DNA of 64,000 nucleotides from Emiliania huxleyi CCMP1516 (lineage: Eukaryota): the NCBI RefSeq assembly GCF_000372725.1, contig NW_005201287.1, forward strand, positions 62,001 to 126,000, read 5' to 3'. Position 1 is the first letter of the stretch, and each line of letters opens with the position of its first letter. Shown here piece after piece: positions 1 through 64,000 of this stretch. Under the pieces are notes generated by a model, which saw only the letters and a program-made list of their open reading frames with translations, was not told the origin of the DNA and made no database searches. The translations under genes and the position numbers were made by a program.

Positions 1-246
1 GATTTTAACTAGTCACTCTCGCGAGGCTGTGAAAGCACGCCCGATTATCTTACGTCTGTCCCACCGTCCGGCCCGACTCACCATCAATCACCTCGCCTAC
101 CTGCATACAAGTGCCCTGAAAGACCGACAGCCCACACCGAACGAGCGACCGCGACTCTCTCTCTCTCTCTCCCTCTCTCTCGGTGAGAGCGAACGGATTT
201 TTCTAATGTGATCAGGCTCCCTTTAATCTGAGCAGTCTAATTGATA

Positions 247-2936
247 TCACGGCGGTGGGGACGGCGGCGTCAGGCAGGCGGGCGGCGGGTCTGCGTCCGC
301 TGGCGGACACAGGTACGGGTTGTCCGGGTCCTCGCCGCTAACGCACCCCGTCCAGTGGCACTTCGTGCCGCTCCAGCACGTCCGGGAGTAGTAGTTGGTC
401 CCCTCTCGATTGCAGATGTGATGTCCGCTTGGGCAGTCGACGCAGCCAGTGCCGTCGCACAATTTGGGGAAGGCGCACTGAGGGAAGTAATCTCCAGAGG
501 AGCACGTCATCATTCCGTTGCAGTCCCAGAGGTCCGTATAGGGGGGGGCCGACGGCGGTGGCGGCGAGGGCGGCGAGGAGGGCGGCGGAGCCGACGGCGG
601 TGGCGGCGAGGGCGGCGGCGACGGCGACGGCGGCGGTGCGGACGGCGACGGCGACGGCGGCGGCAGCGGCGGCGGCGTCGGGCAGGCGGGCGGCGGGTCT
701 GCGTTCGCTTCCGGACACAGGTACGGGTTGTCCGGGTCCTCGCCGCTAACGCACCCCGTCCAGTGGCACTTCGTGCCGCTCCAGCACGTCCGGGAGTAGT
801 AGCCCATGCCTGAAGCGCAGATGTGATGTCCGCTTGGGCAGTCGACGCAGCCAGTGCCGTCGCACAATTTGGGGAAGGCGCACTGAGGGAAGTAATCTCC
901 AGAGGAGCACGTCATCATTCCGTTGCAGTCCCACACGTTATACGGGGGAGGCAGCGGCGGCGGCGGCGAGGGCGGCGAGGAGGGCGGCGGAGCCGACGGC
1001 GGTGGCGGCGAGGGCGGCGGCGACGGCGACGGCGGCGGTGCGGACGGCGACGGCGGCGGCAGCGGCAGCGGCGGCGGCGTCGGGCAGGCGGGCGGCGGGT
1101 CTGCGTTCGCTTCCGGACACAGGTACGGGTTGTCCGGGTCCTCGCCGCTAACGCACCCCGTCCAGTGGCACTTCGTGCCGCTCCAGCACGTCCGGGAGTA
1201 GTAGCCCATGCCTGAAGCGCAGATGTGATGTCCGCTTGGGCAGTCGACGCAGCCAGTGCCGTCGCACAATTTGGGGAAGGCGCACTGAGGGAAGTAATCT
1301 CCAGAGGAGCACGTCATCATTCCGTTGCAGTCCCAGGGGATGCCGTCGCCGTCCGTGTCCCCCGTGCCCTCGGCGCTGTCTGGGATGCCGTCGCCGTCCG
1401 AGTCGGGATCCTCCGCGTCAGGCAGGCCGTCGCTGTCTGTGTCGGCGGTGTTGGACTCCTTGGCGTCGGGGATGCCGTCGCTGTCAGCGTCGGCGGCGCC
1501 CTCCTCCGCGTCGGGCTTGCCGTCGCCGTCCGAGTCGGGGTCGAGGTAGTCGGGGATGCCGTCGCCGTCCGTTTCCCCCGTGCCCTCGGCGCTGTCTGGG
1601 ATGCCGTCGCCGTCCGAGTCGGGATTCCGCTGTCTGGTCTGGAGTCGTGCCAAGCTGAAGCTTCCGGCGCTGCTGGTAACTGATTCTACAGCCCTCTCCG
1701 ACAAACAGTACGCACACGCTGCCCTGGATCTCAAAGCCACAAATGGCAGTGTCGGCGTTGCTCTGCGTGCAGCATGTCCCATCGTTCACGCCGATCACCT
1801 GAGGGCGTGTGTACAGTGTCGAGGCAGATCTACCGGAGATCAAGTCTCACGTACCACCTTCGTAGCTAGTATTGTGCGTGGAGGGTCGACGAGAGAAAGG
1901 CGGGGAGGAGGGCTCTCACGTAGCTGTCGAATCCAATTATCCGCGGCTGGTCGCAATAGAGCATGTGACCGGAGCAAGCATCGCCACAGGACTCCTTCGC
2001 ATCGGGTGCGCTGTCGCTGTCTGCCTTGGGTGGCGGAGGTGCGCAGGGCGATGGCTGTTCCGACAGACGCCTGTCGTGCGAAATAGTCGCTCGTCCCACT
2101 GCTTCGGTTGCCGAGGCTTCTAGGCCTGCGTCCGTGCCGCTATCTGCGAGAATGGGCGCCAGCCACTCTACATTGAATCGGGAAAATGCAAAGTCGACCG
2201 CGTACGCGAACGGCAATTCGTACATGGATGCCTCGCCCTCTATCGCCCCCTCTGCCATCGCCTGCGTCGTGAAGTGGCCCTCAGCAGGGTACTCGTCGAC
2301 GCGGCCCTGACGCGGTGCAGAGGAGGAGAAGCTCTGGCCAATAATACCGTGTGGCAGAGAGCGAGCCTCCCCGCGAGCAGCGCTGAAGCTGATGTCGAGG
2401 CGGTGCATGGGTCCTGCGACTCGGTCATAGACGTGATTGCCCCTGACGTCAACAGTCCAGCCGCCTTTCGCAAATGTGGCGCTAAAGTACCGCATTCGAA
2501 TGGCCAGTCCGAAGCAGTTCTTAGAGCCCCGCCTCCCAAACTTGAAAGGCTGCCTCCCGCAGAATCCGGTGATCGCCTGCCAGCCCCAGTTGTCCTCTCC
2601 TGGGCTTGTAAGCTCGCGAGCCCAGAAGGATGCGTTTACAAAAGCAGACTTCGACCCTTCCGATCGCGCCACGACGTGAGCTTCGGTGATAAAGGACCCG
2701 TGCACGACAAGTTGGTTGTTGTTCATCCGGAAGACGGCGTTCTCAGTCTTTACATTGACTGCTAGGCCGGGCGCCGAGAGAAACGAATAGAGTTGCCCCT
2801 CTTCGCCGCGAAAGTCTGCGCGTCCGCCATGAGCGAAGTGCAGGTGCGGGTCACGGTTTGCCTCGCCGTGAAGAACACAGGAGTCTGTCGCCGTGATCCC
2901 CGGCAACGGCACGAGCAGCAGAATCCGGAGAGCCAT
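247..2936 (-). CDS. Secreted modular protein: signal peptide, GDPH-type (VWD/root-cap-like) domain, thrombospondin type-3-like DxDxDG repeats, three 12-Cys modules with Pro/Ser linkers
   Basis: ATG 2936 gives MALRILLLVPLPGITA, then ANRDPHLHFAHGGRADFRG and PHGIIGQSF. ORF 247-1782 has repeated DSDGDGIPD and three copies of WDCNGMMTC...LCP. Joining the two ORFs needs an intron between about 1632 and 2025; its boundaries are uncertain. Confidence 0.7.
270..1336 (-). repeat. Three near-identical coding repeats of about 402 bp (Cys-rich module plus Pro linker)
   Basis: CCGTTGCAGTCCCA recurs at about 515, 920 and 1322. Confidence 0.95.
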
Positions 2937-4119
2937 TGCCGTGTGTGTGTGTTTTGTCGCATTTGCCGTGACGGCGGTCAGAAAGTACGAATTGAGGCGG
3001 TCGGTTGTACTCCAAGTGCTCCAAGGTTGTGGGTCCAACACACGTTCCGTTGCGATCTCCCGCACCTCCCCTTCGGAGATTCAGAAAAGCAGAGGAGAAA
3101 GAAAAGGGCCGGGGGTCTACGCAAGTGTCTGCGTAAGTAAGTGTGTGAGTGAATGAGAGTGGCGGTGAGTGGCGGGTGGCAGTGAGTGTCGTGTCCACTC
3201 ACTAACTAGCTCCGAGTAGGAGGGGGCGTCCTGCAGTTAAGGGGAAACCCGGTAGCGGTACGCGGGGCCAACCCTCGGAGACCCGTGTTTACTTTATGGC
3301 CCCCTCCCCCCTCCCTGCGAACGCGCATCCTTGCGTCGAAGGAGAGGCAGCGTGCGGCTCCGTGGACTCGGCCATCACCCGCGGGTGAGAGGGCGATCGG
3401 AAGCACTCCCGCCCTCTGAGGCGGCCGTCCGAGTCGGGGAGGCAAACACACAGCCATCCTCGCGGGTGTGGGCGGCCTTATCGTCCCGCTATACTAACCC
3501 TTAAGTCGGCCCTTCCTCGGGTCGGCTTCGGAGGCCCCGCAGCCCTAGCCGGAGCTAAGGGGCCCGGCTTTTTCGGCGCTAACCCTAGGGGAAATCGCTC
3601 CGGAATAGGGTTCCCGGCACCATCGGGCGGCGCCACACGGATGGAGGGAGTCGGGTTTGCCATCGGCGGGCCGTGAGGGCGCTGAGAACTCAAGGCTGAG
3701 TTTTCGCTCTCACTTTCGATGTGGCGGAGTATGCGAGGACGGCCCGTTCTGCCCGTTCTCGGGCTAGTCAGCAGATCTAGCGCAGAGAGGGCGATGAGGC
3801 GGAGGCACGCCGCAGCGGCAGGCTTAAAAAGTTGGCATGAAAACGCATATGCGCCAGTACACAAACGAAGTAAGCACGGCACCCCTTAGAGACGTGATAC
3901 TCTCGGCGGCGAAAAATCGCCCTACCGCCGCCACGCGATGGCGCGCGCGCGAGGGCTACTCGAGACAAGCTTGATGGCCTCCGCCGCTCCTCCTAGTCTG
4001 GTCCGCCTCTCCTCTAGCGCGGAGGGCCTCATCTCGCCGGGGAGAAGTGCGGTGATCCGCCTACCGCCTTAGGCACTTGAACGGCGTCACGGTGAAGGCG
4101 GGCTCGGCCGCTGCCTCCC

Positions 4120-4548
4120 AACGCCTTCGAAGGCCGAGCCGCGCGCTCTCGCGCGGGTTGTGAGCCGCAGGCACGCGCGCCTGCTCGGGGACGCGCCGGA
4201 GAGTCGTGTGTGGACCGTTAAGAGAGCCGGGAAGGTCCGTTTGGCGGTGCCGATACCTTGGACGCGACCGGCATGATCGGCGAAAGTAGCGCGGTCCTCC
4301 GCTGCCTACCGACGCCTTCCACGGCCGAGCCGCGCGCCCTCGCGCGGCGTGTGAGCAGCCCGCACGCGCGCCTACTGGGGGACGCGCCGGGGAGTCGTGT
4401 GTGGACCGTTAAGAGAGCCGGGAAGGTCCGTTTGGCGGTGCCGATACCTTGGACGCGACCGGCATGATCGGCGAAAGTAGCGCGCTCCTCCGCCACCTAC
4501 GGACGCCTTTGAAGGCCGACCCGCGCTCCATCGCGCGGGCTGTGAGTA
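4120..4548. repeat. 191-bp tandem repeat, about 2.3 copies
   Basis: GAGTCGTGTGTGGACCGTTAAGAGAGCCGGGAAGG occurs at 4201 and 4392. Confidence 0.9.
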
Positions 4549-6023
4549 GGTTCGGGTCCCCGAGTAGGTTCAAAGGCGCGCTCCGACCCGAACCTACTCG
4601 GGGACCCGCCGCGACGGCCTGGATGGCACGTATTTGTGGCCGGTGGTGCCTCTGTCCGAGTCGGCGGCGGCAGCGGCGACGAGGCCGCGGCGCAAGGGCG
4701 GAGCAGAACCGCTGCAGCGGCCTGCGGCTGCGCCGCGCGCCCGCGCGCGGAGGAGGGGCGTGTGTGAGTCAGTGCTACGCCGTGCCGCCCTTGGAGAGGC
4801 GAGAGAGGCCGGTGTGGCAGGCAGGTTTAGCTCTGTCGGGCGGCGCGAACCTCCTCGCCGCACGCGGCCCAAATCATGACACCACTCCAGCTGCGCTGGC
4901 AGCGGGCGCTGGTCGTCTGGCAGGCGAAGGGGCGGCTAAACGGCATGGCCCGGATCGCGTGCGCCAGGCCCCGCGCGCAGAGGGCGCCTGGCAGAGCTCA
5001 GGGCGACACAGAGCGCTCGGCAGCAGCTGTGAGCTCTCAAAAGTCGCTGTTCACACTGGCGACACCGGTTTCTTCTTTTATATCTTCATGAACCGGCTGG
5101 GGGAGGAATAATTTCGTGCCCAGACCGCCGTAGGTAGGATCGAGATCCGCGAGCGAGAGATGGATATTGGAGCCCTGGTGCGACGGGTTAGGTGAGCTTT
5201 GGGTTCCGCATCACTGTCTTAGTGTGCGCGCCCCGCATGTATTAATAGGTTGACGGGCGCATGGAGACGTGATGCCTCCATGCGCCCGTCGAGTCAAAAT
5301 CGACATGCGAGGCGATCTTTGGCCCGCCAGAGGGATAGGCGGCGTTTCTGGCGACAACAGCGCTGCGACCGCGAAGTGGCGGTGGACATGCTCCCATGTT
5401 GCGGACGCGGCTCCGGAGTGGCCGGCGCTGCTCGCCGCGACCACGACGGCTACTCTGATGCTCCGGGCCGACCCGTCCTACCCGACGGTGGCACTCTTCC
5501 ACGTCTCGCTCACGCTGAGAAAAATTCTGAAACGGCGTGCAGCAGAGTCACCGACGAGTCGGTCCGCGTGCCTCCTCGCGTCCCGTACCGTTCTCACACA
5601 TCCATAAACTCACTTTGGCCCCACTGACGCAAGCCCTCAATCCTGAATCCTCAGATTTTAGATTAGGACGTCCACCCCCTAATGGTATACCGCGTGTCCG
5701 CGTCTGCGACGCGGGCGCCTTCCTTAGCCACGCTTTATGTCTTGCGCGGTCAAAAAATTAAGCTGGTGTGCATCGCGCTCCCACCAGAGCATGCCGCATG
5801 CCGGTGGGTGGCGCCTTGTCCCTTGACCAGGCCTGAGCAGCTCAGGAGTGGATGTGGAGGCAGCCTCTCTGTCTGGACGCGAGCAGCGCTGGATCGCCAA
5901 ATCCAGCGCAAAGGAGAGGTAAATCCTATCGAGAGGCGTGACACCAAATCTGGTGGTTCTTTCTCTTTTACGGCTCTCATTGCATGCAAATGTCAGAGCG
6001 AACCGCACGTGCAAACATCAGCG

Positions 6024-8111
6024 TCACACCACATCATCATTCGAAGCGAGCGGGCTCGAGAGCACGGCGAAGCCCGAAGCGACCCCTCCCTCGTCAACCC
6101 CGCGCATCTTGGTGCGAACCAAATGGCCGGCGGGGCGGCTGATGAGGACGCGGCCGGTGGCGGAGCGCAGGTAGGTCGAGTAGACGCCCAGCTCCGAGAC
6201 GGCGTCGCCGCGGTAGACCTCTCCGGCGCGCACGAGGACCGCAGGCGCCGCCTTTGGCTCGATGCGCCGCATGAGGATGTACGCCGACCGCTGCGCGCGA
6301 GACAGCTCGCGCAGCGCGGCCGCGAGCGTGGCCCCGAAGAGGTTGTGGCCGCCGCCCTCTCGCTGCGGCTTCATCACGTACCCGCTCGGGTCGGCGGCCG
6401 CGGCGCGCATCGCCTCCGCGGCCTCGCGCTCCGCGGGCGGCGCGTCGTCCGGCGGCGTCTTGTCGCCAGACAGCGACCACAAGCCGGCAAAGACACGCCG
6501 CATCGCCTCGGCCTCAGCCGGCGAGACGAACCGCTCGAGCTCGCCAGGGAGCGCGAGCTGCTGCTGCACCTTCTTCGCGCCGGCGAGCTGGTACGCGGCG
6601 CTCGGGCATTTGATGGCGAGAGAGCGCTCCAGGAGGAGACGGGCGGACCACTCCTTGTTTGAGGGGTAGTCGTCGGGCACATACCCGGCGCGGAAGTAGG
6701 CGACGGACACCTCCTGCGTGCCGTCGAGCAGCAGCCGCCGCCTGGGCCCCTCGAGCTTTGCTGACTGGTCCAGGTGCGAGAGGGAGCGGAAGGCGGTCCG
6801 CACACCGTGCCGCTCGTACAGCCGCTGCGACAGCCGATGCTGGTCGACGGCGTTCCGCTCGCCCGGCTGCACCACAAAGAGGACGACGGCGTCGGCGCCG
6901 CCGTGCGCGCGGTGCGCGGCGGCGAGCGCGTCTGCGATGGCGTCGACCGCGTCGTTAGGTGGGAGAGCGTCGCTGAGGGTGAGCTTGGGCGGGCGCCCTC
7001 TGCGCTCCCACATGGCGGCGCGGAGGGCGGGCCAGCGGGTCGCGAGGTGCTGGTGCAGGTCGGAGACGGCGCAGGAGAGGGCGGCGAACGAGGAGGCGAT
7101 CGTGTTCAACTCGACCTGCCGACGGTGGAGCAGCGGTGGAGGCAAGGGGGCCGTGGACGGTGGAGGGAGGAGCCCGTGGGGAGCGCGAGTGAGGCGGCGA
7201 GGCGGCGGCGGCGGAGCCAGAGGAGAGCTGTGGCGGCGGAAGCGGCGGCGGCAGAGGCAGCGGCAGCGGCAGCAGCTGCTGCTGCGGCGGCGGTGGCGGC
7301 GGTGGCGGCGGCGGCGGCGGCTGGCGGCGGGTGGGGGCAGCATGGGAGGGTGGGGGCAGCATGGGAGGGTGGGGGCAGCATGGGAGGGTGGGGGCAGCAT
7401 GGGAGGGTGGGGGCAGCATGGGAGGGTGGGGGCAGCATGGGAGGGAGTCAAGAGGTGCGCGCAGAAAACCTGCAGCAGCTGGGGCGGTGCCGGGGCAGCC
7501 CCATCGGCAGGCTCCGGCTCGTGCAGCATGTAATCCGAGCGCAGGACACCCAGGCTTGCGCTTTGCGTCGGCCCCTCGGACGCCACTCTGAGCGCGAGCC
7601 TGAGCAGGCGCCTGGTGAAGACGTCCGAAGCAGCCGTCTCCCGCAGCGTCGCCTCCAGCCAGGGCAGGTCCGCGGCCACCGCGTCGACCAGCCGGTTGAA
7701 CGAGGGCGCGAGAGCGCACGCGCGCTCCAGCTCAGACGCCGGGTACTCTGCTGGCAGCAGCGCAAACGGAGCATGGACGTAGGACTCCGCCGCAGTCAGC
7801 TCCTCCTCTTCCGCGGCCGCGCGCATCAGCAGGCCGTTGCAAGGCGCCCACCGGAGCGCCTCGGCCACGTAGCCATCGACCTCCGCCTGAGAGGACTGCA
7901 CGAGCAGCGGCAGCCCGGGCTGGCCCGCCGCCAGCGCAGCATCCACCGCCGCACACTCGGACAGCGACGAGGCACAGAAATCGGTGGGCGGAGGGGTGCG
8001 GACGAGGTTATCGTCGACCTCTGCAAGCGCCGGTGGCGCGAACAGCAGGGAGAGCATCGGAGGAAAAGCCGGTGCTCGCCCAGCGCTCTCCGCTCCAAAG
8101 AATTTTACCAT
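6024..8111 (-). CDS. GSS: Glutathione synthetase (eukaryotic type), probably with an N-terminal targeting peptide
   Basis: Motifs LRSDYM, QVELNTIASSF, YFRAGYVPDDYP, SLAIKCPS, YVMKPQREGGGHN, VSELGVY, GHLVRTK and EGGVASGF. In-frame GT-AG intron 7116-7469. Start is 8111 or 8057. Confidence 0.95.
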   Translation of the reverse strand: MVKFFGAESAGRAPAFPPMLSLLFAPPALAEVDDNLVRTPPPTDFCASSLSECAAVDAALAAGQPGLPLLVQSSQAEVDGYVAEALRWAPCNGLLMRAAAEEEELTAAESYVHAPFALLPAEYPASELERACALAPSFNRLVDAVAADLPWLEATLRETAASDVFTRRLLRLALRVASEGPTQSASLGVLRSDYMLHEPEPADGAAPAPPQLLQVFCAHLLTPSHAAPTLPCCPHPPMLPPPSHAAPTLPCCPHPPMLPPPAASRRRRRHRRHRRRSSSCCRCRCLCRRRFRRHSSPLAPPPPPRRLTRAPHGLLPPPSTAPLPPPLLHRRQVELNTIASSFAALSCAVSDLHQHLATRWPALRAAMWERRGRPPKLTLSDALPPNDAVDAIADALAAAHRAHGGADAVVLFVVQPGERNAVDQHRLSQRLYERHGVRTAFRSLSHLDQSAKLEGPRRRLLLDGTQEVSVAYFRAGYVPDDYPSNKEWSARLLLERSLAIKCPSAAYQLAGAKKVQQQLALPGELERFVSPAEAEAMRRVFAGLWSLSGDKTPPDDAPPAEREAAEAMRAAAADPSGYVMKPQREGGGHNLFGATLAAALRELSRAQRSAYILMRRIEPKAAPAVLVRAGEVYRGDAVSELGVYSTYLRSATGRVLISRPAGHLVRTKMRGVDEGGVASGFAVLSSPLASNDDVV
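7328..7446. repeat. Intronic tandem repeat of about 19-20 bp (GGGAGGGTGGGGGCAGCAT)n
   Basis: About 6 direct copies inside the GSS intron. Confidence 0.95.
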
Positions 8112-9759
8112 GCGAGCCCCTCTCACAGCAGACTGGCTCGGACTGGCACTACAAATGGCACAGCAGCAAAGAAGAGCAGGCGGACTACCCGGGTACCTTG
8201 AAAGACGTTGTTTCCGCACCGGGTATGGTCGTCGTCGTCCTTGATCCACGTCTTGACTGCCTCTAGCGCGCCGTCTCTAACCACTAACGGCGTCGCCGCA
8301 CTCCGCGAGTGCGGCCATCACTTGCTGTGAGTGAGTGAGTATTCTTGATACGAAACCACGACAACACACACCAGTCGACTCGCATCGGTTGCCTCCATTA
8401 ACGGCGGAGCTATTCTCGCGCCCACACCACACCTGGCTCCAACGTGGACACGCCCATAGCTGGGGACACTACTAGGTCATGCATGGCATCAGAAGTTTTA
8501 TCTCTGGGCCCCGAAACGCATCTCTAGCAGCGTCTCTCACACACACACACACATCACTTGCTGCTGGTGATCGGTCGTCTTCGGTTTTGACCGCGCAAGA
8601 TATAAAGGGTGTCCTAAGGGCTCTGCTCGCAAGGCGCCCGCGTCGCAGACGCGGTACCATTGACAAATCTGCAATATACCCCCACACGAGCAAACAGCAA
8701 AATCCGAATACCGTGCACGAACTGGGCGATCTGGGACGCAAGCCTTCAGCTGGTGCCAAGACATTCGTAAAATTGAAGCCAAGAACGGCCGCCAAATCCG
8801 TGCTTTCGGGGCAACTGAGGGAAAGCTCCTGATCGAGCCCAGCGTGCCCGCGGCCGCCTCCCGCGCAGCACCGCCGCTGCGGAATCGGATCGAGCCCATG
8901 GAGGAGGAGGGCGCGGTCGGCCAGCGCATCAGGCGGAGTCCCTCCCCGCGCCGGAGCCCCCCTGCAGTCGAGGGAGTCCTCGTTGGCGATGAAGGTGGCG
9001 ACATCGAATCGCGGCCGACACACGTCACGGGAGGAATGGGCGATGAGCGGGAACGATGCGCGCTACGACGCCGACTCCGCCGTGCTCGTGGCCGCAGAAA
9101 GCCGCGCTCCAGGAGCACGCCAAGATGCAATGGCTCGCTTGCTTCGATTCAGCTCTCTCGGCAGCAGAAGTGGGGCTGGAGCGGGTGGGGGTGGATGCCG
9201 ATTGAGGGGGAGCGTCTCCAGCTGCGCCCTGTGGCAGCTGCGCCCTGTGGCAGCTATAGTCGAGGGACTTGGTAGTTGTGACCCCCCTGAGTGAGGACAG
9301 GAGAGAGAGAGCGTTTTGTGGTGTTGGTGTACGCAATAACGGGACAGGGTGGTTGTTCTCTCTATCTCCTCTTCTAGCTCTTAGCATGAGCTGCGCCCGG
9401 TGTCCGACCCCTTTTGCGCAGCAACACCTTAAACTTTTAGGCCCTCCAAATTCGGGTCGGAGCGTACATGTAGCGGAGTGGGCCCCGAGTTTGAAAAGGG
9501 CGACGGACGCTTGCGTCCTAGCCTCCAACAACGCCTCCCCGGCGCAGAGGGGCCCCCGGAGGGATGCACAACCGCTCCACGCCACGTCGCTTGCGGCGGT
9601 CCTCTTCCCAGCTCCGCTGAGCGCCCGTGCGTTATTTCTCGTTGTCTGCTGCGTGTCGGCTTTCTTCTTCTCCTCTCGGCAGTCACTCGCGCTGGAAAGG
9701 ATCCCGCCACGAGTATTGCAACGCGGAGAGGACAAGGGCGACCGCGCCGCAGCGATTTC

Positions 9760-11675
9760 ATGCCGCGACCAGATGCACGGGCAGCGAGCGGCACAGCGCG
9801 GCCAACACGCGGCCCGCCAACTCACCCGTCGGTGGTCCGCGTCCACTCGCCTTCCGTCTCCGACCTCAGCTCGCTCATCGCCACGGGTGAGCCGTTCGTC
9901 GCCTCGGGGCTGCTCTCGGGCTGGGCCGCTCTCGGCTGGACGCCTCGCGGCCTCGCCTCCTCGCCGCTGGGCGCGGCCGAGACGTGTGTGCGCCTCCACC
10001 GAATTGCGCCGCTGGCGGTGCCGTTCGAGGGCGAAGGCGTCTACGTGCAGGCCACGCTCGCCGAGTTTGGGCGCTGGCTCGAGGGCGGTGGCTCGAGGGC
10101 GGGACTTGACGGCGGTAACTTGAGTGCCTTCCCGCGCTCCGAATACACCGGCTACTGCGACTACCAGGAGATGGCGGCGCTGTTTGCGAGCGAGCCGGAC
10201 GCGCTCGCGGCAGTGGACTGGTCGCACGTCCTCGCCGCCGCGCACCTCTCCGAAGTCGTCGCGAGCGGCGCCGACTCGCACGCAGCCGACGGCTCGCGCT
10301 CGACGCTGTGGCTGGGTTCAGAGGGCGCGGGCACGCCGGCGCACTACGACGCGTACGGCGTCAACTTTGTGGCGCAGTGTGCCGGAGCCAAGCGCTGGCG
10401 GCTGAGCCCGCCGCCGGGCTGCGAAAGGGAACGGGGCGGAGACGCGGCGTGGCCGCTGCGGCCGACCCGTGTGCCTTATGAGGAGAGCTCGGTCTTTGCG
10501 CGCTCCGACGACTCCGGGCGCAGCAGCTGCCCCCAGCTGAGCTGCCCCTCCTCCCGCCCCTCGTCTTGGCTGTACGAGGTCGAGCTGTGCGCCGGCGAGA
10601 CGCTCTTCGTGCCTCGGCACTGGTGGCACGCCGTCGTCACCACCAGCCGCCACTCTCTCTCCATCAACACCTGGCTCGAGGCCGCGCAGGACACCGCTGA
10701 GCGAGTGCGCGAGGCGGTCGTCCGGCTGCTCGCTTCGGCGCTGATCCGAGCGGCGCGGCGCGCCATGTCCGCCGAGGACTTGCGGCCGGCGGAGGAGCCC
10801 GCCTGCGGGTGGGTCAACCCGACCGAGCAGCTGTCCGAGTCGGCAGGCGACGACCTCGCCCTCCTCAGCGGCGCTGTGGCGCGAGTTGGCGGGGCCGGGG
10901 GGAGCCCGAGGTTGCCCGAGATTACCCGAGATCTGGAGCGACTTGGCGGGGCGGGAGGCGAGGCGGGCGCCGGAGGAGGCGGCGAGGCTGGTGGCGGCGA
11001 GGCTGGTGGTGGAGGCGGTGGTGGCGGCGGGGGTGGCGGTAGTGGCGGCGGAGGCGGCGGAGGCGGTGGCGGTGGCGGCGGGGGTGGCGACGGTGGAGGT
11101 GGTGGCGGGGGCGGCGGCAGGGCGTCGGAGGGCGGCGAGGAGGGCGGTGCGCAGGGCGAGGGCGGGGTCTGCCTTCTCTGCGCCCCGCGGCCACCGCACC
11201 CGCAGGCAGGGCTTCCCCCTTCGCTCCCGCCTCCGCTCCCGCCTTCGCTCTCCATGTCGGACGTCGTCGGCGCGCTCTGCAGCGGCCGCCCGCACCGGGC
11301 AAGAGAAGGTGAGGCGGCGACCGAGGAGACGACAGCCCGTGAACAGGCGCACTCTGCAGCGGCCGCCCCCTCGTCGCGGCGGCGAGGGCGCTCGGCGCCG
11401 GCTCGCACTGGGGCGGCGCTGACGGCGGCGGCGCTGACGGCGGCGGCGCTGACGGCGGCGGCGCTGACGGCGGCGGCGCTGACGGCGAGGGCGCTGACGG
11501 CGAGGGCGGCGGCAGCGAGGGCGAGGGTGGCGAGGGCGGTGGCGGTGGCGGGGAGCAGCTCCGCGCGCCTCTCGTGCGGGCCGACTGTCCCCTTCGATTT
11601 CTTTTTTAACCGCGCGTGTTTCTTTTTTAGGAGCGCCTCTCGCGCGGGCGCTTCGATGCGCCCTCGTCAGCGTAG
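9760..11675 (+). CDS. HSPBAP1: JmjC/cupin-8 2OG oxygenase, HSPBAP1-like
   Basis: LWLGSEGAGTPAHYD (HxD), GAKRWRL, TRVPYEESSVF, LFVPRHWWHAV, SINTW. The 3' exon structure through the low-complexity region after about 10900 is uncertain; a candidate last exon starts at 11631 and ends with TAG at 11675. Confidence 0.85.
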
Positions 11676-12559
11676 ACAGCGCGGCGGGAGGCGGCAGCGC
11701 GCCATCACAGCAGCGGGTCGACAGCGTACTCGCGGTGGGACTCGCGGCAAGGGCGGTGCTTTGTTAGGCGCGCCGAGCCGGCAGCAACCCTTTGGCGAGG
11801 CGCTGGAGAGGCTGCGGTCTGCCCCGGGCGGGCGCCCCTCGATCTCGATCGGTGTGACAAAGACAGAAAGAAGACAGACACGCCGAGAGGGGGGGGGGGG
11901 GGGGAGAGAACGGCACAGGGCCGCCACCGCACAGGGATTTCTGTTCGGTGTGACGTGACCGATTGTTCGGTGTGACGTGACCGATGCTGCCGGTTCGGGG
12001 GTTTTGACGCGGTTTCTGTTTCTAGGCGACGTGATCGACGCTGTCTGCACGGGCGCGGGCCTCGACGAGGGCGTCCGCGCGCTGAGAGCCGCGTATGAGC
12101 GGAAGCAGAGGGGGGGCGGGAAGCGCACCCTTGGCGCAGACGTGAGGATTGGCATGGGTTGGGAATCGCAGGCAGGCGGCGTGTGCGCGGCAGGTTGTGA
12201 CTGCAACCAGCATGTGTGCATCGTGGCCTGAATTCTTTGACACAGCTCTGTGGGTCTCACGTCCCAGTTACATGGGATAGAGTTTCCAAACAAATTGTGG
12301 ATCTATCAACAACGGTAAGGCGAATAAAGCCGTAGAACACATCGCACTCTCTTGAGGTTGGTTTGAGCCGTCCGCACACGGTGTCGCGTGTCGGTGAGCC
12401 TCCGGCGGTGTGTTTTAAAGCCGTAGGACCTTAGGTCAAGGTGTTACGGCTCTACATATTTTAGCGCAGTTCCTTCGGTTCACGGTTGTTCTATGGGCTC
12501 TAATAGTCTATGCGGCAAAACCCCATCTTTCAAAATGCTCAAGTCACGTGCTGGCCACA

Positions 12560-15500
12560 TCAGATCCGACACGCGAGATGATACCTAGGGTCCTCGATGT
12601 GCGTGTTCAAGGCGTCCAGCGCCTCGCCCAGCTTTCTCCGTTCTGCCTTCTGGGCTGCTGCCAGGTCCGCTTGCAATGCGGCCTCCGCGCGGGCGAGCTC
12701 AGAGCCATGGTCGACGGGCATGATGCGTTCTGGGCTGACGAGCACCGCCTCGGCCGCCTCAGCCAATGCGGCGAATGAGCTCGGAGCCACCTCAGCAGCG
12801 GGAGTGGCGCCAGGGTCTGCATCGGCCGGCCCCTCACCCTCGGCATCAGGCAGCTCAAAGATTTGCCGCAGCCGCTCCTCTGTCGGCGCCTGGAGCTCAA
12901 TATCCGTGTCCGACTCGTCGTCGGACAGTTCGTGGTCGAGATCCTGCTTGCTGGCTCCGCTCAAGAGCTTCGGGAGAGGCGCTGCCGCTTCGGCCCACAT
13001 CCCCCTCCGCGGTGAACAGCGAGAGCTGATGGTCTCCTGCAAGAGCAGCGTGCGGCTAGAGGAGAGTCCAATCGGCTCGTGCAACCACGCCTCATTTGCG
13101 GGTACTGGCCTTGCACGCAGGTGAAACTCCACATCCGTCTCTGCGTGCGGCGGCGGCGGCGTGTAGACCCTTGGCGGTGGCTTGCTCCGCCAAAGTTTGC
13201 TCTCTGTCCCGGCGGTCGCACTCGCTTGGCCGTCCCCTCCAGCCCCTGGAGTGGAGGTGTGTCTCACAGTGAGAAGGGACGGCGGCATCGGCTCCAGATA
13301 AAAAGCCTTCCGGTCCCCCGTGGGCTGCGGCGTGCTCGCCTCGAACGCCGCTCCCACCCGCATCTCTTGCGTCGCAAGAGGGCTGGGCGTGGCATCGCCG
13401 GGAGCGGTGAAAAGCTGCTCCATGTACCCCATCTCCTTGTATCGGCGTGGCACGCGCAATGCGAACCGACGGAACGTCTGCGCCGGTTCGAGCGGCAACA
13501 CGGCAACGTCGAGAGGCGCATCGCGATCACGATTCGACACCGTGTCCGCCGTCGGGAAGGCGAAAGGTTCGATTCCCGACAGCGAGAGGGTTGGTGTGGG
13601 GACCGGTGCGCCAAAGCGACCAGCATCAGCTCTCGCTGTGGGCGCTCGTGAGGAGACCAAGCTGCGGCAATCCTTGAGGGAAAGACCGGCCTCTTCAAGG
13701 GACGCGCTGAAGCAATGCAGCCGGTCGGCGGCGCGTCTTTGAAGGAGCGCCGTCCGGACTCCCTTCTTGAAGATCGCGAGTGCCTGCTCACGCAAGGCAA
13801 AGGAGTCGTTCGAGTAGATGTCAAACGTCGGCTGTGCACCCTTTGCCGCCGCCACGACGCTGTCCGAGATCGTGGCGCGCCCCTTCTCGCCGAGCTCCGC
13901 CTCTCTGCGCTCGCGCCCACGGCGCCGTCTCTCCCGATCCTCGCTCACGTAGAAGGCTTCGCGCGCGGTGCGCGTCGCCTCAATGGTGGCCGTCGGGCAG
14001 GGCTCGGCGCCCCTGGCTACGAGCGCCTTGATCTCCTTCGCCTTCTCAAAGTTCTCCAGATCGGTCATCTGCCGGAGGAAGAGCATCTCTTTGACCTGAC
14101 GGCTCCGTTCCGCCGGCTGCAGCGCCAGGTCCAACTCCCCCGCCGGGGCGGAAGCGTCGGCAGAGGCGCCGATCTGAACCGAGGCCTGCTGCAGCCTGCG
14201 CTGTGGCTTCTTCACCTTCTCGTAGTCCAGCGTCTCTGCGCCGTCCGTGATTGTCGCAAATAGCGCATGCATGTCCGCCTCGCACGCCCCTGGAACCCGA
14301 AGCAGAGGCAGCGCGAGGGAGAACTGAGCGGCGTCAATCCGCCCCAAGCCATCAACGTCGACTTCCTCGAATAGCGTGAACGCGGCCTCGGCCTTCTCGG
14401 CGAGTGAGCGCTGCAGTAGCGATTCGAGAGAGGATGCAGCCACCTTCTCGACTGCTTCCCTGTCGCGCTCCGCCTGCAGCTTTTGCTGCGTGATGGCGCT
14501 GCGCAGCTCTGCGACAGGCAACTTGCCGCGCTGCCGGTTGAGGAGCGCGTTCACGCGGATCTGGCAGTCGAGGTCTCTGGGGATACTGTAGCCGTCGATG
14601 TGCGTCTCCTTAAGCGCGTGGATTCGCATCATCTCGCTGTCGACCGGGTACTTGACCGGAATGTTCCGCCTTCCCACCGTCTCGCGACGCGAGGCTGCCA
14701 TGGCGCGAGACACCGAATCTCCGCCGCCTCCATCCCCTCCAATCCTTCCTCGGTGGTCTGTCACCGCAGCTGCCGCAGCGACGGAGGAGGGCGTCGGCCG
14801 AGCAAGCAGGACGGATCTAATTGAGGCCGTCAGGGTGGGCGGCTCCGACTCGAGGGCATCCTCAAAAGCTGAGCTCGAGCTGAGCACCTGTGGCAGCGCT
14901 TGGGCGTGCTTTCCGCCGCGCTCCGAGCCGGCAGACGCGAGCGAGGCGAGCGAAGAGAGCGTCGGCAAGTGCTCCTGGCGAACATGGCCCGGTGCGCAAG
15001 AGCCAACCACCTCGATCCGTCGAGCAGTGAAGCCTGGCTGCGAGAGGCGCAGCTCTATCAGCATGCGTGCCGTGGCGAGCCGCACAGGCGAATAGACGAT
15101 TGTGAAAGCTGTTCCGCCCGCCGATATGGTGCCGGTCAGTGGCTCGACATTGAGCTCGGTCCCAACGAAGCCTCTACGCAGGATGCTGATCTCAAACCCA
15201 ACGCTGGCTGGTGACTGCAACGGCACCGAGTGGCTCACGTGCGATCCGAGCGTGACAGGCCCAAGGTCGATCAGAGACGGAATGCCCAGGTCGGTGGGCG
15301 AGGCCGTCGGAAAGGCCGCAAGTGGGATCAATAGCTCTCCCGTCTCGGCTTGCACCCGAATCTGGTCGTGGTAATGTCGGGGTTCTGAGTCGGAGGCAGT
15401 GAAGAGAACGAGCACCTCCTCTGCCATGCCGGGCATCACGAGGCCACGCTTGCGGAGCTTGAGCTTGAAGTGCGGCGTGGAGGGAGCATGGATGGTCATG

Positions 15501-15727
15501 CGCGCTGGCTTTCCCGATGCATTGATGAGCCTCAGCTTGGCAGAGCCGGCCGCTCTTCCCTCAATGCCGATCTCGATGGCAGGAGGCTCTGCCACGATGG
15601 AGTCTGGTTGGCCGAGCTTGGCATACGGGTTTGGTTGCTCCAGCAGAGGATTGTGAGGCGGCGCTGCGCGGTCGACCAGGGAGCTGGGCAGCTCGACCAG
15701 TGCCTGATCGTTTTGGACGACGACCAT
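12560..15727 (-). CDS. CFAP221: Cilia- and flagella-associated protein 221 (PCDP1) homolog, with an EF-hand-like insert
   Basis: Uninterrupted 1055-aa ORF. N-terminal ASH/Ig-like segment (RGLVMPGMAEEV...HYHDQIRV...LLIPLAAFP), plus RSRQVKEMLF, PTFDIYSND, RRADRL-like and LRVPRRYKEMGY motifs recognised from CFAP221. Confidence 0.8.
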   Translation of the reverse strand: MVVVQNDQALVELPSSLVDRAAPPHNPLLEQPNPYAKLGQPDSIVAEPPAIEIGIEGRAAGSAKLRLINASGKPARMTIHAPSTPHFKLKLRKRGLVMPGMAEEVLVLFTASDSEPRHYHDQIRVQAETGELLIPLAAFPTASPTDLGIPSLIDLGPVTLGSHVSHSVPLQSPASVGFEISILRRGFVGTELNVEPLTGTISAGGTAFTIVYSPVRLATARMLIELRLSQPGFTARRIEVVGSCAPGHVRQEHLPTLSSLASLASAGSERGGKHAQALPQVLSSSSAFEDALESEPPTLTASIRSVLLARPTPSSVAAAAAVTDHRGRIGGDGGGGDSVSRAMAASRRETVGRRNIPVKYPVDSEMMRIHALKETHIDGYSIPRDLDCQIRVNALLNRQRGKLPVAELRSAITQQKLQAERDREAVEKVAASSLESLLQRSLAEKAEAAFTLFEEVDVDGLGRIDAAQFSLALPLLRVPGACEADMHALFATITDGAETLDYEKVKKPQRRLQQASVQIGASADASAPAGELDLALQPAERSRQVKEMLFLRQMTDLENFEKAKEIKALVARGAEPCPTATIEATRTAREAFYVSEDRERRRRGRERREAELGEKGRATISDSVVAAAKGAQPTFDIYSNDSFALREQALAIFKKGVRTALLQRRAADRLHCFSASLEEAGLSLKDCRSLVSSRAPTARADAGRFGAPVPTPTLSLSGIEPFAFPTADTVSNRDRDAPLDVAVLPLEPAQTFRRFALRVPRRYKEMGYMEQLFTAPGDATPSPLATQEMRVGAAFEASTPQPTGDRKAFYLEPMPPSLLTVRHTSTPGAGGDGQASATAGTESKLWRSKPPPRVYTPPPPHAETDVEFHLRARPVPANEAWLHEPIGLSSSRTLLLQETISSRCSPRRGMWAEAAAPLPKLLSGASKQDLDHELSDDESDTDIELQAPTEERLRQIFELPDAEGEGPADADPGATPAAEVAPSSFAALAEAAEAVLVSPERIMPVDHGSELARAEAALQADLAAAQKAERRKLGEALDALNTHIEDPRYHLACRI

Positions 15728-15806
15728 GCTGATGTAACGACTCGTCGGGGCTGGGCGATGCGGCCAGTTGCGGGCATGAAGAAAACGTACAACGCCCCGT
15801 GGTGTG

Positions 15807-16559
15807 GGTGAACCTTCTTTTCTAGACCGGAAGGATTGAGAGCAGCCTCGCTCTCAATCCTAGAAGTCGAAGGATTGTGAGCAGCACTCCTCGCAATCGT
15901 AGCATCTCTGTGCGATTGCTAGCACCCACGCTCGCAATCCTACATCTTCTAGGACTAAGAGCAGCTCCGCTCCCAAGGTGACTGGTGACGCCTACGACTA
16001 CTACCAGCGCGCTCGCAATCCGAGCAAAGTCTAGGATTGCGAGCAGCACTGCTCGCAATCCTAGCAACATGCCTCCGATTGCGAGCAGTAGCGCTCGCAA
16101 TCCTACATCTTGTAGGACTATGAGCGGCGGCGCTCACAATCGTACCCAAGATCCGAGGATGCAGAGCNNNNNNNNNNNNNNNNNNNNNNNNNNNNNNNNN
16201 NNNNNNNNNNNNNNNNNNNNNNNNNNNNNNNNNNNNNNNNNNNNNNNNNNNNNNNNNNNNNNNNNNNGCGAGCGCTACTGCTCGCAATCGGAGGCATGTT
16301 GCTAGGATTGCGAGCAGTGCTGCTCGCAATCCTAGACTTTGCTCGGATTGCGAGCGCGCTGGTAGTAGTCGTAGGCGTCACCAGTCACCTTGGGAGCGGA
16401 GCTGCTCTTAGTCCTAGAAGATGTAGGATTGCGAGCGTGGGTGCTAGCAATCGCACAGAGATGCTACGATTGCGAGGAGTGCTGCTCACAATCCTTCGAC
16501 TTCTAGGATTGAGAGCGAGGCTGCTCTCAATCCTTCCGGTCTAGAAAAGAAGGTTCACC
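15807..16559. mobile_element. Foldback/Mutator-like non-autonomous element with long TIRs, spanning an N gap
   Basis: 15807-16098 is the reverse complement of 16268-16559. 9-bp TSD CGTGGTGTG at 15798-15806 and 16560-16568. TIRs are built of GCTCGCAATCC-like subrepeats. Confidence 0.85.
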
Positions 16560-16617
16560 CGTGGTGTGACTGTTCGGGCCCGCTGTCGGCTCTCGCGGGC
16601 TGCGGAACCGGCCCCAG

Positions 16618-16821
16618 GAGCAGGCGGACATCGCTTCCAGGGAGGGGGGGCGCACTTCTACTCACGCCCCACCCCCCCTAGCATGTGGTGAAGCCTCTTG
16701 GGGGGGTCGGATCCCCCCCCCCTAGCATGTGGTGAAGCCTCTGGCGTCTGGGGGGGGGCGGGACTCCTGACTGTGAGTAAAAGTGCGCCCGCCCCTCCCT
16801 GGAAGCGATGTCCGCCTGCTC
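16618..16821. mobile_element. PIF/Harbinger (Tourist-like) MITE, 204 bp
   Basis: TIR of about 48 bp (GAGCAGGCGGACATCGCTTCCAGGGAGGGG...). 3-bp TSD CAG at 16615-16617 and 16822-16824. Empty site GGCCCCAGAAGG seen in the paralog near 61375. Confidence 0.85.
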
Positions 16822-16977
16822 CAGAAGGGGACGGTCCGGCTCCGGCGTCCGGGCGAGTGTGGCAGCTCCTTGCGCTAGTATGGGCACCCTCTATCACAAC
16901 ACTACTGATCCTGGCCATTAGAGCTGCCAGGGATAGCGTCAGGAGCCGGTAGGAGTCAAAACCCCTCATTGCTCATA

Positions 16978-17597
16978 GAGGGTGTGGACCGTGAGTTGAG
17001 GAAATCGGAGGACGCGACCCACTTCGCCACAGACGGTCCCGCGCCTCGCCACTATGACGGCCACACGGCCGCAGCTCGTGTGCGTGTGGCCGGCTTTGTC
17101 CGGAGTGAATACTCCAACGCGCTCGTCGGTGACGGTGTCCTCCAACCTGCGCCGCGCTCGGCGAACCTCGACAGCGCTTTCGGTGGCATGCAGCTCTTTG
17201 CGACAGAAGCCTGGAGAGCAGCTCCTCTGCTGCTCACACGCTCTGCACAGTTGACACAGCCTACTGTGCGGCTACCACAGCTGTGACAGCGATGGGCTCG
17301 CCCTCACTGGCCCTCAGTCACTTGTGCTGCGGCTTGTGTGAGCGACACTGCTCGGCGACTGCCGGCACACTGTGAGACCATGGGTGTGAGGTAAAACCAC
17401 GCTACCAGCGCTTGGTCACATCGGCCCCGAGGTCAGATCCTTCTACGCCAGTTCGCACCTGTGTCGAGCCTGTGTGCTGTGAGAGAGAGTTGTTTTGTTT
17501 AAATTCTACTCTGTTAGTGACAAGACTTGTCTACTCGCTGGAGCCGAGCAGGAGGGCCCGGCGCACAACCCCTGGTCAACTCACGGTCCACACCCCG
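16978..17597. mobile_element. Tc1/mariner-like MITE family B, 620 bp
   Basis: 20-bp perfect TIR core GGGTGTGGACCGTGAGTTGA (16980-16999 / 17576-17595). TA flanks at 16976-16977 and 17598-17599. Empty site in the paralog near 61245. Confidence 0.8.
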
Positions 17598-17751
17598 TAT
17601 TTGAGACATCGTGACCCCATATACTCGTGCAACAAGCCGGTTTCCCCCCCCAGCCCAACCTCACGCACGCACGTGTTGCATGTCCGCTCCCTCTGGCCCT
17701 GTCGCGCGCCGCGTGCGAGGGACGTCGGCGACCGTCTTATTCGCAAAGATT

Positions 17752-19588
17752 TCAAGCGTTTCGCGACTTCTCCACCAGCTTCTCCACGATCGAGTTTGAG
17801 AGCGTGTCGCGGCGCTTGGAGAACTCCTCGAGCTCGCCGAGGTCTACCTTGATCTGAATCTCGCGGTCCTTGGTGGTCAGGAGGCGGAGCTGTTCTTGGT
17901 CGCAGCGGAAGACGTTGTCCTAAGGTGTGGGCGGCAGAGGTTTTGGGTCGTTGGCGGGTGGCGAGGAGGGGGGTGGGGGTGGGAGTGGGGGGGAGGGGGG
18001 GGGGGGGGGCCCCTTGCAAAAAAAGTAGAGGATCTTGGCCCTCACAAAGTCGAAGGAAAACTCCACAAAGTGCCCCTGAAAGGGAGCCAGGGCGGAAAGG
18101 TAAGGTTGGTGGCGGGAGGTGGAGAGAGGGGGGCGAAGGGGGGGCGATCACGAGAGGTGGAAGACGCGCATATCTCACACTTGGATGCGACGCGTGCTTG
18201 CTGCGGCCGCGGGGCCGCACCGGTGTCTCTCCGATCGGCACGTTGTCCTCGTCCATGCCCATCCCGTTGTAGAGGCTGATCTGGACAATGGCGGCGACCA
18301 TGCACAGCCCCGAGAAGGTGATGCCCAGGATGCCGATGATGCGGTCGCTCTGGCGCTGCTCCTCGCCCTCCACCTTGCCGCGCATCTGCGTGGGGGCGGG
18401 GGGGGGGGGGGGGGGGGCCTTGGAAAGGGGCCTCCCCGTGCCTGGGCCAACGGAGGGAAAAAAGAAACCCCAAAGTGTGCCCCCCAAAGGGTCCCAAAAG
18501 GGTCGGGCCCCCCCAGGGACATCCGGGGGGTGACCCCCCCCCCCGCGGCCAGGATGGGGGGGGAGTACCCCATCTGGGGGGAGGGGTACCCCAAAAACCC
18601 CAGGTTTATGGCCACAAAGGTCAACCCCACAAGGGCCCCCGCCACCTTTAACGAAATCCTCATCTTGAGGAGGTTCGGGTACGCGTAAATCTTTGTGTGC
18701 GGTTTTGAGGGCCGCGAGGGGCGGTGACCAAACCAAAAGGGGGGCGGGGGCCCCCCTCCCCTGGGAAAAATTTTGGGGCGAGAAAAAAATCCGGATCNNN
18801 NNNNNNNNNNNNNNNNNNNNNNNNNNNNNNNNNNNNNNNNNNNNNNNNNNNNNNNNNNNNNNNNNNNNNNNNNNNNNNNNNNNNNNNNNNNNNNNNNGGC
18901 GAGCGGAGGGAGAGAGGAGACGCGAGAGTGTGCACACGAGAGTGTCTCAGAGGTGTCGGCGCGCACGAGCGACATCAGGAGGATGACGTCGACGCCGGCG
19001 GCGAGGATGGCGTGGGAGTACTCGATCTGGTGGGAGGGGTACTCGAAGAACTCGAGGTTGATGGCGACGAGGGTCGACGCGACGAGGGCGCCGGCGACGT
19101 TGAGCGAGATCATGATCTTGAGGAGGTTCGGGTAGGCGTAGATCTGTGTGTGCGGTTTTGAGGGCCGTGAGGGGCGGTGACGCAAGCAGAAGGGGGGCGG
19201 GCGCGCCCCTCGCCTGCGACACATTTCGGGGCGAGTAACGAATCGCGATCACCTCCGTCACCGAGAAGGCGAAGGTGCCCCAGAACTCCAGGTTGTGGAA
19301 GACGGAACGGGGCGTTGCCTCGCAGTCCCGGTCGTCTTCGTCCACGCACGGCCGATCGGGGTAGGAGAGAAGAACGATGAGCACGAGCGAAAGAGCTGCG
19401 TACGAAAGGGACATTAGGGCCAACAGCTGGTTCACAACGCTCTTGTGCTGGAGGCCGGCGATGAGAGGGACCAAAAGGACGTTCGTCTCGTTCCGCAACT
19501 CGACATCTTGCATAGCGTGCGCCTCATTCTTGACGCCCAAGGCAGCGCTCGCGCGCTGCTGGAGCGAGCCCATCTGGCCCTTCGTCAT
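17752..19588 (-). CDS. Uncharacterised multi-pass membrane protein; multi-exon, interrupted by a gap and a low-quality duplicated segment
   Basis: Hydrophobic helices in spliceable exons: [28 protein letters not shown]...[40 protein letters not shown]; last exon DNVFRCD...RNA* ends 17752. Confidence 0.7.
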
Positions 19589-19982
19589 GGCGGAGGGAAG
19601 GAGGCGGGCGAGTTCCTGGTGATGGTCGAGACAGGCACCAGAAGAGGCACGGCCTCAGCACCCCTGCAAATGCGGCGGCTCAGAGCATTTTCTTTTTTCT
19701 AACGTTCCCTCCAAACGTTTCCTATTTTAAACTGCGGAGACCCTGCTTGCACCCCCTCTCCCTCCCTCCCGCGGACAAAAGCGGGGCCAAATACCGTATC
19801 AAGTACCGTACTCATGGGGCGGCCGCCCGCGGCAGCCTCCACGAACGTCAGTGCGTACGGTACGTACGGTGCGCGAGGTACGTACGTAGCACACGTCTTG
19901 CTGCAGCGCTGGATAGTGGTACCCTCGAACGCCAATGCGCAATGGCTAAGCTTCGAGGTAGGAGAGCTTGCACAGCTTCTTC

Positions 19983-21014
19983 TTAGGAGAGCTTCTCGAG
20001 CAGGAAGGCGGACATGAAGCCGAGGAAGAAGCAGAGGTCGACGTACCAGACGTGCTCCTCCTCCTGCCCCTCGTGCGCCTTAGTCGGGTGGATCGATGAA
20101 TGAATGATTGAGAGGGTACCGCGGCTCACCTCGGGTCATCTCCGCGCGCCTCCAGCAGCAGCTCCTCCGTCACGAGGTAGAGCAGCGCGGCGATGCCGAA
20201 CGAGACAAGTGCCGTGTGCAGGGCGGGAGAGCTGGCGACGGCGGCGGCCACCGCGGCGCCAACCCCTGCGCCGGCGGCGAGGGCGGCGGGGGCGCCGAGC
20301 AGCACGAGTGCGGCCGAGCAAAGCGGCTGCCTGCGCATGACCGCCGCGAGAGTGAGCGCGAGGAAGCCCATCTCGATGGTGAGCGCGACAGCCATGACGA
20401 ACCCCGCGCTCGCTCCCGCAGCAGAGGAGAGGCCGATGAGCAGTCCGTCGACGCCGCTGTCGACGAGTACGGCGACGGTGAAGGCGACCGGGAAGGCGGG
20501 CGCCTTGCGCGCGGAAATCGACTTCTCGGCGAATGCAATCTTGGAGCCAAGCGAGGTGCGGCCGCCGCCGCTCTTGCGGCCCTCGGGCAGCAGCGCGCTC
20601 GAGCGGCGGTCGTCAGCTCCGCCGGCTCCGTCGTCATCTCCCTCGGGGAAGAGTTTGGCGAGGATCAGGAAGAGAGCCACGCCCGCCGCGAAACCGCTGA
20701 CAATGCCAACGACGTTGGCGAGGTCGGCCGGCGCCTCGTTGATAATTGGTACGAGCTCGACAGCGACGGCGGAGAGGACGATGCCAGCGGCGAGGTGCTG
20801 GAAGGCGCTCATCATCACCTTTGGGACGTGGACCACGTACACGAGCGCGCTCATCACGAGCATCGCCTTGGACGAGCATCGGCCTCTCTCAGTGCACACG
20901 CCACAGTACCAGCTCGCGAAGCGGCGAGAGGAGACGTGAGAGGCTGCAGCGCACCACGCATGGGATAGCCGCGAGGTGGAGCGCCGCGACGACAGTTGAT
21001 CCCAGGGACGGCAT
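19983..21014 (-). CDS. ZIP-family (ZupT/GufA-like) divalent metal transporter
   Basis: FQHLAAGIVLSAVAVELVP, VDSGVDGLLIG, ALTIEMGFL, AALLYLVTEELLLEAHE. Introns 20867-20954 (GT-AG) and 20079-20149 (GC-AG). Confidence 0.9.
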
Positions 21015-21307
21015 GATGGCGAGCGTTGATGGCGCCAGTAGGCCGAATCAGGCCCCGTGCCAGTGTTGTGCCAGTGTCGTGCGAGCGAGCTTTTGTCGTT
21101 CCCCCTTTGGCCGCTTTGTGTATCTCGAGACCTCGAGAGAAGGCCGCCCGCCGAGGGCCCAAGTCAAGAATTGGCTTTTTTTGGCGGGCAAGTTCCCCCT
21201 TTTCTTCAGACTCTCCGAGGGGGGCGTTGCAGGGCGCAGGGCGTGTCACTGTTGTGCGAATTCGGGCCCGGGGCGGAGCTTGTGGTTGTGCGGTGCAGAG
21301 GCTGTAC

Positions 21308-21360
21308 CTGTCAGGAGTTCACCCTCGGGTATGTTCGTAAGAGCTACATACACTGAAAAT
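21308..21360 (+). repeat. Short copy of the dispersed structured repeat ending CACTGAAAAT
   Basis: CCTGTCAGGAGTTCACCCTCGGGTATGTTCGTAAGAGCTACATACACTGAAAAT matches 26478-26530 and the reverse complement near 61910-61965. Confidence 0.9.
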
Positions 21361-21792
21361 GAACTCGGGGGCGCAGAGTTTATGTAGAGAGGTCAATCAC
21401 AGTCTGGCCAGCGACTGGACTCCACAGGCGGTAGAGCTCTATGGGGGTTCCGTGTATCGCCAGTGTATCGCGCGCTCAAGGAACGAAAAACATCTTACCT
21501 TATATTTTCCCGTGTCCGGATTTCCGTTTCGGGCGACGGCACACTCACCGAGCTCTCCGGCGGGGAATCATGTCGGCGAAGGCGGGCTCTGGCGTCTCGG
21601 TGATGCGCTCCGATCCCGACGCGTCGACCTCGACGGAGGTGGACGCGCACGAGGCGCAGTGGCGGGCCGGCGTCAACCGCCAAGCACGTCCAGACGCCCC
21701 CTCGCAAAGGCGGGCGTCGTCATTGGGTGCTGCAGCCAAGCGGCGGCGTACACTGAAAAAGTTGAAACGGCGCCGCCGCAAGCCAAGCCCGA

Positions 21793-22776
21793 ATGGCCGA
21801 CCCAATCGCCGCGCCATGGATCACGAACACGCCGCGATGGAACATGAAGCTGCTCGACGTGAAGCCACAACGCTTTCACACGCGCTTCCTCGAGCAGGAC
21901 GCCGGGCTCTCGAGGAGAACCTCCAGGGTCGATGAGGTTGTCTTTGGGCGCGACATTGACTACGCGACTCGCGAGAGGGGAGGCACGCTGGCCACTAACG
22001 TGCGCCGCGCATCCGCGTTTCGTGGAGCGGGCGGGCTCACGTCGTTGGAGTACTCTGAGCGCGTACATGAGTCGGGCCACCGGTTCGAGTCGAGGCGCGG
22101 CATCGCAAGGCTCGCCGTCGGTCGGCGGAGCTCGGAGGGAATCATGACTTGGGCCGAGCAGGAGGAGAGAGTAGAGGAGGCGCGCAGCCCGAGGCACCAA
22201 CCGGGACATGCGCCGACGGACACTGCGCCGGGCGCGGTCACACTGAGCCTGCCCTCGATGAGAGGCTCCGTCCACCGTGAGCGGCCCGTGGCCTGTGCAA
22301 ACAACCGTTCGCCAATCAGCGACCTGACGGAGGTTGCGAGCGGGAAGCGGACGGAAGCGTGCATGAGCCAGCAGGTGTCGACGCTGGGCGAGCTGCTTGT
22401 ATTCTCGCCGAGAGAGCCCGTCGACGCTGGCTCGCCCCAGGCGAGCCCTCAGCGGCACCTCCGCCACCACCCATCGTTCCGGGACGCCTTTGGGAGAACC
22501 TCGAGCGAGGAGGCGACGCGGTACAGCGAGCGGCACAGCTTCGATGAAGCGCAGTTCAAGGGCAAGCGACGGATATCTCTCGACGCGCTGCACAGCGAGC
22601 ACGCTGCGGCGCTCGCCCAGACGCCGCGAGGAGCAGCCGCTCCTACTCCACGGGGCGCGCCTCCCTTGCACCGGGCAGGGACGATGACCAAGATGAGCCC
22701 AGAGGTGGACATCGCCCCGGCGCACACGTGGGCACAACGCCCCGGCGCTCACGGCGGCCTCCCGGATGGACAGTAA
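21793..22776 (+). CDS. Hypothetical protein, possibly with an upstream exon from 21570
   Basis: 327-aa ORF with coding-like composition; no recognisable domain. Confidence 0.45.
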   Translation: MADPIAAPWITNTPRWNMKLLDVKPQRFHTRFLEQDAGLSRRTSRVDEVVFGRDIDYATRERGGTLATNVRRASAFRGAGGLTSLEYSERVHESGHRFESRRGIARLAVGRRSSEGIMTWAEQEERVEEARSPRHQPGHAPTDTAPGAVTLSLPSMRGSVHRERPVACANNRSPISDLTEVASGKRTEACMSQQVSTLGELLVFSPREPVDAGSPQASPQRHLRHHPSFRDAFGRTSSEEATRYSERHSFDEAQFKGKRRISLDALHSEHAAALAQTPRGAAAPTPRGAPPLHRAGTMTKMSPEVDIAPAHTWAQRPGAHGGLPDGQ

Positions 22777-23720
22777 CGCACACCGATCTTGCATGCGGGA
22801 AGAAGACTTTTTTCCTCCCTCCCTCCCCCCCCCCCCCTCTCTCTCTGTGTTTCCCTCTCCCTCTGAGACATGGAGCATGCAGTTTGCACTCTTCATGGAG
22901 TTACAAACAGACCCTCTCTGCACACACAGTGCACTCTTGGGTGGGATTCTGTTCCCGCACTTGTGTACCTGTATTGTGCATTATGTTGGCTCTTTTGGGG
23001 TCTGTTCTACCTAGCTTTGGGCGGCGAGCGCTCGCATTCTAAGTATGCAGAATCTACATCCTGCACCAAGATGCAGACGAATTTTACACAACGTGCAGAA
23101 GAATTTTTCAACGTGCCAAGCAGGTGGCACGCGGCTGTGTTGCTCGCTTGCCGGTCCGGCGCGGGCTCGCGCGGGACAAGTAGACGGGACAAGGCTGCGG
23201 CAGCGGACGCGTCTAATGGCTCCTCGATGGCAGTGGCCGCACCTGCGAGAGAGAAGCAGGCGGTGCGAGGCCGAGGGGGGGACACAGCCGGTCGGGCGGG
23301 TGGTGAGCGAGGGCGCGTCGCTCGGCGGGAGCGGTGTGGGCTCGGCGAGTTTCTGGAAGTTTTTCTTTGAGCTAGCCTTCGAGAAGATGAATGACGATGT
23401 TTATGAACAAACGCAAGGAGGACATTCATGGGGTCCCGTACCATGCGGAATCGACCCTATCCAGTGCTCAAGTGCTCAAGGAGGACACACGCCACCCAGC
23501 GGCCAAAGGATATCCACCTCGAGAACCTCGAAGAGAGGACACACGCGGTGTGCGTTAGTTAGGGCTTACGACACCTCGACACACGACACGGTTCGGGCGC
23601 AAGCGGACGGACTCCTAGCCGGATAGGGGGTCTGTCCACACTGGCTGGCCCCTCCCAGAGTGCCAGCCAGCGCTGGCACGATTAGTGCCTAAGGTAAACT
23701 GGTCCTCAACGCGACCAACA

Positions 23721-24634
23721 ATGGCCGACGACGACCTCGCCCGCCGCCTGCGCGTGCTGAAGGGCTCGCCCGTGGAGCTTCCGACCGACGAGGCTCTGGC
23801 GGCGCGGCTTCAAGCCATGAAGGGCACCGCTGCGCCCGTCTCCGACGAGGCTCTCGCCGCGAGGCTCCAGAGTCTCGGAGGCGCGGACCTGTCCACGCTG
23901 GGACCAAAGCCCGGTGCGGTGCGACCCGACGCAAAGGACGGCGTGGACGGCGATGTGAGGCGCGGGTCCGACCGCAAGCTCGGCGGCGTGATGGACGCCT
24001 TTCTCAGCGGCGGCACGGGAGAGGCGGGCGGCGCCGATGTCGACGAGGTGGAGCTGCTGCTGCAGATGAATGCGGACCGAGCGCGGCTGCAAGGCAAAGC
24101 CGGCTCGGACGCGTCGGCGCTGCCGCAGGCCGGCGCCAGCGACGAAGTCGAGCGACTGCTGCAGATGAGTCGGGACGCGGTCAGCCTGGCGGGCAGTACG
24201 GCAGCGAGCGCGCAGGACGCCGAGGCGGAGCTGCTCATGCGCGCTGCGGCGGAGGGCGGCGGCGGAGGAGGCAGCGGTGGAGGCAGCAGCAGCGGGCCGC
24301 TCGGCAGCCGCGGCGCTCAGGAGCGTGCGGCTCGCGAGGCGGCGCAGCTTGGGTCAGGGGGTGCTGCGGAGATGCTGCGCGAGGCGAGGGCGGCGACGAA
24401 GCATGCTGCACCGCTGCCGGCGGGCGGAAGGCTAGGCTGGCTGCCGACGCGCCGCCGGGGGGGTGCCCAAACCTCTCTGCCCGCCGCCTCTCTTCCCGCG
24501 TGGGGGGTCGACGGCGACGGCGGCGACGGCGGCGGCGAGTCGGACGTGGACGAGGACGAGGTGGCCGAGGCGGAGAGACTGCTCGAGGAGCTCATGGCGG
24601 CCGGGCAGGTGTCGGGCCGGGAGGAGGAGGAGGA

Positions 24635-24666
<32 letters not shown>

Positions 24667-25097
24667 TCTTCCCGTCGGCGCCGTCTGCTCCCGCGGCGCC
24701 CTCTGGGCGAAATGCTACGGCCCTCCCGGCGGCGCCGCAGCACAAGCCGCAGCAGCCGCCCGCCTCGCGGCCGGCTGCGCCACCCCGCCCTCCGAGCCCC
24801 GCCGAGGGGGAGATGGAGCGCTGGTGCGTCGTCTGCACCCTCCCACTCCACGTTTTCTGTTCCCGACCACCCCCACTACTCTGTCTCCTCCAGGCGCGTC
24901 CTCTGCGCCGGTCCTTTGGCCCGCTCCTCCTGCTACGGCTCACAGCGCCCGTCTTTCGCAGGTGCGTCATCTGCAACGACGACGCGGTCCTGTGGTGCAA
25001 CGATTGCGACGGCGACGCGTACTGCCGCCGATGCTTCCGGGAGGGCCACAGGGACGAGGACATGCGCGCGCACAAGACGGTGCCGATCCGGCGGTGA
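23721..25097 (+). CDS. ZFYVE19/ANCHR-like protein with a C-terminal B-box-type Zn finger; no FYVE domain seen
   Basis: WCVICNDDAVLWCNDCDGDAYCRRCFREGH after removing intron 24824-24961; N-terminal LARRLxxLK repeats. Confidence 0.75.
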
Positions 25098-26345
25098 GAG
25101 TGGCGGGTAGGGCCAAGGCGGCGCTCTGTGCGCGCGTGTCTCTTGTCTTGGGATCAAAAGTGTGCCAAAGTGTTTGACTAGTTGCAAAAAGTCTCGCGTG
25201 GGAAACCCACCGAAAACTGCGAAAAACGCTGTTCTCGGGTTCATTGGCCTCTTTTGTAGGGAAGAATTTTGATACCCGTCAAGACGCCTGCTGGGGGCAG
25301 CTTCGTAACGAAGCCGTCTGGGGGCCAGCTTCGTAACGAAGCCGTCTGCTCCCCTTGGAGCGGCCGCTCACTGCTCGGTACCCCCCCTGCACATCTAAAG
25401 CCATCCCTGCTGCTAGGGGGGGGGGTCTGACCCCCCCAGCAGCAGAGCGCTGCTGCTGGGGGGGGGGTCCGGACTAGGGTTGCCTAACGTTAAGAGCTGA
25501 ACAGTGTTGCTAGTGTTAACAGTAACAACAGAACAACAGTGGGCCCCCCCAACAACAGTAGCTAACGTTAGGCCGACTGAACAACAGTAAGGAAGGCCTG
25601 GCAGTGACCCACGACGATCTCTAGTGTCCAGTGCGGGTAATACCCGAAAATACCCGGAAAATTTGCGGCCTCGCAGTAGCCTTGCCGGGCTACCCCCAGC
25701 GAAAGATAACTTCAACAATCACTTCAACACTGGCGATACGGCAACCGCTACACGCGCATAGGTCATACGCAACACGTGGGCAGCCTCCCCCCCCGTGAAA
25801 AGTCCATGAGTCGCCGTCAGGCCGTCGGACTGGGCGCCACTCACTGGTGTGCCGGCAGTGATTCCCGCAAGTCGCCTTGGTGCTCGCGATAGCCCTCGCC
25901 GCCCCTCACTTCGCCCCCGGGCCAAGCCTCCGGTGCCGTGTCTACCCCACAGCCCCCGATTTGGACGCCTGAGGCTCGGCTGTGTCCGGGTGTGCATGAA
26001 AAACGAGAAAACAGGCCTTTTTGGGAAAGCCGACTTTGCCCCTTAACGAACGGGTATTTTGCTCGGTCAATCATGTATAGTCCGTCTCGATCTGGAGGAG
26101 ATGAGTCATACAGCCGCCCTCCGACCCCATAGCTGCAGAACGCATAACAGCCATAACACCCATAACATGTGCATGCACATGTGCATGTGATGGGCTGCTA
26201 TGCCCAGAGAGCCATAACACCACTTACATACGGCTTTATTTAGGCTTTATAACTTGTGCCCCCGCCGGGGTCCGAACCGCGAGCGGCGAGGCCGAGGGGT
26301 GCTGGTATGAGCCCATCGATCTGAGCCCGACCGAGGTCGTAGTGC

Positions 26346-26530
26346 GCTTGCGTTCGGTCGGCGGTTAGTGGTGCACTAACCCCGAGAACCCCTCGCTCGG
26401 ACGGAGTCGCTCCTCATCGCAAACCCCGTCAGCAGTCCTCCTTCGGGAATGTTCGTAAGGCTCACTGAAAATCAAACCCTGTCAGCAGTCACCTTCGGGT
26501 ATGCTCGTAAGAGCTACATACACTGAAAAT
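26346..26530 (+). repeat. Long copy plus tandem partial copy of the dispersed structured repeat
   Basis: About 125 bp align with the reverse complement of 61910-62041; the last about 55 bp are duplicated at 26474-26530. Confidence 0.85.
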
Positions 26531-26653
26531 GCGCCTGCGGGCCGACCCTCACAGATCACAGATCACAGGGGGACGTACGTCGCCGACCGACAGTTCGACA
26601 AAGGAAGCTCACCGCGAAAGCTGGACAGCGCGCCGAGCTGCGAGGCGGAAGCC

Positions 26654-28116
<1,463 letters not shown>

Positions 28117-28651
28117 CCGAGACTCGGAAATGGCTTCCTTTGGAGAGCGCCGCTCGATGGGGAGGGGGGTATGTGGGTGACAGCGCTCCCACAGTGCTCG
28201 AGAGATCGCCATCTTCGAGGTTGCATCTTGCGGGGTTATGCTGCGATGTGGACAGTAGGTCGTGTACGAATAAAACGCACAGATCACTTAGGGCCTGTGG
28301 AATGCATCTGCAGCGGCCAACTCGGCGTTCAGGGCGGTTATATTACTGTGAAGGGGTTTTTCTCTCTTTGTGCACTGCGGGCCTGGTGCACTTTCAATGC
28401 CGTGGCGCTCCTGCCCGTGTCCGGGCGTGGAGATGCGAGGGTCGCCCCCCCTTGCGCACCACTTTGTGTGTGTTGAGACGTTTACCTTAACACCTTACCT
28501 TACCTTAGCACTTCTACCGGATGGCTACTGCGGTACTGACCTGCACTCTACGCGGCAACCAACCGTGCATTCGTCTCCTTCTCCCCCGGCCCGCCTCCGC
28601 TCCGGCCCTTACCCGCATCGTTCTGACAAGCGCACCTCCTTACCAGGCAGC

Positions 28652-29552
28652 TTACTTGGCCGCCTTGGTCACCGGCTGCAGAAAGATTTTGAAGAGGGCG
28701 CCACCGACGAGCCCACCAATGAGGGGGCCAGCGATCGGAATCCAGAAGTAGGACGTGCCCGTGAAGCCCGCCTGGCGGAAGAGGAGGGCTGGGGTCAAAC
28801 GAGGGCGTATCAAGGGTAGGCGGGTTTGGGGTGTGCCTAAGGGTTACTCGGTGTCGAGGGCGAATCCTACTCATCACCGTAGCCAACGCGTCCTCATCGC
28901 CAGTGAACGTCAGGAGGCCCCAGTAGGCGATGCGCGGCCCCAGATCGCGCGCCGGATTCATCGCGTACCCCGTGAGCACGCCGAACGAGTTGCCGATCGA
29001 GTAGACCCCGGTGCCGACCCACGCGGCAACCATGGGCTTGTAGGCAGGCGTGCTGCCAGTCGTGCAACTGCAGATGACAATGAGGAGGAGGGCGGTGGCG
29101 GTGACCTCTGTCGCGAGCGCGTTGAGCGTGGGGAGCGACGAGGAGGTGCAGTAGTAGTTGGTCAGGTACTTCGATTCGTCGTCGGTGCCGAGGTAAGGCA
29201 GCACAAAGTTGGCCATCACCACGATCGCGCCGAGGAAGCCTCCGATCGTTTGCGCAATGATGTACGGCAGGACCTTGCAGATGGGGAAGCCGCCAAAAAC
29301 AGCCGCGAAGAGCGTGACCGCCGGGTTCAGCTGCGCACCCGTGATGTCGAAGGTCGCCAGCACTGCAAGAGCGACACCCATACCCCAAATCTGGTTCATG
29401 TATGCACCTTGCGCCCACGCACCTTCGTCGACGGAAGCACCCTTCACATCCCCCGTCGCGACGACGCCGGCGCCGAATGCGATGATGAGGAACACCCCAA
29501 ACGCCTCCGCCGCCAGCTCCTGGCAGATACCCCTCGGCCCCACCGTCTCCAT
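28652..29552 (-). CDS. Aquaglyceroporin (MIP family)
   Basis: Two NPA boxes, GAQLNPAVT and GYAMNPARDLGPR (the RD after NPA2 is typical of glyceroporins). Last exon YFWIPIAGPLIGG after an intron at about 28772-28877. A further 5' exon is possible. Confidence 0.93.
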
Positions 29553-29859
29553 CTCTTCGTCCTGTTTGTGTCGCTATCCGCAACTGTCGCCGATTATGAC
29601 CCCGCCGTCGGCCGATGTCGTGGTTGGCTATTATGGCGGTGCCCCTCGAGGTGCCAGCGGCGTGTGAACAGTTCCGCAGGCCTACAGGTGAACGGAGCAC
29701 AGATTTTACGGTCTGGTCGACCACAATTTGCGACTGGGCACCCAATAACCGAACAGGGGTCAGGGCGAGCCGCGCGGATCCGGCAGCGGCACCCGCACCA
29801 CCAGCACACCCGCCCACGCACCACAAGGGGTCTTTTTCCATCCGCCCCACTCAATCTAG

Positions 29860-31856
29860 TCACGCTTCAGTACCCATCTCACGAGCCAGTCGCGTGTTGA
29901 ACTGTACACCATCTCTCACTCCGCTCCACTCGCCGTACATGAGCGCCTCGACTGCGCTCGTACTGCCCTGGCGCGCTGCCCTCTCATACCACCCGAGGGC
30001 CGCCGCCTCGTCCCGCTCGCCGAACTTGCCGTTCGCCTCGCACCACCCGAGGTGCGCCATCGCCGCGGGCAGGCCTGCCTCCGCCGCCGCCTACGGTCAA
30101 CATGCGGCCCCCACGACGGTCGGCGCTCTCCCGGCGCGAGGGGAAGACGAGGCGGCGCCACGACTCGCCGTCACGAGGCGCCGGCTCTCGACGACGGAGC
30201 GGGGGACGACCCCCTCCTCGCCCCGCCAGTAGAGCAGGCCGAGCTCCAGCTGAGAGAGCGCGTGGCCCTGCGCGGCGGCGCGGCGCCAGTACTCGGCCGC
30301 GGCGCCGACGTCCCTCGCCGCACCGCCGCTCCCGGATCGGAGGGCTGCACCGTGTAGAAATTGCGCGTAGGCGTTGCCTCCGTCGGCAGCGGCGCGGAGC
30401 CACGGCGTCGCGCGCGCGCGGACACTCTCGGCCGAGTCGGAGAGCCACAACACGAGCGAGTAGCGGTCTCCGCCTGTAGCGATCACTCGCACACCTCACC
30501 GCCCCCCCGCCTGTGTGAGGCACAGCGGTGGGGAGCGAGCGGCGGCCGGAGGCGTCCACGCCATGCATCACGTCGAAGCGGTGCAGGAGGGCGTCGCCCG
30601 CCTGTCCCGCGCCGCGAGAGGGGCGTGAAGAGCGCGAGAGGGGCGTGAAGAGCTCAGCCTCGAGGCGGTAGCGGGGGCAAGGGCGGGGGGGGGGGGGGGG
30701 AGGGGGCTCGCAGGTGGGGCCTCGCCTGCATGCCTGGCTCGACGAGCAGGCGCGAGGAGCGGTCCGCGCCCGGCTGCAGGAACAGGCCTCCCTCGTACTC
30801 GCCTGCGAGACACGAGGGGAGCTGTCCAGACGAGACCGGTCTGTGGGGAGAGGCCGCTGCCCGCACTCGCCCGGGTTGAGAGGCAGGATCACCGTCGCGA
30901 AGGAGGTGACGTCGAAGTGCGGGGCGAGGGCCTGCCTCCGGTCCTCCTGCACAGTAACGAGAGCTGCTCAGGCGGAGCTCGAGTGCGGGGCGAGGACTGC
31001 CTCCTGCCCCTCCTCGCGGTAGGCGCGCAGCAGGGCGTCCGCCACCACGACCCCCTCGCCGCCGCCGCCGCCGTAGTCCACCCTCTGGCGCACGTAGGGG
31101 AGAATGCGGCTCTCGAGGGCGGGCTGCAGCAGCCGGTGCAGCTCCTACTCCGCGTCTCGAGGTCTCGAGGGCGGGCTGCAGCAGCCGGTGCAGCTCCTAC
31201 TCCGTGTCGTAGACGGGCGCGCGTGGCGGACACGGGCACCCGGGTGTCGCGCAGTCCGCCCTGGCAGGGTCGGCTGCTCGAGGCGTCTGGGAAGGGGCTG
31301 GCGGCGGAGAGGGAGGACAGTGGAGTGAGGCGGGTGGGATAGCGCTATCTCACGGCGCCTCGCAGACGACGCGGCCGTCCTCCACCACCACCCGAGCATG
31401 TGCCGCCTATGGATGTGGCGTCGAACCCGCTTTCGGATCCGCCCCGCGACCTTTAACGCCACCCAAAATGCGGCCCGCCTCGGCAGCCGAGCCGCTTCCC
31501 AGCGCGTCGAAGGCGGAGCGCAGCGCGCTTACTTCGCATCTGGAGAGCAGGCCCTTTGCCAGATGCACCTCGCGCGGAGGTGCGTGCGGCGCCGCCGGGT
31601 CGGAAATCTCCGCCGTCAGGTCCCGCTCTCCAAGGTCGGTGGTGGCATGCCGACTGCGTCGCCACGCCACGGGCCTGCTCACGACCGGATCCAGCTCGAA
31701 GGGCCTGACAGCGTCCTCGCCAGCCATTAGGGCGATGAACTTTGACGGCGGCTCCGCAGTCATGCGGATAAGGCAGGTCGGTGGCGAAGGGGGGCAGGCA
31801 AGTCGAAGGCGTGGAGCCAGACGCATTGCGAGCATGCACACAGAGAGTGGCAGCAT
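29860..31856 (-). CDS. 2OG-Fe(II) oxygenase (PLOD/P4H-like) with C-terminal Sel1-like repeats, multi-exon
   Basis: LAPHFDVTSFATVILPLN, YEGGLF, GDALLHRFDVMHGV, GDRYSLVLW; Sel1 repeats (AEYWRRAAAQGHALSQLELGLLY, GWYERAARQG); N-terminal targeting-like peptide. Confidence 0.8.
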
Positions 31857-33303
31857 TCGTCAGGCAGTCGAATCGAGTCGAAACACACGCCCTCTCCCAG
31901 CCTGGCCTCAGTACACGAGGAGACGTTTTTCTCAATTACAAGGCGAGGTGGTCAACGGGCGTTCGACCACACCACCGGCCAAGGCTACGTCAAGTCACAG
32001 CGTGGTCACTACCATGATGGGATCTTCACCAAACGAAACAAGTTCAACCTGCTTCTCCACGCACCACACCACGAGACATTCCTCATTCATTCGTTCGGCG
32101 GCGGCTTCTCGCCGCCTGCAGTTGCAAAGATCAACCGCCTTGCGCGCAAGGCTCAACGCTCGGGCGTTGACCGCACCGCGTACCCTCCCCACTCCCGCCT
32201 CTCATTTGTGTCACACCACGCGGAACGCATCTCCATCCATCGCTTCGGTGAAGGGGGTGAATGAACCGCGCCATCCTCGATCGCCGTGCAAAGCTCGCTT
32301 CCGAGCTCTCACGCCGCGCGTAGGGCCCTTAGGGGCCTAGAGAACACAACCCCCTCTCCCTTTTCTCCCAGTAAACGCAGTTCCCGGTAACGCTACATTT
32401 CGTAACGATGGTCGCTAAACGACACGCTATTGGCCATCTGCCTCCTGCAGCCTCTGTTGGGGCGGAATGCGCGGGGTTTTCGGCGCGATGCATCCGGCTA
32501 GTACACGGTACTGCTCTGCCGCAAACTCTCCTGCGCTCGCGTGACGTGTGGGGCGCACGCACTGCGCTCGAAAGTCGCGATTTGGCAATAGGCGCTCGAG
32601 CCGGCGCGCAGTGGAGGGGGCGCCGCGCAGGGGGATCGGGGGGGTGCGAGAGGGGGCGTGGGTCGGGCGCGCACCGGCCGGCTCCGGGAGCGGCCGTCAC
32701 GTCGAAGAGGGGACCTGGTGCTGCTCGAATGACGACGCATGCCGCTCTGCTGCGCCGCCGATAGCCCCTCTTCCGAGCCGGCACGTGGCGGCGAGCCGCG
32801 GCCAGTGTCGCTGGTGCGGTGGAGGCGGCAGCTTGCATCGGCCGGCAGCGGGTGCGGCCATCACGTCGATGAGGGGGGGTTGTCGGCGACTCGTGTGGCT
32901 CGAGGCCTACGCTGCGCCGCCCAAGCCCTACTGCCGATCCAGCGCCTGGCGTTTGGGGCGAGCCGCGGTCGTCGTCGCTGATCGTATATGGCGGCGGCGG
33001 CGGCGGCTCGCCCTTCCCTCCGGCCGCAATTCCGATCCCGCCGCGCTCGCGGGAGGTAGCGCGCCCACCCCGCGGCACGGCCGTGGCTGCGCATACACCT
33101 TACGCCCTTTCTCCTCAACGGCTATCCGTGCTTGCTGTGCCCCTGCGTGGTGTGTTTCAAGTTCTTACAACCCAAGGTGATAGAGGGCAAAAAGATCGAT
33201 TGCGCTCTTGCCGATCCGCACCTACCTAGGCTCTTGGTTGTGGCGCCCCAGCTTTTCACAACGCTGCTGGTTGTTTCTTCTGTTGGTGTTGATCGTGTGT
33301 GCC

Positions 33304-34227
33304 ATGCCGCCACCCTCGCCGCTCGACGTGTGGCTGCGCGTGACTCTGCCCTCCGGACGCAGATGGGCCGCCCTCTCCGACCTCTCATCGCGCGGCGTCG
33401 ACCCGAGAGGCCCGGAGCTCCTCCGCCTCTTTCTGCTGCTCGAGTCGCCGTCCCGCCGCCGCACGCGCAGAGGAGGAGGAGCACCACCGCCTCGCGCACT
33501 CCGGCGCGCAGCCGCCATGGCGCTACTCGCGCTCTGCCGAGAGCGACCCGCGCTGGGCCGATCGGCGCGAGCGCAGGCCGCCATCGGACGCGGCATCGCG
33601 CTCGCTCTGCCGCCAAACGTGTCGGCGCCGCGGCTGCTGCGCGGGCTGCTCTCGCCGGACGAGTGCGCCGCTCTGCTCGCCGCGGCCGTCGCCCACGGAG
33701 AGGCGCACGGCTGGGGCTCGCTCCACCGGAAGTACCCGACGGTGGACCTGCCCGTCGCCAAGCTGCGAGGCGGCGGCGCGGTCGTCTCTGCGCTGCAGGA
33801 GCGCGCCTTCCCGGCCTTTGGGCGCTTCTTCGGGGAGGCGTACGGCCCCGCCGCTTCGCTCGTGATGCGCGACTGCTTCGTCGCAAAGTACGAGGCGGGC
33901 GGCCAGTCGGGCCTCGCGGGGCATGTCGACGCGTCTCTGCTCTCGCTGGTGATGACCCTCTCGCCGCCGGGCGAGTTTGAGGGCGGAGGGACGCACTTTG
34001 AGCACGCGGGGCGGACGCTCTCGCCGCCGCAGGGCGACGCGGTCCTCTTCCTCGGAAAGGTCTTCCACGAGGGGCGACCGATCACCCGCGGGACGCGCTT
34101 CGTCCTCGTCGCGCTCGTCGACAAGAGGGGCACTGTGGCGCCGCCGCCGCCGCGGCCGGACGAGGCGGCGGCCGGGGAGGCGGCGGACTCGGCGGAGGCG
34201 GCGGACTCGGTGGAGGGGCGGGGCTGA
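33304..34227 (+). CDS. 2OG-Fe(II) oxygenase (PLOD-type C-terminal domain)
   Basis: YPTVD, FVAKY, HVDASLLS (HxD), FEGGGTHF, HEGRPITRGTRFVLV. Confidence 0.88.
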   Translation: MPPPSPLDVWLRVTLPSGRRWAALSDLSSRGVDPRGPELLRLFLLLESPSRRRTRRGGGAPPPRALRRAAAMALLALCRERPALGRSARAQAAIGRGIALALPPNVSAPRLLRGLLSPDECAALLAAAVAHGEAHGWGSLHRKYPTVDLPVAKLRGGGAVVSALQERAFPAFGRFFGEAYGPAASLVMRDCFVAKYEAGGQSGLAGHVDASLLSLVMTLSPPGEFEGGGTHFEHAGRTLSPPQGDAVLFLGKVFHEGRPITRGTRFVLVALVDKRGTVAPPPPRPDEAAAGEAADSAEAADSVEGRG

Positions 34228-34706
34228 GCTTATACGTGTCGTGAGAGGAGATATGGATATGGGGGGTAAGGTAAGGTTAGGGTGCCCACAGCGGGACCCA
34301 AAAGAAAATAGCTTTGCGGCTCAAAAAGCGGCTAAAGGGACGCACGCCGGCACGCGCGAGAGGGCAAATCGTCTGATGTTGGAGTGTTCCAATAGGAGCG
34401 AGGCCTCCTCCGTTGGGGGGCCGAGTGACTAGGAAACGAGGGTTCCCCATTGTGTTCCCTTCGCGTGCGAGCGTGCCAGTAGGAGGCGGCGCAATATGGC
34501 CCCTATAGTACAGCCCTTGAGGAGGAGGAAGAGGCTGGCTGGCAGTGCTGTATGCTGCCGAGGGGGCAGTTTTGGCGGGGTGCTGTCCCCATCCCAGGGA
34601 GCTGCAGAACGCGTCCGCAGCCGGGACAACCCGCCCCCCGCCGAGGCCGGTCGAAGCCCACTTGAGCACAGCCAAGAGGAGTCCTCTTGGTGCTCCTGGC
34701 GGCCGT

Positions 34707-37326
34707 TCAAAGCTCGGGCGAGCCGACCCAGTTCAGCCCGCCCATGAGCGGGAGGAAGGGCTTGTCAGCGACGGCGCGGTCGTCCTCCTCGCAGGTCGCC
34801 CCTGTCATGGCCATGAACTCGGGGCAGCGAGACGACTGGACAGGCGTGGTGAAGTCTTTGGAGCACTGCGAGCTGAGGTACTTCTTGTACAGCTCGCAGA
34901 CGTAGTTGGTCTGGAAGACTCGCAGCTTGCGGGCGGGTCGATCGCGAGCAATGTCGAAGCCGACCATGCGCCTCGGCTCAGAGACGCGGGTGGCCTTGAA
35001 GGAGCGGCAGTAGCGCGCGAAGGTGGTGTCGACTCGTCCCTTGGTCGGGCTCTGGTAGCGGACGAAGATGTCGTCGACGTAGACGACGGCGATGATGTAG
35101 CCTCCGTCATCAAAGATGATGCGGAAGAGGTTTGGGTCGGCGGCGCACTGCTCGAACCCGCACGCCTTGAGGACGGCGGTGTTCTCCTTCTGGAAGATGG
35201 CGCCACCTTGCTTGGTCCCCTCGAGGCCCTTGAGCAGACGGCACGCCTTGAATTTTGGGTCGACGAAGCCGTGGGGCTGCTCAACGTACATCTCGACATC
35301 GAGCTTGGTGGTGGAGGTGAACGCCTTGACGACGTCCCAGCGCTCGAGCTCGTCGTCGTTGGCGTTGCAGTCGGCGAGGAAGATGAGGAGCGTCTCGATC
35401 CGCAGCGTGCCGCAGTAAGTCTCGAGGTAGTCGATGCCCGGGCGTTGGCTGTACCCGCAGGCGACCCAGCGCGCCTTGAAGCGGTCGACGGAACCGTCGT
35501 CCTTGTAGAAGACACGGAAGACCCACTTGCCCTTGATGGCGCGCTTGCCGGGCGGCAGCTCGGCGACGAGCTCCCACGCACCGTTGTCCTGAGACTTGCC
35601 GACAAAGTCATCAGTCATCGCAGCTAGCCACGATTTGCCGTAGAGGGGGTGTTTGACGGCCTCCTCGGCACTCCTCGGGATTGGGACGGGTCCGATCTGA
35701 GCACTGACCTCCAGCACCTCCCCCACAGTGCCAGAACGGGGAGGACGATCATGGAGCGGTGCGCAGCGACGCCGGTGCCGGCGTTGGCGGGGAGCCAAAA
35801 GCGCCGCTCGGTGACATCTGCAGCAAGCTCCTGCCGCGCGTCGTGCGCGAGGGGCGTGTTGCCGAGGGAGGAGATGCAGCGCAAGACCTTCTCGACCATC
35901 TCAGACTCGGTGAACCGGTTGGCAGCGGGCAGCTGGTGGTTCAGGTTGTTGAGGACCTGCACGAGCCGGTTGAGCGAGTCGGCGGAGCGCCCAATCTCAA
36001 CTGAGTCAAAGCTGAGGCTTGAAATCTTGTCCTTGAGGTCGTGCATGGTGAGGTCGTTGATCGGCCGGTAGCAGTGCTGGCGGAGCAGCTGCCACATCCG
36101 TCCACCGTCGCCAGCGGCCTGGTTCTGGAGCATCGTCTTTAGGTTCTGGTCGGTGACGTGCGCCGTAAGGAAGGCGGCGAGGGTTTTCTTGCGGCGGTTG
36201 GCGCGCGAGAGGAGTGCGACGCGCTGCGCGTTCGGCGGCGTGCCAGGGGGGTGCCCGCCAGCGGGCGCAGCGGCGCCAGGGAACGGGAGAGCCGCGGCCA
36301 TCCCATTGAAGAAGAAGGAGGCGTCGAGCGGGTCCTGCTCGATATAGCCGTAGGGCGACTTGCCATCCGCCTCGTCGCCGAGCGAGTACTCCTCATCTTG
36401 GTGGTTGCCGAAGCAGCTTCCGAGGTAGTCCATCGCGTCGCGAACAAAGCGGTCGTAGTCGTTCGGGCTGCCGGCAAAGGGCGCGACCTTGAACTTGCGC
36501 GCGTCGAAGTCGTTGTTGACGGTGGCGGCGGAGCCGAGCATGAACGCATCGGCGATGGCGTTTTCGATGGCGTGGTTCGGGAGGAAGTTGAGCGCCGGGC
36601 GGACGTCGGAGAGGAGCTTGGAGATGCGGACGCCGAGGCCGATGATGCGGTGGCGGACTTGGTGACGGATCCACTCCACGATGTGCGTCGACCGCGTCGA
36701 GCAGCCGGCGTCGAAAGGCTTGAGAGGCTCGGGCTCAAGGATCTTGTCGACGTCGACCTCGGAGGCCTTCTTTTGCTCGAGAGCGATGGCCATGGACTCG
36801 GCGACCATCTTGGGCCAGCCACTCTCGGTCATGAAGAAACACTCGGCCGGGAGACGGGCGCGCCGAAGAGGAGGCACTTGTTTCCGACGCTGTCTCCGTT
36901 GTTCGGCTTGAGCAGGATGGAGTGCGTGGAGTCGGGCGGCATGTTGGAATACTTGTCAGACGTGATGATGTGGTTCGTGTTGAAGGTGGACTCGGCCTTG
37001 CCTTTGGCGGGGTCCTCCATGATGATGCAGGTGATGTCCAGCTGGTTGTCGGCCTTGCCGCACAACTCAGCATCCGTGTCCTCCAACCGTATCGAGCGGA
37101 TGGAGTTGTCGCGCACGAGGTTGCGCGACTCGCAGACGGCCGAGGTGCCGTTGATGACGACCGAGGTGTCGTCGAGAATCTCACGCGAAGGTGCCATGTG
37201 AACGGGAGCAGTATGTAGAGTTCGATGATAAGGAATACGCTGTCGGACAGAGGAAGACGCTGTCGGACAGAGGAAGACGCTGTGTGAACTAGGAAGACGC
37301 TGATCATAGATCAGACGCCGTTCACA
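34707..37326 (-). mobile_element. Ty1/Copia LTR retrotransposon remnant: one LTR, PBS, gag and RT; internally deleted and 3'-truncated
   Basis: RT motifs AIKGKWVFR, FKARWVACGYSQRPGIDY, WDVVKAF, YVEQPHGF, VVYVDDIFV. Gag-like ORFs at about 35750-37197 with a frameshift. No protease, integrase or RNase H visible. Confidence 0.9.
37197..37326 (-). repeat. 130-bp LTR
   Basis: TG...CA ends with 9-bp terminal IR TGTGAACGG/CCGTTCACA, followed immediately on the minus strand by PBS-like TGGCACCTTCGCGTGAGA (37196-37179). Confidence 0.8.
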
Positions 37327-37464
37327 CCGTCTCCCCAACCATCACACTCACACTGACAAGTGTGGGGAGGCAAGGCACTGTGAATCGCCTTATCTCTCAC
37401 AGAGATGTCTTGTTTTTGTGAATTGATGAAGAGCAAAAAAATACAAACAAATGAATTCACAGCG

Positions 37465-39923
37465 ATGTCGGCCCAGGAGTTCGTTGCTGCCGTCTCCGCC
37501 CTGCACTCGCCGACCGCAAGCGCCGCCGACCGACACGCGGCCAACGCGTGGCTCATCGACTTTGCGGCAGCGAGCGAGGCTCCGCAGGTCTGTGCGGCTC
37601 TTCTCGCTGCGCCGGCGGGCGCAGCCGAGCCGGCCCTCGTCGCCGCGGCGGGCCTGCTCGCCGAGGCGGGCTCGCGCAGCGGAGGTGCCGCGCAGGTCTC
37701 GTCTGTGGGTCCGCTGCTCGAGCTCTACGCCAACCCGGCGCTCACGTCCCGCGCGGCGCTCGCGCGGCTAGCGGCGGCGGCCGCGTACGCCGCCGTCGGC
37801 GCGGCGGCGGCCGATCAGCTGCTGACGCCCGCCGTGGCGGCCAGCCTGCCTCCCGCGAGGCACCGCCGCAGTCTTGGCGCAAAGCGTCTCGGCGCCCGCC
37901 CTCCCACTCGAGACGCCTCCCGGCCCGTCCCTGCAGGCAGCTGCTGCTCGTGCATGCGACGGCTGACGCGCTCGCCGCCTCGGGCTCGGTGGAGGAGCTC
38001 GCGCTCCAGCCCACAGTCACGGCGGCGCGCGCAGTAGCCGTCGGTGCCGTGTCGGCGGCGCTGCTGCCGCCGCCGCCGCCGCCGCCGGGCGCCGCGCCGC
38101 CGCCGCCAGTCGACGCTTGCGCGGCGCTGCGCTGCCTCGCGGCGTGGGCGGAGGCGGGGCTTGGCCTGGAGCAGCTCGCGACGGCGCACCCGACGCTGCT
38201 CGCCTCCCTCACCGCCGCCGTCGGCAGCAGACCCGCCTCCGAGGAGGGTGCGGCAGCGGCGGCGGCTCTGCGCGCGGTGGCCGCCGCGTCCCGCGAGCTC
38301 GGCGAGGGCGAGGAGGAGGCGGCGAGGCGGGCGGCCGGGCCGGTGGCGGCCGCTGTCGGCGGGTGGGCGGGGGAGGTTGGGCGGCTCGGCGTGTGTGTGG
38401 AGGACGAGGTCGGCGTCGCTTTCGCGGCGGAGCTGACTGCGCTGGCGGGCGGCGGCCCGCTGCAGTCTCCCGCGCCGAGATTGCGGCGAGATCAGCCGAG
38501 GTGCGGCCGAGACCGGTAGGCGGCGCTGTTGCTCGAGTCGATGGCCGAGGCGTTGCCCGCAGAGCTCACCGCGGTGGCGGGCGGCGGGGGCGGCGGCGGG
38601 CCGGTCCCGGAGGCGATGCCGCCGCCGCCGCCGCCGCCCGTGCCGCCGCCGCCGAGCGCGGGCCTGGTGGGGCTCCTGCTTGGCAGCACGGTGCGGGAGG
38701 CGTGGTGAGAGGTCGAGGCGCAACGAGGGCCGCGTCGCACACACTGCGCGTGAGTAGGCGCACCCGGTGGAGAGAGTGGCCGAGGCGGCGGCCGAGGGGT
38801 GGATGGCCCTGATCGAGGCCCTCGGCCCGCCTCGGCCGCCGCCCCCGCCTCCGTCGCCGCTGCACGTTGCCGCTCCCTCCGCCGCCGGCGCGGAGCGGTG
38901 GCGGTCGGAGCTGTTCGGGGGTGTGGCGGAGCGGTCTCTCGTCCGCTGCTCGCGGCTTGCGGCGAGCGAGTAGGATATCTCCCCACATCTCCCCCTACCT
39001 CCCCATACCTCCCCATACCTCCCCATACCTCCCCATACCTCCCCATACCTCCCCATACCTCCCCATACCTCCCCATACCTCCCCATACCTCCCTATACCT
39101 CCCCATACCTCCCCATACCTCCCCATACCTCCCCATACCTCCCCATACCTCCCCATACCTCCCCATACCTCCCCATACCTCCCTATACCTCCCCATACCT
39201 CCCCATACCTCCCCATATCTCGCGGCTTGTGGCGAGCGAGCGAGCAGCCCCGCGCGCGGGTGTGCGGTGGCAGCCATCAGCGCGGCGCCGTCTCCACCGC
39301 AGGCGAGCGAGCGCGGCGATGACCTGGACGACCTGTGCGGCTGGCGAGAGCGCGCTGCCCGCCCGCTGCTCACCGCGAGCTCGGAGCAGCTCGGCGTGAG
39401 CTGGCTCGCTATGCTCGCAGCGACCCTCTCGCCCGCGCCCAAGCCCGGGAACCCCGTGCCCGTCATGACGCCGGCGGGCCGTGCACACGTCGGCGGCTGA
39501 CCGCGCCGCGATTGTGGACAGGCCGCACGGGGCCGACGGCGAAGCGCTGCTCTTCGCCGCCTCCTGCTCCTCCCCCGCCATCTGCGGCGGGCCCCACCCG
39601 CCGCCGGGCCACGCCTCGCAGACAGGGCCGCCGCAGGCAGGGCCGCCGCGGCCTCCTCCACACCCCGAGGCGGCGGCGGCGGCGGCGGCGGTGCTCTCTG
39701 CGCTCGCCGCGCGGGTCGACGGCCTGGAGAGCGGTCCGGCCGCGCGTCAGGGGCGACAGGCTGTCAGCGCGACGCGATTGCCGTGTAGGTGGACTTTGAG
39801 CTCGACCGAGTCGCGGCGGAGGCGACGTCGGCGGCGGACCACGGCGCCCTGTCCGCGCTCATCACGGACTACGAGGACGGATGCCGGCGCGCCCTCGAGC
39901 CGCTGGCTCTGTACTCGCTATAG
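37465..39923 (+). CDS. Importin-beta/transportin-3-like (ARM/HEAT) protein, multi-exon
   Basis: N-terminus AVSALHSP...RHAANAWLIDF...APQVCAALL resembles TNPO3/IPO13 starts; ALRCLAAW motif. Exon structure and 3' end are approximate. Confidence 0.55.
38980..39220. repeat. Intronic 10-bp tandem repeat (CCCCATACCT)n
   Basis: About 23 copies. Confidence 0.98.
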
Positions 39924-41712
39924 CCCTGGCCCTCCGCGTGCAGTCTCCGAGGGACCGAGGCTCGTGGGCCGTAAGTGTGTGTGGAGTCCTGACGTGTGCA
40001 TGCTTCCCGCAACAAATGGAATTCTAATTCGGCACCGGTCACTGGGCCGGGGACACGTAGTCGTAGATCAGACGTAGATTCTCCGCAAATATGAAATATG
40101 AAATAAAACCGCACCCCCGCCTTACGAGTTCGCCTGAACCCTCTCACTCAGGCGTCAGGGTGGTGCTGTACCTTGTTAGCCGTCGCCCACCCTTGGTTGG
40201 GCGACTGCCGCTATTAAAATTAAATAATAGCAAATAAATAGAGCAGGTAGGCAGCTCCATGAGAGATGGGCGACGCACGAGCACAGAGGCACAGCGCGCA
40301 CCCCGCCCCGCGCGCGCGCCGCACTTAAGCATACACCTACAACTTGTGTCTTGATTTGCCAACAATCAAAGAGATATATTTGCCACTTTCCGCACAAACA
40401 TGGCACCCGACCAGCTGAAGCTCTAGACTCGTCGACCGAGCTCTGGACGATGCCGACCTCAAACCACCAGCGCCAGCAACGACGTGCCGCGGCTCGCCGC
40501 GCCGCTGTTGCGACCGACGACGTGCCCGACGCCGTCCCGCGGCCGAAAGGAAGAGGCCCGCGCAACCACTTCTGGGACCCGCGGCCGCCGGGCGTGCGGC
40601 GGCACAACGAGTCGAACGAACCGAACCAGCGCAGAGCGGCGCGTCTCGCGAGCGCCCGCGGCCGCCACGCCGACGCCGTCCGCGGCCGACGGTGGTCGCG
40701 AATCAACGCGGCGCGGTGCAACGAGGCCAAGTCCTTCCAGGCTCCCGCCAGCAGCGCCTCGTGGCGTGGGCTGCACGGCCCTTCGAGACGGCCCGGGGGG
40801 CGGTGAGAGACCTCTCCCGCCGGCATGGCGCACTATATCACCCGTAGAGGCCTCTCTATAGTCGCCTTTTGGCACCTCCTCTCTCCACGCCGCCGATTAG
40901 ACCTCGCCGCATCGCATCGCCCCCTTCCCTGCCCCGTCGCCCTCCTGAGCTCTCCCTCCTTCGCTCCAGCCATGCACAGGACGGCTGGACCATTGGCCCG
41001 CGTGCCAGGCGTCCGGGACGGCCGGGTATCGGCTCCGTACTTTGAGCCCTCTTGGGCCACCCTCGCGTCCACCGGCCGGCAGAGCACCGCTTGGGCGACT
41101 CAGACGGCCCGCCCGACCAGCGCGTTCGATCGTGCCGCCCCCACAGCGTCAGTGGCGTGCGTGGGGTGGCAGGCGGCGTCAGCGCAGCCCCTCGTGGGGG
41201 TGCCCACCGCTCTCCTCTCACCGCTCCCCCCCGCCCGTGGCACCCCACACACTCGTCCCTCCTCAGGGGCGCAAGGCGGCACGGCACGTTCAGCGCTTGC
41301 CTCGGCCCACCTCGCCTTCACGCCCGCCACCGCGACCAAGGAGGTGGCCTCGGCGGCCCAGATGAAGCCCGTGCGGCTCGTTTGGGAGCCGCATGCCGTC
41401 CCTCTCTCGCCGGCGCTGCTCACCACGCCCAAGCCTACGCCGAGGAACCCGTCGCGCCCGTCGCTCACGAGCTGGTGGCTCGCATCGACCGAGCTGTCCA
41501 GCTTTCTCACGCCCTGCCCACGATCAAATTCGAGACGACCAACATCCGACCACAAAAAAGGCCCGCGCGTGCTGCGCGGGCCGGCGAGCGACTAGCGAGC
41601 CAACCTGCTAGTATACCTAATACAACTTGAGCAGCGCACACAGGCCGGCGGAGGTTTTTTTAACGTCAACCTCACCCAGACAACTAGTCCGGTACTAGTC
41701 CTGGTGCCCTCG

Positions 41713-42315
41713 ATGTACGGTGGCGGCGGATACGGCGGCGGCGGCGGCAAGGGCGGCGGCGGCTACGGCGGCGGCGGCTACGGCGGCGGCGGCAAGGGCG
41801 GCGGCAAGGGCAAGGGCAAGGGCACGTCTGCGTATGACCCTGACCGCGGCACTCGCGGCGGCGGGAAGGGACGGAACTCCGATGCCGACTTTGGCGACTT
41901 CAGCAGCATCCTCGATCGGCCCAGGGACCGCTCTCCGCCACGAGGCGGCGGCCGCCACGGCGACCGCGGAGGCGACGGCCGCGGCGGAGACGGCCGCCGC
42001 GACGACCGCGGAGGCGAAGGCCGCGGAGGCGAAGGCCGCCGCGACGACCGCGGAGGCGGCGAACGGCGGGAGAGGGACCGGGACCGCCGCGATGACTCGC
42101 GAGACCGCGACCGCCGCCGCGACCGCTCGCGCGAGCGCCGTGACGACCGCGGCGGCGACCGCCCCCAGGGGGACCGCCACGAAGACTCGCGCGACCGCGG
42201 CCGCGGGCAAGACGACCGGCGGCGCGATTATGGCGGCGACCGCGGAGACCGCGGAGGTCGCGAGCGGCCGCCGCCCTCCGAAAGCGCGGGCGGCGGCGGG
42301 GGCGACGCGCGCTAA
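41713..42315 (+). CDS. Gly-rich and Arg/Asp-rich low-complexity protein (SR/RGG-like)
   Basis: MYGGGGYGGGGGKG... and RDRSPPR...RDRSRERR; consistent codon phase. Confidence 0.65.
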   Translation: MYGGGGYGGGGGKGGGGYGGGGYGGGGKGGGKGKGKGTSAYDPDRGTRGGGKGRNSDADFGDFSSILDRPRDRSPPRGGGRHGDRGGDGRGGDGRRDDRGGEGRGGEGRRDDRGGGERRERDRDRRDDSRDRDRRRDRSRERRDDRGGDRPQGDRHEDSRDRGRGQDDRRRDYGGDRGDRGGRERPPPSESAGGGGGDAR

Positions 42316-42692
42316 AGCGATCCACGGAGTGCAGAGTGGCCGGCGAGCAAATTCCGCCCCGCGCCACGCCCGGGCAGCCGCCGGCGCTACCCGGGTACGA
42401 GGCGGGAGGGGCGAGCCCGCACTGCTTGCCCCCCTGCCAGAGGCGCCGGCAGCCCTACCAGCTACCTGCGATGGACTTGGTGGTAGTCTTGTTGTCGCCT
42501 TCACTTCTCTGGCCCATCCACCGGAATCCGCTGCAACCTCCTTCCTATAACGTCTGTTTGTTTCTTTTTTGCTCCAGCAGACTTACGTTACTTACCACAT
42601 AATTGTGCCTTTTTGTCCTAGCACGGGGTCCCCCGTGTGGCCGGAGGTGACAGCAGCAGCCGGAGTGGCCCCGCTTCCCTCGCCTTCTGACC

Positions 42693-45600
42693 ATGCCGGA
42701 CGCCTCCGTCGCCGAACGGACGCTCCTAGGCCAGCGCATCGGTGCCATATCCGGCGCCGAGGCTGCCAAAGGCTGGTCGGACGAGGCCATTGGCAAGCTC
42801 CTCGACCTCGTCAAGTCACAAAAGGGTGAGCGCACACCCTGCTCCGCTCACGTTGCCGCCTCCTCGCCCGTCGCCCGCGATTGCGTGCATCCGCCACCCG
42901 CCGCCAGGTGTCGTCGAGGACCGCGACGTCTGCCTCCTCGGCGAGGTCAAGGCAGCCTTCCGCTCGGCCGGCGTCTCGCGCCTCTCGAGCCGCGAGGCGG
43001 CGGTGCAGGAGATGCAGCGGTTCCTCTTCCCGAAGCCGAAGCCCAAGGGCGAGGACGAGGCGGGCCTCGCCAAGGAGTTCCTCAAGCTCGCGCAGCACGG
43101 CCAGCTCCTCGAGGCGCGCCAGCTCCTGCAGGGCCGCCCGAAGCTGCTGCACGCTCGCTCGACGTCAAAGGGGTACACTGCGATGCACTACGCCGCGATG
43201 GGCGCGTCGCTGCCGCTGCTCGAGTGGCTGGCGGAGCAGGGCCTCAAGCCGGACGTCCTCTCGCAGCCGAAGGATGCCTCTCCCGCCCTCACGCCCGCCC
43301 AAGTCGCTCACGACTACAAGCGCGACGCTGCTGTGGCCTCCCTCTCCCGGCTGGCGGAGGCGTACGCCTTCCTCTCCTCCGCCGGCGCCGAGCTCGACGA
43401 CGCCGCGAAGCTGCGCGCCGCCGCCCGCGCGGGCTGCTCCGCCGCCGCGGCCGTGCTGCTCCGCCGCTCTCCCGCCCTCGCCCGCACCGCCGCAGTCGCC
43501 GAGTCGCCGCACGGCGCACTCGTCGCCGCCGCCCGGGGCTGGCGCACGTAGATGGCTACACCTGCCTTGCGGTCTCACGCCCCTCGCAGTAGCACTTCGG
43601 AGGGCGCAGGCCGCGCGAGCCGCAGTCGATGACGCGCGGTCCGGCACGGATGCCTCCCCCAGGAGGGCACACCGCCGTGCTGCGAGAGCTGGTCCGGCAT
43701 GGAGCGCTCGAGGCGTGCGGGGCCGTCTCTGCGCCGCGCCCCAAACTCTCTCTTCTTTTGCGGGACGTCCGCCTCTTCTGGTGCAGGTCGCGCCGCCGGC
43801 CGGCGCTCCGACGGCGCTGCAGGCGGCGGTGGGCGCAGGGCACTCGGAGGCGGCTTCGCTGCTCGACGAGGCGAGCGCCGCGCTCAAGCTGCTAACGGTG
43901 GGCCAGTTTGCGGTGGGCGAGTCTGCAATGGACCAGCCTGCGCCCCTCGCGGCGGCGGAGGGGCGGGGCGGTCCGCCCAGGGAGAACGGCGCCGGAGGAG
44001 GAGGAGGAGGCGTGGGCGGGGGCGGCGGCGGAGGAGGAGGTGGTGATGGGGGCGAGGGTGGGGGCGAGGGCGAGGCTGCTGCGGCAGAGGGCGGTGGTGC
44101 CGCTCCGGCGGCGTGCTGCGCTCTGGTTGCCGATTGCAAGGTGTCTCGCGGGCGGTGTGTGGTTGCCGACGCATGGGAGCCGCTGCTGGCGGCAGCGCAG
44201 GGCGCGGCGGGCTACGAGGCGGCGCTGTTTCGGTGGAGCGAGAGTGAGCTCGGCCTTCCTGTCTGGCTGCCGGTTGGCTGCCCCCCGCTGCTCCCTCCCT
44301 CCCTCCCTCCCTCCCTCCCTCCCTCCCTCCCTCCCTCCCTCCCTCCCTCCCTCCCTCCCTCCCTCCCTCCCTCCCTCCCTCCCTCCCTCGCGTCACACGA
44401 TTGGCGCGCTGCACCGCCACCTGCCCCGATGCGCCTTGCGGCCGAAGCTGCACCCGCTGCTGCACGACCCTCTGGCCCCTCACCCTAACACCTTCACCCC
44501 TAACACCTTACCCCAACCGCAGGTGCACCCGCTGCTGTACGACCAGTTCTCGCAGGGAGCCCTGCGCGCCGCCGACTCGTACTCCTCCGCCGCGCAACGC
44601 GAGGCGGTTATGCCGCTCGCGACAGGCAACGCCGACGCGCTGCGCAGGCTGACGCAGGTGCCCGGGGCGGGCCCTTCCCACGCCCTCTCCGAGACCTTTC
44701 CGAGACCTTTCCGAGGTGGCTCCTGGCTGGCGCAAGGTGCTTGTGGCGGCGCACACGCCCGCGGACGTGGAGAGGCGGTGCGAGGCGGGGCTGACGGCGT
44801 TGCTCGGCGCCGATCTCGTTGGAGCGCCGCCCCTAGACGCCGCCACACGGACCCGAGACGCCGCCACGCGGACCCGAGACGCAGCCACACGGCCCCCGGT
44901 CTTCCATCTGCCGCTCGAGCCGACACGCACTCGGCTGCCGCTCTCCAGTTTTAGCGGTGCCAGCCCTTGGCATGCCCGCGATCTTGTGGATGCACCGCAC
45001 AGCTCCCCTCCACTCCGCCCTCCCCTCCCCTCCACTCCGCCCTCCCCTCCCCTCGTGCCGCAGGCGCGCACTGGGAGCGACTGACGCCGCAGATGAGGGC
45101 GTGGCTTGCAAGGGTCACGTACTTCCTCCCCGCGGTGCCGTGGGGGAGGGAGGGGTGGAGGGAGACGGAGGCGGCGCTGGCGAGCCGCACGCCCGACTCT
45201 GGCGACGCCGAGATGCTGCGCCTGGAGCTGCTCTGCCTCGAGCTGCTCGCAAAGGCTCGCCCGCTCGCCGCTCTCTTCGACGAGAGCTCCGAGGAGGCGC
45301 GCAAGTCGTCCGCCCGCAACTCGGTGCTGCCGTACCAGCCGCACGCGCCCGACTCGTGCCCCTACCCGCCAAAGCCAAGCCTGACGCCGCGCGACCCGGC
45401 GTCGCACTCGGCGCTGCTGCTGCTGCTCGCGCCGGTGCTACCTTCCGAGGCGAGGCGGACACTTCCTAGACACTTCCTAGACACTTCCTAGACACTTCCT
45501 AGACACTTCAGGGTGCTGCCTTCCGAGGCGGCCTCCCTCTTCCCGCCAGCGGTGCGTGGGGGTGTGAACGGCGTCTCTTCACGCCTCCACCCGTGGGCAG

Positions 45601-46485
45601 GTGCGCGCCGCCTTCCCGCAGTGCCTCCTCCTCAACGGCGGCGGCGTCACCTCCGAAGCGCGCGAGGCCCGTGGCTCGCGCCTCGCCACGCGGCTTGTTG
45701 AGCACTCTCATGAACGATGGATCATTCATCACAGGTCTGTGGCTCGCGTATCGCCACGCGGCTGCTGCTGCAGCGCAGCTTGCCCGACGCAAACCCGAGG
45801 CGCCCCCCCCTTCCCCCCCCCCCCCCCCCGCCTCGCCCCTGCCGTGAGGTCGGGCCGGCCCCACACGTCGTCCAGGTGGGTGCTCGTGCCCGCAGTCTAC
45901 TCGCGCCACCTCGCTCTCGCGGTGCTCAGCCGGCTGGGAGGGCCGCGCTCGGTCGTTCTCCGCCACCCCCACGGCGCGCGCTTTGGGGCGCACGGCGGCG
46001 GCGAGCTCGCGGTCGCTGCCGACGAGCTGGACGACGCGCTGCGCGTGGTGCTCGCCGCCCTCACCCTGGCCCCTCACCCTTGCCCCCAAGCCCCAGCCCC
46101 AACCCTTGCCCTAGCCCCAGCTCACCTTGGCCCTAAGCCGCGCCCTCACCCTGGACACAGGTGCTCGCTTCGCTGAGCGAGTCGGCGCAGTTGGGCGGCG
46201 GAGGGGAGGGCAAGGGGCGGAGCAACGGCGGCGCGGCGCCGAAGCGGGTGGAGGCGGCGCTAGAGGCGGCGCGCTTGCTGCCCGCCGGAGACAGCGTCGG
46301 CGTCGAGCTCGTCGTCGAGCTCTCCGGAGATAGAGCAGGAGACGGCGACTAGACAGGGAGCTGTGAGCAGGCGTGTTGCTCGCCGAGGAGCTCGTGCCCG
46401 GGACGGCGCTGCCGCAGGACGGCAAGAGGGGCTGGTTTGACCCGACGATGCGCGGCTACTTTGTGGCGCGTGCTTCGGCGCAGGG

Positions 46486-46537
<52 letters not shown>

Positions 46538-47986
46538 TTGGAGGGAAGCGTGCTCGGCGGCGCCTGCCGCTTCCCTCCGCAGCCCCTCTCTGCCGCCTTC
46601 AGCGCGCTCGGCCAGACAATGCACGTGCCTGGGGCTCCGCACGCGGCGATCTCCGCTCGGCAGCCGCGATGAGTGACAACCGGAGGAGTGAGTGAGTTGA
46701 GGAGGCTTGCTACTAGGCGCGCCCGCTCGGCGCGTCGATGGCTGCCGCAGGCCTCGGCGGGCGGCTCGACGCAGCAGCTAGAGAGGACCCTCCTCCGAAG
46801 CTTCTCTGAACTTCCCTGCAGGCTTCGGCGGGCGGCTCGACGCCGCGGCTCTGTGCGGCGCCCTCTGCCGAGGCGCTCCCCTGCGCGAGGTCGTCGGCGG
46901 CCTCCTGGCGGCGGAAGATCCGCTCCGTCACCTCGCTGCGATGGCCATCCTTGCAAACGCGGCGGCGGGCGCGCGCGAGGTGAGGCTGGACGCAGAGGCG
47001 CTGCCCGAGACTTGTCCGCGACACGTCCGGGACGTGTTCCCCACAGGTGCGTCCGGACGGGGAGGCCCTCTCGCACGCGCAGCGAGAGCTGCTCGGCGGC
47101 TCCTTCCACGCCAACGCGCGGCTGTGGCCCGAGCACGCCCCGCTGCTGCAGCGGCTCGCGCGGCCGGCCTACGCGCAGGCGCAAGGGCTAGATCTCGGCT
47201 AGATCTCGGCTGTACCTCGGCTGCACCTCGGCTGCACCTCGGCTGTATCTCTCGGCTGCATCTCGGCTGCATCTCGGCTGCACCTCGGCTGCACCTCGGC
47301 AGCATCTCGGCTGCATCTCGGCTGCACCTCGGCCGCACCTCGGCTGCACCTCGGCTGCACCTCGGCTGCACCTCGGCTGCACCTCGGCTGCATCTCGGCT
47401 GCACCTCGGCTGCACCTCGGCTGCACCTCGGCTGCATCTCGGCTGCACCTCGGCTGCACCTCGGCTGCATCTCGGCTGCACCTCGGCTGCATCTCGGCTG
47501 CATCTCGGCTGCATCTCGGCTGCATCTCGGCTGCATCTCGGCTGCATCTCGGCTGTATCTCTCGGCTGCATCCCGGCTGCATCTCGGCTGCATCTCGGCC
47601 TGGCTACATGCAGGCGCACGGGTCGGCGGTCGCACGCCTCGTCGGACGGCGCCTCCTCGTTGATGTGCTGCTGCCCGACTTTTCGGCGGTCGCGTCGAAC
47701 GGCTTGCGCGAGCCCGACCCCGAGGCGAGATCGAGAGCCGAGATGTAGTCGGGGTTTTGTAGTCTCTAGCGGGGACACTGCTCAGAGCGTGACACGATTG
47801 CGGCAGGTGGTCGCGCTCCACGCGCTGCTCGAGCGCTCGCCTTTCGACGAGGTGCGCCGGCTCGCGCGCGACGTGCGGGCGGGCTACGCGGCGATGGCGG
47901 ACTCGGGCGAGCTGGCGGCGGGGCAGCCACTCCCGAACGCGGAGCACGTGCGCGAGCTGGTCGAGCTGCTCGACGAGGCGGCGTGA
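42693..47986 (+). CDS. Large multi-exon ankyrin-repeat protein
   Basis: Ankyrin motifs KGYTAMHYAAMG, GHTAVLRELVRHGA, PTALQAAVGAGHSEAASLL; a chain of spliceable exons ending ...ELLDEAA*. Could be two genes. Confidence 0.6.
44291..44389. repeat. (CCCT)n microsatellite
   Basis: Direct observation. Confidence 0.97.
47195..47598. repeat. Intronic 10-bp tandem repeat (CTCGGCTGCA[C/T] variants, 10-11 bp)
   Basis: About 35-40 copies. Confidence 0.97.
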
Positions 47987-49199
47987 GGGAGAGGGGAGGA
48001 GACATGCAGATGTTTATGAGATGCGAGAGCGCGGCGGGTAGGAGGTCCCCGGGCAAACGCGGACTGCTTCCGATGTGTGGCCCCTGTGGCTGGCCACTGT
48101 TACCTCTGTCAAATCACAACGCATGTTCGCCACAGGACATCATCCAGACGCTGCTCATACTGCCCCCCAAGACGATAAGTGTGAAGCATGAAGTGACGTT
48201 GGGAGAACGCGCGTGGGGCGTCGGGGGGCGAGGCGCTGCGCGGGCCGGCTAGCGGCATTCACGGCACATAACATTCGGCTCTGAGGGCGGGGGCGCAGGT
48301 AGAGGTAGGGCTGGCGTGGGGGGCCTCAGGTAAAGGTAAACCTGTCTCAGACCGCCGGAGGTAGAGGTAAACGGAAAAACCACGTGAGGGCAGGTATTAC
48401 CAGGTAAACGTACGCCCGTGATGCGTGAACGTAACCCGCCGAGGGCTCTGTCCTCGGGGGGGGGGAGGTGGGACGACCAAGGCCCCGCGAGAGCGCTTCG
48501 CCTGCGGCGCGCCTGCCCGGCCATGGACCAGGCTTCACCGCCGCTTGCCGACGGCTGATCGCATCGCCTACCGCATCATGCGCCGCGCATCGCGAATGAC
48601 CAGTGCCGCGACCACTTGACCTTGCTGCCTGCCTGCTGACCCCCGCGCGGTGCAAAGAATCTGCGCGTCTCTCGGTGCATTGATTGTGCATGATTGCTCG
48701 AGTGGCTCGAATTGGCAATCCACCGCAATGCGAACATGACTGGAGAGCATATGCAACACGGACGCAGGCTTGCCGTTGGCGACGTCGGTTATCAGAGGGG
48801 TCAGGTCATAGTGACGCGCTCGATGGGTTGCTGCATTGACGCACACAGCAAAAGCATCGCAGCAGAGACCTTCTCATGAGTGGCGGCTCGCACCATGCGG
48901 CAGTGCGGACACCAGGTGCGCGAATTTAAGAGCCATTTTTGGCCACCAAGCGAGATCACCCGAGAGCAGCTGAGTCTGCCTCTGGCCTCGCCTCCCTCTC
49001 CCTCAGCACAGGCATTCGTGGCATCCTATGGGTCGTCCAGAGTATCGACCTCTGGCTTGTCAGCCGGTCACTTGATGACACCATGAAGTACAGCGATCGC
49101 CATCTCGCTGGCCTCTCCGCAAGGCCCCCCGACCGCGTCGAACTCATCGGCGCGGGCTCTCTCGGCTACGGGACCGGCCCCAGCTTCGGCTGAGGGCGA

Positions 49200-49600
49200 A
49201 CAAGCTGCCGAGGCCCACGCGCAGCCCGCGGTGACGCAGCGCAGCGAGTGCGAGGCAAAACAGCCGGATCCTCCTCCCGCGCACCTGCGATCGATGCGCC
49301 CACGTCGTCAACGCCTTCCGCTCGTTGCCGTGCGCGAGGGCTGCGAGCGCTCGCCCACGCAGCTGCCGCGACAGCCGCCGGCGCTCCACGAACACCGCGC
49401 GCCAGCTGTTCCAGCCTCGGCGGCCGCACCGGTCTTGGAATGCGTCTGCTGCCCTTCGCAGCAGCCGCCACGCGCGTGCGGATGCTCGTGCGTAGCTCGC
49501 CCACGTGTTGAGGCCCACGCGCAGCCCGCGGTGACGCAGCGCAGCGATCGCGGTCTCTCTTTCGCTACGTGTTCGACGTCGTCGAACAACGTTCGACCAT
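49200..49600 (-). pseudogene. Sfi1-like (centrin-binding) repeat gene fragment
   Basis: Periodic Trp repeats LRVGLNTWA, RRGWNSWRA, RKALTTWA; 38-bp direct repeat at 49210 and 49510; no complete gene visible. Confidence 0.5.
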
Positions 49601-50693
49601 GGCACTGTTCACAGCGCGCGCGGACGGCGGTTCTGCGACTCCTGCTCCGCAGGACTTTTGTAAAGCATGCTTGTGGCAAGTTATGGACGCTAGTATCGAC
49701 CTCAGAGACCCAAACCCGAATTAATAATTAAGGCTCAAAGTATGGTCGAACAACCGTCGAACAAACAGGTCGAACAACGAAAAGAGACTAGTGCGACCGC
49801 TAGACGGCGGTTCCCGCCGGCCCCAAGGCTGCCCACAGCTCCAGTATCACACCGGCCACGTACACCGTAGCGCTGGAGTCGGTCAGTGAGGCACTAGACG
49901 GGCTACGGAACCATGCGCGCGCCGGCCGGACAGGCTGCGCGCATGGGCCGCGCCGCCTCGATTTCGCACCTCCGCTCCGCGGCCAGCTGAGGGGCGCAAG
50001 CTCGCCCGGCGACAAGCCCAGCCATCGCCCAGCGCCCCGTATCGACGGGGGGCACGCAAAAAAAACGCACCTACGACTAGGGTGAGCATGCGAGGGCGTC
50101 GGTGTGGGCCGCGGGCAGGCTGCCAGGAGGGCGCGGGTGGGAGCATGGGAGATGCACCACCGCTCAACGAAGACGCGCCCGACGAAGCCCTGCTAGCGGA
50201 GGATGGTCGATCCTCACCTACTAGTGTCGGGCGTGTGCGAAAAAGAGCGCAAATCGGAGCTCAACTCGCGCGCGGCTTGGAAAGGGGTGTGGCACCTTCC
50301 GAAGGCGCCTACCTAGCGAGGAGCTGCTGCTGCCCCCAAACGCGCTCGGGCAGCACGTCGGCGCGCCAGCGGTATATTGCCAGCGGTGGCGGACTGTATT
50401 CATGTATCTCCTCTCCTGGGGCTTGGCGGGCACAGGCTTTCATATTATTATATCAGCCCACTGTTGGCTTCCAGAACTTTCATGTTTGTCAGTGGCCCCA
50501 CTCGGCGAGCAAGGCCCTCGGCTGATCAAGAGCCCCGGACACGTGGAACGCCCTGCTACTTTCCGTCGAACGCGGGCTGATATTATATTGTATCCGGGCT
50601 GACTACCATGGCGCCTTGGGAGGCGGAGCGGGCGAGGTGAAACCGTCGTCAATCTCAAGATTTTTCTTGGTCCTCATCCACAGAGAGCCCGCG

Positions 50694-53233
50694 ATGGCGC
50701 AGCGCCGTGTGCGGTTCACCGCAGCGCTCAACTCGTATGTCCACGACCAAGGCTCGGAGGGCACGTGCTACGCTCACGCGGTGGCCACGCTTGTCGTCGA
50801 CGCGCTGCGGAGGCTCGGCGTTCCTGCGCAGTCCGCGCCCCTTCGAAGTACCGTCCTCGAAGAGCTCGTAGCTCGATTTGGGAAAGAAGGCGCGATCGTG
50901 CCTACAGTGCTCGACTGGGCGCTCCGTACGTACGTACGCCCGCACAGCGACGAGGCCGAGTGCGAAGAGCTGGAGACCACGGACGCGGTGATGGAGGTGC
51001 TCGAGCAGGCCGAGGGCAAGGTGGTGATGGATTTCCGTATGAGCTGCTCGCAGTGGGCTCACTTCGAAGCCTTCTTCCGAGCGGAGCCGATGGGCATCCT
51101 CAGTGCGGGCGCGCTCGGCGACCCGCACGGTCGCATCAGCGGCCACGCCGTCGTCATCGAGGGCTCCGAGGACTACTCGCATGGCGGCGCGAACGTACCG
51201 GCGCACCACTTCTGGCGCTTCAAGAACTCGTGGGGCGGGCAGCACGCCGACGCTGGCTTCTACCACGTCGCGCGCGACGCCCTTCCCGGCGTCCGATTCT
51301 TTGCCATCGACGTGCCGGTGCGGCACCGTCGCTTCCGCGAGCTCTTCCTGCCCGGCAGCCGCCCAGACCGCACCTTCGACCTGCGCGGCGCGCTGGCGCT
51401 CTCGAGCGACAAGGTGGGCGAGGGCTCCTTCGGCACCATCTTCCGAGCCTCGCCCCACCCCGCTCCGGAGCCCGCAGTGCGCGAGCGCCTCCTCGCGCGC
51501 GCGGCTCGCGACGCGCTGCCCGCGAGCATGGCGGTCAAGGCCGTCCCGCGCGCCGATCGCGCGCACGCGCTGATTGAGGAGATGCGCCACCTGACGACGC
51601 TGCAGCATCCGTGCGTGGTCAAGGTGCTCGGCTTCACCCTCGACCGCAGCGGCCGCTGGGCGCTCGTCATGCCCCTGTACGAGCTTGGCTCGCTGTCGCA
51701 CCCGCGCCCGGGCGCGCTCGTCACGCGCAGCGCCCTCCCCCGCATCCTACACTGCGTTGCGACCGCCCTGCAGCACGTGCACGACGCCGGGTACATCCAC
51801 GGCGACGTGAAGGAGAGCAACGTGCTGCTTCACATGGATCGGCACGCCGGTCCGGACAAGGTGCTCTGCGGCGTCCTCGCAGATTTCGGCAGCATCCAGC
51901 GCATCGACGCGCCACGCAAGCTCGCGCGCGTGGGCACGTCGGTGTTCCGCGACCCGCGCGTGCGCAGCGGCGACTACGGGAGCGAGATCGACGTCTACGC
52001 CTTCGGCTGCGTGCTCGCCGGCACCGCCGTGCGCGTGGTGCACACGGACGCGTCCTTGCAGTCGCAGCTTGGCGAGCTCGCGGAGCGCTGCAAGGCCAGC
52101 GCCTGGCAGCAGCGCCCGGAGGCCTTTGGACTCATGCTCGAGCTCGCGCAAATTGTAAACCAGCAGCCCCTGCGAGGGGGGCACGTGCGCCCGGGGGCGG
52201 GCATCGACGGCCTCGTCGCGTCGCCGAGCAGATGGCGCGCAACCGCTCGCGCTTGTCGAGTACCGGCTCCGAGCTTCACGCGGTGATGGCGCCGCCGCCT
52301 CTGCCGCGCCCGCTCGAGGTGCCCACGGACGTCCCGTCGGATCTGGACGAGGTCGATCGCGCGCACGTCGTCTATGTGTCACGGGCCAAGTACCACCACC
52401 GCTCCTGCCCGATGATCGAGAGCTGGCACCGCTCCAGCCGCACCGAGTTCGAGAAGCAAACATTTGAGTACGTCGCGCCGCGCGTGCGCTTCAAGCCGTG
52501 CTCCTCGTGCGCGCACCACTTCCGCTTCCGCTTCAACGTCTTCCCCCGCCCCCGCGGCGCCGTGCAAGCGTACCCCGCCTTAAACCGCCCCGCGCCGTAC
52601 CCCATGGACGACATCGGAACCCCTCCGTGGTACGCACGGATCCTCGAGCCCACGGGCGACGACGATCACCCCGAGACGATCACCCTCGGCCCGCTGCACG
52701 TGGACGACGCCTTCGAGGCGCGCGCCGAGGCGCTGCGCTACCTGTGCGATCTGAGCGGAGCGTACAAGTGTGCGCTGCGCGACCCAGTCGGCCAGATGAC
52801 CGAGTACGAGGAGCACCCGGCGCCGCCCGCCCGCGCGCGCGACGGCTCCGGCGGCATGGACATCCGCTTCGAGACGCCGGCCGGCGACGCGGTGTGCGTC
52901 AAGATCCGCCCCTTCTCGGTCGCCATGGAGCGCGGCTGGCCGCTCCAGGGGGATGCCGACCGCCCGGATCCACACGCGGAGCGGTGGTCGGAGGACGACG
53001 ACTTTAGCGACGGCGACGGGGAGTACCCGGAGCTCGCGGAGAGCACGAGCGCTCGCTGGGGCAAGCACAAGGGGACGGAGGAGGACGTGACGAGGGTAAT
53101 GACGGAGAACCAAATCTTCTGGGGCGCGAGCCGAGTCGGCCGGAACGGCTTCGATCTGCTGGAGGACTACAAGAGGCATCCGGATCGCGTGCTCAACTTC
53201 CTCCGGTCGCGAGGCGTCAGCATCCGCTTGTGA
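50694..53233 (+). CDS. Papain-like (C1A) cysteine peptidase / protein kinase / Cys-His motif fusion; frameshifted at 52215-52224, in-frame stop at 52286
   Basis: Peptidase: DQGSEGTCYAHA, GHAVVIEG, FKNSWG. Kinase: GEGSFG, AVK, HGDVKESN, DFG, DVYAFG. Downstream frame has KYHHRSC...KPCSSC. Intronless. Confidence 0.85.
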
Positions 53234-53856
53234 GCGGCAAGGGCAAGCCGAGAAGATCGCGGCGCTTCCGACGCGTCGCGCGTGAGCTGCTCCCAGGCGC
53301 CCATTTTGTGAAATGCCTGGCCACTCACCTAAGCCGATCTCAGAAACACACTCGTGCGGCTGCGCATTGTTTGTATTTTTCCCTTCTCTACGAGCCTGCG
53401 AGTGAAAATTTCAGCCCTGAAAATAGCTGCATCGTCCATCGAAGATCACATATTATCGAGATCACTCGAGAGATCACTCGAGACACGAGAGATCACGCAC
53501 AGGTAAATCACGGCCCTAGGCCGGTCGCTCAGAGGTAGAGCTAGAGGTAAAAGGTAAAAGGGCCCACGGCTGCCCAGAGGTAAAGGTAAGAGGGCCGCAG
53601 GCCCTCAGAGGTAGAGGTAACCTAGACCCCTCCTACCCGGCCCTCAGGGCCGATAACATATCGGTTATCGCCTTATCGCATTTTTTCAATCGATGTTATA
53701 TATATAGCGAGCATCCGATGAGAAAAACGACCACATTCTTGTATTCTCGGCTCTAGCGCGCCCAACACAGCTATAGACGACCCCCCCAGCTGCCTCTAGA
53801 CACGCCCTGGCGCCCCCCGGGCCCTGCCCACCACGCCCTCCCCCGACCCCCTAATG

Positions 53857-55336
53857 CTACGCCCCGTCCGTCTCCATCGCGCTCACACGCTTGGGCCTGT
53901 CTCTCACCTTGCGCCGGTCTGCCGCGGGCGGCGCCGGCGTGGCTATCCGGCCGTACTCCGCCTGGTTCGCCCTCGCCCGCACCACGCGCAGTGTGTGGCG
54001 GAGGCAGGTGCCCGCAAAGACGATGACGAGCAGTGCAATTCCGACCACTTCGGTGAAGGTGGCGGCGGGCGACGAGGCCCAGCGACCCTTGGGCAGCCGC
54101 TCCGCCGCCGCCCTCGCCTCCTCCGAGACAAAAACCTGCGTCAGCCGCCCGTCCTCGAGCAGCAGCTGCGCGCCCGCCACCGCGTCGAGGTCCGAGCAGA
54201 TCTCCGACGAGGAGAGAGCAAAGGCGGGGAGATGCTCAACGACCACCTGCAGCTGCTGGGCCAGTAGCCGCGCCGCCGTGCTCGCGTCGGCGGCGCCCGA
54301 CTGCGAGGCCGCAAAGAGGTCGAGCACGAGGTACTGGCCTGCTCCAAACATGTCGCGGACCTCGACGGATGCGGCGTCCACCCGCAGCTGCGCGGCGATC
54401 TCCGCGGCGACGAGATCGGCCATCTGAGTCAGGTCGCGACCCACCTGCGGCCTCCTCAGCCTGAGCTGAAGGCGCGCCGCCTCAGGATGCAGCGCAGGCA
54501 AAGGTAGGGACGCGGCCGGCTCGCTCGGCGCCGACGGCCGCTCCAGCCCCCGCAGGCCCACCGGCGTCACGCGGAAGGCGCAGCCTGACGCTGGGCACCG
54601 CAGCGGGAGGGCCTGGAAGCCGACTCCCGCAACGGCGTAGGCGAGCGTCTCCCACGGCGCGTCGTCGATCGAGGCGTGCCTCGACGGCTCGCGCAGCACA
54701 GACACCGCCCAGCGCAGCTTCGGCCGGCAGGCGCCGCCCAGCTCCCCCCACGTGATTGCAAAGGACGCTGAGCTCGTCGCGATCACGCGCGGCGCGGCGA
54801 GAGCCGCGGCGTTGTCCGAATCGGTCAGCAGGGGGCCCGTCGGCTCGGATGGCGGGCCCGCGCCGTCGTCGTTGTGCGCCACGACTCGGAACTCGACCGC
54901 GTCGTACTCTTCCAGCCCGTCGATCAGCGCCGTCGACCCCGCGGTGCGAGGCACCACGTCGGACCAGTCGCCCGTCAACCTGCCCGGGTACCCCACCAGC
55001 TCGTCGGCGGGGAGGAGCGAGCGGCCCTGCACGGTGAAGAAGGCCTCGCCGCGGCAGCCCGCCCGCAGCGCTGGAAGCTCGAGGCCGACCGACCTATTCG
55101 GAGGCGGTGCCGTGGACCACGGCGTGCCACGCCAGTGGTGTGTGTGCTCACCCGGCGCCTGCAGCTGTGTGAGCGGGACGGCTTGGGCGCGCTCGCAGCA
55201 ATGAGCGGCGCGCCACCCGAGTCGGTGGTGAGCCGCAGCGGCCGCGTCATGCGGCCGGGGCCCTTCGAGTTGCGGCCTTGCACCTGAACCAGGTAGGTGG
55301 TCCCGCCCGAGAGGCCCGATAGCACAAAGGAGAGCC
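53857..55336 (-). CDS. Fibronectin type-III repeat, single-pass membrane protein; 3' part only, 5' exons not identified
   Basis: LSGLSGGTTYLVQVQGRNSKGPG and IDGLEEYDAVEFRVVAHNDDGAGPPSEP; TM segment VVGIALLVIVFAGTCL. Confidence 0.75.
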
Positions 55337-55443
55337 CTACGCTAGCCGGGGGTCGTTCGGCTCACGAATACACGAGATGGGGGAAGACTAGCACACTAGC
55401 CGCCTCTTCCAGTTCCACATGGCCCGGCTCGGGTCCCTCCTCC

Positions 55444-55931
55444 CTTAGGGTACCCCTAGGGTTCTGAGGGCCGGATTGTTTTAAGACCTTTTAGGAAATG
55501 AGGAGGTTTGGGGGCTCAAATTGTCATTTAAGAGATTGCAGGCACGGGGGGTCCCTCTTTTAAGTCTGTTTAAGAAAATCGGCCTCGCCGGCATGCGTCG
55601 CTGGGTTCCGCGCCGTTTTATCCAATACTGCCTTTATTAGGCACAAACCCGCCTCTGAAGACACATCTGTAGGTCTGGTGCACTGGCAGGAGCCATACTC
55701 GCATAGGGGACGCGTGCCAGCTGACTGTAGCCAGCTTCCCGGCCTCCGGCGTCTACCGGGAGCCTCCCGGACGCCATCGACCTCGGGAGCTCTCCCGCAC
55801 CGTTTAAGCGTTTAAGACCGTTTAAGGAATCGGCGGCCCAGCAGCTCTTAAAACCGGCCTAGGCCGGTTTTAAGCCGTTTAAGCCGCAGGCGCCCCAGGG
55901 CCCACCCTTTTAAGCCTAGGGGTACCCTAAG
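55444..55931. mobile_element. hAT-like MITE, 488 bp
   Basis: Perfect 17-bp TIR CTTAGGGTACCCCTAGG; perfect 8-bp TSD CCTCCTCC (55436-55443 and 55932-55939); internal TTTAAG subrepeats. Confidence 0.9.
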
Positions 55932-57099
55932 CCTCCTCCCTCGTGCGGCGATCGCGCCTGAGATCTTTCGGAGTTCGTTTATCACCCCCCCCCCCCCCCC
56001 TCGCCTCCGAGCAACTTTAAGCCCTGCCCCTGGCCCTGAAAAGGTTCGTTCACTTAGATCTAGATCTAACGCAGAATACCCCTCCCGTAAGCAAGAAAGA
56101 AATAAAGAAAACACGCAACCCAAGCGCCAAGGGAGGGATGGGACAACCTTCACGCCTCCTCGCTTGGTCTGCCCCCGCGAAGCCCTCATAGTTAGAGGCT
56201 GCGCAGGCCGTCCCGTTTGCTGTTTGCATAAAAAACGCCTGTTGCGCTGCGCGCGCGCGCCGGGGCCGTCTGTCTCACTCACGTGCCGCAATATGTGTCA
56301 CACACGGCGGCTTCTGCCACCTCTCGATTGGTTCCATTTTCTACGCACACCTACCGGGGAAGGGGCGCTTGGGAGCGGGGGCGGGGGCGGGGGCGGGGGT
56401 GGGGGCGGGGGCGCGCAGCGCGCGGCCGCGCGCGCGCATCAGAGGGTAGGGGTGGGGAAGACGGCGAGGAGAGGGGGCGGCGCGGCGGCGGCGGCGGCAG
56501 CGCGCGCGCGGCGCGCGCGACGGAGGGGCGGAGCAGCGACCGCTGGCGCGGTCGCTGCTCCGTCTGTGACAGCGACGCGCGCTCTGGTGCAGAGCGCGCG
56601 TCAGGAAGGGGGCAAGCGTGGCGGCGCGGGACGCGCGGCGGCGGCGGCGAGCAGCCGAGCGCTCCGTGAGCGGTGAGGCGGCCGGGCGAGGGCGCGGCGG
56701 GTGACGGGTCAAGGGAGCAGCCCACACCCGGCCGTCGCTTTTTGAGCGACGCCTGCGGCACGCCTGCGCAGGGGCCGCAGGGCGGTCAGTTGTGGGCCGA
56801 GGCGGTGCCGGCCGCGGGCCGGGAGCAAGGCGCCGGCCTCGGCGCCGCCTCGGCGCGCCGCACGGGCGCGGCGAGCCTCTGAAATGGAGCCGAAGGTTTG
56901 CTGCGGTAGGTAGGTGGTAGGTGGTAGGTGGGGTGGTTTGACTTTGCCGCAGAGGCCGTCCCTAGCTGTGAACAGCAAACCCACGTATTTTTCTTCCCTG
57001 CAGAAAGCCTGTCGGCCACGCCGTCCACTAGCTGCCCGCCGCGTGCAGAGTGCCTTCTGCAGGTCGCCCCCCCCCGCCGTCCGCTGCCCGCCGCAGCGA

Positions 57100-59002
57100 A
57101 TGCCAGCCCGGCAGGCGATCCCTGGCCTCTATTGCGAGGGGAGCTGGAGCACGGCGGAGCAGAAGCGGCGCCACTTTATCGTCGAGGGCCAAGTGCTCAA
57201 GCTGTTTGGGCGGCGCGGCAAGACCTTCAAAGGCCAGCTCAACCTCGCCGCAGTGACGGCGCTGCGGCCCGCAACCGACCCCGCGGCGCCGACCGGCACG
57301 CTTGAGCTCCAGCTCGACGGCGTCGTCCGCGCCTCCCGCCGGCCGACCTCATATTTCCTCGCGCCGGAGCGGTCTGCTGCGGAGCTCTTCCTCGCGCTCG
57401 GTGGCGCGGTGCCGTCGCAGGCGACGAGCGACGACCTTTGGAGGACGCACATGCGGAGCCGGCCGGCCGGCGGCATTGGCGGCACCGGCCAGGCGTCGCA
57501 CGAGTACCGCGTCGGCCGCACGCTCGGGACGGGGACATTTGGCAAGGTGAAGCTGGCGCAGCGGCTGGCCGACGGGCAGATGGTTGCCATCAAGTGCCTC
57601 AACCGGAACCGGATCGTGTTCGCGGCGCAGGGGGAGCGGCTGGCGCGCGAGATCCGGCTCCTCAAGCTGCTCAACCACCCGAACGTCATCCGGCTTCACG
57701 AGGCGCTGCACACGCCCTCCCTGAGGGTTGCGTGCAGGACGTCTCCGTGGTCCACGACATGTCCGAGACATGTCCCGCAGGTGCTGCACACGCCCTCCGA
57801 GATCCTGATGGTGATGGAGTACGTGCACGGAGGCGACCTGCTCGAGGTGCTCAACACGCAGCCGCGCTTCCGCGAGGAGCAGGTGCGCGCCATCTTCGCG
57901 CAGATCTGCTGCGGCGTCTCCTTTTGCCACTCGCTCGGCGTCGCGCACCGCGACCTCAAGCCGGAGAACATCCTTCTCGAGCGGGTCGGAGACGACTTTC
58001 AGATCCGCGTCGCAGACTTTGGGCTCTCAACCATCATGCAGGCGGAAGGAGCGGGAGTGAAGCGGTCGGTTGACACGCATGAATCACTCACCGAGAGCAA
58101 GTAGCCCGTCCCGCGGGCAGGGCGGCGGCCAATCAGCTCGAATGAAGCACTCACCGACGAGCGCCCGGCCACCCTGCAGGCGGGGCAGCTGCTCTCCACC
58201 TCGTGCGGCTCTCCGCACTACGTCGCGCCCGAGATCCTCAACTTCGACGGCACCGCGCGCTACGACGGCCGAGAGGCGGACGTCTGGTCCCTCGGCGTCA
58301 TCCTGCACGTGCTGCTCTGCTACCGGCTCCCCTTCGAGGCGGACTCGACCACGCTGCTGTACAAGAAGATCCGGCAGGGCCTCCCCTCGCTGCCCCCGCA
58401 CGTGTCGGAGCTGGCGACGCAGCTGCTCGGCGGGAGACCTCGACGTGTCTCCCTCCGCACCACGACACGTCCGCGACACGTCCGCGACACGTCCCCGCAG
58501 GCGGGATGCTCGAGGTGTCGCCCGAGCGGAGGTGGACGCTCGAGCAGGTGGTGCGCTCCGAGTGGCTCTCGCTCGACGTCGAGGCGCCAAAGTGGTCGCA
58601 GCTCGTCGACGCCGTCGTCGACGCGGACGCCGCCGACGGAGGCGCCCAGCTCGTGGGCCCTCCGCATGAATGGTTGATGAGTCCTCATGAGCGAGTCACT
58701 ATGAGGACTCATCACTCACAGGCGTCAGCTCGTGGGCCCTCATCTCCCCGTCGCGGCTCGCCACGGCCTCGCCCGAGCCCGAGCCGTCTGCCGGGATCGA
58801 GGTGCGGCGCGCATTCACTTTCGACTTTTTGCCGCGCACGCTCGACTCGGAGAGCGAGGGCGAGGCGCCCGACCCCGGCTTCGGCTCCTACCCTGGCAGC
58901 CACGCGCCGTCCCCGACCACAGGGCTGCGCGCGCCCAGCGCTCGAGGTTCGTGCCGCGAGCAGAACGGCAGCAGGGGCAGCAGCAGTGGAAACGGAGCCT
59001 GA
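57100..59002 (+). CDS. PH-domain Ser/Thr kinase, CAMK group (SNF1/CIPK-like)
   Basis: GTGTFGKV, VAIK, HRDLKPEN, DFG, TSCGSPHYVAPE, DVWSLG. GC-AG introns 57703-57780, 58042-58179 and 58430-58500, plus one near 58645-58720. PH-like N-terminus. Confidence 0.9.
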
Positions 59003-59943
59003 CGGGGAGGGGGGCGGGCCGAGCCCCACTCCTGGCCCCACTCCGGCTCGCCAGCCACTACACTTCAGACTGAAGGCATGCACCATAACCAGAACTCCAC
59101 AGCATCCCAGTCTTCACAAGTACTTGCCGCCCCCCACTGCGAGATCGAGCGGAGAGCTCTGACTCTCGCTCCCACCGATGGATGTATTGACCGCGCCCCC
59201 CCAACTGTTTGATTCTCCTCCCCCCCGCTGTAATGTATCAATAGCCTATTTTGAGGATTGAGAGCACAGTCTCTCGGTCTCGCTAAAGTGTAAAGAGTTA
59301 AAACATCTCATGATCGTTAACATCGCGAGGCATTCACGAGCCGGAGCGGCCGACTACACTGTACACACGGTGAGCCCTGAGAGCCGCATACGTAAAGGCT
59401 AGTTCCAATTCACTCTGACACGCTAATCTTGAAAACGCGTCCAACGGAGCTCCGTGTTGCTCCCAGCGCCCTCCCCCGAGCTTCCTGCGGCCATGGCCGG
59501 TGCTACTAGTATGGGGGGCTACCTGGCTACCGCGAGCGCGACCCAACTCGTCGACATCGTCCGATGATGGTGCCGCAAAGTCAGCCTCCGGAGGCTATCG
59601 TGGGGTCGAGCCGGCAGTAGCCGCGACATGTGGTTCCACCACCCCTCGTAGGCTTTGCCTCTTACCGCCACCGTTCCCAGGCTGCCTAATGGGATGGAAA
59701 GGGAGGCTGGGCGAGCGTATAGAAGCGTGCTCGACCTCGTCGTGGCAACCTGTACGGCAGCGCTGGTAGGCGCGATGAGCGTCGTGCCACTTGACCCAAG
59801 ACGGGTCGCAGGCGTCGTACCGAGCGCGTCGAGACCGTGTCCTGATGTGATCTGCACGGGTGAGTCACGTCGGCGTCAAAGGAGCGACGTGCGACCTGTC
59901 AGAGCTTGATCTCCGATCTCAGCGGCGTCGAGTCGTCTCCGGC

Positions 59944-60094
59944 GCGCGACAAAGGTACATCCCCAGGACGCGCAGAGGCAGCTGCGACCCAGCGGAGTGG
60001 ACGGTAATGCACCGCGCCACCTGCTGTGCGTTACCGTCCACTCGGCGGGGTCGCAGCTGCCTCTGGAAGGCACCGAGATGTACCTTTGTCGCGC
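59944..60094. repeat. Long imperfect palindrome with arms of about 68 bp
   Basis: GCGCGACAAAGGTACATC...AGAGGCAGCTGCGACCC...GAGTGGACGGTAA and its reverse complement, around a loop of about 15 nt. Confidence 0.9.
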
Positions 60095-60594
60095 AATGGT
60101 CAAAATCAAGGTTTTGTAACGCGAGCTGTGCCACAGTGAAATGGAACTAGCCAAAGCCGTACGGGACCTTGCACGAGTAAACCTTTTCACCTTCTAAGCA
60201 GGGCTACACAATGACCCCATAGTGTGGGGGTGTCTCTGGCGAGTCGTGATGAGTAGAATTAGATTAGCCAATGTTATTTTGAAGTTCATATATGAAAATA
60301 CCAACTTGCCTATGTGCACGTCTCCGCGGCGGCGGCCCCGCGGAGGCGGCACGTCGGAGCGGTCAGAGCAGCACTGCGCCGGCCGGCGATCGACTCTCGA
60401 CTATACCACGGGCTCTATTGAATGGCCTCAAGGTGCTCTCTAGGGCTGCCCTATTCCGCTCGCCCGGCTACGTCGCCGGGCTTCGAAGGAAAAGGTTTCG
60501 CTCGGCACGGCGTCGGAGAGCAAACCTCGGCACGACCAACTCGTCCTAGAGTGGATGAGTGGACGCACGCGGCGTCGGCAACGTGGACGCAGAC

Positions 60595-60894
60595 TTGCTG
60601 GAGATTGAAGAGGTGCTCGGCATGCGCTACTGCGACCCGAGCCAGATGACTGCGGTGGCGCTGAGGAACCCTGTCGATGAAGACGACGAGCGCTTGGAGT
60701 ACCTCGTCTCTGGCAGGTTCGGCAGTGGTCCCGACGACCGTGGCTTCCATTCTGTCGCTTGGGTCTTTCACGGCGACCTTCTGGACCATGCAGGTGCGGA
60801 CACGGTCAAGTCAGCGATACAAGATTACAAGAACCGGCTGGATAAGGAGTTCACGCTGCTGGCGGAGGCGTGTGACGAGGCTGATGATGAGTAG
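60595..60894 (+). pseudogene. Chromodomain-like coding fragment
   Basis: LEIEEVLGMR...LEYLVSGR...AWV resembles the chromodomain pattern (EVEKIL..R...EYLVKW...TW); no clear start. Confidence 0.35.
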
Positions 60895-61203
60895 CCGCAC
60901 CAGCGCAGCGCAGCGGCGGTGTGCGACCAGGGACAGTGGTAGACTTTCGACGTGGTGGGGCTGCTCTCTGAGCGATGACACTAGCAGGGGCATCATGCGT
61001 GTCATCGGAGTCTCTTGTATTATGATACCACCACGCCGCCACGCTCGCAAGGGCCGCCTAAGCGCCTAAGCACCCTAAGCACCCCCGCTGCTTAGGCCGC
61101 TTAGGCGCTTAGGCGAGTGACGGCCGGCTGCCCGGGGCCTGGCGTGCCTCCGCCGTGGGCTGAGCGCCTGGGAGAGCCACTCTGCAGGTGGTGTGCGAGC
61201 GTG

Positions 61204-62097
61204 TAGGGTTGTTGCACGAGTATATGGGCCACGATGTCTCAAATATGAGGGGTTTTGACTCCTACCGGCTCCTGACGCTATCCCTGGCAGCTCTAATGGC
61301 CAGGGTCAGTAGTGTTGTGATAGATGGTGCCCATACTAGCGCAGGAGCTGCCACACTCGCCCGGACCGTCCCCTTCTGGGGCCGGTTCCGCAGCCCGCGA
61401 GAGCCGACAGCGGGGCCGTGCCGCAGGTGCCTACTGCCGAGTGCCACAAACACTGCGCCGTCCCGCCATCACCTACAGGCTGTCTTGTGGGATGGTTGGG
61501 ATGTCCAAACGCCACCATCTTGGCTCTTGCGACCTCAAACCCGCGAGCTGTATGGGTGGTCCTGACGTCGACAGACGCCCGAGGACCATGGTGAAGCTGA
61601 GCCGGAACGAGTCGACAAGTCTCGCCTGAGCCCGTGGCGGTCGCCGGCTGAGTCGCCGTACACGGGCCGGTACCTCAGGCGTCACCTCCGCAGCCTCAGG
61701 TCTCAAACTCCACCACCTCCGCCGGGACACCTTCGGTGGCACGCTCGGCGGCGAGTTTGTTGCAGCCCCACAGCGAGCGCGGCGTCGAGCCTGTTCCGTC
61801 TGGTCGGTTCGCGGCACTCACTGGGTGCCAGGGAGTGCCGCCGACACGCGAGCGGTGCTTCCTGGCAGCGTGCGCCGGCTGTGGGGCTGCAACAAACTCG
61901 AGACACGCTTTTTCAGTGTATGTAGCTCTTACGTACATTCCCGTAGGAGACTCTGCTGACAGGGCTGGACAGGGTTTGCGATGAGGAGCGACCCGAAGGG
62001 TTTCTCGGAGGTTAGCGCACCACTAACCGCCGAAGCGCAAGAACTTTTTTGGGACATTTTCGACGCTTTTGGCCCATATACTCGTGCAACAACCCTG
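61204..62097. mobile_element. Tc1/mariner-like MITE family A, about 890 bp
   Basis: 27-bp TIR AGGGTTGTTGCACGAGTATATGGGCCA (61205-61231 / 62070-62096). Right end is CCCTG followed by TA; the left terminus is degenerate. Confidence 0.8.
61910..62041 (-). repeat. Long copy of the dispersed structured repeat, nested in MITE A
   Basis: Reverse complement aligns with 26346-26530. Confidence 0.85.
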
Positions 62098-63328
62098 TAG
62101 CCTTTAGCGTGCAGTCGGCCGAGCCGCGCCCGCGTGAGCCGTGGTGCGCGGAGACCGGAGTGAAGCGTCTCGTAAGAAGGTAAAGCTCTGCGAGTGCGGC
62201 AGCCAGTGCGCAGTGCCACGCCAGTGTGGCCAGTGCATGTCTCTGAGACCCGCCCGGCGTGTGTGGCGCAGCACACAATCACGGGGCAAAAACCCAGACC
62301 ATCGTAATCGTTTGCGTCTTGGCTACTGTGCATTTTCGCCTGGAACCTGCGTGAGAGTGAAAAGCTAGCTACGGCTTTAGGCCGTCAGCACAGTTCAGCT
62401 CGGACCTCGAAGGAGCCTAATTCGCTCCAGTTCCTTCGCTCGCTGGGAGTTGAAGGTGGGCTGGAGGCGGTCAAAGCTGTCCGCGGCGACGTACCGCCAG
62501 CCGCCGGATCTTGGGCGGCGGCCCAGCAGCTCGTAGGACATCTCCTCTCGCCGCCTTTCCGCTTCGTCCAGCTCCGCCTGCAGCCCCTCGATGATGCGAG
62601 CGGTGCCGATGCGCGCGAGCTCGAGGCGAGTGTCACTCTCGGCTATTGTGTGCTGATGGACGAGCACCAAAGCGCGAAAGGCGGTCGGAAGGGGCATCGC
62701 GCCTGCTTCTCAGTCTGCTGAGCGCCGCCGCGTTGCCGCCGCGTTGGCGCATTGCGTCGCTGCTCAACCAGCATGCTGAGGGATATCACGACGCCGACAA
62801 GCCACTCCACATCCAGTAGCCGTGGTTGCTCCGAACTCCTAACTTGTACAGTGCCAGCTGCAGTCTGGACGAAAGGCCGCGTTCTTGCCCAGGAGGCGCC
62901 ACTGCAGAATACCACCCTCCCGCACTGCCGAGCACTCCAAAGCCAGAGATGAGTCCGGTGACGGTCGCTGGTTTGTAGTCACGGGGCGCGAGGTGCATGC
63001 CGTGCGGGATGGCGGCGCGGGGCGGATGGTCAAGCTCGTCAAGGTCAGGTCATCCAAGTTTACGCCCGTCCGCGCAAGTATTCATCACGCGGGGTGAGGA
63101 TTCTCACTTTTGCACGGGACTGGCGCGCACTGGCACTAACAAACTAACAATTGTTAGTGCCACTGGCGCGCACTGGCACTAACAATTGTTAGTGTTGCAC
63201 AATTTGTATTGTTGTAAAATTCTCTCTTTTGGGTTTGGGTTTGTTTGTGTTTGGTCGGCGGCTAGCCGGGGTTGTATACTCCCGACGCGCGACGGGGACT
63301 AGCACTTTAAGCCGTCGTCCACGTTGAT

Positions 63329-63362
63329 CGGCGCACAACCCCTGGCCAACTCACGGTCCACA
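63329..63362 (+). repeat. Terminal fragment of MITE family B
   Basis: CGGCGCACAACCCCTGGCCAACTCACGGTCCACA matches 17559-17592. Confidence 0.8.
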
Positions 63363-64000
63363 GACCACACTGCCCGTCTCTGGGGTGGCGCGGGGGCCCC
63401 CGGAGGCACCGTGCGCCGCGCAGCAGTGCGGAAACGGGGCTCCGGCTCCACTAGTCTCCACTAGCACCGACTTACCGATCTAACCTGGTCTAACAGAGGG
63501 CAGATTTGGAGAGATCTCGAGGAGTACATACAGATAGACCCTCCAATCATGAGAAACCTCCAACCTGATTGGTCGTACTGACCGCCGACAGATCACTCCA
63601 GACAGCAGACAGGCCGACGTCTGCACGCGGCCGGCCGGGCGAGAGGCTTGACACGATCCGACCCTGCGACCCTGACGCTGCTGCTCTAGCTATCAGCCAT
63701 GAACTGCTGACTGCTGCCACAATATGCGACCGGTGCTGGCCCACTTGGCGGCCTTCCCGGTCAGTGGTGAGGCGCAGTCCAGAGCTGTCGATGGCGCGAT
63801 GCCGCACTGGTCGCTCCCACATTGGTGACACGAGACCACCACCTTTGCCGGTCCAAGAGAGAGGCACCGGCGCTGTCCTGAGAAGGAGCGTGGTCCCTCT
63901 TGACTGCCCATGCGCGCGAGGCTGTGTAGGCACAGCCTTGAGAGTGCCAGCAGCCAATCCGAGGCGACGCGCATTGCGCCAGAAGCGTGCACACGATGCT

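What the first reader, a model, noticed from the sequence alone, without database searches (positions are those of the whole stretch)
48276..53652. 5.4-kb transposase-less element carrying a protease-kinase cassette
Seen: 13-bp TIRs (1 mismatch), an 8-bp flanking duplication (7 of 8 match), and AGGTARAGGTAA clusters at 48297-48407 and 53502-53620. Inside lie an Sfi1-like fragment and one long intronless gene, whereas most neighbouring genes are intron-rich. Known: short TIRs, 8-bp TSDs and subterminal transposase-binding repeats typify hAT elements, and Pack elements capture genes. Inference: a mobile cargo unit that could spread a signalling or defence module and vary between strains.
Basis: partly seen in the sequence, partly recalled or inferred. 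Interest (0 to 1): 0.85.

Follow-up and report, generated by a model that had tools for sequence, protein, structure and literature searches.

The report
Algal jumping element carrying protease-kinase gene
In the bloom-forming alga Emiliania huxleyi, a whole, transcribed gene for a predicted protease-kinase protein sits between the two ends of a multi-copy DNA element that encodes no recognisable transposase and likely carried the gene to this spot, and the element's ends fit none of the transposon groups we checked.

Summary
It spans 48275-53653, with 14-bp TIRs (5'-TCGG..CCGA-3') and a perfect 6-bp duplication (TAACAT), not an 8-bp one: 14 of 14 other right ends stop at the same A. The host is Emiliania huxleyi (cargo = EMIHUDRAFT_200874). 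The ends recur with 12 different right flanks and different interiors, including a WW-domain ORF and an orphan Cys-rich ORF; one copy sits inside another. The window's copy looks like a ~1.3-kb non-autonomous member whose middle was replaced by 4.4 kb of host DNA. The cargo is a papain-like protease-kinase gene with intact catalytic residues. It is transcribed unspliced and has single-copy depth in four genomic runs. The window breaks its frame near 52221; two runs restore an 845-aa frame. No empty site was seen, so strain variation in presence is unsupported. hAT membership is unsupported (6-bp TSD, TC..GA ends), though not excluded, and no transposase was found. Only 1 of 3 two-ended copies shows a TSD; the other two are probably chimeric assemblies. 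Verdict: a Pack-type gene-carrying TIR element of unassigned superfamily.

The parts
48269..48274 (+). Left copy of the 6-bp target-site duplication (TAACAT)
   Evidence: chance 2.6e-4
48275..48288 (+). Left TIR, 14 bp, begins TCGG
   Evidence: L004 and L005 left ends start at the same T
48289..48557 (+). Left subterminal region with AGGTARAGGTA repeats (48297, 48328, 48359) and the first 34 bp (from 48524) of the family's WW-domain ORF A, cut off at 48557
   Evidence: 76-82% identity to L004/L005 left ends
48558..48939 (.). Multi-copy interior of the short subfamily; other copies leave the window sequence at 48939
   Evidence: loose ends behind 48939 in 4 of 4 runs share a 15-mer with L001; assignment inferred
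48940..50337 (.).
   Evidence: depth and contig tables; no Pfam Sfi1 or Rfam hit; inverted ends seen
50694..53233 (+). Cargo gene EMIHUDRAFT_200874: papain-like (C1) protease domain (Q19, C25, H151, N178), protein kinase, Cys/His-rich small domain and C-terminal region; frame break near 52220-52223 in the window
   Evidence: unspliced RNA contigs and frame variants
53296..53639 (+). Right subterminal region: CGAGATCAC repeats and AGGTARAGGTA repeats (53578, 53609), on the same strand as at the left end
   Evidence: shared with L001, L003, L006, L013, L014
53640..53653 (-). Right TIR, 14 bp, ends CCGA on the plus strand
   Evidence: 14 of 14 loci; loose ends at 53653 in 4 of 4 runs
53654..53659 (+). 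Right copy of the 6-bp TSD (TAACAT)
   Evidence: same flank in L003 and L006

Best explanation
This is a multi-copy DNA element with 14-bp inverted ends and no recognisable transposase that holds a complete, transcribed protease-kinase gene, and it was likely pasted here as one unit by a transposase supplied from elsewhere, leaving the 6-bp duplication. Shown: fixed termini, many insertion sites, exchangeable interiors, one copy inside another, a TSD here, and cargo that is single-copy and transcribed. Inferred: a ~1.3-kb member of the family lost ~0.3 kb of its middle and gained 4.4 kb of host DNA. Most likely two neighbouring copies each lost their facing end, giving a hybrid that was then cut out and reinserted. 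That route moves the gene rather than copying it, which fits the single-copy depth. The same-strand AGGTARAGGTA arrays would be transposase-binding sites. The insertion looks old and widespread, not recently spreading. The protein is predicted to be an intracellular Cys protease joined to a kinase, probably a proteolysis-linked signalling module; that role is untested.
For: TIR and TSD. 14 of 14 right ends share the terminus, with 12 distinct flanks; A/T at +1 in 10 of 12 (p=6e-4) and C/T at +2 in 11 of 12 (p=3e-3) suggest a target preference (noticed after looking, not predefined). Four contigs with differing flanks end at 53653 in run X1 alone. L001 interrupts ORF A of another member, compared with L012. 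Interiors differ among L001/L013, L004/L005, L009, L012 and the window. Gene contig depth matches the flanks in 4 of 4 runs: X2 490-543 vs 441-621, X7 15-16 vs 13-17, X8 61-64 vs 56-58, X10 94-116 vs 80-108. The gene is joined to the right subterminal DNA in single contigs of X1 and X8. RNA contigs of X11 and X12 cover the gene without joints and have zero cover at 50416-50647 and 53316-53547. The hybrid-capture mechanism is described for plant Pack-CACTA (PMC13317346 passage).
Against: Only 1 of 3 two-ended copies has a TSD; L004 and L005 have none. I read them as chimeric because L004 shares its right flank with L014, which has the other subterminal type, but this is not proven. No empty allele, donor locus or autonomous partner was found, and no genome was available. 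The left junction is seen in only 2 of 4 runs and by 27 bases, under the tool's 31-base bridging rule; X8 leaves the window at 48251 and X10 stops at 48244. The full 845-aa frame is supported by X1 (possibly the window's own strain) and X13. X11 shows a one-base loss (590 aa), and X2, X7, X8 and X12 break at 52197-52225. X11 and X12 come from one study.
Confidence: 0.6

Rival explanations
1. The short element inserted here first and made the TSD; the 4.4 kb of host DNA was copied into it later, in place (repair or template switching), and the donor gene was lost or has diverged. The 5.4-kb unit never moved as a whole.
For: No second copy of the full cassette is seen. The interior is a patchwork of repeats, consistent with several later insertions. 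L006 shows that part of this locus (53066-53681) was copied into another context.
Against: It needs an extra event, loss of the donor, to explain single-copy depth in 4 of 4 runs. No donor at 90% identity or more is visible.
Confidence: 0.22
2. It is a non-autonomous hAT derivative of a 6-bp-TSD lineage (hAT6-like) with unusual termini.
For: Short TIR within the 10-25 bp hAT range (PMC3942097 passage); hAT5, hAT6 and hAT7 exist (PMC12730594 passage); hATs are abundant in the haptophyte Tisochrysis lutea (PMC5963040 passage); subterminal repeats. This rival concerns the superfamily and is compatible with the capture model.
Against: Termini TC..GA rather than the usual YA..TR (recalled, no call). 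TSD is not 8 bp. ORFs in other family members show no hAT domain.
Confidence: 0.2
3. The family inserts without a fixed duplication (for example by a recombinase or a blunt cut), and the ends merely bracket a resident gene, the 6-bp match being chance.
For: 2 of 3 two-ended copies lack a TSD; binding-site-like repeats in direct orientation; base preference just outside the end.
Against: The 6-bp match lies exactly at independently fixed termini, chance about 2.6e-4. The two TSD-less contigs are short metagenome assemblies of a multi-copy repeat, and at least one of L004/L014 has mixed parts.
Confidence: 0.08

Closest known systems
Pack-TYPE TIR elements of plants (Pack-MULE, Pack-CACTA)
   Same: Non-autonomous TIR element with TSD, host sequence between conserved ends, interiors that differ among copies; the hybrid-end capture model fits (PMC13317346 passages).
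   Different: Haptophyte host; termini and TSD length match neither MULE nor CACTA; the cargo is a whole, apparently sole, transcribed gene rather than a fragment with a parent elsewhere.
hAT superfamily (including hAT6)
   Same: Short TIRs, subterminal repeats; 6-bp TSDs occur in hAT6.
   Different: Not 8 bp; TC..GA ends; no hAT transposase in any member seen.
IS3EU / GingerRoot
   Same: 6-bp TSD (PMC10045372 and PMC12730594 passages).
   Different: Those end TA..TA (TAYGG..CCRTA with TIRs over 30 bp in the fungal families), occasionally TG..CA; this one ends TCGG..CCGA with 14-bp TIRs; no IS3-like transposase found.
Papain family C1 proteases and eukaryotic protein kinases
   Same: Q19/C25/H151/N178 conserved; profile hits cathepsins C and K at E~4e-15; kinase Pfam E=8e-22 and kinase fold.
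   Different: No propeptide or evident signal peptide; protease fused N-terminal to a kinase and a Cys/His domain, an arrangement shared with unnamed marine homologues and not found in my one literature search (listing only).

Membership tests
Pack-type non-autonomous TIR element | TIRs shared with a multi-copy family | tested here: met
   14 of 14 loci share the right end, 12 distinct flanks; 2 other left ends
Pack-type non-autonomous TIR element | Flanking TSD | tested here: met
   Perfect 6 bp in the window; absent in L004 and L005, probably chimeric contigs
Pack-type non-autonomous TIR element | No transposase; host-gene sequence inside | tested here: met
   No transposase Pfam hit in the 5 internal frames scanned; the cargo belongs to a family found in other organisms
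Pack-type non-autonomous TIR element | Donor locus or empty site identifiable | tested here: inconclusive
   No empty-site joint and no second gene copy in 4 runs, but contigs cannot show absence; no genome held
hAT | 8-bp TSD (usual) | tested here: not met
   6 bp once termini are fixed; 5-7-bp hAT lineages exist
hAT | YA..TR termini (recalled) | tested here: not met
   TC..GA: 14 of 14 right ends, 3 of 3 left ends
hAT | Autonomous partner with hAT transposase and the same TIR | not testable with these tools
   No genome; ORF A and ORF B fragments show no hAT domain
IS3EU/GingerRoot | 6-bp TSD | tested here: met
IS3EU/GingerRoot | TA..TA termini | tested here: not met
   TC..GA
KDZ (Zisupton, Kyakuja) | 8-bp TSD (Zisupton), or 7-bp TSD with CA..TG ends and no TIR (Kyakuja) | tested here: not met
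Papain family C1 | Gln, Cys, His, Asn catalytic set and NSWG motif | tested here: met
   Q19, C25, H151, N178-S-W-G; the single-sequence Pfam score 18.7 is under the 20.7 cut-off
Protein kinase | Gly loop, VAxK, HxDxKxxN, DFG | tested here: met
   GEGSFG, MAVK, HGDVKESN, DFG; Pfam and Foldseek; activity not testable
Sfi1 | Match to the Sfi1 profile | tested here: not met
   No hit at E<=10; HMMER filters drop weak matches

The most novel reading that the evidence does not exclude
The ends belong to an undescribed DNA-transposon lineage of haptophytes (TCGG..CCGA termini, 6-bp TSD, same-strand binding arrays). Its autonomous form carries two convergent genes, a WW-domain helper and a Cys-rich orphan whose catalytic half is deleted in the common derivatives, and it relocates whole expressed host genes in Emiliania.
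Probability: 0.2. Interest if true: 0.78.

Novelty: new variant of a known kind. Interest (0 to 1): 0.5.

Why it matters
Gene capture by TIR transposons is documented mostly in plants and mostly as fragments. Here a whole, transcribed, apparently sole copy of a conserved protease-kinase gene sits inside such an element in a globally important alga, and the family swaps interiors. The corrected termini give an exact probe for finding the autonomous partner, which may be an unclassified transposase. The work also corrects the public gene model: neither predicted intron has RNA support here. It does not show that the cassette is spreading or adaptive.

Tried and rejected
No whole genome was held, so the genome-wide end search was not possible. 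End patterns found nothing in viral contigs or prokaryote genomes. Cargo and ORF A relatives were not found in viral contigs. ORF B (P0001/P0173): only its own cluster among longer proteins; nothing for residues 1-319 among proteins of 560-2000 aa; no Atlas hit; no meaningful Pfam hit; single-sequence model unusable, pLDDT 36. ORF A exon 2: no longer relative. These negatives are weak by the tools' own notes, and I ran no near-length search for either ORF. The cargo's C-terminal frame had no Pfam or Atlas hit. Rfam was empty. No transposase Pfam hit in 19 long frames elsewhere in the window (19 of the 47 frames of 300+ codons listed). The wide structural search never finished, so the protease fold rests on sequence profiles. 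Foldseek's listed hits were all kinases. Earlier-finding look-ups returned nothing. Rejected: 8-bp TSD; retroposition as the reason for no introns; the two introns of the public model. Literature searches showed no description of this element or fusion. I saw listings, abstract starts, and passages of 7 papers, no supplements; Repbase entries could not be searched and may already hold this family.
Full report
Observation. The window has inverted ends around 48275-53653. Two readings fit the window alone: a 13-bp TIR with a 7/8 match of 8 bp, or a 14-bp TIR with a perfect 6-bp TAACAT. Other copies decide it. A metagenome scan with a right-end pattern that stopped at GCCG returned 14 loci, and 14 of 14 continue with A before diverging. 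Contigs from 4 of 4 further runs have loose ends at 53653. The two other left ends also start with T. So the element is 48275-53653, with TCGG..CCGA termini and a 6-bp TSD, whose chance at fixed ends is about 2.6e-4. The AGGTARAGGTA motif occurs 5 times in the window, only at the two ends and on the same strand, against a simulated mean of 0.03.

Host. The cargo's N-terminal 219 aa are identical to P0002, recorded as EMIHUDRAFT_200874 of Emiliania huxleyi CCMP1516.

The family. The 14 loci give 12 distinct right flanks, with A/T at +1 in 10 of 12 and C/T at +2 in 11 of 12 (a post-hoc pattern). Interiors differ. L004 (1.9 kb) and L005 (2.84 kb) carry a plus-strand ORF A with two WW domains (Pfam E=6e-22), whose first 34 bp survive in the window at 48524-48557. 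They also carry a minus-strand ORF B; in L005 it includes a Cys-rich stretch and is cut where it runs into ORF A. ORF B is an orphan. L001 is a copy inserted into ORF A of another copy (compare L012). In 4 of 4 runs, other copies leave the window sequence at 48939 with letters that share a 15-mer with L001's interior, which rejoins the window at 53296. From this I infer a ~1.3-kb short subfamily whose ~0.3-kb middle is replaced in the window by 48940-53295. Against a simple picture: L004 and L005 have both ends but no TSD. L004 shares its right flank with L014, which has the other subterminal type, so at least one of those two contigs has mixed parts. Chimeric assembly is likely but not proven, and the TSD rests on 1 of 3 two-ended copies.

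Copy number and distribution. Runs X2 and X10 are guessed DNA; X1, X7 and X8 are of unrecorded kind but cover untranscribed DNA evenly. In one search the ends have summed depths tens of times the flanks and parts of 48800-50340 hundreds to over a thousand times (sums, not copy numbers). The gene lies on long contigs with the same depth as the flanks in 4 of 4 runs. Exception: about 2x near 53091-53325 in X10 and 53189-53325 in X7, which fits L006, where 53066-53681 sits in another context. No listed joint skips the element, though contigs cannot show absence. The gene is joined to the right subterminal DNA in X1 and X8. L003 holds the same right junction and 2 kb of flank at 98%. The left junction is weaker: X2 and X7 run 27 bases into the TIR, X10 stops at 48244, and X8 diverges at 48251. 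The insertion thus looks shared and old; presence-absence variation is not shown.

The cargo. The N-terminal domain keeps Q19, C25, H151 and N178; a 19-sequence profile hits cathepsins at E~4e-15, although the single sequence is under Pfam's cut-off. The kinase has its catalytic motifs, and the model matches kinase structures. Homologues such as P0004 (53%, one 780-aa ORF), P0013 and P0167 align across two frames of the window, breaking near 52220. X1 lacks two bases there and RNA run X13 has one extra; the X1 pattern gives 845 aa and the X13 change is the same net shift. X11 lacks one base (590 aa), and X2, X7, X8 and X12 break there, so the spot varies among strains; X1 may be the window's own strain, so the break may be an assembly error or an allele. 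RNA contigs of X11 and X12 (one study) cover the gene without joints, including both introns of the public model, and do not cover 50416-50647 or 53316-53547; this supports unspliced transcription. Related protease domains are fused to other modules, for example an alpha-kinase in a Polarella protein. A signalling or defence role is inference only.

Mechanism. Most likely a transposase supplied in trans binds the subterminal arrays and moves anything between the ends. The cargo was probably captured when two neighbouring copies lost their facing ends, as described for Pack-CACTA (PMC13317346, passages), and the hybrid was cut and pasted here. This explains both the TSD and the missing donor. 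In-place filling of an earlier insertion is the main rival.

Comparison. hAT usually has 8-bp TSDs (PMC3942097, passages), with 5-7-bp lineages (PMC12730594, passages); the YA..TR ends are my recall. IS3EU/GingerRoot share the 6-bp TSD but end TA..TA (PMC10045372, passages). Repbase assigns non-autonomous elements by TSD length and the first 11 bases (PMC4455052, passages), a test I could not run. I also read passages of PMC3627910 (not relevant) and PMC5963040. Six literature searches showed no description of this family; no supplements were read, and Repbase may hold it.

Verdict. A real, gene-carrying non-autonomous TIR element of unassigned superfamily; a new variant of a known kind. Interest 0.5.

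Noticed in passing
L006 (pattern match 3451-3495; segment 2922-3524): Window 53066-53681 (gene tail, right end and 28 bp of flank) sits inside an unrelated locus at 93% identity, suggesting re-capture of part of this locus by another process.
   Followed up: partly
L001:804-860: An element copy inserted inside the WW-domain ORF of another copy of the same family (uninterrupted form in L012).
   Followed up: partly
window 15806-16560: A perfect 293-bp inverted repeat around an assembly gap (N run 16168-16267) with internal repeats; foldback element or assembly artefact.
   Followed up: no
window 12563-15853 (-): A 1097-codon stop-free frame with no Pfam hit; resembles a ciliary protein by eye (recall).
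   Followed up: no
window 48940-49210 and 49560-50340: Extremely high-copy repeat pieces, including a ~240-bp element with GTCGAACAA repeats and inverted ends; pieces are also abundant in RNA runs.
   Followed up: partly
window 53593-53654: Right ends of other copies lie in very deep RNA contigs (depth 370-1600) in X11 and X12, i.e. element ends inside abundant transcripts.
   Followed up: no
window 52197-52225: Indel hot spot inside the cargo gene: -2, -1, +1 and longer unaligned pieces among runs.
   Followed up: partly
window 16847-16969 and 61217-61366: A dispersed repeat with two copies in the window; the right flank of L005 lies in the same repeat.
   Followed up: no
window 53649-53679: The right end and its flank form short hairpins (CCGATA/TATCGG; CGATAAC/GTTATCG); meaning unknown.
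   Followed up: no

What the first reader, a model, noticed from the sequence alone, without database searches (positions are those of the whole stretch)
50694..52286. Papain-like peptidase fused to a non-RD protein kinase
Seen: oxyanion Gln and catalytic Cys (DQGSEGTCYA), His (GHAVV) and Asn (KNSWG) are all present, with no signal peptide or prodomain. A kinase follows with intact G-loop, Lys, HGD catalytic loop and DFG. Known: C1A peptidases are usually secreted zymogens, and non-RD kinases are enriched among innate-immune kinases. Inference: a cytosolic protease-kinase switch, possibly for antiviral or cell-death signalling. I do not recognise this architecture from characterised proteins.
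Basis: partly seen in the sequence, partly recalled or inferred. Interest (0 to 1): 0.8.

Follow-up and report, generated by a model that had tools for sequence, protein, structure and literature searches.

The report
Algal protease-kinase-zinc-finger fusion protein
A bloom-forming alga carries a gene, broken by one missing base in this assembly, whose intact form joins a papain-type protease domain, a kinase domain and a predicted DNA-binding zinc module; this unusual combination likely works as a DNA-triggered stress or defence switch.

Summary
The window is Emiliania huxleyi. The 530-aa ORF stops early because one C is missing after position 52220. The usual allele is 846 aa and runs on into ORF 52232-53233.

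The intact protein has four parts: a leaderless papain-like protease, a non-RD kinase, an Ada-type zinc module and an unknown tail. The protease's Gln/Cys/His/Asn are kept in 126-129 of 129 relatives. The zinc module is supported by a profile match, a pLDDT-81 model and Ada as the top two of 48,161 PDB chains, though at low Z. His replaces Ada's methyl-accepting Cys.

The protease-kinase-zinc core recurs in relatives at 34-49% identity; one ends in a Myb domain. The protease belongs to a wider family that is repeatedly fused to kinases (25 of 144 scanned), vWA or ubiquitin; named members come from a dinoflagellate and foraminifera. The gene sits in a 5.4-kb segment with transposon-like ends.

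Ten literature searches found no description. The best reading is a DNA-tethered protease-kinase switch. An antiviral or cell-death role is untested.

The parts
50694..53233 (+). Whole gene: 846-aa protein in the intact allele; here split by a 1-nt frameshift into ORFs 50694-52286 and 52232-53233
   Evidence: JGI model EMIHUDRAFT_200874 (772 aa) skips the break
50694..51323 (+). Leaderless papain-like cysteine protease domain (aa 1-210): Gln19 50748, Cys25 50766, His151 51144, Asn178 51225
51396..52163 (+). Non-RD protein kinase (aa about 235-490): G-loop, VK Lys, alphaC Glu, HGD, DFG; RDP in place of APE
52220..52221 (+). Frameshift: one C missing relative to L001; gives the 530-aa short form
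   Evidence: (BLASTN L001 against window)
52355..52525 (+). Ada-type zinc module (aa 555-611; H568-x3-C572 ... C603-x2-C606), predicted to bind DNA
52526..53233 (+). Unassigned C-terminal region (a low-confidence beta-hairpin/helix domain, then an acidic tail); conserved in P0004 and L002, replaced by Myb in P0052/P0056
48276..48300 (+). Left imperfect terminal inverted repeat of a candidate 5,377-bp non-autonomous DNA transposon; 8-bp flank at 48268-48275
   Evidence: 15/18 and 19/25 match to the right end; repeat boundary
53628..53652 (-). Right imperfect terminal inverted repeat; 8-bp flank at 53653-53660, 7/8 identical to the left flank
48297..48412 (+). Left cluster of AGGTARAGGTA subterminal repeats (4 of 10 window matches)
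53533..53619 (+). Right cluster of AGGTARAGGTA subterminal repeats (4 of 10 window matches)

Best explanation
The intact gene encodes one protein with a leaderless papain-like domain, a non-RD kinase domain and a zinc module, which likely binds DNA through the predicted Ada-type zinc module and would then signal stress or infection by phosphorylating and cutting itself or partner proteins. Shown: the domain order, intact catalytic motifs, lack of a leader, conservation of the three-domain core, and the frameshift in this copy. Predicted: the Ada-type fold. Inferred: DNA binding, nuclear location, enzyme activity, DNA-triggered activation, and a stress or defence role. With no prodomain, the protease needs another brake; the likely one is the fused kinase and zinc part, released by clustering on DNA or by autophosphorylation. 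If the missing base is real, this strain makes a 530-aa form without the DNA-tethering part.
For: Core conserved: P0004 (780 aa), the spliced gene on L002, P0052/P0056 (694/692 aa) and P0202 (740 aa) all have protease, kinase and zinc module in this order. Their protease domains form one clade (13 rows, SH-aLRT 98, quick tree; P0202 itself was not in the tree, its cluster-mate P0060 was). Zinc module: hhalign 66% to a 6-sequence Ada-like profile. That profile hits the same site in P0001, P0004 and P0052 above all 300 shuffles of each. The model has pLDDT 80.7. The top 2 of 48,161 PDB chains are both E. coli Ada N-domain (Z 3.2 and 3.1), and 7 of the 50 listed viral-structure hits are named Ada or methylphosphotriester domains. 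P0052/P0056 add a Myb domain above the Pfam cut-off. The kinase is non-RD across the clade and nearest IRAK1 (Z 22.5, rmsd 3.0, 231 aligned). Non-RD kinases are enriched in immune signalling, 12 of 15 (PMC8872720, passages). The protease family is repeatedly fused to kinases: 22 alpha-kinase and 3 ePK among 144 scanned. RNA runs hold the gene.
Against: No activity, location or expression-response data. The Ada match is weak at every step: Z about 3, tied with an unrelated T4 topoisomerase chain (Z 3.0); no Foldseek E<=0.001; no Pfam or PDB sequence hit; and the Ada idea was formed before searches tested it. Only one of four full-length lineages has a certain Myb; P0202's is barely above shuffles. 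No clear nuclear signal, only short basic clusters. The kinase lacks the APE glutamate. The non-RD link to immunity comes from plants, animals and yeast, not algae. The gene looks single-copy, unlike expanded immune families (own knowledge). At least 4 of 15 listed cluster members are frameshifted or truncated.
Confidence: 0.45

Rival explanations
1. The protease is an isopeptidase for ubiquitin or a ubiquitin-like tag, and the protein is a housekeeping chromatin, DNA-damage or telomere regulator that removes tags and phosphorylates chromatin-bound targets, with no link to infection.
For: Sister proteases are fused to ubiquitin (4 of 144), vWA (19 of 144) and an XPC-binding domain (1 of 144). 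Many deubiquitinases are leaderless papain-fold enzymes (own knowledge). The Myb of P0052 looks like the telomere-binding (telobox) type (recalled motif, not tested). Ada is a DNA-repair domain (PMC4999995, passages).
Against: The sequence keeps the C1 signatures (QG...C, H, NSWG), and the best PDB sequence hits are cathepsins and plant C1A enzymes, with no deubiquitinase listed. His stands where Ada has its methyl-accepting Cys38 (Cys38's role recalled). Few relatives were found, which is unlike a core housekeeping gene.
Confidence: 0.25
2. The protease acts only in cis, as an autoprocessing module. It cuts itself off to release a kinase plus DNA-binding fragment that acts as a transcription regulator.
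For: The protease is terminal in most architectures and moves freely between unrelated partners. It has no prodomain. Relatives end in Myb.
Against: Many relatives of 180-300 aa show only the protease domain, though some may be fragments. No cleavage site was identified.
Confidence: 0.15
3. In E. huxleyi the gene is decaying cargo of a non-autonomous transposon, and the family's function is being lost in this species.
For: Frameshift in the window; other broken forms in P0011, P0014, P0015 and P0023; intronless where L002 has two introns; transposon-like ends; a different upstream sequence in L001.
Against: Four full 846-aa members among 15 listed, plus L001. All catalytic residues are intact. 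GC3 is 0.89. Held by 16 of 20 listed runs, 6 of them on record as RNA. Broken forms may be assembly errors.
Confidence: 0.15

Closest known systems
Papain family C1A cysteine proteases (PF00112; cathepsins S/V, ananain, bromelain)
   Same: Gln-Cys-His-Asn catalytic set and the NSWG motif; best PDB sequence matches.
   Different: No signal peptide or propeptide; below the Pfam cut-off; fused to a kinase and a zinc module; belongs to a distinct leaderless subfamily (374 representatives at E<=0.001).
IRAK/Pelle/RLK and RIPK non-RD immune kinases (IRAK1, XA21, FLS2)
   Same: Non-RD catalytic loop; the model is nearest IRAK1, IRAK4, ScRIPK and IRAK3; GT...DP activation segment (likeness to RLK/Pelle recalled).
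   Different: No death domain, ectodomain or transmembrane helix (max KD19 1.37); lacks the APE Glu; carries its own protease. Kinase-group membership was not tested by a tree.
E. coli Ada N-terminal zinc domain and the Ada-like metal-binding domains of phage proteins
   Same: Ligand spacing x3 ... x2, predicted fold.
   Different: His in place of the methyl-accepting Cys; no AraC HTH or O6-methyltransferase; eukaryotic, and behind a kinase.
Plant kinase-fusion proteins and protease-gated kinase systems such as AvrPphB/PBS1 (recalled, no call)
   Same: A kinase joined to, or gated by, an unrelated domain or a papain-fold protease in defence.
   Different: Here protease and kinase are one host polypeptide with a predicted DNA-binding part; no NLR partner is known.
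Non-autonomous hAT-like or Pack-type DNA transposons (class features recalled)
   Same: Short imperfect TIRs, an 8-bp flanking duplication, clustered subterminal repeats, a captured gene.
   Different: No transposase found, no empty site seen, subterminal repeats in direct orientation.

Membership tests
C1A papain family | Catalytic Gln, Cys, His, Asn in papain order | tested here: met
   conserved in 126, 127, 129 and 127 of 129 aligned domains
C1A papain family | Score above the PF00112 gathering cut-off | tested here: not met
   18.7 bits against 20.7; 107 of 144 relatives match at E<=0.001
C1A papain family | Signal peptide and inhibitory propeptide | tested here: not met
   Cys at residue 25, no hydrophobic leader. 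Filed as C1-related and leaderless, not canonical C1A
C1A papain family | Papain fold in a structure comparison | tested here: inconclusive
   The domain had pLDDT mostly under 55 in the only model, and the fold search was filled by the kinase; not modelled alone
C1A papain family | Proteolytic activity | not testable with these tools
   Needs an assay
Non-RD IRAK/Pelle/RLK kinases | G-loop, Lys, alphaC Glu, catalytic Asp, DFG | tested here: met
Non-RD IRAK/Pelle/RLK kinases | No Arg before the catalytic Asp | tested here: met
   HGD, HCD or HFD in 8 of 8 clade sequences with the motif; HRD only in foraminiferan P0160
Non-RD IRAK/Pelle/RLK kinases | Placement in the IRAK/Pelle/RLK clade by phylogeny | not tested
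   Only structural nearness; best PDB sequence hits of relative P0052 were STK24
Non-RD IRAK/Pelle/RLK kinases | Death domain or receptor ectodomain and transmembrane helix | tested here: not met
Ada N-terminal zinc domain | Four zinc ligands spaced x3 ... x2 | tested here: met
   H568, C572, C603, C606 align with Ada C38, C42, C69, C72; conserved in the full-length relatives
Ada N-terminal zinc domain | Ada fold | tested here: inconclusive
   Top two PDB hits are Ada, but at Z 3.2 (rmsd 5.5, 55 aligned) and 3.1 (rmsd 3.1, 52 aligned), tied with rank 3; repeated weak BFVD hits
Ada N-terminal zinc domain | Methyl-accepting cysteine | tested here: not met
   His at the Cys38 position (role of Cys38 recalled). 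Likely a binding module, not a repair enzyme
Ada N-terminal zinc domain | DNA binding | not testable with these tools
   Needs EMSA or ChIP
Non-autonomous hAT-like element | Terminal inverted repeats | tested here: met
   15/18 and 19/25
Non-autonomous hAT-like element | 8-bp target-site duplication | tested here: met
   7 of 8 identical
Non-autonomous hAT-like element | Empty-site allele, or other copies with the same ends and different flanks | tested here: inconclusive
   Ends are multi-copy by contig depth, but no joint across the element is listed; no genome held
Non-autonomous hAT-like element | Cognate hAT transposase with the same ends | not testable with these tools
   No whole genome held; 4 of the 27 frames listed for 48276-50600 were scanned, none transposase-like

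The most novel reading that the evidence does not exclude
An undescribed one-protein innate sensor of algae. An Ada-type zinc module (plus Myb in some lineages) recognises foreign or damaged DNA, such as giant-virus genomes, and switches on a non-RD kinase and a leaderless papain protease in the same chain. It is one branch of a wider, uncharted protist toolkit in which this protease is shuffled onto ePK, alpha-kinase, vWA, ubiquitin and GTPase partners. In E. huxleyi it travels in a Pack-type transposon and varies between full and sensor-less alleles.
Probability: 0.15. Interest if true: 0.85.

Novelty: new variant of a known kind. Interest (0 to 1): 0.6.

Why it matters
E. huxleyi blooms end in giant-virus infection with programmed cell death, and how the host senses viral DNA is not known (own knowledge). 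A protein that puts a predicted DNA-binding module, an immune-type kinase and an unguarded cysteine protease in one chain is a concrete, testable candidate. Natural full-length and truncated forms appear in public data and could serve as controls. Apart from that, the search exposed a family of several hundred leaderless papain-like domains that fused to kinases more than once. An Ada-type module in a eukaryotic signalling protein is also unusual. Neither turned up in the literature searches run here.

Tried and rejected
Two separate genes: rejected. L001 and 9 of 12 spanning cluster members read through, and P0004 and L002 have the same order.

JGI's 772-aa model, which splices out the break: probably wrong. 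The removed residues are conserved in P0004 and L002.

Hairpin as the cause of the indel: no support (z +1.35).

Viral or prokaryotic origin of the fusion: no match in viral contigs with the window domain. The profile found 3 viral loci and 1 archaeal locus with distant proteases. None of 23 distant loci carried a kinase frame.

Region after the zinc module: no hit in Pfam, NCBIfam or PHROGs (E 0.34 at best), the ESM Atlas, or the word-based search (one search also missed the known relative P0004). The whole-protein model was poor (pLDDT 46.5).

Zinc module: no PDB sequence hit, only noise in plasmids, nothing in Foldseek-PDB. P0202's tail gave only RNA polymerase noise.

No Rfam match at 48000-56500. 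No whole genome is held, so copy number and empty sites were not examined. Whether the missing base is in this strain's DNA or is an assembly error stays open: one search did not list the indels inside the gene.

Runs X15-X16 (small share) and X17-X20 (0.00) are not used as evidence. Lack of RNA-contig cover upstream of 50667 is at most a weak hint of the transcript start.

Literature: 10 searches gave no paper on this architecture or gene. All were seen as listings only, except passages of PMC8872720 and PMC4999995. No supplements were opened; expression tables in supplements may bear on a viral response. Look-ups of earlier scan findings by sequence, by place and by one word set were empty.

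Full report
Source and observation. The ORF at 50694-52286 is present as described. Its first 498 residues match EMIHUDRAFT_200874 of Emiliania huxleyi CCMP1516 (100% identity over 94% of the query). Pfam gives a clear kinase (E 8e-22) and a sub-threshold papain match (E 0.0019; 18.7 against 20.7 bits).

The ORF is truncated. The best homologue, P0001, is 846 aa and continues into the window's next ORF, 52232-53233. Metagenome contig L001 is 98.7% identical over 2,849 columns. It has one extra C after window position 52220 and encodes 846 aa. Of 15 listed members of the 19-member cluster, 12 span the site. Nine are in frame, P0011 has the window's tail, and P0014 and P0023 have other tails. 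P0015 breaks earlier. In one search the X7 contig is one base longer than the window once a listed 2-nt deletion is allowed for, which fits the extra C (my arithmetic; the indel itself was not listed). Whether the break is real in this strain is open. RNA runs hold the gene (X11 and X12, 0.78 and 0.72 of words). One X11 contig covers 50667-52645, across protease, kinase and zinc module. Contigs cannot show strand or level.

Protease. A four-sequence profile of aa 1-210 found 374 representatives at E<=0.001 among 1.84 billion. Of the 145 new ones listed, 144 were scanned: 107 match PF00112 at E<=0.001, 22 carry an alpha-kinase, 19 vWA, 4 ubiquitin and 3 an ePK. Single cases carry Ras (with alpha-kinase), MORN, jacalin or an XPC-binding domain. 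In the 129 of 152 sequences with a near-complete domain, Gln, Cys, His and Asn are kept in 126, 127, 129 and 127. PDB sequence hits are cathepsins and plant C1A enzymes, and the ESM Atlas returns C1 peptidases (0.95, 170 shared features). In 13 of 13 N-terminal cases checked, the Cys lies within 39 residues of the start, with no hydrophobic leader. Of 10 clusters looked up, the named members are Polarella glacialis (alpha-kinase fusion), Nonionella stella and Bolivina argentea. The rest are unnamed, so the taxonomic range is only partly known.

Repeated kinase fusion. In a quick IQ-TREE tree of those 129 domains (the careful search did not finish), the window's protein lies in a 13-row clade with SH-aLRT 98. 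I labelled 12 of these 13 as ePK-type; four of the labels (P0057, P0058, P0060, P0062) rest on partial kinase motifs or closeness, not on a Pfam hit. The foraminiferan RD-kinase fusion P0160 and the alpha-kinase fusions lie elsewhere. Alpha-kinases are a different fold and occur on either side of the protease, so protease and kinase were joined more than once. The deep branches are weak.

Kinase. Catalytic residues are intact, and the RD arginine is replaced by G, C or F across the clade. The activation segment ends in RDP (RDN in P0202) rather than APE. The modelled domain is nearest IRAK1 (Z 22.5), then IRAK4, ScRIPK and IRAK3 (Z 21.1), but relative P0052's best PDB sequence hits are STK24. 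PMC8872720 (passages) reports that 12 of 15 immune-signalling kinases are non-RD, against 9-29% of kinomes. This raises the odds of an immune role but is not evidence for algae.

Zinc module. After the kinase, every full-length clade member examined (P0001, P0004, L002, P0052/P0056, P0202) has a YV..HH..C ... K.C..C motif. I recognised its likeness to Ada from memory and then tested it. hhalign gave 16% against E. coli Ada alone and 66% against a six-sequence Ada-like profile. That profile scored 4.0-4.8 bits at this site in three proteins, against shuffle maxima of 1.8-3.3 (300 shuffles each). An AlphaFold model of aa 549-619 reached pLDDT 80.7. Unguided searches with it put two Ada structures first among 48,161 chains (Z 3.2 and 3.1; next 3.0) and listed 7 Ada-named proteins among the top 50 viral models, none at E<=0.001. 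Each result is weak, but they agree. His replaces the Cys that aligns with Ada Cys38. Ada uses one zinc-bound Cys as methyl acceptor (PMC4999995, passages; that it is Cys38 is recalled), so this is likely a binding module and not a repair enzyme. The last domain varies. P0052/P0056 end in a Myb domain and P0202 possibly does (marginal). P0001, P0004 and L002 share an unassigned region.

Gene context. L002 carries a 46%-identical gene with two introns (GT-AG, 118 nt, and a second candidate GT-AG), between kinesin and BCS1-like genes. The fusion is therefore an ordinary spliced eukaryotic gene elsewhere, and the neighbours are not shared. In the window the gene needs no intron and lies inside 48276-53652. 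This segment has imperfect inverted ends (15/18) and 8-bp flanks that match at 7 of 8. Of 292 million position pairs 3-8 kb apart, 9 met such criteria, and the other 8 are GC-rich low-complexity sequence; the thresholds were set after I saw the candidate. Eight of 10 AGGTARAGGTA matches in the window cluster at the two ends (0.28 expected). Contig depth jumps at both ends (X1: 172 and 191 in the end bins, 14.7 over the gene, 18.2 in the left flank), and contig breaks fall at 48304 and 53652. I read this as a non-autonomous hAT-like or Pack-type element that carries the gene (about 65%). Against: no empty site was seen, the subterminal repeats are in direct orientation, and the interior is a mosaic of other repeats.

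Mechanism. The likeliest reading (0.45) is a DNA-tethered switch. The zinc module, with Myb in some relatives, would hold the protein on DNA; clustering or autophosphorylation would release a protease that has no prodomain; cleavage and phosphorylation would then pass on a stress or infection signal. Only the anatomy is shown. Rivals are a ubiquitin-like isopeptidase in chromatin housekeeping (0.25), a self-cleaving regulator (0.15) and decaying cargo (0.15).

Comparison and verdict. Each part has known kin, but the protein fails canonical C1A membership (no prepro region, below cut-off) and Ada membership (no acceptor Cys), and its kinase group is untested. Ten full-text searches listed no paper on this architecture or gene; the library lacks most subscription papers, and no supplements were read. 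Verdict: real, larger and more informative than reported, apparently undescribed, function inferred. New variant of a known kind; interest 0.6.

Noticed in passing
window 48276-53652: Candidate 5,377-bp non-autonomous DNA transposon around the gene: imperfect TIRs, 8-bp flanking duplication, subterminal repeats.
   Followed up: partly
window 49520-50370: Multi-copy repeat with high depth in RNA runs and CT..AC joints at 50066-50154 and 50215-50311, which would be minus-strand GT-AG introns; a transcribed, spliced repeat facing away from the gene.
   Followed up: no
window 48868-49301: Very high-depth repeat (up to about 9,800 against about 15 in X1), with a 43-nt direct repeat at 49210 and 49510.
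   Followed up: no
window 55444-55931: MITE-like element with 27-nt inverted ends; its end resembles the terminal motif of the larger element.
   Followed up: no
L001 110-1428: About 1.3 kb of other sequence replaces window 50640-50675 just upstream of the start codon: a promoter-region polymorphism or a misassembly.
   Followed up: partly
window 52220-52221: Three different broken tails (P0011 and the window, P0014, P0023) start at the same codon, so the site is an indel hotspot in alleles or in assemblies; no hairpin explains it.
   Followed up: partly
proteins P0064-P0201: Wider leaderless papain-like family with alpha-kinase, vWA (plus a C-terminal Cys motif), ubiquitin, Ras, MORN, jacalin and XPC-binding fusions, and tandem forms whose second copy appears to lack catalytic residues (P0065, P0067, P0072, P0093). 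Not found in the literature searches.
   Followed up: partly
L029 4959-6062 and L031 4914-8708: Leaderless papain-like proteins with lysine-rich tails on viral contigs (L031 is labelled GVMAG); L031's is 1,264 aa with a long helical C-terminal part. No kinase.
   Followed up: no
window 56914-58104: Unrelated RD protein kinase gene (PF00069 E 3e-41) downstream, with a PH-like N-terminal stretch by eye.
   Followed up: no
window 12560-15853 (-): A 1,097-codon stop-free frame with no Pfam match, in a lower-GC part of the window.
   Followed up: no
window 46928-47663: Tandem-repeat stretch (AEMQPRCSRDA-type frames on the minus strand), probably a repetitive intron.
   Followed up: no
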